A stretch of DNA of 64,000 nucleotides from Botryllus schlosseri (lineage: Eukaryota): assembly GCA_051294905.1 (NCBI GenBank), contig CM119383.1, forward strand, positions 11,594,001-11,658,000, given 5' to 3'. Positions 1-64,000 of this stretch are shown one piece after another (within the stretch, counting starts at the first letter, position 1; every line of letters begins with the position of its first letter). The notes below the pieces were generated by a model. It worked only from the letters and a program-made list of their open reading frames with translations. It was not told where the DNA came from and searched no databases. A program made the position numbers and the translations under genes.

Positions 1-939
1 GTAAATTAATATATAGAGTTGAACAGGTCTCATAGTCCACGTACGATGGCTAAGTTTCAAAGAGGCGTAAAAACACTTCAGCCAGACTTCGAATATCATA
101 CAGGGAAGTCAAACAGACAGAAACACACCTCAGGCATTAGGGTGTCCATTCCAACCAAATATACTGATGCTTTTGGTTAAGTCATATTAATATTAGATGT
201 ATATATAAGATTAGTTGATGTCAAACCAGACATGCGTAACTGATGAAAATGATTTGACAAGTTACAGATGGGATCGATGTCCTGTACTCACACAATTCTT
301 CATTTATTTTTCAATAAATTACTTCAACTTGTAGAATCATCGCTGCTTTAAATAAATCAGGAGTATTCGATATATAGGCTACCGTATATGAAATATGGAG
401 AAGCCGACGTAATCCTGCTTGAGAATAGTATAATTCCCAATTCACTGCTACAAAGTTTTGACACCTTCTTTAGTATATTCATATTCTATCGCAATTTTGT
501 CATGTTTTGAACGAAACTCGATATTTTCGCAACTAAACTTACTATACGGCTGGGCCGTTCAGACTGCTCTCTTATCCACCTCCCACATATATACATCATA
601 GATCTCCCTATTACAAGCTAAATAGCTATCAAACTTGGCATTCCGCATTCGTATCTCTATATAGTACCGGTTTCCGCACCAAAAAAGTCAATCTTGCAAC
701 TAGGCAATGCAACTGCAACTATTTTGGTTTGGTTCCTAATGAGGGCCCTCCGATGGACGACAGCAGAATTTAATGTTGACATACTTCAGTGCTTGCGTCT
801 ACTGAAATTAGATATGCGCTAGTGGTCCGCACATTTCGCAAACACGAGCAGAGCGAGGATTTGAAAATTTTAATCGAATTTTGATCTAGGTAGTTAGACA
901 TGATATTTCTACAGATTCATTTCATGCCGTTTGAAATCA

Positions 940-1190
940 AGCCGTTAGCGAACAGTTGGATATTCAATGTGCATGTGCAGTGCATGTGCTATGTTAGTCA
1001 GTGCATGCCTTGCCTTGTTCATTATGCTCTTTTATCATAGTCTGACGGCCATGGCGGTCTTTGACAGAAAGACTGTTCCAAGTCGTTTCGACTTTCGATT
1101 CCTTCATATCTTTACATTCTATCGCAATTTTATGGTGTTTTGAACTGATGAAAATAATAATAAGGGATGATGAAATGATGATCATATTTC
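940..1190 (+). mobile_element. Degraded 3' fragment of the L2-like LINE family
   Basis: Resembles the LINE 3' ends at 5030-5177 and 34450-34590 (ccaagtcgtttcgac...ttctatcgcaatttt.tggtgttttgaactgatg...gatgatg tail). A shorter match lies near 460-520. Confidence 0.55.
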
Positions 1191-1229
1191 GATTCGATTT
1201 TTAGGGATCAGACAAATTTCAATTTGCTC

Positions 1230-1561
1230 GTTCATCATCATTGGTTTATTAGCGATTTTTATCAGTTCAATACACCACAAATGCGATATAATGCGATACA
1301 ATCAAAAGATAGGAAGGTGTCGAAGCGACTTGGACTAGTCTATGCCCTATGGAATAAGACACCCAACTTGGCCTAGGCGATGTAAAGAGGAGGCATGCAC
1401 AGCACACTGAATGAAAAGTGAAGGAAGATAGTATAGAAAAAAGCAAGCGACAAAAATGGGGTGGCGTGTCATGGAAGGCGAGATCGATAGTTCAGACTTA
1501 AATGAAGACATGGACAATGGACATGCTCGTCGACTGTCGGATGGCCGGCAGGATACTATTC
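1230..1561 (-). mobile_element. L2/CR1-like LINE, ORF2 C-terminus plus 3' UTR and (ATG)n tail; distal half of the copy split by the Gypsy element
   Basis: The minus strand from the Gypsy TSD reads VWNSILPAIRQSTSMS and continues the ORF2 remnant at 6814-7350. It ends in AATAAA-ccaatgatgatg and matches the + copy at 33540-34590. Confidence 0.75.
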
Positions 1562-1566
1562 CACAC

Positions 1567-1696
1567 TGTAATATAGTTCAATGTATTTCAAACGTTTGAG
1601 TAAAATACGCACAACCAGTCCTCGAGCCCGTTCTGTCGATCGCGTGACCGGGGCGTCGGGAGCACACATCTAATAAGTACGTTAATCACAATCACA
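1567..1696 (-). repeat. 3' LTR (130 bp, TG...CA on minus strand)
   Basis: Differs from 6671-6808 by 7 substitutions and one 8-bp indel (manual alignment). Confidence 0.93.
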
Positions 1697-1705
1697 CTTC
1701 CCCTT
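1697..1705 (-). promoter_or_regulatory. Polypurine tract AAGGGGAAG
   Basis: Purine run directly abutting the TG of the 3' LTR on the minus strand. Confidence 0.85.
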
Positions 1706-2147
1706 GATCTAGAGATCACAAGGGAAACCAACACATAACGCAACGATGTAACTTCAAACGTGGAAATCAAGTGAAAAATTCTAACACAGTGTATATATGA
1801 AACGGCAAACTTCCCCTTGGTCTGAAAATCGCACGGGAAGCTAAGTCAACGTGATAAGCGTGAAAACGAAAACACAAATACGTAGGCTACTGTACACATT
1901 CGATACATCAAACTGCAAGTTAAATTTTGATATATATGGCTTTGATTTATTGACGGGGAAGGGGAATCATTTATTGGTCTTCCTACCCCCGTGATCAATT
2001 GATCACTTAACCAAATTCAAAGCTTTCGAGTGTAACCCCACAGTGTATCCTATACAAGACTGTCTGGGCTAATTGTGAATAAATAGCAGGAGTCGTTTGA
2101 TATTAGAAGCACACAGAGTGAAGCCAAAAACTAAAACATACTGGGCC

Positions 2148-2520
2148 TAGGGTTACCATACGTCGTCTTTTAAGAGGATTTGTCCTCTTTTTTGACTTTT
2201 TTGAAAGTGTCCTCGGAGGACGCCCTTTTGTCCTCTTTTTTGAGATTTTGTCCTCTTTTTTGAAAAGTTAGGTCAGATTTAGAGCAAATTGCGAGTGATA
2301 TGCCGGAAATAAGCACAGAAGTGACGCTCCGGCGGGTATTTCGGAGTGAAAAACGGTGACTTTAGCTCTGGGCGGAAAGATGACCTTTTTTTTTTGTTTA
2401 GTCAACCGATCACAAAGTGGGAAAAATTTACCGGTTTTTGAGAATTCTTCTCCGGATTTGCAAGTCTCAAATTTCTGAAAAAGTGTCCTCTTTTTAGATT
2501 TCCAAAATATGGTAAGCCTA
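2148..2520. mobile_element. MITE inserted in the Gypsy 3' non-coding region
   Basis: Terminal inverted repeats TAGGGTTACCATA / TATGGTAAGCCTA and internal tgtcctcttttt repeats. The TSD is imperfect. Confidence 0.7.
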
Positions 2521-2735
2521 ATACTGGCGTACAATAAAACAAACAACTGCGGTGTAGGTGTGACTCAAACGATGGACGAAAGCGATTGTGACTGGAATTT
2601 GTCGCATACAGAATTCATATTTGAAGGCTAAAACTTGTAAGGTATATAGAATCACCACAAGGCATAAGCATCTACGCACGAACAAATCAAATGTAAAAGA
2701 TCACTTATTCTTAGTACAGATAATATAATCAAAAT

Positions 2736-5700
2736 CTAGCCTACATAAAAATCAGCCAGCCATTGTGGCGGCGCTCCATCCCGATTTGGTCGCGAATGTT
2801 CAGAGTTATTTCTCTCTATCTCTTGAACGACATTGTCGTCCCCAGGTTGATCAAGTTTATTAGAGTTATTCCTGTGGGTGAAATTATCTTCCGTACCGAC
2901 TGGACCATTTGCTTCAACCGAGTTGCCGCTGTTTCCCGCCACATCGGTGGCATCATCTCCTCTGCTACAATTCAGGTCGATTTCGCGCGTCGTAACACTT
3001 CCTGGTGGGTTAGGTAGATCCTCGACGGCGTGTCTAACGTCAGAAAGATGTCGAACCATCCCGTCAACCTCGACCACCACATCGGCGACGACACCTCTAT
3101 TCCATGTAGTACATCGAGCATTTGGTGGCTTCACGAACACTATATCCAGTACATCGCCGACTCGGTATGGGTTAAACTATTTTGTCGGTCGCATCTCTTC
3201 CTGCTTGCGCGGATCATTGAATACGGCAAACCAGATTCGTAGCGGAACACCTTAGCCGCAGGTACAATATCTTCTGAATTCGGAGTGTGATTGTACCAAT
3301 ACACCATTCGTTCAACACTACCTCCAGATCTCGCGGCCATTCTTTTGATAGTTCTGTGATTCCGCTCAATAATACCATTTCCAGAATGCCGGTAGGCGCA
3401 ACTGAACACATGTTCCACCCCCCAACTGCTCAAAAACTGTCGCATTTTCTGGCTAGTAAAGCAAGGTCCGTTGTCACTCAGTATTTCGCTCGGTGCAGCT
3501 CTTTCCGAGAAGACTTGTTCAAGGATCTGGATGATTTTATCGGCCGTTTCATTCCGCACCGCCCGCCATATCGCAAATCGACTAGGCCCGCAGTCAATCA
3601 AACTCAGGTATGGTCGGGTGTTGACGTAAGTAATGTCAAGTGCCAGACGCTCTCAGACAACGGGAACGGAAAGCTGCCCGTGTTCCCATCTCACGGGACT
3701 CGGATCAATTCTGCGACAGATGTTGCACTCATTGATTACTCGTTGAACAACATCACGAGTAACAGCTTCGCCGATGCTTCTTTTGGCCAAGAAAAGCGTC
3801 CGATTCAGACCTAGGTGATGCACGTTATGAAGAGTCCGTACCCGTTCAATCACGTTCTCATTAGGCCGGTTTACTGCAAGACACACCTTCTTTAGCCAGC
3901 GTTGCGGGACCCTCGTTAGTGCATCTGCGAGATTCTCCGACGATCGTACCCAACGGATTGTGACCTCCATGCAGTATTCCTGAAACAGCTGCGCGATAAT
4001 TCCCAATCTTCTTTTAATAATCATTTCACTTAGCCCACTGACTCTAGGTCGGCGCGAATCTTCCAATATTGACTTGACTCAATGGAACACACTGACCGAG
4101 TCGGTCACTATACTTCCACATCGGTGAAACCCCATCTCAGCACCAAACTTAATCCCTTTACAACAGCGGCCAGCTCCGCGTCATTTCTATGCGTTCCGTC
4201 GTCCTCTTTCCTCATCCATGCTGCATCTTCGACAACCTTCCATTTACGGTCAAACAGCATGCCACCGCCATATTGCTCGCATCGCACCAAATTTGCGCTC
4301 TTCCATCACGATATACTCTCCAGTCCCCTCTTACTGGATTGTTGTCTCGTACCTTCGTCAAGATTTCTTCAGCCAAATGCATAACTGGATTCGGGATTAC
4401 CGCATCCCACGCTATCTCGTTAGTAAGTCGTTTTACATGACTGCATGCAGTTCTTAACCACCCGGCCACGGGATAATGCCCTGTGAGCTTGCCGAACACA
4501 GAAAATAGTCCTCTCTTCGTCGTGTGGCCGTTCAAACTCGGCAGATCACCGTCTCTCCTCCACTCCAGTACTCCATTCTGGGTCTCATTCACCCGCAATC
4601 CAAGTACACGTGCATCACGTAACGGAACTGGATCCTTCGTCGCTAACCCATAACTTGCCAAATGCATGCGCACTTTCTCAACCGCCACAATATTCTCATC
4701 AACCCAGATGTCGTCGATATAGTGGTCGGTTCCCCTTGCTATGTCGTCTTCCAGTGACAATACGGTAGAAATGATCTTGGTCATCACCTTTGGGCCGATG
4801 TTCAAACCGAACCCTATTCGTGTCATAACGTAAACTTTTCTTTGATGCCGCACTACTTGGAATTTTTGCAGCCGCTCTGACACATGAATCTGTAGGTATA
4901 TACCTTCCGAAGATCCAAGATATATGCGCGATTACTTCGTTTGCGCCAATTTCTCAATTTATCTTGGCATACAGCCGCATCTAGTCCGGGGTGACTCATG
5001 ACATGGGAATTCAGCTCGCGGTAGTCCATAGCCATAGCCATAGCCTAGGCCAAGGTGGGTGTCAGATTCCATGGACTACTCCTTGTCGCTTCGACATCTT
5101 CCTGTCTTTTCATTGTATCGCATTTTTGTGGTGTATTGAACTGATAAAATTGCTAATAAACCAATGATGATGATGATAACCGGTCGTACCTTCTGCTGCT
5201 TGTTTGGTTGCTTGACCGCCAGCAGTGGGATTATTCCCTCGTGGGACCCGTGACGACCAGGATCGTACTCCACCAACCATCCGTCTCTGATCCATTGACT
5301 CAGTTCATCATCAAACGATGTACGACACTCTGCTGGTATCTGATATCCGGCACGTTGATTCGTCAACTCCGGCTCGCCATTTTCCCACATCTCCACTCCA
5401 TAGTCCACTTCGCTCCATCAAATTTTGCAATGAAATCTTTATCGTCAATTTGTAGCTGTTTATTCGTCCCGACCACCGCACTTGCTACACACACCTTCGC
5501 ACCAAACCACACGTCCAGATTTGGATCAACGAATACCCCGCCCAGTTGCTGGATAATATCAATACCGAGAATCAAGCCAGCAGCACATACCAGCAGCTCG
5601 GAGGCCACCAGGCATCGCACCCTGACGTTGGTCTCGCTTACAACCATCGTTACCATGGTCTGTCCGTAACAACTAGTGCTTTCTCCATTTAGCATCTCGA

Positions 5701-5870
5701 CAATCCTTCTAGGCCCTAGAAGGATTCTGGCCCTAGAATCTAGGGCCAGAAGCGTTATATCCCATACGACGACACACGTCTACAAGAACAACAGATTGCT
5801 GACACCCAGTATCCACCAAAGCCTTGAGAGGTTTTCCTTCAATTACAACTACAACAAACGGTAGCACCTT
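2736..5870 (-). pseudogene. Gypsy pol (protease, RT, RNase H, integrase), disrupted
   Basis: Protease LVDTG (DTG at 5805-5813); RT TRIGFGLNIGP and YIDD (about 4711-4722); RNase H CDAS, AEL and NLADALTR; integrase HHCC and IDCG/SDNGPCF/IERNHRTIK. Several frameshifts and stops, plus insertions at 5030-5177 and 5714-5744. Confidence 0.93.
5030..5177 (+). mobile_element. 5'-truncated L2-like LINE 3' end inserted antisense into Gypsy RT
   Basis: Removing it restores KVRPV|MDYRELN. It ends AATAAA-ccaATGATGATGATGAT and matches the LINE 3' UTR at 1230-1400 and 34450-34590. Confidence 0.85.
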
Positions 5871-5875
5871 TTTCG

Positions 5876-6655
5876 CTACTTGTGAATACGGGAGAACGCG
5901 TCCGGTGCTGACGGTTCTCCTTGGTAGTTTTCCTGCTGCGGTCCGTTACGTTCATCAGCTCTGCATTGTCGGGCTACATGGCCAAGCTTCCCGCAGGAAA
6001 AACATCTTGGTTGTCTCCTGACAGTTTCGTTACCGTCATTTCTCGGCTCTTTCATGGGACCTTCTCTAGCAAAGTGACCAAGCTTCCCGCAGAAATAACA
6101 GTTGTACTTCCGCTGACGCGAGCCGACCGCGCACGATACACTGAAGTTGTTGCGGACCGACATTATTACCCGTGCCCGTGCAACAAGATCACTCAAATTC
6201 ATTTTGTCCAATCCTGCTACAGACTTCAACTGGCCTGAAACTTCTGATGGGAGTCCATTCACAAATGCGCACCGAATTAACGCCTCGGATTCATCCACCC
6301 GCAACCCAATCAATAGCGCCAGTCGTTTTAGGTCGGAGAGGTACACATCGACAGGCTCGTCATCCATCAGTATTCTTCGCTGGAACTGGCCATACGCGTC
6401 GTAAGAATTTAACTCAAATGCATTTAAAATAGCTTGTTTTGACTTGCTGTAATCCTTCCTGTCCGCTTCTGGTAACTGCTTGAATACTGCAAATGCAACA
6501 CCATCCAACAACAATGGAAAAATTGTTGGCAATTTGTCCGTCAGTTCTTGAAGCTCAGCAACCACTTCTAGTTTCTCGACCCACTTTGCAAAATCCCCAG
6601 ACGTTGGATAATCTACGTAATTCCTCACAATATCAGTTAACTTCATATTCGCCAT
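5876..6655 (-). CDS. Gypsy gag with two CCHC zinc knuckles (one degenerate)
   Basis: Open frame from ATG 6655. Knuckles CYFCGKLGHFAREG and CFSCGKLGHVARQC. Confidence 0.88.
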   Translation of the reverse strand: MANMKLTDIVRNYVDYPTSGDFAKWVEKLEVVAELQELTDKLPTIFPLLLDGVAFAVFKQLPEADRKDYSKSKQAILNAFELNSYDAYGQFQRRILMDDEPVDVYLSDLKRLALLIGLRVDESEALIRCAFVNGLPSEVSGQLKSVAGLDKMNLSDLVARARVIMSVRNNFSVSCAVGSRQRKYNCYFCGKLGHFAREGPMKEPRNDGNETVRRQPRCFSCGKLGHVARQCRADERNGPQQENYQGEPSAPDAFSRIHK

Positions 6656-6670
6656 TGGGCCGCGATAGCT

Positions 6671-6808
6671 TGTAATATAGTTCAATGTATTTCAAACGTT
6701 TCAGTAAAAACCGCACAACCAGTCCTCTCGCCCTCGAGCCCGTTCTGTCGATCGCGTGACCGGAGCGTCGGGAGCACACATCTAATAATTACGTTGATCA
6801 CAATCACT
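6671..6808 (-). repeat. 5' LTR (138 bp; first base mutated, AG instead of TG)
   Basis: Direct repeat of 1567-1696, followed by the CACAC TSD. Confidence 0.92.
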
Positions 6809-6813
6809 CACAC

Positions 6814-7350
6814 GTTCCACATACTGGCATATATTTGATAGAGCGATGATCTTTTCGGTCGATCATATGATATTTGAACGACGTGGACGCGCGTGTGTTG
6901 TACTTGTGCGCTTTTGATTCCGAGGTAAAGAAGTCATTGAAATATTCGGGTCAATGACCGCAGTGGAACTGATACATAGACTTGGCGATTTCTAGTTCTC
7001 GCATATCTTCTATGTTTAGGACACCAAATCTCTTCAGCAGCGACTTGTTGGATGGACTTGGACAACCTGGCCCCTTTGAGCCCTAGCTGTGATACGGAGT
7101 ACGTTATGTTGTAGTTTTTGCAGTGGCTCGAGTGCAGTTTTACTGGCAGCCTCCAAACAGAGGATGTCATATTGTAACTTCGATTGGATTAAGGATTTAA
7201 GAGTATCAGAAGAACCCAGGCTGGCATGAAGTGTCTAAATAAGGCTGTAGAACAGGCCGCACTTCGGTGATAGCGATAGGCCTAATTTAGTGTCTAGGCG
7301 GGACTGAATATGACTCTTCTAGGACATGTCCGAGTCCATTACCTGATATT
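6814..7350 (-). mobile_element. L2/CR1-like LINE ORF2 C-terminal remnant (proximal half of the copy split by Gypsy)
   Basis: Frameshifted minus-strand peptides DSDMS*KSHIQS, IQSKLQYDILCLEAASKTALEPLQKLQH, LEIAKSMYQF and PEYFNDFFTSESKAHKYNTR. Same family as 33240-33600. Confidence 0.75.
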
Positions 7351-7939
7351 TGATCACGGCGTCAGAGAACACACGCGGGAGTATGATAACAGCGACTCCT
7401 CTGTAGGTAGAATGTTAAGTGTTCAGCGGTGAGATAACGCGAGATGATAATATGGAATGTGAATCTTTACGAAGATTCCCCACGCTGGTGCTAGACAGTC
7501 AGTTTCTTACCCAGATTTGAAATCGGTCCTTGACAAACGGCATGGCAAACCTTTTCATTTTCAGGTTTCAAACTCATGTAGCATAAAATTTGACTATTCG
7601 ATCCTCAATCGACTCTCCAATAATAAATGCATATATAGCGTGATCACTATGGATTGGCCAATGAAGGTGAGGCATTTTTTGACCATAACCTATTCTTATT
7701 TCACCCTAATTGACTTGATCAAAGATATTTAATCATCAAATATACAGAGCATGGAAGCTAATAGTTTACTTATAATATTTCCCATTGCTGTCCACTGTTG
7801 ACTTCCGTTTGTCGCATTTCGCGGCACGAGCGTTTCGATATATCTCACGTTAAAAGATTTTATATCGCTTATCATCAGAGTCTGCAGAAAACATTGGTTT
7901 TGAAAACTTTGAATAGTTCATCTGTCAAGCACAGCCAGA

Positions 7940-8330
7940 CCCAGGACCGTAACTGTCCCGCCCCAAACCCCTCAACTGGATATGGGGCGAGCTCGAAGGG
8001 GGACCAAAATTATTTCGTGAATTAACATATATTATAGAATTTTTTTTTTTTGAAAATTTATGCAACTTTTTCTTGGAAACTTGGAAACGATCGGCAGCGA
8101 GAAAAACTTGGCCGAAAAGGACTGCCCTTATATGCTGACCGAAAACTTCGATACACAAATGCCAACATATATGCCTCATTGTCCATTGGCGTCTAAATGG
8201 CTGGCGCCGAATGTTCCTATACTGGCAATCTGAACCCCACAAGGCAAATGCCATCCCGCAGAGAAAAATTATTATATGCCGGTGAAGAAATACCAATTTT
8301 AAATCGTGTGCGTCTTTTAGTTTAGTAGCC
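7940..8330. repeat. Dispersed repeat of unknown class (second copy about 50900-51340)
   Basis: Shares collinear blocks with 50900-51340: ccaaaattatttcgt, ggccgaaaa, ctaaatggc and gtgaagaaat.ccaattt..aatcgt.tgcgtct. Confidence 0.6.
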
Positions 8331-9671
8331 TAGCCTATGTTTGGGCGATTTCAATACCTTTTGACATAGTAGACATAGAGGTCACGAAATGTCATAATGT
8401 AACGAAGTCATTATGCCAACGGGCCCGCCCGGACATGTTTAATTATTATTTACGGGCACTACAATTTCCAAGACACCACACTCAGCTCTACCGGTAAATC
8501 TGATTACGCGAGCAGAGAGAGGATAAAAAATCGATCGCATTATATATGCAATTGACCGATTTAATCATGAATTATGGAAAATTTTCGCGCCAGGCGCGGT
8601 TTGGCGATATAAGCTGACTCACTGCGGTACAACAAATCTCGCTGACAAGTAGCGGTAGCAATTAACGTATAGCGTGTTGGGGGGGTCTGGTTTGGTTTAT
8701 CACCCTATGGGAGACCAAGACCACCGTTCTGGGGGTCCTTACGAAGTGCTGTTTCGGTCATGAGCACATTACGCGGATGTCATCCCGATAACTCGGAAAA
8801 CGGCTATTGAGCACCTCTGACCCTTTGTGACGTTACAATAATATGGCCGTTTTTATCATCTTTGTCTTTCGAAAAACTGCTCTGTGGTAGCCTACACACT
8901 GACCACTGAGTCATAACAGTATCGTCATTGAACTTTAAAAAAAAAAACAGAAGTGTCGTATAGGCCTTGAGAGACGCATTTACTGGAATTGCTTATTGGT
9001 TGCACCGTAATATCATGATGAAGAAATTGGTTAAATAGTCGAGCAGTGTTCTCCACCATGAACGCGTAACAGCTGAGCATGAGCATGCAGCAGACTTGCG
9101 TATGACTGGGAAAAATCGAGTTGAGTCAAGTATTCGGGTACCAGTATGAATACTTGAAAAAAATACAGTTGTACTACATAAAACAGGGCCGGCCAACCCG
9201 TGGCCCACGAGAACGTTTTGAGTGGCCCGCGAGGTAATTTTCGAAATAACTTATATTCTATTATAACTATAATTCTCGCTGATAAAATAGCTAATAGTGG
9301 CAGGGAGCGCATAATTTTGTAACTCGAAAAAAGATAGCGGACATTCAGGCTTATTGCCACGGGGAATTGTGAAAAATTATAAATTGGAAATGATATTATC
9401 TTTCAAAGTCGAAAGACCCGGGCACAAAGAGTACTGCCAGCCTAGAATCTCTTTTGACTCATATCTTTGTTGTCATTCGATGAATGCTTGCCCGAGACGT
9501 TGCAATTTTCGTGACGCGCAATATAATAATAGAAAAATACGGGCGAGTATCAAGCAATTTTACAGCGAAAATATCACAAATATGATATGTATATCTGAAA
9601 TCAAACTAAGAAACAATAGATTCGTAGCTGTTAGCCAGTATTCTGTTGTGATCTATAGCTAACGTGAGATT

Positions 9672-12600
9672 CTACTGAATATCATCAAAGTCGATCACGG
9701 GCGGGTTCACAACTCCGGCAACAAAATTTTCATCTCCAACTGGAACGCAGTCGCGATTGTTCGTGGCTTTCAGTAGACCATTCTCGCATTCGCACACATA
9801 TGAACCGACACTGTTGATGCATTTCGCAGTCGGCCCGCATTTGTTGTCTCCGTTCAAGCATTCGTTAGCGTCTGTAAAGGCAATGTATAGAGACACCTTA
9901 TTTTGACTAACATCTTGGACTCGGACAACTATTGATAATTTCAGTTTTCCAATTATATTACAATTCGACCAAATAGACTAATTAGACCAAATCGTCTAAT
10001 TGGGGCGGAAAACTGGTAACCTCATTCTAATCTAATTTGTGAAATGTTTCGATGCTTTAATTTTAATTCCCATCTGATTTCTGCTTTTCCCTCAAAATTC
10101 AACAATATAACGGTATAGCCCATAGCGCATAGTGTGAAACGAGCCAAGCTTTGTGTACAGAGATTTGCCATTATCATACTAATGAGAATTAACTTTTTTC
10201 CAATTCGTACTTTCATTCAATTTTTTGTGAATTGTAAATTCTGTTATTCTAATTCCAGTCTAATTTGAAATAAACGTGTAGTTATATTTCTCGGGAATCT
10301 AATTTTGGATAGCTGAAAAGTTTCTGTATCTTACAATACGTCTAGCAATAGTCCGCCGCTTCTGCCCGTAATCGACAACGCAATTTGTGGACATTCGGTG
10401 AGCCATGCCCTGAATTGACAAGGAAAATGAGTTTCCTTTGAGTGATGTCATTTTGGTCATGCAGAACAATTGTGAGCAATTCGAAAATTTCGCAATTACA
10501 ATAATGTTGCTTTGTGTCGGTCCGCCAAGAATTTGACCTCAGACGAAAGTCAAACACGGTCTTGTGAGAGATCGAGTGAGAAGTCCGGCATGCATGTACA
10601 ATAGGGCTGTTCAAAAATAGCTTTTTTTCCTCAATCTTGATGGTTACGTGATTAAATCGTTAGGTTGCCTTAAAAAACGACGCACACCAAATTTTAATTC
10701 ATTCCAACCAATAATCGCTGATTTCGTACAGTTTGAAAATTTTGAATTTACCCAAAGATGCAAAAAAAATTTTTGTCAAATTTTTCTGTCAACCCCATGA
10801 AATTGTTGCACTGTCTTCAAAGACGATGCAAAACAACTTTGACTCAATTCCAACCAGCAGAAGCTGAGTTATTTGAGTTTTTCGATGATAATTCTTGGAT
10901 TATCCACCGATCTAGGATAGTGCCCTAATTATCGAAGAAAAACTCAAATAGCTCCGCTTCTACTAGTTGGAATCGAGTCAAATTTGTTTTGCATCGTCTT
11001 TGAAGACAGTGCAACGATTTCATGGGGTTAACAGAAAAATCTGACAAAAACTTTTTTGCATCTTTGGGTAAATTCAAAATTTTCAAACTGTACGAAATCC
11101 GCGATTATTGGTTGGAATGAATTAAAATTTGGTGTGCGCCGTTTTTTAAGGCAACCTAACGATTTAATCACGTAACGAGCAAGATTCAGGAAAAAAGTTT
11201 TTTTTTTAACAGCCCTAATGTACAATGTACATCGACAAATTCCTCGTATCTTTACCATTATATACAAACTGTGCGACAGGTTTAAGCATTCAGACGGTGC
11301 ATAATCCGCTAATGACCAGAAACATAGATCACAGGATAATAATAACTCTCGTTTACGCGGTCACATATAAAATACTGCGGCCTGGTTTGTTTTTAGGAGC
11401 TGATCCATCTCAAGGCGATATTATCTCGCGGGTTAAACATTCGTTCGAAGAATACAATGATGCAGGGCAAAACTTAAATCTAAATGAATATTAAAATGAA
11501 CAATAAATCATGAGTATCAAATCTAATTAAGAGCCGATGTATATCGAGTATCGACACGAGAATGAGTTGTTGAGTTGTCAAATTGACTTCCACCACAGCC
11601 CGGATATGACGGACAAAGCGAACGCGGAAAAAAGAATAACCTTTTCAGGTCTGCCAGGATTAACGTTCACAAGTACAATTTGGTTATTGTGATGTCATAC
11701 AGAAGGTCACATACCTCGACATTGCTTGCCATAAAGAGTCCGTATCATAACATATCCGATCCTGCATTTGCAGGTGTAACTTCCATACGTGTTCACGCAT
11801 TCTTGGTTGCTACTTGGGCATTTCCCATTTCCAATATCCAAACACTCGTTCACGTCTGACAGACATAAATAAGACATGGTTAAAAAGTTAATCGCGCCTC
11901 TCTTACAAGGGAAAATCTATCGCTATGGATAGGCCTATAGACATTGTGCTAAATTTACTCACCAATACACGATCGTTGGTCCGATGCCAACGAGAAACCT
12001 TCGGGACAGGTACACTTTTCAACGCCGTTACTGTGAGTACATTTGTATCTGCAACCGGTCTTGCAGGCATTGGCCTCTGTCAGCGAAATATTCACATAAA
12101 ATCAGCACATAAGTAATTATATCTATTCGGGTCGAAATTAGTAAAAGCTTCATCGATAAAGCACTATTCTATCCGCTAGAGAATGAGCGGATTGACGAAT
12201 TACGTAAGTTTAGGGTCAAGTTTAGAATGAAAATACAACACTGTTTAAAACAGGGCTCTTGTTTAGAATATGTTTTTAATATTTTTTTAATTATTATTTT
12301 CTTATCCACGACCACTTAGGAAAAATGACATCCAAAATTACAATATGTGGTTACGCACTGTTTTGTAAAAACAACACTGAATGTTTCTGACTTTGATTCC
12401 ATTAAAAACAGAGGCTTTTGTTCAAAACATTGTTAAAACGTGTTTAAAAACGAGATTTGTTTTCAATGCGACCGTAATTGTGCACGAGCAATTGAGCACG
12501 CACGAGAAAGTACCAAATTCAAGATACAATAATGCCGCTACGCGGATTGGGTAAGATAAGATAGGCGACATTTGCCTGGGAGTATCTAGTGTTGAAAATA

Positions 12601-15600
12601 TAGTATAAAAAGAAAAGAAATATTATGATTTTGGATAATGTGACACCAACGAACAATTAACTGTGCCATATGCATGGGCCACAATGAATAATTTGAATCA
12701 TTGCAGCATTTAAATTCGAATTAATAGAAATGCTATGCACATTGGCTCCATGTAATGTGTTAGGCGATATATACACGGTTTCCGCATAAATTAACGACGT
12801 CATGGGACCAAGTTTGTCTTGTTATCTTCCAAAACATTTTTTTTTATTATGTGATATAACATTCCTTTTCAAAGTCGGCGCATACAGGCCTATACCGCCA
12901 CTATTCGACGTTTGATCACGACAAACCTTGCACATGGTGCACCAGACCGTTCGCGGAAATAAGTGCCATGTAATTTTTTACCATCTATAATAATAACAAT
13001 ACCGTCAGGATACACCATCTTGCGGTTTGAAGACAAACTTAATTGCTGTTTGAAAGTGATCAAATTTGCATCGATACTTCTGCTATAATCAAATAGCAAT
13101 TGTTCTGTTCACCAACGATGTCATTCCGAAGACCATGATCGCCGGCTTTGATGAGAAAGTCACATTCAGCTCATGCGGCGGTATTTAAAACGTATTGCTG
13201 TCATTTAATTCAGTGAAATAGGGGCTAGCGCAACACTTTTTCGCGCTTACCATCACAGTAAAAAAGCAAACCTAACATGTATTTGAACCATAAGAACATA
13301 CATTCGGGGAATAATTACAAAATTAAATATAGGCTACTCATTAGTCATGTACGCAACCACGTAGGCCAACACATAGCAATTACAGGACGATGAATCCTAG
13401 TTATCTTATCTCCCTACAATGAGAAAGAACTTTGACAACTCAACGCCAGCTGCACACTGACAAGGAATTTCGGAAAGCTCACAGAACACCATTCACAATA
13501 TACCAGTCATAGAAATCAAGGATGACATGACCTGGATTATATATTTTACATATTATCATACCCTCTTAAAATCCCTGGATTTGTGGTGGTAGTTTGTGGC
13601 TGATAGTTCAAGTAGACAACGTTATCTATCAAGTAATCCTTTAAGAGGCAATAACAGCACAAGGGAGGCTTTTATCGGTTTTTGAAGAGTAAGCGCGTAA
13701 GTTAAGTGTTTCCGTCAACGGGATTGCGGACATTTAGTTGGTTCAACGCAGGCAGTGTGTTATGCACCTTAAATTTACAATGAATTCAATTTGAAGTGCG
13801 CATGGCTTGCCAAAATTGCATGACGTGATCGCAAAATACCAATCATCATCACAGCAAAAATCTTTAAACGAACATTCCAAATACCAATATTTTTCGTCGT
13901 CCGCGGTCAGATAGAAAAATGCAGTTTTATATAAAGTTTACCGAGCCTCTATTTCTATTAGATCCGCAGCGATGTCAGGAATCATCTTTTGTCGAAGTAA
14001 CAAGTGCCTTTTGGCTCATTCCTACTTACTTCTCCTCTTGTAGTAGAGTCTTTGCATTCTTTGATAGAAATTTGTGTAGGGTGAAGTTGCATTACTGAAA
14101 TATAAAATTACAATTTACATTCATTAGTCATTGCGCCTCGTGAGACTAAAATATACTACAAAGTCATGCGCTTGGATTAGAGACGGCGCCAGGCCGCCAG
14201 CCATACCTGCGTTCGCAATAGTTCTGAATGCCAGATGTGATAGATTTGCATATCTTCCGGCCGGATTTAGCTCGGCATAGCACAGTTCAAAAATGGCATA
14301 TCGTCAGCTGCACCGGTAATGCTACTAAACTCTTAAGAATTTGAGCAAGAGAGTGCCTCTTTTCCCATCTGGTGACGCTTAGCTACAGCGTGTGCGGAAT
14401 TAATATTAATTTTTGAATAGTGGCGCTTATGACCGATCAGGTCTTTTGCACCACGTACGTGATGATTAGCGTACACAAGATTTTACAGATATTTCGCACA
14501 CGACAAAACAAATTCCACCACCGGGGTTACCAGTTGGGGAGACGTGAGAACATTTTCAAGTGAAAATACGATGCCGTAATAGTTGCACGATCCAACTAGA
14601 AATCGACTTGAAAATCAAATCGAGAACAACATAATAGAAAATGCGATACTGTTTCTGGAGTGCCGCATGTTCCACAATTGGGGGTCTCCGAGCATTTGAT
14701 ACGGTATAAATGCGAGTTCAGGAGACAATGACCCGTCCTCAGACGGAATAATATGCGGTCGTATACTCACGAATCGATGCTTGAGTCGGGAGCGTGTGCG
14801 AAATGAAACCAGCGTTCATGTTACGATTACCGCATGCCTACCACATGATTACCGCATATCTAGGTTCCTCCTCGCCATATCATCCGTGTAAGCGGTGTCT
14901 TATAAAAAGCCTAGAATTGGCCGTGCTACAAGTCGGCAACTATACAGAATAAAAATTAAGAAAATTGGCCTGGTGTAAATGACCGTAGTAGTCGACAAAC
15001 ACCATGAATACCTCAAAACAAACAAACAAACCGCATGCCTAATACTTGGAAAATAAATAACCAAGAACATGGAGAAATACATAACATGAAAAACTCCCGT
15101 CTTTCAGGGCCTTTATGCCTGTGACCGGTGACAAATATCGCATATAGAGTGCTAAAAACTCCTGCTAAGCCTTATATCCGCGGATTTGAGTCAGCGTGTT
15201 TTCGGTTATTTTCCTCAATAGTGCGATCGCAAACATACATTCCAATATGGGCGTTGACGTTCCTTTTGAGAGATCCGAATCAGGATCTGAATAGAGACCG
15301 TACAATGTACATGCATTGCACCTTGCACAGCTGCACAGTGCACAGTGCACACTGCACACCCGTGAACAACACAGCGAGAAATGGCCAATGTAAGCCTAAC
15401 AAAACAATTTTTGATTGTTCGAGCAAAATCCGATTTAAGCGTGACGACTTCAATGAACTTGCGAATGTGAACGAGAATGGTGCGCGTCTGCAAATTCTCA
15501 AAACACATAGTTCCTCAGATTGAATCTCCCTGCCTAAGAGTTAACCACTTCCGTTGACGTACCCGTAACGTACTGCGAAACAGACACGTGGCTTAAGGAT

Positions 15601-18600
15601 TATCAAAGCTTTCACGATGTTAGATCGTAACCATCGTTACAATTCAAACCCCAAGCCATTCTTAGATTAAAAGTTGATAAGAAAAATATACACGCTTTCG
15701 TGGAAGGTGAGAACGAATATAGGAAAATTCTGTAGTCCATCAGACGAGTATGAAAATTCGGGAGGGTCACTTGAACATTCTGAGGAAGCGAATGTTATTA
15801 ACTATGGTGTGACATCGGGGATCCATTCTGATGTGTAATATTAGTGACGTGGTCATGTTAATGTGATAGTAAAGGCAAAGCGATCTTTCCCATGGTTTAA
15901 GTAGAATTTTATTCATATATATCTGAAGAATCTTGAACCAGACATGACTGTAAATTTTGATTTGAAGATTTGGGTGATATCTGCACACATACGGTTTCTC
16001 GGCTTGGATTTTCTTATGGGAAATTGAATGATTCTGCATTTCCAATGACATTTAGAACTAATGGTCGATCACTACCGGTTTCGCGCTAGACGGAGATTTG
16101 GATTGTAAAATATTATAATCGCTCATCTGTTATTCCGTGTGGACTTTATATTTCCCAATCAGCAACAATACAGTATGACTTGTGAAGCCGACGTGCTAAT
16201 ATTCGGGATATTAGGCAATATTTATGATTGAAACGCCGTAAAATCATTGCGGTGAAGGTGATATCATCGACATGCAATTCTATACACCGATGACTCAAAA
16301 CGCGTATCTTTTAGATAAGCGTGAAACTACATACGGATTACATGGTGGTCGGATTGTGAGTCGATATTGAATGCCAAGATGGAAATAGATATTTCAATAT
16401 TTAGTCATATTGAGGTGGAAATCGTATTGCGGCAGAGAACGATAATATTGCTAGTTACTTCCGGGATGGACAAGGCAATATAATTTTAAAATGTGTATCG
16501 CGACATCGTGAATACAATTCGTTCTTTTTATCCACAATCAACTGCTTCCCTCCCTATGCGTCATGGCATCGGCACGAAGTTTCAACAATTCAAGTTTTTT
16601 TTCGCAAGCATATAGACTCAGATCAGAAGCTGAGAGCCGCTGTTATGAAAACACGCGCATATTAAATGCACTTGTCTTCGGAAAATTAGCAACATCAACA
16701 AAGGATTATAAAAATTTTGAAATGCGTTGTGGAAAATTGTATGAGTCGGGTGATGATGTCAAAGTTAGTTATAGTTACTGAGCTGAACGGTTGCTGTTGT
16801 TGGAAAAATAAAGTAATCCTTTTTGTTGCTATAATTTATATAATCCTCGGATCGACCATATATACCGACTTTAAAACTTGGAAAATGTCTAAGACTCTGT
16901 TCATATTACTCAGGTCACGCTTCATGGGGAATTTGTTTTACGTTTCCTGATTAGCACTCATCGTTCAAAAGGTACAGTCATGCGTATTGCCAAAAATGAA
17001 TTAGCGAGATATAACAAATGAGCCATCCGAGGTTGACCGTGATCAAATCACATTTGTATAGAGCGTTTCACTATACAGAAGCTCGAGGACGATGTACCCG
17101 CGATGAATATTTCTAATCATGTTCCAAAAATCCAACTATCTAATCTCAAGTGCATGACACCGATACCGCGAATGTGATTATTTACAGTAATATAGCCTCA
17201 TGCAATATAGACTGCAGCCTACAGGTGGAATATTATCTATTCGTCTGTAGAGATATAACTGATACTTATTTAGTGCCCACTGCCCATCACGCAATGAATG
17301 ATTAAAATCGAACACGTTATAGTTACAATCTTGATCACGCCAAGTAAAATATTTGGTGAACGAAAGCTATCTATGTCTTATTATAAGAGGTGGTGGAAAT
17401 AGTCATCATTGGTAGGCGGGTAGGCCTACTTGAGTAGAAATAAAAGTATAACGACGTAAATTTCTACTCAAGTGCAAGTACACAATACCCTCTGTTCATT
17501 ATTACACTTGTTCAGATTAGTTCCGTGCATCTGCCGTTAGATTGCAGTCAATAACGGCAGTGCATAATTACCTGAGGCTCAGTCTACTTGTAGTAGGTAC
17601 CCCTCGCCGCCTGGAAGTTATGAGAGGTGTACGAGCGAGAAGGGCAGCCGGTCCGACAGTTGTGGACTTCCTCCTGCGCGCGACACAATGCTTCCTGTCG
17701 CGATGCAGTTTGTACCCGCGCCGGCAATAACATTTATAGCCCCCGCGTCTGTTCGAGCACTTGTGTTCGCACGAATGGGTTCGCCTGGCGCATTCGTTGA
17801 CGTCTGTAAGATATGACTGTTCGGGCTAATCCGTTCGAATGACAGTAATTCCCGACTGACGCCAAACAGTTTGTGCCTTAGAAATAGCGAAACGTCATAA
17901 TGCATGATGGTAAAGTTTATCACGTTCGCATACTCGGGAGGTTTCGCAGCTTCGCTACATAGATTTTAATACCTATTATGAATCACCGCCGCACTATACG
18001 ATAGAATGAGCAGAACATGGGTGCTGAAACGAATTTTCGAAGTGTCATCTGTAGTTTTGCAATAGCAAACAAGCGATACATCTAGCTCTTAACTGGACAC
18101 TGGACAGGCTTCGTTGTGAGTGGAGATGGAGACAACGAATCGTCGATTGGAAATCGCTTCGAACCATTAAAGCAGAGGTCTCAAACTCAGATGTGCTCGC
18201 GGGCCAGTTTCCTAGTTTTGATGACGCCGCGGGCCGCAGCATCAATGATAGGGATATTTAATGGCCTTATTTGACGGGACCTTGCAGACAGTCATTCCAC
18301 AAACATCGTGGAAATGTAATTTACTAGTGTACTATTAACGCTTTTTGACACAAAAAAATCACATTTTCAAGTATTTGAATAAAATTGTTTTTGTGCCGGG
18401 CAGAATTTTTTTTAATTAACGAGTTATAGACATCATGTGAGAGGATGCATTCATGCATTCATGACATCGTAAAACTGTCTGGTTATAATATTGCAACTAG
18501 TGGACCTATGACGAGCAACAACTTTATGTAGACTATTTTAAAATCTACTGAAGATTGATCTGATATCAGAGCATTTGAGCGGTATAGCTTAATCCTATGG

Positions 18601-21600
18601 TTTTGATATCGTCGTGATAATTATAGGCTACTGTTATTGTCATTGCCAAACACAAATTAAATAAGCATAAGATTTTGCCTTCGATATATCAATAACAACT
18701 TAAATACACTCATTATTGAGCCATAGTAATAGCATTGCTTCTTAACCTTGTGCTTCCACTAAGATTTCTCGTAGCCCCTGTCCTTTCTCAATACAATTTC
18801 TGATGGTACCTATATAAATCAGAAAGCCAATTCACAAAATCGCGTGCAGCGCAAATACTATTTTCCAATTTAATAAATTGGCCCACAGCATATGGGCCTA
18901 TCAATTCTACAATGCATCTCTTACTCCCTGATGTCGTATTTCGTACCCCGATGAGGTCTGCGGACCCTGGTTAAGAACCCCTGCAATAGAAATATCCAAT
19001 CGGCGAAGAATTCGTTGGTGTTACAGCTGTAGAGCGTACTACCACCTTACTCGCCCCCGATAATAACATGGATGAAGAGAAAAAACAACATGCAGCGTTT
19101 AACCAACTATATACGTCACGGTGTTACCCATGGTTGCCATACTGACCTAATTAAATATCTATATACCCTACGCAACGCAAGCTACGACCTTTTGATATAT
19201 TACTATTCCCCATGAAAGTTGCATAGATTGTTGCATCCGTAGGATTACCAAGTCACTATTCCGAGTCGCAAGTCCTTCTCCGATTTCAGTGTTTGACCCG
19301 ACTCAACTCGAGTCATTTTTATTTAATCACCCAGTCAATCCGAAATCAAGTAATTATACGAGAAGGTCGCACCAAACCATATCACCATTTACAGTCGCGA
19401 ATCATCAACGGGTCATATTTTATCATCATGAACCAGAAATGTGACGTAATAGCTGATCTTCTACCGCATAGCTTTTAAAAGTGATGTGATAGTGATGTTT
19501 GTTGGGATTTCAGTGATTTTATAGTAGTTTTTTCGTGAACTCTAAGTTTTTATATCTAAAAAGATATATGGCACTTACATATATTGTTGATTACTTGAAA
19601 TTCCAAAATGCCGTCGCGGGCCGCACAAAATGCTCTCGCGGGCCGCGTGTTTGAGACCTCTGCATTAAAGTATGTGGTTCCCAGCCAGGGGAAAATTTGT
19701 AATTTGTATGCCTCGGTAAGGGCAATCTGAACTTAGGATTGCAAAGGAAGACAGCCTACAACAGGAATCACCAAATGTTCCACTTTATGTGTGTCCCATT
19801 TGGCTGATTTCTAGCTAGAAGTGCGTTTAAATGATATACATGAAATTTTTGTTTTTCGTACAAATCACCCCTGAGTTTTTAGAATATAGCGCAGTTGTGC
19901 TTAAATTGCGACTCGCCAGACCATTTCGTTGGGCCCTCGGCAGCCTATCGATCAAATTGCTACTAAGCGGTAAAAAGTCATGCCGAACTCAACACAAGGC
20001 CTCTAGTTAAAGTGCTAACCATTTTTTTCAAGTCAACATCTGCCCAGTCGTAAAAATACATGCCAATTTCAGCGATTTAACTCAGAGTCATCTCAACAGA
20101 ACTTGATGATTTATTTTTCTGCAATAGCTACCCATTCGTGGAAAGAGCATGCCAAATTCAGCGCAATGTTGTCACAGAGGAAAATTATGACCCATTTTCT
20201 TTTGATTTATTTACTGTCTAGAAAACAGTACACGCATGGCGTTGAATATTAGAGAAGGAAGCGGCCATGGTACCTTACCAAATTGTAATGCGGTCCGCCT
20301 TCTGAATAGTTCGTCAATAGTCAGCAGTTGCTTGCGCAGTAAAAATGACATTTTTAGTCAGCGGTCTGCTTTATGTTAAGGAGGAATTTTGGCTCAAATC
20401 GGGAATGGGGTCCAAGAGACGGAAAAGGTCCCCTGATGGGAACCACTGATTTAGGTCGTGTATATAGATAGGATCCACAACTATTGAATATGTTATATTT
20501 AGAAAATGCAGGTTTCCAATACGTTTTCTGGCTTAAACAGTGCTTCCAGATATTAGAGGCGCGATAAGCGATTCGTCTTGGAAGATTTGTAGTAACGAAC
20601 GCGAATACCGGCACCACTCATTTGCCTCTAGGGTTACGTTATTTATAATGGATGACGATTGACGACGCACGGACAAGCGTTGATTCCCAAGGACTCGGTA
20701 GTATTTTGACACTTAATTACACACATGCATGAAACAAATAATAATGGATGGCGGACCATTTAATCCACGAATCCTAATCAACCTAAAATACTTCACTCTC
20801 TAGTATCTGTGTGCGCGACTGATGGGTGTACCAAGTGAGAATTTGAAGTCCAAACCGATGCCGAACGAGTTGTAAGTTCAAGTACACAATTGAGACGTAC
20901 TGTATTGAAGTGGAACATGGGATGCATATGACATTAATCAGTGCATTTTTCACGAAGGTTATCACTTCTTTTGGTCCACTTTACATGTAAGCTCACGACG
21001 AATCCACAAGGATAATGATCCTATAATGATGGTATTGAGGATGACCTTCTACAGACATATAACCAACCATATGTAACGCTATCTAGTTCATACATCGGCC
21101 GTAACTGACAATCACACTCTTGAAAATTTGTCGTAATTTACAAAGCCTCTAAGATTTTTCAAGATATATTCAAGAGATCTGTTGCTGAACATGCGTCAGG
21201 TACCATGTTGTGGAAAGAGATTGAATCGCAAAGAATTATTATGGAAAGGTTATACAAGCAGAAATGTATGTTTTTATATATTTACTATGTATAGGCCTAT
21301 ACGTATAGATATGCGTATACCAAACCAAGGTCACATCATCGAGTGGCGAGAATGATTGCTAACAATTAGTTGAAATGTCATTCATTAGATTAATTTATAA
21401 TGACATGGAAGGAAATGGTATAAAATCACTCATCGCTTTTTAACTGAATGCAGTATTTTCATGTCGGAACATTTTCATTGCTGTACTAAAAGTACAAATT
21501 ATATGTGCATGTGCGTAAGAGCGGGAGTGTTTACAGAAAAACATGGAAATGCACTTGTTTCGATTTTGAATATATCTATGACCCCGAAGGGAAACACGGG

Positions 21601-24600
21601 AATATGTTTGTCATGAAGTGCGCCTCTTATCGCGACAAGGCATTGGGAAAAAGTGTCGGTAGCGAAGAAAAATAATGGTACTCAACTGTCGATTAACTAA
21701 GGTTGCATTTAAAACAAAAATCAATTTAAAACAAACATGTTTAAAACATGCTTTTTATTTATTTTTATTTTTTTGAAGCCATGACGTCACGAAGATTCGA
21801 TTGTGACGTCATAGCGGATTGACATTTGAAAATATAGGCCTAGGGCAGGGGTCGCCAACTCAAAACGGGTCGCGGGCCACTTTTCAAATTTCGGAGCGGC
21901 CGCGGGCCGCATGAACTCGATATCGATATAAATAGGCAACCACGTTCTGAAACTCTATTGCAGCACAACTATGTGCTACCTAGCAACAGCATAGTGACTC
22001 TAAAGAAGTAATATTTTATTGAAGGAATACAAATATAACAAAAAATCATTATCATCAATTTTATTTTATTTTGAACTCTGAGCTATGCAGAATACCTGGA
22101 AACGCTTTTCAGCAACTAAGGAATCGATATTGGGGTCAGCAAGATACGTTACTTGCTGGAAGACCATCTCCACATAAAGCTTGAAATTGTTAAGAAGCCC
22201 TAAGCCAGTGGTTCTCAAACTTTTTTAGACAGCCCCCATTTGTGATAATGAACAATTTCGCGCCCCACTTATACTCATATTACAAAATGCAACCAGAATG
22301 CTAGCAATCCCAACGAATAGTTTGACGGCACGGAAGGGTATGACTGTTGATGAGAGTTCTATAATATGAATTCCGGACTATACACAGAGCAACAACCACG
22401 AAAATAAGGTAAATCGCGCCAAGCGCGAAAAAAATTCAGCTGGGTGCAGCTCCGTGGCTCCGTCAGAGGCTTTCACGCTCCCACAAGGGGGACGCGCCCC
22501 TAGCTTAAGAACCACTGCCCTAAGCCGTTTTCTAAGCGTCTTGGTCTTGTCAGTGTTTGGGCCATTGCACGTCAAGACAATAGCTCATATATATCAGCTG
22601 ATTCTCCCTCGATGGAATGCTGTTGCCATCGCCACAGCCATTTTAGCTATAGTGATGGATAGTGATGTTGGGCAACGGAGAATAGCTTATTTGGAAACAA
22701 CAAAAACAACAATATGTTGAACGGTAGTCAATTTCATCATTTCAAATTGGTGTTCTTAGCATTATTCCGAAATCTCAAATTAAGTCGCGGGCCGCACAAT
22801 ATGACCTCGCGGGCCGCATGCGGCCCACGGGCCGCGTGTTAGTGACCCCTGGCCTAGGGTAATAGCTCCTTTGGCGAAATATCTCTACTATAGCTGTTTA
22901 ACCGGCTATTTTGAGGGTTCCAACCATCCCATAGCGATATACGTCGGCCACGACTATATCGGGTGGTAATTGTCCGTAGGGTCATACAACATGTTTTTGG
23001 AAAGTATTTACACAATTATGGCATAATTTTACAACTTAAAAAACCACATTTTTTTCATAGCCTTCGTTTAAAACACTGTTTAAAACATGTTTTAAACAAA
23101 GTGTTTTAAAACACCATTTGTTTTAAATGTCAGCGTTAATATTTGACTTGCACTAGGCCATGTAGGATTTCGTCGTTTTATAAATCATCATCATCAGCAA
23201 AACTTCGGGTGTCTCAGGCCTGAAGGTACCTATATTTGACAGATTCGGTGAGATTACAGGACGGGTGAATCCGGGCCGTTCAGCTATATAGTTTCAAAGC
23301 ATTTCCCATTATTCGCATCATGTGTAATTGATTACTGTGGTTCGGTATGTCCAACCCCTGTATAAGTATAGTGGGCCTACAAAATTTCTGTGGCTTACTC
23401 GTTTTTTCATTAAAAACAGAATCTTCTGCATCAACATTTTCTTAATACTGTATAGATGAATTGACCTGAAGTGAAAAGGTGTAATATAGTAATATTTTCC
23501 GAATACATATACATTTACTTGTCAGAGAATCTTTGCAATTATTACAAGCGATACTACAAGTTTTAGATATAGGTGTGTAGGTCACGTGAGCGGCTCAAAG
23601 TCATCATAAACCAGTACACTTACCGATTGAGCAACGCTTCCCGTACCAGCCTTTTATGCAAACGCAACTTCCGGAAATGCAATTCCCGTGCTTGCAAGTT
23701 GAATTTCTGCATTCTAACGAAAACATTATATGCATTGGATAGTTGTTGGTTGACTACCCAATTAAAAAAATGGAAATTCGATGTCATTCGTATAGGCTTG
23801 TTTATCGTACTACAATTGCAAATCGGTAATTTCATGCAATATATACTGTGTATGCGCAATGTCCATGTGCACATGGTGAAAGGATGTATGTGGATTGTAC
23901 AATGATATACAAATTACGAAATGTATAATCGAGCATCATGTTTACGCTCAATACAAATGTACATTGTACATTGTATAAGACAATAAATAAGCCTGGATGA
24001 CATCACACAATTACGAGCTAGCTAGCCGTGGCCACTACGATATACTCTTATTTCGTAGGGATATGATATGAAATGCCACTTTCCATGGAACTGTTTAAAT
24101 CCCGGAGCACGGAAAAAACTCACTAGTCTTACATGTCCATCGTGACAACTACAACTTACCGACAGGGTTTCCAATATCAAAAGTTACTGCGTTCCGACGA
24201 GGTTTCGCAAGACTAATTCGGCGCTGAATCAAACCTGGACGTCGCTGATAGGTTTTGTCGGAGCCGCACACTGCTATTGCTTTCCCGCGTCGGCAAAGCC
24301 AAGTTTTTCCCGGAGTCGACACCATACTCGTCCGAGCTTTGGCATTAGAAAGATAACGGCGCACCAGCCGTCTGTATCTGCCAAAAAAGCTGCGCGATAA
24401 AGAACTGAATGCGTCAATGACACTATTGCAGATTCTCTACAACAATGGCAGGTGATACATAGCCTATACCTTTCGCGTTTTGTTAAATGGATTTCATTTT
24501 ACAAGGGATATATCGCATTCGTTATCTTGTTAGTTTTAGTAAGTGTCATATTTCTTGCACGAAGATAGCCGTTTTGTTTAGATTTCTATGTTACTGTATT

Positions 24601-27600
24601 CTTATCTTTTACCGCAGTCTACGGTCAGTAGCATTTGCGTTTGAAGTGAACTGTGAATGTCAACACCAATACCGTCTGATTGCGTGACCTCACCACTTTT
24701 TCGCCCGTCTACACACACATATTTCTTTGAGAACATCGAATCCAACAATGACCTATCTATATCGCAGCTGACATTGCTTGAGTTTTGGTGAGTGACAATA
24801 ACGCTGATGTAACATTTCTACGACCGTTTCGAAAAAAAGATTATCAGGTGAACTTATATTTTGATTGATTTTAAACTTGCAATATTTCACCAGTTCATGT
24901 AAATTTTAGCGTTTCTTGAATACGTCCAGTGTGATAAAAGAATTTATTTCGTTATTTCCGTAAGCCTGCGTACTAGGCATGCAATTTGATATTTGATAAA
25001 TATGACATAAGGATCAATTCTTGTAAGATAATAACGTGGTAAAACAGTATTTTGTAAATGCCACACCCGGATTAGTAGTACAAAGCATAATCCCCGATAA
25101 AACACTATGAGTATCAAATGCTCAACTTGGGGTTGTCCGGATATGGTGAAAGGAATATATGCGAACTTCATAGGTATGCGTTACCGATTCTTGTTATCAA
25201 CAGGTGCAATGTTGAAAAGGCGATAAATGAAGAAAAGGTTACCTAGATTTCATCAATAAAAACCATTTGTGCATCTGATGAGATGCAGGTGAATAAATAG
25301 ACGATATGCTTATGATTGAGTAATATCAGAAATATCGCAATTTGCCAACGCATCACATTGCAAAATCACCTTTATATCACATATATCATCACCACTGCTG
25401 CATGTACAAGTACATTGTACATTATTCATCATGTGCATATCAACATTCAGATATCATGTTAACACTATCAATAGATTTACCCACACTATCGCGAGATAGT
25501 TCCTATACTCTGAATCATAGAGACTGGCATTGAATAGCGATACGATATTTCGCTTACGGTCATTGGTCATACTGGGAACTTTATTTTTCGTATCTTTCCT
25601 GTTACACGAGGATAAATACTTAGGACTATCACCTGATCTAGTCTCTGTTTATGTAATACGTTGACACATATATCAAAGGTCATTTGGTTTTGTAACGAAT
25701 GGATTCGTATAGAAATTTTGATGTCAATAATGATACAATGCAGGGTAAAATGTGTTTCTTGGATCGAAAAACATTGCCAATAAAAATACGTCATCAGATC
25801 CAGAAATTAACCCGCCTACCCCTGGAGTAACCGATGGCTATAGCCAAGAGTCGATTTGTAGGTCACGTAGCCTATATACTTATATCCTACACGACATGCG
25901 AATTGTGCTTCGCTAACAGTATTTCATTTTGAAAATCTAGGTACCTCGCAGTCTATATTATATATCTATCATAAAACAAAATTGAAGTCGATACATTGAG
26001 AAATGGATTTATGACGCAAGTAATTTTGAGTACTCTGGACAAAGTACATGAAATATAGTGGCTTAGTGGTACTATTACAGGGAACGGCAACCTTTGGAAT
26101 GCAGCGTGCCTAAAGATAAAAAAAAATTGTAAAGTATTACCAACTGGCGTGCCAGCCATTTTTAATTTTGTCATATTTATCGTTTCAAGCAAGGAATCAT
26201 GAAGCCATGAAAAACCATCTCGCGTGCCAGCCTCAAGTATCGTAGGCTCCGGTGGCAGTATATAGCATGACATGCACTGAAACTAAATTGTTCAATATAA
26301 TGCGGATCATCATTCTACTTGATGTATTGTTATTACCGCATCTGCATTACATCTGCAAAGCGCGTCCATCCACACGTTCATCCTCACTATTAGCGAAAAG
26401 ACTGTGTTGTGTATTCACGCTCAATGGACCGAAAATGGTGGTACAGGAAAACAGAACTTAACTCAGAAATATATATCGCGATCATAAGTCCTGAGCCTAC
26501 GCGCATGTCTTCCTACGTTACTTCGTGCATGCATAATTTGGATTAAAATGTTGTACTCGGTTTATACCGCGGTATAAGTCTGAGGCAGGTTCTGGTTTCG
26601 AGTACCATGAATGTTTATTCACAGTTTCAAACCCGTCTATCAAGGATGGTACACGGGTAGAACCACAATTTTTTCGCTCAGAGTAACACATTACATGATT
26701 TCAACAGTTTATTGGAATGCAACTCAAGCTTTTGATCCCTTTAAAAGTATCGGTAACCATTTCCACCTGATTTGACGAAAAGAACTGTTGTAATTAAAAA
26801 ACGGGTATATCTTCGGGTGAATACCCACTGCCACGACGGACTATATACATGTGGATATTTGTGATTTGATGTACTCCGCGCATTGATTGATGGCAATTAT
26901 ACGGGATTGTGGTCGAGGCAAGTGCTATGTAGAAACCGGAACCGACTTGTTGTTATTGATGTATCGCAGAGATAACGAGAGGATTAGCTTATTTCGTCGT
27001 TTTTCGCAAGCACCACGGAATCCCGAATGGTGAACGTGCCAGAAAAGCCGAATCTCTCATCGCTTCGTTCAACTATTCGCTTGTAAATCCAACAAACATC
27101 TGGAACTATTATATTTGATCAACTACATCGAAATAAAATGATGCAAAGGTTCAAACATGCCGCTTCTTGCATGATTTGAATATGAAAGATAAATACCAGA
27201 TTTCTTTGAAGGAGAACATTATGTTCAAACAACTATTCGAATTTCATTTGTTCTCGTGATGGTCAGTTAGCATTTATACATAGGCTATATCAATTACAGT
27301 TGGAATTCATTGTGATGCGGTTGCTAAAGCTCAAATCAAATAGTAGGACTCCTCCATTTTACCATTTCAAGTTGTCTTTAAAAAGATTCAATTGCACCAT
27401 ACAGTCACTTTACGTTGGGGAGTAAGAACCGCTAGAGGTATATAATGTAGTGTAGTGCGCCCCGCACAATCTCATAAACATGCAGGACGCAGTAAGCAAA
27501 AAATAAATTCCCGAAAAGATTTAAGAGTAGGTATGCCTTACTTTGATACCAGCATCGGTTAATATCATATACATATACATAAACATAATTCCTATCAAGT

Positions 27601-28514
27601 TACACGTACGTCGTACACGGTCCTGCACAGGCCTATAGGCCTACTACACAGCTAACATGATGGCTGGTCAACGAAGCCACAAAACGGAATTTACTGAGAA
27701 ATATTCAGATGTGATGACCTTGTAAGTAGAATGCTCCGATTACGAATGAATGTAAGGAACGACTAGGAAATAATTTCGACGAGAGGGATAATACGAACGT
27801 CGCGTTGTACGTTGTGGTTGGTGAGTGTTGTGTTATTGGATCAGCATACCAACACGACAAAAGTTTTAGCTTTAGAAGGGAGATTAATTATGCGGAAACC
27901 GTGCCTTGTACCCTCTCAACACGGTTCACCACATAAGACTTCGGAAACAGAAAACGCAATCGACGCAAGTTAATGTTCCGTATTTTCTTATTATTTTACA
28001 GATCAAGATTCGCCAATTCCGAAAGTGACGCTACAGGGTGTTAAATATTCAATTTCCGACATTCTTCTTAAATTACATGAATACGATAACACGGGATTAT
28101 ACGAACAGTATAATATAACACGTCTAAACTGTCTCGGTGATACTACCGTTTCACCAAATGCCGACAATTACACAATTGCTGATAGCTGACAACCACATCT
28201 CGCATATGTCAGGTTACAAAATGCAACGAAGAATCAATCCTCTGTCGACCGCTATTGGCTCCACGATGTTATCTAATTTGGCAACAAACTACTTTCCGCA
28301 GATGGACTTGGGTTGTCCGATAGCGTTCGCACCGACGTTCGCAATGTCTTTTCGGCGCGAATTCATGCATATAGGCTATATACTCCAACGAAACTTCTGT
28401 TTCGTAAGATCTCGACCGCACTTACCTTGATTGCAATATGCCATCGCTTTCTCCTGCACATGCGATTATCGAAATGCATATAAGTAATCCGAAAACATAT
28501 ATTCGTGCTGTCAT
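9672..28514 (-). CDS. Secreted multi-EGF (Ca-binding EGF) protein with basic linkers
   Basis: Phase-compatible GT-AG exons: 28514-28426 (signal peptide MTARIYVFGLLICISIIACAG), 24377-24160, 17803-17572 (DVNECARR EGF), 14094-14030, 12076-11963 (EGF), 11855-11715 (DVNECLD cbEGF) and 9871-9672 (DANECLN cbEGF, TAG stop). The link between 14030 and 12076 (possible exon near 13010-12900) is unresolved. Confidence 0.8.
10602..11217. mobile_element. Foldback MITE, 616 bp, almost entirely palindromic
   Basis: TIR TAGGGCTGTT/AACAGCCCTA, 8-bp TSD ATGTACAA (10594-10601 and 11218-11225), inverted arms of about 290 bp. Confidence 0.92.
12230..12460. repeat. AT-rich dispersed repeat with tttaaaaca/tgttttaaa motifs (other copies about 21700-21830, 22980-23130, 31960-32200)
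   Basis: Recurrent gtttaaaac/aaaacatgttttaaac motifs at four loci. Class not determined. Confidence 0.45.
14841..15029 (+). mobile_element. 5'-truncated copy of a tRNA-derived SINE
   Basis: The body matches 31563-31720 in reverse, with a (CAAA)n tail and 12-bp TSD ACCGCATGCCTA (14829-14840 and 15030-15041). Confidence 0.85.
17395..17480. repeat. ctactcaagta/agtagaagt repeat family (other copies about 32745-32900, 39130-39320, 63228-63360)
   Basis: Recurrent tactcaagta/tacttgagta and gtagaagt motifs, probably MITE remnants. Confidence 0.45.
18173..19662. mobile_element. Non-autonomous hAT element
   Basis: Perfect 14-bp TIR CAGAGGTCTCAAAC/GTTTGAGACCTCTG, 8-bp TSD CATTAAAG, subterminal gcgggccgc motifs. 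Confidence 0.9.
21846..22851. mobile_element. Non-autonomous hAT element containing a nested MITE
   Basis: TIR CAGGGGTCGCCAAC/GTTAGTGACCCCTG and TSD GCCTAGGG (21838-21845 and 22852-22859). Confidence 0.9.
22206..22517. mobile_element. hAT MITE nested in 21846-22851
   Basis: TIR CAGTGGTTCTCAA/TTAAGAACCACTG and TSD CCCTAAGC (22198-22205 and 22518-22525). Confidence 0.9.
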
Positions 28515-29048
28515 GTTGGCCGTCTTGGCATCAAAGTTCCTCACTGACAGAGAAGTTTGGATCGCAATGATGCTGCGTCTGATTCATGGCACGTTCCGAG
28601 ATACACGCTTTAAGAAAAAATGAATCCAACTGAACCACCTTTGTCAGACATAGGCAAGGTAAGGAGATTGTCACCACGAATCGTTATCTTGTTTGATCAG
28701 AAACCATCGTAAGTGCCTTGATTGTAGTTGGTATTTGGTATTTGGTAGTTCGAATGTCCATCTCCTCAAAATAGGGATGTTCCTGAAGGGCCTACGCAGG
28801 CTTATATATTCAAGTCTTTCCCTTGCGTTAATGACAAATTTTCCAGGTTTTTCGACTCCGTCCTACATCTTTTTTGTTATATCACAATCTTCTGGTGTTT
28901 CAAATTGATGAAAATATTTGTATATTGAACTGAACAAAATGTATAAGTAAAATTTATATTTCAGGACCGTGTAACCGTATCGGAGCACGACTTTCACATC
29001 ACCATCATTGCGTGATGTGAAGGTTGTTCGTGACCCAGATCTACCGGA

Positions 29049-29061
29049 TACTCTTTTTTTT
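29049..29061 (+). promoter_or_regulatory. TCT/5'TOP-like pyrimidine tract (also readable as a 3' splice site ending at 29067)
   Basis: CTCTTTTTTTT begins 50 nt upstream of the RPL37A-like ATG. Confidence 0.45.
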
Positions 29062-29082
29062 GTGCAGTACCGTAGGGTATAG

Positions 29083-29376
<294 letters not shown>

Positions 29377-29491
29377 ATCCTTGGAATATACCTCGACTGC
29401 ATTCATTTGGGCATACCAGAGACATTCTATTGTACGACATCAAATCAACTGGTGAAGTCTGAATTTATTGTCAATAAATCAACCTAATGAG

Positions 29492-30384
29492 TAGGGCGGT
29501 TTTTTTTTTACCAAAAAAAAAGTAAATTTTGACCTAAAAAAATCAAAATTTTGACTTTTTTACCTAAAAAAACTTAATTTTGACCAAATTTTGACCTAAG
29601 ATATGCAAATTAGGTGTTTTCCCACATAATGTTAAAATTGTACCACTTATCTTCATTTCTGGTTGGAACTGATGACTGTCCTAACGAAGTAGTTTGGCCT
29701 GGAAAAACGTTTTTGGCTTAGAAACAGGCAACTTTTTACGTGAAAAAAAAACAATATTTTAACGAAATCTGGCCCTATGAAGAATTCCAGTGGTTACAAT
29801 ATGTATTATGGTAGAAATAATTAAAAATATTTTGTAGTACAACGAGAGATACTTTCCTACATTCTTGGGTAGAAAGTGCACGGACTGCACGTCCTTACTA
29901 AGAAGCTTGCCAAGAACGTTCAACAGCAGCAGTTGCTGGCTGACAACACTCAACTTGTGCGTACACTGCTGGTGCTGGTGACACACCGTGTTGCTTCATT
30001 CTGACAATGTTGTCTACATCACAATTTTTCATCATGCGCTTCTTAATATGAGAATGATGCAACGCACAAGAAAACTTTCTTCAGTTAGGATATTGCGGTA
30101 CGTTGACCATAACACCATGCCTACCTATTATTTGTTTTATTCGACCGTTTATGATTCACAATGAGCAGACGATTAGCCGTTTACAACGGTAGGCCTATAA
30201 AATAGGCTAAAAGCGGTAAAATATCACATTATAAGTTCACCAATAGTGCAAAATCTACGATACAAACAAAATGCAGACGTCAAAATTTTTTTGACTTTAT
30301 GAAAAAATTTGACAAATTTTTACCTAACGCTACAATTTTGACAAATTTTTGACAAATTTTGACATGTCAAAAAAAAACGCCCTA
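29492..30384 (-). mobile_element. Internally deleted hAT transposon retaining the transposase C-terminus
   Basis: TIR TAGGGCG/CGCCCTA and TSD CTAATGAG (29484-29491 and 30385-30392). The minus strand gives CCQPATAAVERS and, after a frameshift, [23 protein letters not shown], resembling the hAT dimerization domain. Confidence 0.88.
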
Positions 30385-31562
30385 CTAATGAGTTAATGAT
30401 GCTCGAACGAATATGCGGATTGCGGAATAATCCTGCCTGCTTCAAGAAAGCGCAGATTGACATATATATTTTTGTCGATTTATCGGAAATGAAATTGTGA
30501 TATGAAATTGTTGTATGAAATTGGGATATCAAATTATTTACGTAGTTAGTTACAATAAGAGTTATATGAATAGGCTATTGCAGGAATGTCAGACATGCGG
30601 CCAACCAGATGATTTCATCCGGCCCGCGAAGCATTCCCGAGTAACTGAAAATTTGCATGTATTAATGCTGGATCTTGCAAACGCAGCCTACTTCATTCTT
30701 CCCATTTCATTGAAGTGATGAGTTTCTTCTGTGCGGTGGTATTTAAAGTTTTTTATGTCGTGCTCCAGAATCGTATCCTTGGAAACCAGAATGCTGATTA
30801 AATAATAATTACCGACAAGAATACCAGTTTAACGTTCAATCCCTATAGAAATAGGGAACACTATGGTGTCCCTCAGACCCAGACTTAGGCCCAAGGCCGC
30901 ACCACTAGCGAACTAAATGGAGCGCATTTGAAATAGGCCGACTTGTCGTCGTGACCCGCCTGTTTGATTCACTCTTTCAGTGGCTTATAACTGTATTCAA
31001 TCGTCGAATCATTGTAGGCCTATATATAATTGCCAATCCTATTGTTCCTGGAAGCGAGAGAACCCATATGCGATCCCTAATATCTGGAGAATGAAGCTTT
31101 CCACTGAATAACAAAGGTATGGATTTGGAAGTAGCATTTACACATGATTATCCCGGTCCCGCCCCTGGCGACCATACTAGAAGGCGTGAATCTGGGCCGC
31201 GACAAAAATTCAGTTTGATACCCATGGTTTAAAAACATAGTGCTTTGATGAGCATCCTATAGGCCAGGGGTCCTTAAACTTATTTTATCGCGGATCCCTT
31301 CAAGTTTTGCGGGCGGTTGGGGTTAGTGCCCCACGATTTCAAACGCACTTTGTGGCCTAATCTCGATTCAGGCTATGCTATATATGCTGTCTAAAAGTGT
31401 ACTAATGACTAAACGAGGTAGTCACGGTCACGGGCATGTCATCATTGCCAAGTGGTAACTGGGTTTGTAGTATTTTGACTTATGATGTATTTCAACGTTG
31501 TCCTTTCACGGACCTCCAAAAAACATTTTTATATACGCTATACACCAACTGAATCAAGGACA

Positions 31563-31816
31563 TGTAGTTTGTTTGTTTGGTGGTATTCATGGTGTTTGTC
31601 GACTATTATGGTCATTTACACCAGGCCGATACTCTTCATTTTTATTCCGTAACTGCCGACTTATAGCACGGCCCACTTCTAGGCTTTTTGTAAGACTCCG
31701 CTTACGTGGATGAGGTGACGAGGTATAGGAATTCTGAAGTCGACCTCGGTCGGACTCGAACCCGCGACCCATTGGTGTTGCAGCCGCGGATTATACCACT
31801 GCGCCATATCGCCATC
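31563..31816 (-). mobile_element. Full-length tRNA-derived SINE
   Basis: A box TGGCGCAGTGG (31806-31796), B box GGTTCGAGTCC (31762-31752), body shared with 14841-15029, (CAAA)n tail, 9-bp TSD TCAAGGACA (31554-31562 and 31817-31825). Confidence 0.88.
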
Positions 31817-33239
31817 TCAAGGACACGGAGTTCATGACAGCAGCCTGAACAGTAACACTGAAACAAGCCGGATTTTGCGATTAGACTATAATGTAGTCCT
31901 ATCTATCTTCAATATACCCAACAAAGCATTGCGGTTGATGTACGAATATAAACCTAGGGTTTTCATTTAAAACAAACGGTGTTTGAAAACACTTTGTTCA
32001 AAACATGTTTTAAACATTGTTTTAAACCAATGCCTTTTAAAAAAATTGTGCATCTTTTTTCAAACGTTTTCTGATTATGCCGTAATCGTGTAAATACGTA
32101 CGAAAAAACAAGTAGTTTGAGCCTGCGGGCGATTTGCACGCATAACATATGGACAACAAAAAAATTTCATCACATGATGTGACGTCACGCAAATTTCCAA
32201 TATTTTTACCTGTAATGGCCGATAACGACATTTCTTTCAAAATGTGATATCGACTCGATATTACCGGCGAACGATAATAATTAGTCGGACTCCGTTCGGA
32301 TGATGTTTTGGGGCATCCAGAACCGAACTTGATCGATAAAATGGAATCTTGAATAATCCTCAGCTTGTTTCCATTTTTAATGTTAAAATCCTGATAAAAA
32401 ATTCTGCTCAAGGCAGGTCTATATGTCCCTGTTGTTAATATTTTTCTAATTATACCTAGACATTGCATTTTAGTTTGCTAAAGGATTCTTCGAGATTCTG
32501 GTGCAATGCAACAACTATGTAGGCTATACCCGAGTTCAAGTTCACTTAAACATCGAATTTAACAAACATTCACTTTCACGCCCTAAAAATTTTACATTCT
32601 GTCCTAAAATGCATATCAGGAAATTGGGCAAAACGGTGAACAATCCGGATCCAGTTATGTTTCAGATAATCTTGCCAGATTCCTGTCCGGTTAGAATACC
32701 AAATCCTCATCCCCTCTCTCCGCGGTGGTGAGAAGAGGTGTCACTCGCAAGCATAGGTGGTCAAAGTAGTCAAGAAAAGTAGAAGTGGCGACGAGAAAAT
32801 CTACTCAAGTATGAGTAGAAGCACTTCTTCCTAAAACTACTTGAAGCAGAAGTAGATTTGACTGACTTTAACTCTACTCAAGTAAGTAAGTAGTTTTGAA
32901 AACTGTCTTAATTCGTTCGCATGGACTGTCAAAAGCTGCAAATTAAGCTATGCGGAAGGTGCAGAGAGCTTGCTTCGTATTGATGCATCCCAAGATACAT
33001 CAATTTTCGACAGAATAAGCATTCTTTCGAATCATGGAATGCAAATTATAGTATTGATATGAAAATGCGATAAATCCTTTGTTTACAAGAAGACCCCGTT
33101 TTAGAGAATATCATGGTATGGCACCCTACCCCATATTATAAGGCCCAAAGTTTAGGCGAAGAGCAATACTGAAAAGTTGTATCGGATACAGTTTCAACAC
33201 TTTGCACGATTAGTATACGTTATAATAACACCTGTGATC

Positions 33240-34590
33240 AATTGCCCAAAGTGCATGAGTGGATGTCTCATAATATATATAGCCTTCGGGTTAACGCTGC
33301 GAAATCCCAATTATTGGTCGTGAACTCCTGCGATAACCTAACCGTTGACATCGCTGGCCAACCAACTTCCAACGCCAAAAATGCCAAATACCTTGGTGCT
33401 TTACTTTATTCGGACATGTCTTGGAAGAGTCACATACAATCTACTCAAACCACAACAATCGAAGGTATGTGGTCTGTTTCGCCGCCTTAGCCACACTCTG
33501 CCGGTTAGAGTTCTGTTGATACTTTTCAACACTCTACAGTCGTCGAGCATGTCCGCATTCAAATCGAAATACAGGATTCAGGATTACCGGACCACGACCT
33601 AACATCGACCTCGCCCTCCGCCACATGCCATCTCATTTTGTCGCTTGCGTCTTATATTCTCTGCATTACTTTTCATTCAGTGTGCACTGTACAAGTGTGC
33701 AACTGTGTGCATGCCTCTTCTTTACTTCGCCTAGGCCAGGGGTGTCAAACACGGCCCGCGGGCCGCATCCAGCCGGCCAAGCCATTTCATTCGGCCCGCG
33801 GGCCAATTTGGAGTTGACTGATATATATTTATATTATCCATCACATTTGTAACAAATGTTGAGTTTTTTGTAGGAATTTCCTCCATTAAATAATCCCCCA
33901 AGACAGCTGATTCAGAGCATAGGATGTCCAGTCCACATTATTACCACTCGACTGTTGTGTTGTGGTTCCTTTCTAGTTACCACTGGGAAAAAGTCGGTGA
34001 CTTTATCACTCAATCTCAAGAAGGCATTTGGTCCATTAGAGTTTTACGGAAAAATGAAACAAAAAACGTAATTATTAACAGAAGCGATAACGCCAATGCG
34101 AAACCGTTATAAGCAGTTTACATGTAGAATATAGTGGTTATAGAAAAATACAATGCAAATATCCGTAATTGCACTGCCGTGTCACTTCAACTCAAAAGGT
34201 GCTCGGCCTCCAGACAAACCCGAATTGCCCTTGTTCGCGAATAAAGGTGTTGCTACTTGTTAGAATAAAACCCCTATGATCCGTGGTACAATGCAATATA
34301 CTATTATATGTATATACTTGATAATAAAGTGTTCAAGGGAAAATATTGGGCATGATTTTGGAATCAGCGGACTGGTGTGGCCTGCGAGCGATTTGAAGGT
34401 TAGAATCCGGCCCGCGACGCAATTTGAGTTTGACACCCCTGGCCTAGGCTAAGGCTCAGTGGGCCAAGGTGGGTGTCTGATCTTAAAGGCTACTCCAAGT
34501 TGTTTCGACACCTTCCTATCTTTTCATTGTATCGCAGTCTTGTGATGTTTTGAAATGATGACAATATTAATAAAACTGATTCATTGATTG
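33240..34590 (+). mobile_element. L2/CR1-like LINE 3' portion (internally deleted), interrupted by a hAT element
   Basis: KVHEWMSHN..VNAAKSQ, KYLGALLYSDMSWKSHIQS and KVCGLFRRLSHTLP. The 3' UTR is continuous across 33737-34441 and ends AATAAA plus short repeats. Confidence 0.8.
33737..34441. mobile_element. Non-autonomous hAT element
   Basis: Perfect TIR CAGGGGTGTCAAAC/GTTTGACACCCCTG and TSD GCCTAGGC (33729-33736 and 34442-34449). Confidence 0.92.
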
Positions 34591-34785
34591 GGTCAGTGGT
34601 CGTTGATGGCGATGTCTCTGTGGTTGCATTGCATCGAATCAATGGTAGGGAAGGAAATTAGCCTCGAAGAAGACTCTCGTTCTGCACCGATAGTCGCCGG
34701 TACTGGGTTTGGTCGATTATTGCGATAAATTTTGGGGATATATTGGAGTAATTTTGGTGTTGAAGGAACTAAAAATTGGGTCAAG

Positions 34786-37700
34786 ATGGTGAGTATTTGC
34801 ACTTTTTATCAGAATCATGGTTTTTCCCTCGCTAGCTGATTGTACATCAGCCTCTTTCATGAGATCATATCAGTGGAAGCTCCCCAGCTTGTGTTCACTG
34901 TTAGCATGTGATTGTCATTTGTCGTAGTATTGACCATGTACCGTAGAATTTACAGCGTTTGATAACAATTCTTTTCTAGTCGTCGACGCTGAGACCATAT
35001 CTCAATGCAGTGAAATCTACTCTAACCGCTTCTATGTGCTTACAAAACTTCAATTCGCAAGTCGTGGAGCGACACAACAAGCCTGAGGTTTGTAGTATAG
35101 GCTACTGAAGTACCAAGTAGCACATCTCCCGGTACTCTTTTATCAGCAAATGCGCTACCACTGTCTGTGCTATTTTTACCAGGTCGAGGTTCGAAGTAGT
35201 AAAGAGCTGTTGATGACACCTCTTATCATAGCCAGGAATGAAAAAGAAAAGGTTATGATCGAAACGTCAATAAATTCAATCAGGATCAGCATTGCAATCA
35301 AACAGGTAAATAATGCTTGTAAATAAGGCTTGTAAATAAGGCTTGTATAAGGTAGGTTGGATGCTAGTCTTGCTACTCCATATGGTATATTATTATACTT
35401 CTGATGCTTTACCAACCATTTAGAAGTCTAAAACATGGACAGTGGCGAGTGGCCACTACTCTCTGGAAAGTTGCCATTGCTATGCTTTCACTATAATTTC
35501 TTCTGCCAGAATAAATTTGTTGTGCTCTGATCCATATTTTGGAATATTCACTATAGTGTGTGATTTTGTGTGTGTTATGATCATTAGTCGAGCAAAACAT
35601 TGTAATTTCTCAAGTATACTCTACCCACACTTATTTCATGGCGAGCAACTGCGACATCCTAGTAAATCAAAATGCATCAACTGAAACCTGCGAAAATTAA
35701 TGTCTTCACATCTCCCTCTTTCTTCGATCTTCGGTAAACGGTTCCCTAAATTTCTTTATGCTGTGTCTGTAGAAATGGATAGTAATAATGGATAATAATA
35801 ATAATAATATACTAATCATAATCGTAATTTGAAGTGTCCGCATTCACTGCTAAATCTCTTCAATTCCTCATAACACATATTTAGGTCAACACCACATCAC
35901 GAATGAAACAAAGGGAGCATAGAAATATGCAAACTGTTTTAGTGGTTTGTAACTTAATTTATTCAGCCTACCATTGTATTTTCACCCATTCCATTGTTTG
36001 TGAATAAAAGTGTTGCTAGAGTTGAGCTCTATTTGATATACAGGCTGGATAACAATGAAGCATTCCATCCTAACTCGGATGTTGGACTGTGGACCCGCCA
36101 TTGTCACCTAGTATGAGAAAATATTTTGAACTGCACAACGAGGGTTCCTGTCGATGTGGATCAAAAATTAAGGACAGCCAAAAATTCCAAGCAGTCTAAC
36201 CGCGAAATTTTGGAAGCTGATGACTAAAAAATGGTCACCACTTCCGTCTCAATCACGGCGTCATATTGCCATCTGGTCTAGATGATGCCTAAAAAGCTAC
36301 CTGACTTTAAAAAAGGTCGTCACTTTCGCTTGTGACTCAGCGCTTGATGAGCGCTGAAAATGAGACAGAATAGGTACACGAGTCAAAAATAAGGACAGAT
36401 CTTATAAAGGAGAATGTCATTTTATAGTTGTGGTTTCAAGATTGGCATTGCATGGACCACCTAAAACTTGTTCGCGGACACCCAAGGCTTCCATGAACAA
36501 CAGTTTAAGAACCCTGATTTACAGAAGTCCACTACAAATAGCTGACACCCGGTCTTTTTCCAGGCCGACGAGCTCGAACAAATTCTCTGCAGTAAATTCT
36601 CCCGATTCATGATGATGCGAGCGGAAAACTTCCACGTTCTCAGACGAAAGCCCGTACAGGTAACAATCTCTAAGTTGATCGGCGATTCTCATCAACCTCA
36701 GCGAGCGTTTCCTTTTTGCAGGGTTACGACATCAGTTTCTTGATCACAAACTTCCACACGGAACAGATGTACAAGCACAAAGTGGTGGATTTCGTTATAC
36801 ATTTTATGGAGGAGATCGATAAGGAAATTAGCGAAATGAAGCTGGCTGTCAACGCCCGAGCCAGGATCTGCGCGGAAGAGTTTTTGAAGAAAGTAAGTGA
36901 GATCGGCAGGGCTGCCATCAATTTGAGAAGAACCTAAAGACGGCCGAAAATTCTGAGAAGCTAACTATGAAATTTGTAAACTGTTGACTAAAACAGAAAC
37001 AATAATAATTTTCGCCTACACGGCCTTTTTGATAAGCTGATGACAAAAAAGTTGGGCGATTTTTTTTAAACTTGGAAACGGAAGATTTTGACCAAATTTT
37101 ACCTAACATATGCAAATTAGGTGTTTTCCCACTCAATGTTAGAATTGTACTCCTTATCTTCATTTCTGGTTGGAACTGTCTGTCCTTACAAAGTAGCTTG
37201 GCCTGAAAAAAGCTTTTTGGCCTCAAAAACTGAAAAATTTTTACATGAAAAAAAATTTAATCAAACGAAATCTGGCCCTATGAAGAATTCCAGTAGTTAC
37301 ATTACGCATTATTGTAGAAATAATCAAAAATTTTTGTAGTACAACGAAAGATACTTCCCTACATTCTCGGGTAGAAAGTATCTGTCCTTACTAAGTAGCT
37401 TGCCAAGAATGGAGAAAAAAACATTCAACAGCAGCAGTTGTTGGCTGACAACACTGAAGTTGTGCGTATACTGCTGGTGCTGGTGACACACCGTGTTGCT
37501 TCATTCTGGCAATGTTGTCTACATCACAATTTTTCATCATGCGCTTCTTGATATATGAACCATGCAATGCCCACGCAGTCTTGCTTCAGTAGGGATATTG
37601 CGGTACGCTGAGCTTAATTAACACCATGTCAACCTTTTTGTTTCATTTGAATGTTTATGATTCACAATGGGCCGTCTACAACGGTTGACCTATAGAGTAG

Positions 37701-39469
37701 GCTACAAGCTGTAAAATGTCAAATGATAAGTTCACCGACAGTGCAAAATCTACGATAGAAACGAAATGCAGGTTGCAAAAAAGTTTGAACTATGTAAACA
37801 ATTTTGACATTTTTTGACCTAACGCTACAATTTTGACTTTTTTTGACATGTCAAAAAAAATCGGCCTATTCATCAGTTTTGCCGAGCCGTAACACCCTTA
37901 GAAATAAGAACGATATGGCAACCCTTTGCATGGTTATGTGGTGACCAATCAAATTCAGTAGCCGCTAAATCCTGATGCCATGTGAACATTATTTGCGTTC
38001 CACATCATGTGAAAAGGCTCATGCGGACAGAAATAGCTTTCCACCTCCTTCGTTTTGGCTCTAAAATTCAGTAATATTAATGCTAGCACCCAGTGATTGT
38101 TTTGTCGCATTCTAGCCTACTACGATTCTTTATTATTCGGGCAATACACTTGTGCAACCAACACAGTCGGCGAATTATGCTGATCTTGATTTCATGCAAA
38201 AGATGATACGAGATCCCTAGGCCTATTGAGAGTTGTCAGTGTTCAAAGTGATATTCTACACCAGTGGTCGGGAACCTTTTTCGTCTGAAGAGCCATGTTA
38301 GCCCTATATTTTCCATTTTAACTCCCAAAGAGCCATACAGGTTAATCAATTGTTATGTCATTATTGAAAATTCGTGACGTCATTGTAGTACAAATTCGAA
38401 CTCACTACATGGAATTTGTAGTCGGTGCCATATATTCTCTGTAAAAACTCGTAGGCTACTAATCATCCTGGGATAGTGCAATTCATCGTAAATAGCTCAG
38501 AATTTATTATAACTGATATTAATCTAATATAGGCCTTACTATAGCACTGATTCCGAAAATCTTAATATTGATCGACTTCTCAATTAGGCGGTAACATAAA
38601 CGTTGCACTACACGCCCACTACATTTTAACGCCAGTTATAGAAAGTTACTTATCAATTTGGACGTGGATAGCGAAGCGTTGTTCGTAATTTGAATTTGTA
38701 ATTGGCATGTCACTTCCAATGCAGTTCATTTATCGGCGTAGATCGGAAGACAATGTGTATTTTAAAAACTGGATTGTCACACAGGCGTCTCCATGTATGC
38801 TATTCTCTTAATAAACCAACGTATGGTGCAATCCAAGATTATACGCAGCGCGCGATCCCTGGTAGGCCTACATCGCATTCTCGAGAGATATTGGTCGCTG
38901 GCGCTATAGCAGCTTAAATTTGAGGATTTTGTAAAGGGGTCCGAGCCCTCAACCCTGGATAGGCCCATGCATCGACATGCTGTCCCGAGAATAATTATTT
39001 CGGCCGTTTAAAAAAATTAACTAACAAGTTGCTGCAATATCAATAAAATTAAGTACAAAATAAAAAAATATGTCAAAGAGCCATATCTTATACCCAAAAG
39101 AGCCATAGGTTCCACTGTTCTACACAAAGGTAGTTAGCAACAAAGTAGGCTACTTTTACTTTTTTGGAGTACTCAAGTAGATTTTGCGTGTTTGCACTAC
39201 TTAACATGTGTTTCTACTTCACAGTGCAGTTTATGAGGCAAACTATGACTCGAATACTTACAGTTTTTCTTACATGGCAATATAGTCTTCTACTTGAGTA
39301 CCAACAATGAATACTTTGACCTCCTGAATCACAAGAAAAAATCTGAAATGTGATACAAGTACAGTCAGCAGTTAAGAGTTTATGGATACCGCATCAGAAA
39401 TCATATATAGTACCCGTACTGCAAATTATACTGCCTATGATTTATGATACACATTTTTTTCAGTTCTAG
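34786..39469 (+). CDS. ARPC4: Actin-related protein 2/3 complex subunit 4 (p20-Arc)
   Basis: GT-AG exons 34786-34788 (ATG), 34980-35087, 35183-35305, 36564-36659, 36722-36892 and 39464-39469 (F-stop). Peptides [20 protein letters not shown] and [20 protein letters not shown]. Confidence 0.96.
37052..37868 (-). mobile_element. Second copy of the hAT deletion derivative (in the last ARPC4 intron)
   Basis: Collinear with 29492-30384 throughout. The termini are degenerate and no clear TSD was found. Confidence 0.82.
38262..39117. mobile_element. Non-autonomous hAT element
   Basis: CAGTGG...GAACCT / AGGTTCCACTG ends and TSD TTCTACAC (38254-38261 and 39118-39125). Confidence 0.85.
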
Positions 39470-40375
39470 GACGCCGCTTTCTATGCATTACTCTCATTCA
39501 CAACAGTGCCAGTAATTCGACACCTACGGAAGGGGAATCTCTATTCAACGAGTCAAAATTACCCGAATGTATTTCGACGTCCTCCGTCATTCGGAGTGCT
39601 TGAAATTTCTCCCCGTACTGTATTTGAGATGGGTTTCTGCCTTACTTGTATGTACCCAGAATGATATAGAATATATTTCATCTTTCTACGCTATTGTTAT
39701 ACAATGTAATGGTCCTATTGATTCTTTTTCAATCATGAGAATGTAACGACAAAAGCTTGCGGCGTTTTCAAATTTCGGATTCTGTATTGTATATTTAGGT
39801 GACCAAATTGCGCTTTACTTCTTATATGACAGGCTTTGCTCTTGAGAGCCTTTTCCATCGCTTGCGCTATCTACTTTATACCTTATGCCTAGTGATTTAT
39901 CGAAAGTTTCCACAAACCCAAATGCTCTCATAATAGTTGGCTGTTGCATAGTGATTGAGCGGTTCTTCAAGTTGGTTTGAAAAATGGCTCATATAGTCGT
40001 ATTGTTGAATAGTGCTTTATGGCCTATTTCGATGGTCCTTATTGCTCTTTGAAATTTCCTGTATGGGCATTAGTGCAGTGAATTCTTTGAAGCGATGTGA
40101 TACAGTCTCATACAGACGTATCTTAACAGCTGAAATCCCAGTGGTTGAGTCATTTAGGCGGAGTAGTTGTTTTCTTCGAAACTGTTATTGTATGTTATAA
40201 AATTCTTAATATGACACTGATAATATCAATAACAATTCATTTGGAAGAAGTGTTACATTTTTGGTGCTGACTTGGCTGCTTGTATCTTGCTGCTCAGTGA
40301 CAGGGACGGTCAGTAAGAAAATATACTGTTTCAGATTCAGTCTACTTACACAGTAGTAGGGTTTTTATCTACACC

Positions 40376-41399
40376 CAGTGCGTAGCAGAGAGGGGGGGGG
40401 TCGGAGGTCGAAACTTCCCCTTTTGAAACGCGAAACCCCATCCTTTTGATACAAACCATTCTGACGCTAATATTCAGTTGCAATTCAATAAGTGGTTGCG
40501 CGCGGCCAATCAGCGAGAGGCGTGTTGTGCACAGTACAACGCAACGTGATCTCCCCGCTGAGATGATTGCGAAATTAGGTCATTGATTGCCACGCGCTCG
40601 ACAATCGTCGCTGGCCTGATTTATCGCGTCTCAAACAAGCCTAGTTCCGCTGGCGTGAAGAATCGCATCTGCGATAGGTCCTGTGCGCACTATACCATCA
40701 CTGGCTTTCACAATCGCATCTGCAATAGGCTCGGTGCGCACTATACCATCGCTGGCCTGTACAATCGCATCTGCAATAAGCCTGGTACGAAAGATATCGC
40801 TGGGCTAACTATCGCGTCTCGGGCCTTGCATGCTTTGGCTCCTATCTCCCGATAGCTTGGAGACAATAGCGTTATGTGTATGCTGATTAGTGATTGTGAT
40901 TCAAGAGTGACAACGCAAAACTGAATGCCATCGAATGTCCGCAAATATGTGCCTGCTGCGTACATGCGTAATTGATTTCCGCTAATATTTAAATATAACC
41001 ATCAGAAGATGTGTGTCAAAGCTTGAGTTATAAAAGATGAAAGGTTTGAACCACCTGGAATCGGCGTCATTACAGAACAGATTCCATAAAAACTGGGGAC
41101 ACTTTGACTTGCCCAAATCGTCGCTGAGGCTATGTAATACGCGTTGATAAGCGCGCGTATTTGATTGTTCACGAGAGATCAAGGTATAGAAATTTCTATA
41201 GATCAAGGACTCGCTAATTGACAGCACTTCCGGTTCCGGACTCCTCGCGGCAACCTTTTCATACGCGTAAGTTCGTCGACACGAGGAGATTGTATGATCG
41301 TCGTTTACGCATGTAGGTGTAACTCTAATGCATTGATGCAATATTTATAAATTCGAAAAAAATCGAAACCCCCTTATTTTTCGGCTGGCTACGCGTCCG
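40376..41399. mobile_element. hAT-type element carrying a tandem-repeat cargo
   Basis: Ends CAGTGCGTAGC / GCTACGCGTCCG with G- and C-runs. The TSD TCTACACC lies at 40368-40375, and the right copy is split by the next element. Confidence 0.8.
40661..40810 (+). repeat. 51-bp tandem repeat, about 3 units
   Basis: aatcgcatctgc starts at 40661, 40712 and 40763. It translates as 17-aa NRIC..L.AHYTIAGL units. Confidence 0.85.
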
Positions 41400-41406
41400 T
41401 CTACAC

Positions 41407-41823
41407 CAGTGGTTCCCAACCTTTTTTGCCTTCGTTCCCCACTTTAGATTTATTCCGAACCTTCATTCCCCACAGCTCAAAACTTCTGTCATTACGGAAC
41501 AGCTATTTGTTTGTTCAATACACACAACCACTCCAGTACGCAAGACAATCGCCTATAACTGCAACATAAAACGTATTGTGGACTGATACCGGTAACCCTC
41601 AAAATTTAGCAAAAGCGTTATTTCACGTCATACTGGTCGTGCTGGATGCGTTTTTGTGAACAACAATATAATTTTCGATACATACATTCCAGAGCAGTTA
41701 ACTGTTAGCGGTAATTGCGCATGTATCTCCGTAAATATGTGGAAAGTCCTGTATATAGTGTTTAAGAAATGGGTCTATTCTCCACCATAAACCATTGAAT
41801 TCCCCACCGGTTGGGAATCACTG
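41407..41823. mobile_element. hAT MITE
   Basis: TIR CAGTGGTTCCCAACC/GGTTGGGAATCACTG and TSD GTCTACAC (41399-41406 and 41824-41831). Confidence 0.9.
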
Positions 41824-42364
41824 GTCTACACCTTCTTGAAAAAACATGTATTGCTTCGTTGGTCATCCTGGACCAATGCTGAAAAAGGACTGCATGCGGA
41901 CAGTATTTGTATTCGCTTGCTCAAACATCTACGTATTGCAGATGTAAGTAGCGCAAGCTCTTCTGATATTAATGCGCATTTCGCACTGCAGAATGTGAGG
42001 CCAATCTAGTATATAATCAGCATTGGTTATTAATACAATACTCAGTCATTATATTCAAGTTTTCTCAAGCTGTATTATGGTACTGAAATGAGCATGAGCT
42101 ATCTTTTTGCTTCGTCGGGAATAATAAGTAAAAACAACATCCCCATCAGATTTAGCAACCAAGTCAAGCAATCTCAAACCCACCACCATACAAGAAATTG
42201 ACAGTCTGCATTATCCACACTTTATTCACAAAATTGGAAGTCTTGGCAAGAACTCATATCCCGCGTCATGCCATTAATATAACGCAATGCAACGAGTATC
42301 ACAAACTCAATGATTTCAGAGAATAAATTACGACGAATCGCCAAAAATACAAGACGGCTACGTT

Positions 42365-42428
42365 CACTTCAATTCGGACATTTTCCCTTGCGAAACACAA
42401 TTTAGAATCATGTCGTCATAGCAGTTGC
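42365..42428 (-). promoter_or_regulatory. SECIS element (type II) in the TGR 3' UTR
   Basis: Minus strand ATGAC-GACATGATTCT-AAA-TTGTG(TTT)CGCAA-G-GGAAAATGTC-CGAAT: AUGA/GA core, about 11-nt helix II, AAA bulge and apical mini-helix, about 230 nt after the stop. Confidence 0.8.
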
Positions 42429-42648
42429 ACTCTGTAAAGCGTAACACACATGAACAGTCGCAGATGACGGACTCGGCAAACGCGAGACATTTGTCAGCGT
42501 TATCCGCGACGGTTTATATGCGTCGCTCTCAAAATTGCAATGAAGTTTCGCAGCCATCACAGAAATGATAGTCACCCCACCGCTAACCAACCATTTTCGT
42601 TAGTACGTCACACGTTCAAGAAAATGATTGGAGTTGAAGCGGTAGGGT

Positions 42649-49956
<7,308 letters not shown>

Positions 49957-50199
49957 GACTTGCGATTCTATTTTGGCCAATTTGGCAACTGGCTCAGAGC
50001 TTTCCGCGGGCGACTCAATCTTCACCGTCGGTGTGACAAGTAAAATGAGACCGAAGCCTGGCGCGCGAACTCGACTAGGTCAACAAATCGCTGAAAAAAC
50101 TGACGTTTGTTCGCGATGCGCGATTGTTGCTGAGTCATTATTGCGTTCGAGGACGCGGTAACAACTCTGACAAACAACAACAAAATCAACACCATGAAT

Positions 50200-50590
50200 T
50201 TTTAACACAATCAATCAATTTATCAGTCAATTTGTTATTAACAATTTCATCATTTCAATACACCACGAGACACGATACAATGAAAAGATAGGAAGGTGCC
50301 GAAACGACTTGGAGTAGACATCCACTTGCCTTGGCGACGTAAAAGGAAGCATGCACTGATCACTGAATGAAAAGTAAATGAAGTTACTATAAAAAGAACA
50401 GGCAATAAAAATGAGGTGGTATGAGTCGGAATGCGAGATCGATATGTCAGGTCGTGGTCATAGGTATACTTGAGGGCTGATTCAGTAGAACTTCTTGTAT
50501 ACTATTTCGACTTGAATGTGGACAGCGGACACTGGAAAACATGCTCGACGACTGTCGGATAGAAGCTATGATGATAGTATTTTACATCTG
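50200..50590 (-). mobile_element. L2-like LINE 3' fragment upstream of TGR
   Basis: Collinear with 1240-1560 (caatacaccac...aaaagataggaaggtg...cactgaatgaaaagt...catgctcg.cgactgtcggat). Confidence 0.8.
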
Positions 50591-52014
50591 TAAACGACTA
50601 TATGATAGGCTATGAAAATATAGCAATACCAAATGTTCTTTCAGAAATGGCCTATCGTATCATACAAATCACTTCTCAACAAATTGACGTACGCAAGAGA
50701 TGAGGAGAGGGTACATTGCCATGTTTTTGTTTATGCATCATTTCCATTGTGGTGACTGTCACCCGAAATTTTAAGACTTATTCACGTCCGAAAGTGATGC
50801 CAATGCATAACATTAGTACAACTATAGTCACATTCGATAGTACGACAAACATATGTTCACGCTGTAGCATTCCGACCGAACAATACGGCCATATAGGACC
50901 GCAATCCAGGCCCAACCCCGAATTGGGGCGAAGCGTGCTTGAAGCGGGGTCAAAATTATTTCGTAAATCATGACAAAAACTCATATTTTTTTCTTTTGGA
51001 GATATATTTAACTGAGAATTTTCTTCGTGCTTCGCGTTTCTTTGTTAGATGTCGGCCAACATGCGACTCTGTGAAGTGTGACGCTAAAAGATATAGGCGG
51101 TAGGAAGACTCGGCCGAAAATGAATTACGTATGTTCGCAGAAACCTCCGACCGATATGAATAAAGTAGCCAATATATATCCATTTTCCAAATATTCATTA
51201 TCCATAGGCAGCTAAATGGCCGTCGTCGAATACCGTGTCCAGTCCATGCAATCTAGCTGAGCCCCACGGTAGCCCACAAATGTCACCCCAGAAGATGCGC
51301 CCGGTCGTGAAGAAATGCCAATTTGGAATCGTATGCGTCTCACGACAGAAGTTCACTGGCTAAATATATAACTCAAATATTACAAGCGTATCAATCTCCA
51401 AGTAGGTAGTCGTAAAGTGAACCCAGCCCTGGTTGATATGATACCAGTTCAGATATGTTAAAGTTAAATTTTCACTGTTACGTTGACATCGAGTCCATGA
51501 TACAACAACCCTGTCTATTATTTTCTAGCCGAAACGTCATCGTCTGTTTGCGCATCTTTGCGACTGAATGAGCGGATGAAGTAATTATGCCTAAATTGAT
51601 CAGATCTGTTATTCAGTTAATCGATCGCTGACAGCTCGTCCGTTGGTGTAGGGTTAGTCCGCTCTATAACCAAGTAAAATCATTAAATTCTTCACGTCAG
51701 CAACTCATGAACAGTCCAGCCTGCGGCGCCCTGTTCAACGTGATTTCTAAGGGCGGAGTTCCATTTATGTAAATCTTAAAATTTTTCGTTAATATATGCT
51801 GCTGCGTCTGCTTAACGTCCCTCAGACTGTTGTGTAATTCTGATTCTCACTAGTATTTTGCCAAGCGGCTTTATTTGAATCTCTGCCATTGTACCGATAA
51901 CTCTTGATAAAGGGCACGCCGAAAAGAGTAAATAAATTATACTGCAATGAATATAGTCTGGAAATCAATATCCACGTTTAGTACCGCTCGTCACTTATAC
52001 CAAACACGTCGTGA

Positions 52015-52137
52015 TTACCAGGCGCATTCAGCATGTCTAACGCTCATAACCCACATCCAAATACTTTCCAGTCTTTCTCTGGTATCCCGCCACTCTAAAT
52101 CAATCCAATCCTCCATGTCTTTCAATAGCGGCGACAT
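52015..52137 (-). CDS. Hypothetical 40-aa Trp-rich ORF
   Basis: The ATG is 2 nt after a strong acceptor (TTTTTTCCATAG at 52140), and this is the only open frame after it. MSPLLKDMEDWIDLEWRDTRERLESIWMWVMSVRHAECAW has no homolog I recognise. Confidence 0.25.
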   Translation of the reverse strand: MSPLLKDMEDWIDLEWRDTRERLESIWMWVMSVRHAECAW

Positions 52138-52265
52138 GTCTATGGAAAAAAGTCGGACAATACAGAGAAATAGGGGCATACACCAGGACAAATCAGTATC
52201 GGCAGTGAGCAGCTCACATACATGAAAAATAATGTAAGCTTAGCAGACAAGCGAATATGATAATG

Positions 52266-54060
52266 TCATCGCAGATTTGGATTATATTCTCTAAGTAGTT
52301 CCTTGATCTGGTCATTACTCATGTACTCAGAAGATGTCAGGATGTTCATTATTGCGATGACGTGATTCTCATTCACGCTAGCTATATGAATCTTCCCGTT
52401 CATACCGACGATAGTCTCGAATTTAAAATGTTTTCCAAGCTCGGACATGAGCGCGCAGTCCAAAGACAAAATTTTCCGGATCAAATGAAGCGAAACAGTG
52501 ACTAGTAGCCCATCTGCCGAGACCAGGCCCATTCCGTTGGCTTTTCCAGTAGCCGTGTCTACACAGCTCATTTCAGGCTCCATGTCGTGACCGGCGGATA
52601 TGAGCTTTCCAAAAACGATATCACCGTTCTGTATGTTCGGCTTGTTTCGCTTGGACGCGCCTTCGAATGCCAAGTTATGAAGCATCGCCTGCAGAAATGA
52701 TCAGCATGTAAGGATACTAGATTAGATGACCAATACAGAATTCATCAACATACGCTAATTAATTTCTTATACTTAAAGCTCTGAGGTATTATTGAGGGTG
52801 ATTCCTTTTGAAGCAGGGTTGTAATGACAGTCACGATTTTTTAGTGACTCTACTTGACTTGAGTCAATTTGTGTACCAACTCGACTTGTACTCGAGTTAT
52901 TGAGCATGACTTGAACCAAGTGATATGACTCGAGACTAGGACGGCCAACACAGACATTTCATCGTAACTTCGAAGAATAGTACAGTTACCAAGTGGATTG
53001 AACTGAAAAATGAACAGAGAACATAATGACTTGGACTCGAGTTAAAACACTACGACTCGGACTCGACACTCTACTAGATGACTTGGTGGTAAGGTGAAAA
53101 TGACTCGACTTGACCAGAGTCAAAACAATAAAAGTGAGATTGACTTGTGACTCGGAACCTTGCGACTTGGTTACAAACCCTGATTTGAAGTCGAGTAATG
53201 AGGCTCGAGTTTTAGAGTATCACCCGTTATCATGTCATACACATCTGGAAAATGTGAAAAGCTGACATATATTCTTTTCATTCGACCACCAGTCAGATAT
53301 TTCCAGTTCAGCATGGTCAGGAATAATTTCTCAAGTGTCTACCATATAGATGACATGACATATTGTGACAATACTGCGGGTTCTAAGAAATATAGCTTTA
53401 TGAAAATGCGCAGGATAGCCAGTTGCCAAATCTCTTGGATTTCGTGATGAGAAGGAATTACTCGTACTATAATTCTTAGCCGCATAAATCGAGTACTAAG
53501 CAATACTAAACTAGAATCAACAAAATCAATGCTTGACTAGAATTCGAGTACTCACAAGTCCCAATCATTGAACCCAATCCTACTCATCACAAATCACGAT
53601 TAATATCATCAATTTTAACAACATACCTCAGCTTGAATTGAAGGCATACCATATTATGAATGTTGTTGCAAGAATCTCAAATATCTAATCTCTAATATTC
53701 TTATAAAATTGAAGCCCACTGTTATATACAAGAGGGGCAGATCATATCATCAACACTTACATAATCACTGCTGCCGATATCTACTTTGTACGCATCTCCC
53801 ACTTTACCCATGACAACACCCAGCACCGTCTCTCCCTTTGTCGGAACGTACCGCTTCTGGTGCGATTCCACCCAGAAGGTACATGGTTTCTTGTGCCGAA
53901 ATATTCCTGTTTTGCAAACGATGACGTCATCCAACACTTGTCGAAGGCCTGGCCCCAGCTTGACACGCTCACCGTCGTCTGCTATCGACGCGACAGCGTC
54001 GGTGATCGTCTCTCCAGGCATAACAATCTCGCCTATTACGTCCTTCCACGAGCACTTCAT
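52266..54060 (-). CDS. EXOSC3: Exosome complex component RRP40
   Basis: Exons 54060-53761 and 52688-52266 (GTAAGT...CTGCAG). Motifs VIGEIVMPGE, KLGPGLR, QKRYVP, LAFEGASKRNKPN, MEPEMSC and VGMNGKI. Confidence 0.95.
52814..53182. mobile_element. MITE with gactcgagtc repeats in the EXOSC3 intron (related sequence near 19250-19330)
   Basis: TIR CAGGGTTGTAA/TTACAAACCCTG and TSD TTTTGAAG/ATTTGAAG (7 of 8 match). Confidence 0.8.
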
Positions 54061-54073
54061 TTCCAAGTTTCGA

Positions 54074-54292
54074 TCAAGTTTTACGTGCACGAAGTCTTGA
54101 GGTGCTGCCAGCTTTTACTTTATCTCCGTGTTGCTTCTGATCGTCAGACGGCGACCCGAATATCGCTTGAAAGAGGCTGAACCGCCGTAGAAACAGTTTC
54201 CACACAATCACCCACAGCACAAAGATGAAGGCAAACACTACCGCTACACTTCCGATCACTATGAATATATTTAACACAGTGTCTTGGAGCAT
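54074..54292 (-). CDS. SMIM13: Small integral membrane protein 13-like (72 aa, single TM)
   Basis: MLQDTVLNIFIVIGSVAVVFAFIFVLWVIVWKLFLRRFSLFQAIFG resembles the SMIM13 signature VWHLFLSKFKFLRELVG after a TM helix (recalled, not searched). Acceptor CTTTTCTTTTCTAG lies 20 nt upstream. Confidence 0.72.
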   Translation of the reverse strand: MLQDTVLNIFIVIGSVAVVFAFIFVLWVIVWKLFLRRFSLFQAIFGSPSDDQKQHGDKVKAGSTSRLRARKT

Positions 54293-54879
54293 GCTATTCC
54301 GATAGCAGCAATCTAGAAAAGAAAAGTACATTCGAAAACACACGCCAGCCAGTGACCTCAACACCTAAGAGTTGAGAGAAACATACGAAGCCAGGAAAAT
54401 TGAAGCTAGATTGAGGAAAAATTTTCCACCCTTTGCTACATGAGAATGCGTACAAGTCGCTCAATAAAAGCAACAATATGATTGAAATAAGAAATCAATA
54501 AACCAACCGCGTTGGCAATCAATGCAATGAAACAAGAGTTCATAGCTTGTGGGGTCACGCTTGACTAGGCTTGGGAGTTAGAGCAATTGACACACTTGGT
54601 TAAAACCCAGCTCCCAATCAGATGATTCTGAGTGTAAATTGTATTGGGAGTTGGAGTTTTGAGCAAGATGCCAAGACAGAGTCTTAATTACGTTCATGAA
54701 AGGCCCGGGCGTATCCTACAACACGAGTCGCTACTTCAAAGCCGACCGAGCTCTCATCAAAATGGCGAATTGTAACTTGACGGAATCAGGGTCGCAATAT
54801 GAAAATACATTTAGAATCAGGATTGTACTACCATAGGAATTTGTGAGATTCCCCAGCCCTAAAAACGGGCTTACGTATA

Positions 54880-55338
54880 TCATGAAGAATCAGGAATGTT
54901 GTCACCATCATATGCAATGTTTCCCATCGGAGAGATATAGTAGCCTTCAAAAGTTTGTTGCGCTAGAGATGCAATATCCGGGTTGGTTTCAATTACATCA
55001 TCATTTCTCAAAGGTAGCTCAATATCTTCCAGCACGGTGACCATAGGCTCAATGCCTTCAGTGTCCACGAGCCGGATTTGATCCGCAAATCGAATCGCAG
55101 ACTCGAGTCTTTCCACAGCTTTCGTATCTTCGAAATTTACCAACGACAAACGCTCCAAGCGCTTTGCCAACTCAAGTGATACTTTTGTAGGCGGAGGGAG
55201 TTCAGCTTCTGAAGTATGTTTCCAAATAGGCTTAGTGGGGATAAGATCAGATGCTTTCATCAAAGCGGTGTAAGTTGATAATGCTCTGCAACACGGAATC
55301 CCCAAGAGCTTTGGAAGTCTTGCGACACAGCTCATCAT
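54880..55338 (-). CDS. GATC: Mitochondrial glutamyl-tRNA(Gln) amidotransferase subunit C, intronless
   Basis: N-terminal presequence-like region, then LERLSLVNF..AVERLESAIRFADQI..VDTEGIEPM..LRND..EGYYISP.GNI. Confidence 0.9.
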   Translation of the reverse strand: MMSCVARLPKLLGIPCCRALSTYTALMKASDLIPTKPIWKHTSEAELPPPTKVSLELAKRLERLSLVNFEDTKAVERLESAIRFADQIRLVDTEGIEPMVTVLEDIELPLRNDDVIETNPDIASLAQQTFEGYYISPMGNIAYDGDNIPDSS

Positions 55339-57632
55339 CCAATTCTATAATTATCATAGCAATGTAAACATTGAAGTAGTGAAGACTTATATGATTTTAT
55401 ATTGTAGTGTGGTGTAATCCACTATACGCCCGCGCCCGAGGGTCAGATTACAATAGAATCTATTGTTACGGTTGTACTCTATATCAGGAATTGCGTCTGG
55501 AACGTCCCTGGGGTAAACTAAATTAACCTACCATGAAAGGTAATCCAGGCATTTCTGCACAAAATACCATTATACCAATTACATATCAGATTCTACATAA
55601 ATTTCTGTAGAAAAACAAGCAGCCTCATTAGAGAAATATGCCAGTATTATTGTCATATAATTCAGTAACAAAGTTTTCAGATATTTTGGCAATACCAATA
55701 CAGATTTAATATCACATAACAAACCACTAGCATTATGCAACAAAATAGCTCAGAAAAATATTTGTACGCATAAAAAGTAACGCTGTAATTAAACACAGGA
55801 ATTACAATGGATTAACATACATAACGTCAGCAAAAATTCCAGCAGTCAATGCATCATAACACGTGGAAACAAAGGCAAGTTTGATACTAACACAACGAAA
55901 AATTTGCGTTTCAGTACTGATACTGATTATATGGATACTTTATCATAGAGGCATTGCAAAGGTACTGATACATCAAGACAAGTCTCATTATGACTTTTCT
56001 CAATAACAGCGAAGGGAAGACCCTGCATAGACTATGATTTGGAATCCACTCAAGATGACTTACTGATATTAGTTACATAGTAAATACTGGAAAAATTCAC
56101 AGGTTTTCACATACTATTATTACCGTCTTTTATACAATGTAACTATTGAAGGATATTACGAATGTTTTAGTATAGTAACAAAGCAGCACTTTGGAGTATT
56201 CATTTAGCCTACACAAAGAATGGACCGACTCCAGGGATCTACGTTGTCATAAATGGAGGTGAATTGTCAAACACCATTCTGTCTTACAAATCTTTAACAA
56301 GTTGTAATAAGGAATGCAGAGGAATTGGTATTCATAGTTTTTGTCACAAATTCCACTATACATTTTCATAAACCAAAAGACACTGTAACAGGAAGATGTC
56401 TTCGTCACCATGAATCTGTACAGTAGTTGATTGCTATCAAGTCACACGACTTTTCCTGATTTTGCACTACCTGCATTTCTGCAGAATCAAAAACAACAGC
56501 CCCTTCGCATTGAAATGTATATTACAAAGTTATACAAATTCCACAGATTGTTCAAATTAATGTGAACGGACACATGGGCAGGATTATTCAATGAACAGTT
56601 GAGTCACAATCATATTATTACACAACACAGCAACGACGTTGTAGATAGAATTGGTAGGAGCCCACTAGAAATTTATCTGTTGTGCAAGATATTTTGGCCT
56701 GCGTCAGATTTTTCAGAGCGGCCGTGCAAGATTGGAACTAGTTTTCAGTTGGTACTAGTATGAAGGAAATAGTTAAGCCTTACCCACATTATGGATCAAG
56801 TTAATTCTATGAGGTACCAATTTGAGTTTACACCGTAAATCACTGTCGCTTAGAAATATTACATATATTGCTGAAAGTGAGAATACTAAAAGGACATGAG
56901 AGGCAGAAATAAAAAAGCAATTGAATGCGTAGCGTAAGAAGTTGAACCGGCGCATACGGGAATTTAGTTGCTTTAGCACGACTTGAAAGCTTATAGTGCA
57001 ACACAAGATCAACTCAATATCGTCTTCTATCATTTGGAGGCACAATTACCCAACCAGCAGCAAGCATTCTACAAGTGCACCCAATCATTAAAAAATTAAC
57101 TATACATACAGTACCTTCGTGAGTGTCACAGCAAGTATATAAGCGCTACATGCACAAGTTTATACAATTTTCACCATGACAGGCTTCAGGACAGCAAAAC
57201 TGCCGACACTTTCCACCAATATTTAAGAAATCAACAATTCCTTAACAAAGTTAAAATGAGGGCAAAATACGGAATTGTCGGGCTAGACTGTGTCTTTGGC
57301 AGTATAGAACAAGGGCGATTAGCATTAACAATTGCTCTCACCTCAATATAAACATATTCTCAAGTACCAGGAGAGCCACTGTTGAATCGATATGGTGCTT
57401 CGTGTACACGATTCAATCCTAGAGTGTAGATTTTTGCCAGAACAGTTAATCTAAGCAGTTAGCCCGTGAGTAATACGAATGCTTTTGTTCAACAGGAAGC
57501 CGAAAAAACGGTATTGGCCACAACCCAGTAAGACCAACGAGCTTTTCCAGCGCTCCACACGACGTAATCACCCATGAAATTATATGTGAAAAGCGAGCCA
57601 TAACGCAGAAGAGACACTTTTTCGCCATGTAT

Positions 57633-58388
57633 TCAATGAGGCCTGGCAGTTGCGAACCCGTTCAAATGAGGGACAATGTGGTGATCACCACCATTCATCA
57701 CACCATTATGACGGCGTCGGATCTGGCCAGTCAGTATATCCCGGATATGCTGCACGATTAGGTTGATAGCCACGGTATTCTCATGTCCTCTGGGTATGAT
57801 AACGTCTGCATACTTTTTGGTGGGCTGGCAGAATTCCTCGAATGCGGGTTTCACAAAAGTGGTGTACTGATGAAGCACAGACTCCAAATCGCGTCCCCGG
57901 TCTGTAATATCCCTGGATACTCTGCGTGACAGTCTGGTGTCGGCGTCACAATCCACGAATAGCTTCATGTTGAATATGTCCCGTATTTCTGTGTGGTAAA
58001 ACGATAGGATCCCTTCGAATAGAATGACGTCGCAACGTCCCAATTCCGTCCACTCGTTTTTCATTCTGCTGTGCGTCTTGAAATCGTATTTCGGAATTCG
58101 GACCGGTCTACCAGACGCGATATCCGAGAGGGTTTGGCACAACAGCTCCATGTCAAAAGCATCGGGATGATCGAAATTGTACTGCGCGTTGTTGGCCAGC
58201 TTCAATTCTTCGCTAGACAGCTCTTTGTAGAAGTCGTCCTGGCTGATGAGAGCGACTTTACCAGACGTTTCTTTCAGCGATTCAATGATTTTTTGACACA
58301 CAGATGTCTTACCGGCAGACGTGCCGCCGGTGACACCGATTAAAAATGGAACCGAGGTATATCCATTGGTATGAGCAACATCAACCAT
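57633..58388 (-). CDS. UCK: Uridine-cytidine kinase (UCK1/2-like), intronless
   Basis: P-loop [49 protein letters not shown] and YADVIIPRG. Confidence 0.95.
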
Positions 58389-59239
58389 AGTTATTTATTT
58401 TTTGTAGTTTTTTCTGTAAACCAATAATGATAATTTTCCATTCCATTCAGTCCATTCCAAACGTGGCAGGGTCGCTGCAATACATGACCATTGACCAATG
58501 GTTGGTGATAATATTTTCTGCATAGATTTTTTTTTAAATGCATTTAGAGAAAGCAGAGCAATGAGCGGCCCATATCCTAATCCCAACAGACCAATAAAAT
58601 ATATTTATTGCATTGATCATGATCGCAACTTTCTCGAAAATTTTAAAATCTTTTCGCAATCAATTAAGGATGACGAAGCAATATTGCACACTCGGCGATG
58701 AAGGTTGGTGTGATCGCATGCAAATTAAGGTCAGTCAGCACACAAAGAATACCGTATTCCTACTGAACCTACCTCCAAACCCTAAACTCCAACCCTAACA
58801 CCCCACCCACTTGACAGGACCAAATTCCCAAATAAAATATATAGGATTATTGCTGTAACCCAGTGAACACTAAAACAGGCCAATCCAGCTTTGCTATCAA
58901 CAGGTAAGTTTTACAGAGGACCGACCACGCACCGCTGACAGATACATTTCTCATATAACGGACACTAATTTCTTACTGGTTAAGCATTAAACCATTGATT
59001 ATTATAATTATTGGACAACTGACGCAACTCAAACTCGTCATTATGCATATAATGTCGAAGTCAACGAACAGAAACAAAGCATGATAGTACTCGCGAGCAG
59101 TGTATATTTCTGGATATTCCTCACTAAACTACCCAACTGGAATCTCGGTACGTTTTGCCTAATAAAACATGTGAGCACAGCAGCGATGATTTTCCAAGTT
59201 AAAGTAATTCAATAAATAAAATAATCAACATAGTGTGAG

Positions 59240-60469
59240 CAGGGGCGTATCTAGCCGAAAAAAAAGGGGGGGTACCTTTAGAATAGGGGGGTGTTTTAAA
59301 AGGAGAGTGTTTTCCTAGTTCTAACCGATTGATCAGCTTAAATGTATGCAGAAATGCAGATATTACCACGGTCAGATAATCTTACTTGTTTTTGTGACTG
59401 CCTCTTTCGCATATACTAAACTAAGTACAACTAAACATAACATTGTAACCCGTAAGCGAAGATAACAGTATAAAGAGAGACTGCGAGGTATCTTGACCTT
59501 AATTACCAAAGCGAGGATGTTATCACGAAAGTGCGCGCAGATCATATTACAGCACATCGGGAGATCTCTCCATTTTGCGCTCATATACGAACACTCGAAC
59601 AGTGAAGATACGCAAATGAATGTTTTCGTTTGTATCAATTGTTCAGCCTGTTTTTGCACATGATCTGGAATAATTTCGTTCTAAATCAATATGATATCTA
59701 CTGCCTGCCAATATTTTGGTGTGTGGAGATATTAAAGACCAATTAACGATTGAGCTTGTGCGATTGCATCACGTGAATAACAGTGGCCCGGCGCAGGCTT
59801 AGGCTCGCATTCAAAATGCATTCCTAAATGCGTTTGCGGTTCAAAAGTGACAATTGCGAATTGTCGAGACAAAGACTATAGCTTCGCGTTATTACAACAT
59901 TACGTTGCACATTGATGTAGAACTATAACGCGCCGCAAATCATGGAGCGGCCTAGCCTCCAATGTTTTTACTACTGGCCAAGCGCGTTAAAACAGGACAG
60001 CAACCGAACTAAAGCATCGCAAATTTGATCAATACATGATAGATTCCATATAGGACATTTGATTGGTACAATCTGTTTTGGTACTGTAGGGATCTGCTAT
60101 CTCTAATGATACAAGCCTAGCACGCTTGTTCTAAACGTTTGTTGATAATAAACTCGCGCAGTATCGAAATTTCATGGCGTCCATTGCGAGTGTTATTGTA
60201 ACTTGATAATAGCGTTCAGATGAGACGAGAGAGCCATGTGACGATGCGCTTCTCGGGCTTCCGTAGACGAGAGAACAATACGAGAAAAAAGCATCACCTC
60301 ACTGCATTGTTTGCTCAATCGATGGCGTGATGATGCCGCGCGGCAATACGGGGATTATCCATAAGAAATATTAGATCAATAGAAATAGATTTAGGAAGGG
60401 GTACATTCGAGCTTGGAAACGGGGGGGGGTACCGGACACCCATTACCCCCCCCCCTAAATACGTCCCTG
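59240..60469. mobile_element. Non-autonomous hAT-type element
   Basis: TIR CAGGGGCGTATCTAG/CTAAATACGTCCCTG with subterminal G/C runs and TSD AGTGTGAG (59232-59239 and 60470-60477). Confidence 0.88.
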
Positions 60470-61329
60470 AGTGTGAGCAATGAGCTTGAGCATACTCAGC
60501 ATAGCCTGCATAGGACACCAATTCCATACAGGGGTCCAAACACATCAAAGATCACACTAAATTAGGAGTATTGGAAAAACATATCGCTTGCAGTGTTCAA
60601 CTAAATAGTCGAATTCAGCAAAATTCAATGAGAGCGATTCAAGAAAAATTGAACGGAAACCACAGGACTATAATATCAATTGATCCATTCAACAAAAACA
60701 ATCAATTATTGACTTCAACTTATGCTGTATTTTCGTATGCATAGGCGTGACACAACTGTAAAGGTTGTTAAACACATGACATTAGCAATATATATTTCAT
60801 GCAAAAGATAACGATGGACATTGGACAATACCAAATGGCTGAAAACAAAGAGACTTAAGCGATCAAAAATGAATGCTATATTGTAGCGCATTACTGTACA
60901 AACAGCATGATCCTTCCAGTTTCATAGCTATGAATAACGGGATCTAAAACTATTTTCCACGAGTCAACGATCGAACAGACTCAATATCGTTCTCAAGAAC
61001 AGCCAAAACACCGGCCAGAAAACAAACAAAATCTTTACACGTGAGCAGACAAATTTATTGATATGTCGCGAAAGCTATATCATTGAGCTTTATTGAACGC
61101 CAAAATCACTCAACTATGACAAAACACCATTGTGGAAATTCGTGAAGAAATTGAACCTCTCTGCCGTCCGTGTCTAAATGCTCATCGCGGAAAATTTCCA
61201 TACGTTGCTGCGTGATATTGCAATAACTGCGTTAAGCATCCCAGTAACAGTATTATTAATAATTTCATCAGATCAATACATAACAAGAGTGCTGTACATG
61301 AGTGTACACTGTACAACCTTAGATTACAA

Positions 61330-61948
61330 CGGTGGTTCTCAACCTTTTTGACCTCGCGGACCGGCAAAACTTCTCAACTTCAAAATAAATATTGCGGACC
61401 AGTGAACCTTCAAAAATTAAAATCAACCCTAAATTCGATTACAATGCAACTCAATGTAAAATTGGAAACTTCATTTATTGCTGTCTTTTTGATACAAGAT
61501 ATTTGTCTGTGGTTTTATCATAGCCTTTATAAAGGCTATGGTTTTATTGAAGTTTGTGCAAGGCGAAGTCCTGTTAAATATCACTAACTTGATTTCAAAT
61601 ATTCGGTACCGTTTGAAAGAAATGCGGCTTTTCTGTTTGCTATGTACTAATGGTATGCATATGCACAGATCGTGTGTATATAAACTATGTATATCATGAG
61701 TCGGTGTGTTGCCGCAAAATATCAAGGACAAAAATAAACCAAGTCCTTTCCTTTATAGTTTCTATTATACTACCAAGTGACAGAAAGTTCGATTACAAGT
61801 CTCCATAGCTTCCACATATAACTTGCCCGAAACGAGTTGCGACAACACTTGAACCATTATGACATACGTCCAAAATACAGAATGTGCTCTCTTGACGACA
61901 CTATGCAGAAAAATACGTTCCCAACTTTCCGGCGGTTCAGAACCACTG
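61330..61948. mobile_element. Older hAT MITE
   Basis: Ends CGGTGGTTCTCAACC / TTCAGAACCACTG resemble 22206-22517. The TSD is decayed. Confidence 0.5.
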
Positions 61949-62404
61949 CTACACAACGTTAAGATACAAAGGTGCCGAAATGACTTGAATTAGTCTTTGA
62001 AATGACGCACCCACCTGTCTCTTATACATACAAATCGGCACGTACGACTGTATAAGAATATGCAATTATGAAGGATATATAACTACCTACATCGCTTCAT
62101 TAATTTTCCATTTCTCGCACAATTCTGTACATTTTCCCGCCGGGTCATACAGACGCTGAAACTCTGGGGTAGCGTGGAGACTGGAGAGGAGACATGGCGA
62201 AGCAGACACGATAACCTAAAAGCAATTCCGTCACGTCTATCGGCATAGCACCTGAATGGTGCGGACGACAATAAAACTGAATTCCTTCCTTTTTATACAA
62301 CAAAACGACCACTCCAATAATAGCTTGATCACTCACTTCCAATGAAAAGGTGCACACTGCACATAAAGCAATAAAATCTTAAACTGTAAAATTAATGAAT
62401 TGAC

Positions 62405-62410
62405 TTTATT
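62405..62410 (-). terminator. AATAAA polyadenylation signal of PSME4
   Basis: Canonical hexamer about 170 nt downstream of the PSME4 stop. Confidence 0.6.
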
Positions 62411-62577
62411 CCATAATCTTAAAAATCCATTCAAGAAAAATACGCGACTTGAGAGGAAACAGACGAGACAGAGAAAATGAAGCAAAATGAAAGAAATCCG
62501 AGATAGCACTGATTCTTATAAAACGCACCCACGACAAATCCCCAAAGCATACATACACAAACGCAACAGAACCGACT

Positions 62578-63174
62578 TCAGGCGTAATAACACGGCGATA
62601 CCAATAGATCCGTGAGAATACAAAGTTGGTCATCGGTGAACTTCAACTTGTCCAGATGCCATGAATCGTGGTGCGTGCGTCGGAATTCAGAAAAGGTCTT
62701 TTTGACAGTGCTCTGTAAGATTGTGTTATCGCAGCCGTTATAAAAGACTGGGAAGAGAACAGGTATCGATTTAACTTACTTCGATTGGTTGCGGGTCGTG
62801 AAGATGATTGCTCAGATCCATGAGTAGATCAGGAAGATAATCCGGGATTGAGTAGGAGTTTGATAAAATGCAAGCGCTTAACGCCAATACGCCCGAGTGC
62901 CGGCTGCGAAGTTCTAGTGAAAATATATCAATTTATGAGTAAAGGAATAGACTGGAAATTTGAATCCGAATTTATAATCAATAAACATATACAAAACATG
63001 ATTCGTAATACTTTTTTGATACTCTGCTTTTCCCATTTCTTGCGGCTTCTCTCTTTTCTTCTGCTTAACACGAATTTTGCGATTGCAATCGATAAACTGT
63101 GTCAAATTCTCGTCGATTTTCAAAAATCCGCACTGCAGGAGCCCGCCTAGAGTTTTTGTCGCCATTTCACGAAC
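62578..63174 (-). CDS. PSME4: Proteasome activator PA200, last three exons (gene continues beyond the window)
   Basis: Exons 63174-63012 ([15 protein letters not shown]), 62913-62780 ([23 protein letters not shown]) and 62712-62578 ([27 protein letters not shown]). This is the characteristic PA200 YYA terminus. Confidence 0.95.
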
Positions 63175-63676
63175 CTTTGAAAACGATAAAATCGAACTGA
63201 AAAACTTGGCCGAATCCATGCCCAGTCTCTAGAGGTGGTAGAAGTAAATCAGCCTTAATAGTCAAGTAGAAGTAGCAATCTACAAGACAATGTCAACGGA
63301 AGTAGAAAATGAGTGCTGCGAAAACTACTCAAGTAAGTCAACTCAGAAACTGAATTTGGAAGACGGATTGCAAAATTTTACCTGTTAATCGGAGGTGGTA
63401 TATTTTCGAAATTTCAGGATGTACCTACTACCTACAACACGAGATGACAGATGTCACTACAAATAGGCGCAATCTTCGATTATACATTCAGACTGAGATA
63501 AAGGGGCTATTTTACACGACTCTTATGACAATTTCACTGACACAAACATATCACTTTACAATTCCAAATTGTAGACAGTGAAATTGTAGAAGTGGAAGTG
63601 GGGGCAGTCTAAATAAAACCACTAAGTGAGTAGCGGAAGTAGGCAAAACTTACTCCATTACTGCATTTCTCATGAG

Positions 63677-64000
63677 TACAGCGATTTTTTTTACATGTCA
63701 AAAAAAGTAAAAATTTAGTAAAAATTGTAGCTTTAGGTAAAAAAAGTCAAAATTCTTTACAAAGCCAAAATTTTTTTGCAACCCCACATTTCGTTTGTAT
63801 CGTAGATTTTGCACTGTCAGTGAACTTATCATTTGACATTTTACAGCTTGTAGCCTACTTAATAGGCCTGCCGTTGTAGAAGGCCTATTCTCTGCTCATT
63901 GTGAATCATAAACATTCAAATGAAACAAATAGGTTGACAAGGTGTTATGCTCAACGTACCGCAATATCCTAACTGAAGCAAGACTTGCGTGGGTATTCCA
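63677..64000 (+). mobile_element. Third copy of the hAT deletion derivative, inverted and cut by the window edge
   Basis: Reverse complement of about 37560-37868 (acatgtcaaaa...gtagattttgcactg...cgtaccgcaatatcctaactgaag). Confidence 0.82.

What the first reader, a model, noticed from the sequence alone, without database searches (positions are those of the whole stretch)
53761..54312. Candidate bicistronic mRNA: SMIM13 membrane microprotein 13 nt upstream of EXOSC3 on one exon
Seen: the SMIM13-like stop (TGA 54076-54074) is followed by only TCGAAACTTGGAA and then the EXOSC3 ATG (54060) in a different frame. The spacer has no AG and no room for a promoter or poly(A) signal. From the acceptor at 54313 to 54060 the only ATG in any frame is the SMIM13 start, although roughly 3 would be expected in about 230 nt at uniform composition. 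The SMIM13 start context is agcATGc and the EXOSC3 context is gaaATGa. The EXOSC3 N-terminus (VIGEIVMPGE) aligns with conserved RRP40 sequence, which supports 54060 as the start. Known: eukaryotic bicistronic mRNAs exist (e.g. SNURF-SNRPN, MOCS2), and AUG depletion is typical of leaky scanning. Inference: two unrelated conserved proteins are made from one mature mRNA, coupling an essential exosome subunit to a membrane microprotein. I am not aware of this pairing being described.
Basis: partly seen in the sequence, partly recalled or inferred. Interest (0 to 1): 0.85.

Follow-up and report, generated by a model that had tools for sequence, protein, structure and literature searches.

The report
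Sea-squirt two-protein mRNA: SMIM13 plus EXOSC3
In this sea-squirt genome a tiny membrane protein gene (SMIM13) and the essential RNA-exosome subunit gene EXOSC3 sit 13 bases apart on one exon, and transcripts and gene structures of related sea squirts indicate that both are carried on a single mature messenger RNA, an arrangement for which I found no published description.

Summary
On the minus strand a 72-codon ORF (54292-54074) passes Pfam's threshold for DUF4750/SMIM13. After a 13-nt spacer with no AG comes the RRP40/EXOSC3 start (54060), which aligns with ascidian orthologue N-termini.

The bicistronic reading is supported by relatives, not by RNA from this species. The order SMIM13 then EXOSC3, with spacers of -4 to +33 nt, recurs in five other ascidians although synonymous sites are saturated. 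One transcript contig (L003) starts with the last 7 nt of a published tunicate spliced leader. These 7 nt are joined exactly at the acceptor upstream of SMIM13. L003 then runs through both ORFs, with the EXOSC3 intron removed, to AATAAA. In two species an inferred intron joins the SMIM13 exon to the EXOSC3 exon, which supplies SMIM13's last two codons and a stop overlapping the EXOSC3 ATG (ATGA).

Three corrections apply:
- ATG depletion is weak (0 seen, 1.7 expected, P about 0.08).
- The SMIM13 AUG is not in weak context (purine at -3 in all six species).
- The mRNA is SL trans-spliced and probably lies downstream of GatC in an operon.

How EXOSC3 is translated is unresolved (leaky scanning, reinitiation, or both). 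The scan noted other candidate operons in this genome, but not this pair. This is a new member of a known kind.

The parts
54880..55338 (-). GatC (mitochondrial Glu-tRNA(Gln) amidotransferase subunit C) single-exon coding sequence. It is the probable upstream cistron of the same transcription unit.
   Evidence: Pfam GatC E=2.5e-8. GatC lies upstream of SMIM13 and EXOSC3 in L002, L004, L006 and L007. Contigs L002 and L004, inferred to be RNA-derived, bridge GatC to SMIM13.
54315..54879 (-). Stretch between the GatC stop and the SMIM13 acceptor. I read it as GatC 3' UTR plus outron.
   Evidence: Sequence. The equivalent stretch is retained in contigs L002 and L004 and is replaced by spliced-leader sequence in L003.
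54313..54331 (-). 3' splice acceptor (pyrimidine run followed by AG at 54314-54313). I infer that it is an SL trans-splice acceptor.
   Evidence: An acceptor-like site lies 2-24 nt upstream of the SMIM13 ATG in all five relatives. In L003 the sequence 5' of this AG is TATTAAG, the 3' end of a published tunicate SL.
54293..54312 (-). 20-nt 5' leader between the acceptor and the SMIM13 AUG. It contains no ATG.
54074..54292 (-). SMIM13/DUF4750 coding sequence of 72 codons plus TGA. It encodes an N-terminal hydrophobic, transmembrane-like stretch, a WKLFLRRF motif and a basic RLRAR tail.
   Evidence: Pfam PF15938 E=1.2e-11, alignment A3, and dN/dS of 0.13-0.36.
54061..54073 (-). 13-nt spacer between the two ORFs. 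It has no AG, no ATG and no poly(A) signal.
53761..54060 (-). EXOSC3/RRP40 coding exon 1 (100 codons), contiguous with SMIM13 on the same exon. The donor GTAAGT starts at 53760.
   Evidence: Pfam Rrp40_N and RRP40_S1. The N-terminus aligns with ascidian RRP40 proteins.
52689..53760 (-). EXOSC3 intron of 1,072 nt (GT...AG). Its position is shared with L006 and Clavelina.
52266..52688 (-). EXOSC3/RRP40 coding exon 2 (rest of the S1 domain, the KH domain, and the stop codon).
   Evidence: Pfam RRP40_S1 E=3.8e-19 and KH_6 E=6e-14. The acceptor is visible.

Best explanation
The window comes from an ascidian of the stolidobranch type. I infer this from earlier scan notes and from the nearest EXOSC3 relatives. 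GatC, SMIM13 and EXOSC3 lie head to tail on the minus strand. I propose that the primary transcript is trans-spliced with the tunicate spliced leader at the acceptor at 54313. That would give a compact mature mRNA made of the SL, a 20-nt leader, the SMIM13 ORF, a 13-nt spacer and the EXOSC3 ORF (two exons), followed by poly(A). Both proteins would be made from this one mRNA. SMIM13 would be translated from the first AUG by ordinary scanning. EXOSC3 would be translated by ribosomes that either scan past the SMIM13 AUG (leaky scanning, helped by the near absence of other AUGs) or terminate at the SMIM13 stop and reinitiate at the AUG a few bases away. The pair cannot be resolved into two intact mRNAs, because there is no acceptor AG and no poly(A) signal between or near the two ORFs.

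Shown: the sequence layout, the identity of both proteins, conservation of the layout in five other ascidians, and an SL-bearing spliced transcript contig with both ORFs in a relative.

Inferred: that the same mRNA is made in this species, that GatC belongs to the same operon, and the route by which EXOSC3 is translated.
For: 1. The layout and protein identities hold.
2. L003, from run SRR32906212, is identical to L002 from the acceptor onwards. Its first 7 nt are TATTAAG instead of CTTCCAG. TATTAAG is the 3' end of the 25-nt tunicate SL listed as 'Chordata 1' in PMC3795323. L003 contains SMIM13 (32-256), EXOSC3 as one uninterrupted 240-codon ORF (290-1012), and ends at AATAAA.
3. L001 and L004 also carry both ORFs, with the old EXOSC3 intron position (shared by the window, L006 and Clavelina) spliced out.
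4. In the genomic contig L006, donor CGG|GTCTGT and acceptor ...CAACAG|GTGCAATGA would complete SMIM13 as ...RARRVQ*. That matches orthologue C-termini (...RARRVQS*), and the TGA overlaps the EXOSC3 ATG. Clavelina (L009) allows the same layout.
5. Spacers are -4, -4, 3, 13, 24 and 33 nt in six species although dS is saturated. SMIM13 dN/dS is 0.13-0.36.
6. None of the six species has AATAAA or ATTAAA in the SMIM13 ORF or spacer.
7. All six upstream ORFs pass Pfam's DUF4750 threshold.
8. Four of six species have no ATG between the two starts. The four ATGs in the other two species have a pyrimidine at -3 and open ORFs of 3-19 codons that end before the EXOSC3 ATG.
Against: 1. There are no RNA data for the window's own species. 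The mRNA structure is transferred from relatives whose EXOSC3 is 53-79% identical over exon 1.
2. I could not look up the library type of the Logan runs. That they are RNA-derived is inferred from the missing intron and the SL junction.
3. Only 7 nt of SL are present in L003, and 2 of them (AG) are shared with the genomic acceptor.
4. The SMIM13 AUG has a purine at -3 in all six species, which argues against much leaky scanning.
5. A 72-codon first ORF is long for efficient reinitiation, and no TURBS-like UGGGA motif is present.
6. ATG scarcity is statistically weak: window P about 0.08, and pooled 4 seen against 7.8 expected, P about 0.05 on non-independent species.
7. A monocistronic EXOSC3 mRNA from an internal acceptor in the SMIM13 coding sequence (for example the pyrimidine-rich ...CTCTTTCAAG) or from an internal promoter is not excluded.
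8. The pairing is absent from the Styela clava copy and from several other tunicate contigs.
Confidence: 0.72

Rival explanations
1. Alternative processing. The bicistronic RNA mainly serves SMIM13. EXOSC3 protein comes chiefly from a separate monocistronic mRNA, made either by SL trans-splicing at an acceptor inside the SMIM13 coding sequence (each pre-mRNA then yields one product or the other) or from an internal promoter.
For: Ascidians resolve abutted genes by SL trans-splicing as a rule (PMC1488885; PMC2760879). Pyrimidine-rich ...TTCAAG or CAG sites sit at the conserved FIQA motif of SMIM13 in every species. In L006 and L009 a good acceptor lies 5 nt before the EXOSC3 ATG and could also take the SL. 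In L001 the TAG stop itself ends a fair acceptor. The region downstream of such sites has no ATG. Styela clava has a stand-alone EXOSC3 with acceptor-like sites upstream. The first AUG is in good context and the first ORF is long, which makes downstream translation inefficient.
Against: No transcript contig starting at such an internal site was recovered. The contigs from the four runs all pass through the junction. The FIQA-encoding sequence is explained by protein conservation across animals. In the window any AG upstream of 54060 lies inside the SMIM13 coding sequence, so its use destroys SMIM13.
Confidence: 0.18
2. The SMIM13-like ORF acts mainly as a long regulatory upstream ORF that sets EXOSC3 output, and its peptide has little function of its own.
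For: Its position immediately upstream of an essential gene's start, and its faster evolution than EXOSC3 or GatC (window against L002: 49% identity, compared with 79% and 82%).
Against: The ORF is a recognisable orthologue of an animal-wide protein family and passes Pfam's threshold in all six species. The hydrophobic N-terminal stretch, the WKLFLxRF motif and the basic tail are conserved. dN/dS is 0.13-0.36 at saturated dS. No other SMIM13 copy was seen in the material examined, but whole genomes were not searched.
Confidence: 0.05
3. The two are independent genes that merely lie close together. The joint contigs are assembly artefacts or unprocessed pre-mRNA.
For: Short-read de Bruijn contigs can thread rare pre-mRNA reads. 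L002 and L004 clearly include unprocessed upstream sequence.
Against: Thirteen nucleotides leave no room for a promoter, and there is no poly(A) signal or acceptor. L003 has processed ends on both sides. In L006 the splice-completed SMIM13 stop sits on the EXOSC3 exon. The layout is conserved in six species.
Confidence: 0.05

Closest known systems
Animal bicistronic mRNAs that encode two conserved proteins (SNURF-SNRPN, MOCS2A/MOCS2B, Drosophila dicistronic genes, uORF-encoded microproteins such as the MIEF1 microprotein). These examples are from my own knowledge, not from a tool.
   Same: A short conserved upstream ORF and a longer downstream ORF sit on one capped, polyadenylated mRNA. The first ORF has few or no internal AUGs. 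The two proteins are unrelated.
   Different: Here the mRNA is SL trans-spliced, in an animal that normally uses that leader to separate adjacent genes. The pairing of SMIM13 with EXOSC3 is different, and I found no paper on it. In two lineages an intron bridges the two cistrons and the stop and start overlap (ATGA).
Ciona-type SL-resolved operons without intercistronic DNA (Satou et al. 2006, PMC1488885; Satou et al. 2008, PMC2760879)
   Same: These are same-strand genes less than 100 nt apart in an ascidian. The downstream unit is preceded by an SL acceptor. GatC followed by SMIM13 looks like such an operon junction.
   Different: In Ciona operons the downstream gene has its own acceptor and the upstream mRNA is polyadenylated at that AG, which gives monocistronic mRNAs. 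Between SMIM13 and EXOSC3 in the window there is no AG and no poly(A) signal, and a relative's SL-bearing mRNA keeps both ORFs.
Termination-reinitiation on bicistronic viral RNAs (calicivirus VP1/VP2 and influenza B M1/BM2, which use TURBS elements). This comparison is from my own knowledge.
   Same: The stop and restart codons overlap or lie within a few tens of nucleotides (ATGA in L006 and L009; 3-33 nt elsewhere).
   Different: No UGGGA-type motif lies upstream in any species, and there is no unusual RNA structure at the junction (z = +0.85). The mechanism is not tested.

Membership tests
SMIM13 / Pfam DUF4750 (PF15938) | Profile match above Pfam's gathering score | tested here: met
   44.5 bits against a cutoff of 27, E=1.2e-11. 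The five relatives score 38-48 bits.
SMIM13 / Pfam DUF4750 (PF15938) | Protein of about 65-95 aa with one N-terminal hydrophobic, transmembrane-like stretch followed by a W-x-(I/L)-(V/A)-W-K-x-F-L-x-R-F motif | tested here: met
   In alignment A3 with amphioxus, mollusc and arthropod SMIM13, W27, W31, K32, L35 and R37 are invariant. Named SMIM13 proteins are among the hits.
RRP40 / EXOSC3 | Rrp40 N-terminal domain, S1 domain and KH domain, in that order | tested here: met
   Rrp40_N, RRP40_S1 and KH_6 on the two exons. The protein is 53-79% identical over exon 1 to ascidian RRP40 proteins, including the named Styela clava protein.
Eukaryotic bicistronic mature mRNA | Both ORFs on one processed mRNA (5' cap or SL, introns removed, poly(A) signal) | tested here: inconclusive
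   Met in a relative: L003 has an SL 3' end at the acceptor, both ORFs, a spliced EXOSC3 and a terminal AATAAA. There are no RNA data for the window's species.
Eukaryotic bicistronic mature mRNA | Both ORFs are conserved protein-coding sequences | tested here: met
Eukaryotic bicistronic mature mRNA | Both ORFs are translated from that mRNA | not testable with these tools
   This needs Ribo-seq or reporter assays.
SL-resolved operon pair (Ciona type), applied to SMIM13 and EXOSC3 | A trans-splice acceptor AG between the upstream stop and the downstream ATG, with the upstream mRNA polyadenylated there | tested here: not met
   The 13-nt spacer has no AG. The last AG lies 37 nt before the ATG, inside the SMIM13 coding sequence. 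No AATAAA or ATTAAA is present.
SL-resolved operon pair (Ciona type), applied to GatC and SMIM13-EXOSC3 | Same-strand neighbours that are co-transcribed, with the downstream unit SL trans-spliced | tested here: inconclusive
   The same strand and order occur in four relatives. Contigs L002 and L004 bridge the gap. An SL junction is seen in L003. However, the gap is 290-970 nt and GatC's poly(A) site is unknown.
Leaky-scanning bicistron | First AUG in weak context and no other AUG before the second start | tested here: inconclusive
   The window, L002, L004 and L006 have no internal ATG. L001 and L009 each have two, in weak context. The depletion is weak statistically. The first AUG has a purine at -3 in all six species.
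TURBS-type termination-reinitiation | Stop-start proximity plus an upstream 18S-complementary UGGGA motif | tested here: not met
   Proximity is met (-4 to +33 nt). No TGGGA occurs in any species.

The most novel reading that the evidence does not exclude
An ancient ascidian operon SMIM13 followed by EXOSC3 was turned into an obligate bicistronic mRNA. A donor inside SMIM13 captured the EXOSC3 trans-splice acceptor as a cis acceptor. That state is still seen in L006 and Clavelina, with an ATGA stop-start overlap. Later intron loss gave the single exon seen in this window. EXOSC3, an essential exosome subunit, is then translated mainly by termination-coupled reinitiation after a 72-codon ORF, without a viral-type TURBS element. 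That would be a cellular chordate example of prokaryote-like translational coupling.
Probability: 0.25. Interest if true: 0.75.

Novelty: new member of a known kind. Interest (0 to 1): 0.55.

Why it matters
Ascidians have a general way to cut polycistronic transcripts into single-gene mRNAs. Here, a pair of unrelated conserved genes appears to have stayed unresolved on one mRNA across deeply diverged ascidian lineages (stolidobranch types and Clavelina).

That ties the output of an essential RNA-exosome cap subunit to a membrane microprotein of unknown function. It also offers a natural system, testable by embryo electroporation in ascidians, for asking how a chordate ribosome reaches a second long ORF. 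The candidate routes are leaky scanning, reinitiation, and in some species bypass through a small upstream ORF.

The finding is also a warning for annotation. Pipelines miss the small ORF (in Clavelina the SMIM13 ORF is not among the genes called at that locus) or fuse it to EXOSC3 (P0126).

Tried and rejected
1. An exact-sequence look-up of the window's SMIM13 protein found nothing. The species itself is not in the collection.
2. The Ciona 16-nt SL and the 25-nt tunicate SL were both searched in the window with up to 3 mismatches, and neither matched. There is no SL gene or SL copy here.
3. TATTAAG does not occur elsewhere in L002, so it does not come from a nearby cis exon.
4. RNA folding of the junction (54140-54010) gave z = +0.85, so there is no special structure.
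5. The bacterial-type promoter and terminator scan is irrelevant for a eukaryote and showed nothing above chance.
6. A TURBS-like UGGGA motif is absent.
8. Ciona and Phallusia could not be checked. Their RRP40 proteins (P0013, P0015) have no contig on record, and no tunicate SMIM13 with a name was returned.
9. The copepod-like 79-aa SMIM13 hits (P0181 to P0183) are not tunicate and were dropped.
10. The contig encoding P0126 could not be read because no DNA was held for it.
11. Matsumoto et al. 2010 (PMC2860165) is not in the paper library.
Full report
**What is in the window**

On the minus strand a single-exon GatC gene (55338-54880) is followed by 565 nt of non-coding sequence. Then comes a pyrimidine run ending in AG (54314-54313) and a 20-nt leader without ATG. 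A 72-codon ORF follows (ATG 54292, TGA 54076-54074). After a 13-nt spacer (TCGAAACTTGGAA) an ATG at 54060 opens 100 codons that end at a GTAAGT donor (53760). A 1,072-nt intron ends at ...TTTCTGCAG, and exon 2 (52688-52266) completes the protein.

Pfam assigns the 72-aa ORF to DUF4750, the SMIM13 family, at 44.5 bits against a gathering score of 27 (E=1.2e-11). It assigns the two downstream exons to Rrp40_N, RRP40_S1 and KH_6, and the upstream ORF to GatC. The spacer has no AG. The only ATG from the acceptor to 54060 is the SMIM13 start. No AATAAA or ATTAAA occurs in the ORF or spacer. The last AG before 54060 lies 37 nt upstream, inside the SMIM13 coding sequence.

**What organism**

Earlier notes of this scan describe the genome as a sea squirt with a 25-letter spliced leader. 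These notes are leads, not evidence. Independently, the best relatives of the EXOSC3 protein are ascidian: Styela clava at 64% over exon 1, an unnamed Logan protein at 79%, and then Ciona, Clavelina and Phallusia. Their N-termini start at the same position as ATG 54060 (for example MKCPAKE... in Styela and MKCSAKD... in P0005). This supports 54060 as the true start.

**Relatives carry the same pair**

The only close protein hit of the SMIM13 ORF (P0001, 55% identical) lies on a 1,711-nt Logan contig, L001. There it is followed after 24 nt by a 237-codon uninterrupted RRP40 ORF. The other loci, found by starting from the RRP40 and SMIM13 hits, are these:
- **L002 and L003:** two runs, with identical sequence over the overlap. 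The order is GatC C-terminus, SMIM13, a 33-nt spacer, then EXOSC3.
- **L004:** GatC, SMIM13, a 3-nt spacer, then EXOSC3.
- **L006 and L007:** genomic contigs of 14.8 and 6.3 kb with GatC, SMIM13 and the two EXOSC3 exons.
- **L009 (Clavelina lepadiformis):** a DUF4750 ORF on the same strand, 1.2 kb upstream of EXOSC3.

All six upstream ORFs pass Pfam's DUF4750 threshold. They align with amphioxus, mollusc and arthropod SMIM13, with W27, W31, K32, L35 and R37 invariant. Synonymous sites between these species are saturated (dS above 1 or not computable). SMIM13 dN/dS is 0.13-0.36 where it can be computed. So the ORF is kept as coding sequence, and its adjacency to EXOSC3 has survived deep divergence.

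**Evidence for one mature mRNA**

1. The EXOSC3 intron position after ...GSSDY/Q is shared by the window, L006 and Clavelina. It is absent from L001 to L004, which fits those contigs being RNA-derived.

2. L003 maps to L002 positions 1273-2325 without mismatch, apart from its first 7 nt: TATTAAG in L003 against CTTCCAG in L002. The divergence falls exactly at the AG of the pyrimidine-rich acceptor 24 nt upstream of the SMIM13 ATG. TATTAAG occurs nowhere else in L002. A review of spliced leaders lists one 25-nt leader for the seven chordate species in its database, and it ends in ...GTATTAAG (PMC3795323). L003 is therefore best read as an SL trans-spliced mRNA. It contains SMIM13 and the whole spliced EXOSC3 ORF, and it ends one base after an AATAAA that starts 35 nt past the EXOSC3 stop. 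An acceptor-like site sits 2-24 nt upstream of the SMIM13 ATG in every species, including the window.

3. In L006 the unspliced SMIM13 ORF runs on into 13 unconserved codons. However, donor CGG|GTCTGT and acceptor ...ATCAACAG|GTGCAATGAAA join in phase to give ...RARRVQ-stop. That matches the orthologue ends (...RARRVQS...RARRNQT...RARQAQS), and the TGA overlaps the EXOSC3 ATG as ATGA. Clavelina allows the same layout. Either of two phase-0 donors, joined to the acceptor ...TTCTGTAG|GAGGAATGA, gives ...EE-stop overlapping the ATG. If these introns are real, SMIM13 can be completed only on the EXOSC3 exon. They are inferred from sequence, not from junction reads.

4. In the window a Ciona-type resolution is impossible without truncating SMIM13. 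In that scheme the upstream mRNA is polyadenylated at the downstream gene's acceptor AG (PMC1488885; PMC2760879). The window has no AG after the SMIM13 stop and no poly(A) signal.

**Context: probably part of an operon**

GatC precedes SMIM13 on the same strand in the window, L002, L004, L006 and L007, at 290-970 nt. Contigs L002 and L004, inferred to be RNA-derived, run from GatC through the gap into SMIM13 and EXOSC3. Together with the SL junction in L003, this suggests a transcription unit in which GatC is the upstream cistron and SMIM13 plus EXOSC3 form a trans-spliced downstream unit that stays bicistronic. I put this at about 60%. GatC's poly(A) site is unknown, and no GatC lies near the Clavelina pair.

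**Where the pairing is absent**

- Styela clava has an intronless EXOSC3 inside an intron of an opposite-strand gene. No SMIM13 or GatC lies within 6 kb. It looks like a relocated, possibly retroposed, copy.
- Four contigs of other, unnamed tunicate-like RRP40 genes (L010 to L013) are intronless and have no upstream SMIM13.
- A genome of an organism I could not identify (L008) has SMIM13 between unrelated genes.
- Ciona and Phallusia could not be examined with these tools.

**How EXOSC3 might be translated**

*Leaky scanning.* Four of six species have no ATG at all between the two starts. The four ATGs in L001 and L009 have a pyrimidine at -3 and open ORFs of 3-19 codons that end before the EXOSC3 ATG. 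The statistics are weak, however. Resampling synonymous codons for the same proteins with local codon usage gives an expectation of 0.4-2.0 ATGs per species. For the window this is 0 seen against 1.7 expected (P about 0.08). Pooled, it is 4 seen against 7.8 expected (P about 0.05), on species that are not independent. Neighbouring coding sequences carry 1.5-4.6 out-of-frame ATGs per 216 nt.

*Termination-reinitiation.* The stop-to-start distance stays between -4 and +33 nt in all six species despite saturated divergence, and leaky scanning does not require that. Against this route, a 72-76-codon first ORF is long for reinitiation, no UGGGA-type motif is present, and the junction has no unusual structure (z = +0.85).

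*Species-specific extras.* In L002 and L003 the mRNA begins ...AAG|ATG CGT AGT CCC TAG, a 4-codon uORF that ends 9 nt before the SMIM13 AUG. In L004 a 20-codon uORF starts just after the acceptor and overlaps the SMIM13 AUG. Either uORF could send ribosomes past SMIM13 to the next AUG, which is EXOSC3's. The window's leader has no such AUG.

I cannot choose between these routes. I regard a mixture as most likely.

**Rivals**

The main rival (about 18%) is that EXOSC3 protein comes chiefly from a separate monocistronic mRNA. In L006 and L009 it could arise at the intron acceptor, which could also take the SL. This is not excluded. However, no such contig was seen, and the internal site is explained by the conserved FIQA protein motif. 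The readings as a pure regulatory uORF or as an assembly artefact are each unlikely (about 5% each), for the reasons given under rival explanations.

**Novelty**

Full-text searches for SMIM13 (49 papers), for EXOSC3 with 'bicistronic', and for bicistronic, Ciona and trans-splicing together returned nothing on this pairing or on unresolved bicistronic mature mRNAs in ascidians. Bicistronic animal mRNAs and ascidian operons are both known kinds. This is a new, conserved example that combines them. The scan had flagged other candidate operons in this genome (MDH2-srGAP, and TOM7/SKA2/XRN1), but not this pair.

Noticed in passing
L005:6001-6732 (Styela clava OZ123518.1): The EXOSC3 gene is intronless. 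It sits inside an intron of an opposite-strand gene with faint Sushi/EPTP matches, without SMIM13 or GatC nearby, and has acceptor-like sites just upstream. It looks like a relocated or retroposed copy that escaped the bicistronic arrangement.
   Followed up: partly
P0126 (Logan SRR25569784, 1,481-nt contig; DNA not retrievable): One 215-aa called ORF fuses an N-terminally truncated SMIM13 to EXOSC3 exon 1. It does so through a frame change in the SMIM13 tail, then reads into the intron. This is either a real indel creating a fusion ORF in that species or a sequencing error.
   Followed up: no
L003:8-22 and L002:1280-1294; L004:929-991: Upstream AUGs lie right after the SL acceptor. L002 and L003 have a 4-codon uORF ending 9 nt before the SMIM13 AUG. 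L004 has a 20-codon uORF overlapping the SMIM13 AUG. Neither is present in the window or in L001.
   Followed up: partly
L001:413-664, L002:1304-1564, L004:948-1178: In these three species SMIM13 and EXOSC3 are in the same reading frame. In L001 only a single TAG separates them, and sense codons run from there to the ATG. Stop-codon readthrough would therefore give a fusion protein. The window is out of frame (232 nt between the two ATGs), so this is probably coincidence.
   Followed up: no
L009:1219-2400 (-), Clavelina lepadiformis: A 393-aa called gene with a herpesvirus Glycoprotein_B (PF00606) match lies about 5.6 kb upstream of EXOSC3. It may be an endogenous herpes-like element.
   Followed up: no
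P0122 (823 aa): A repetitive protein gave 13 partial matches to the SMIM13 profile. It is most likely a translated tandem repeat rather than a true relative.
   Followed up: no
L012:4289-5344 and 9251-9820: A mariner/DDE_3 transposase ORF and a reverse-transcriptase ORF flank the stand-alone EXOSC3 of an unnamed tunicate-like contig.
   Followed up: no
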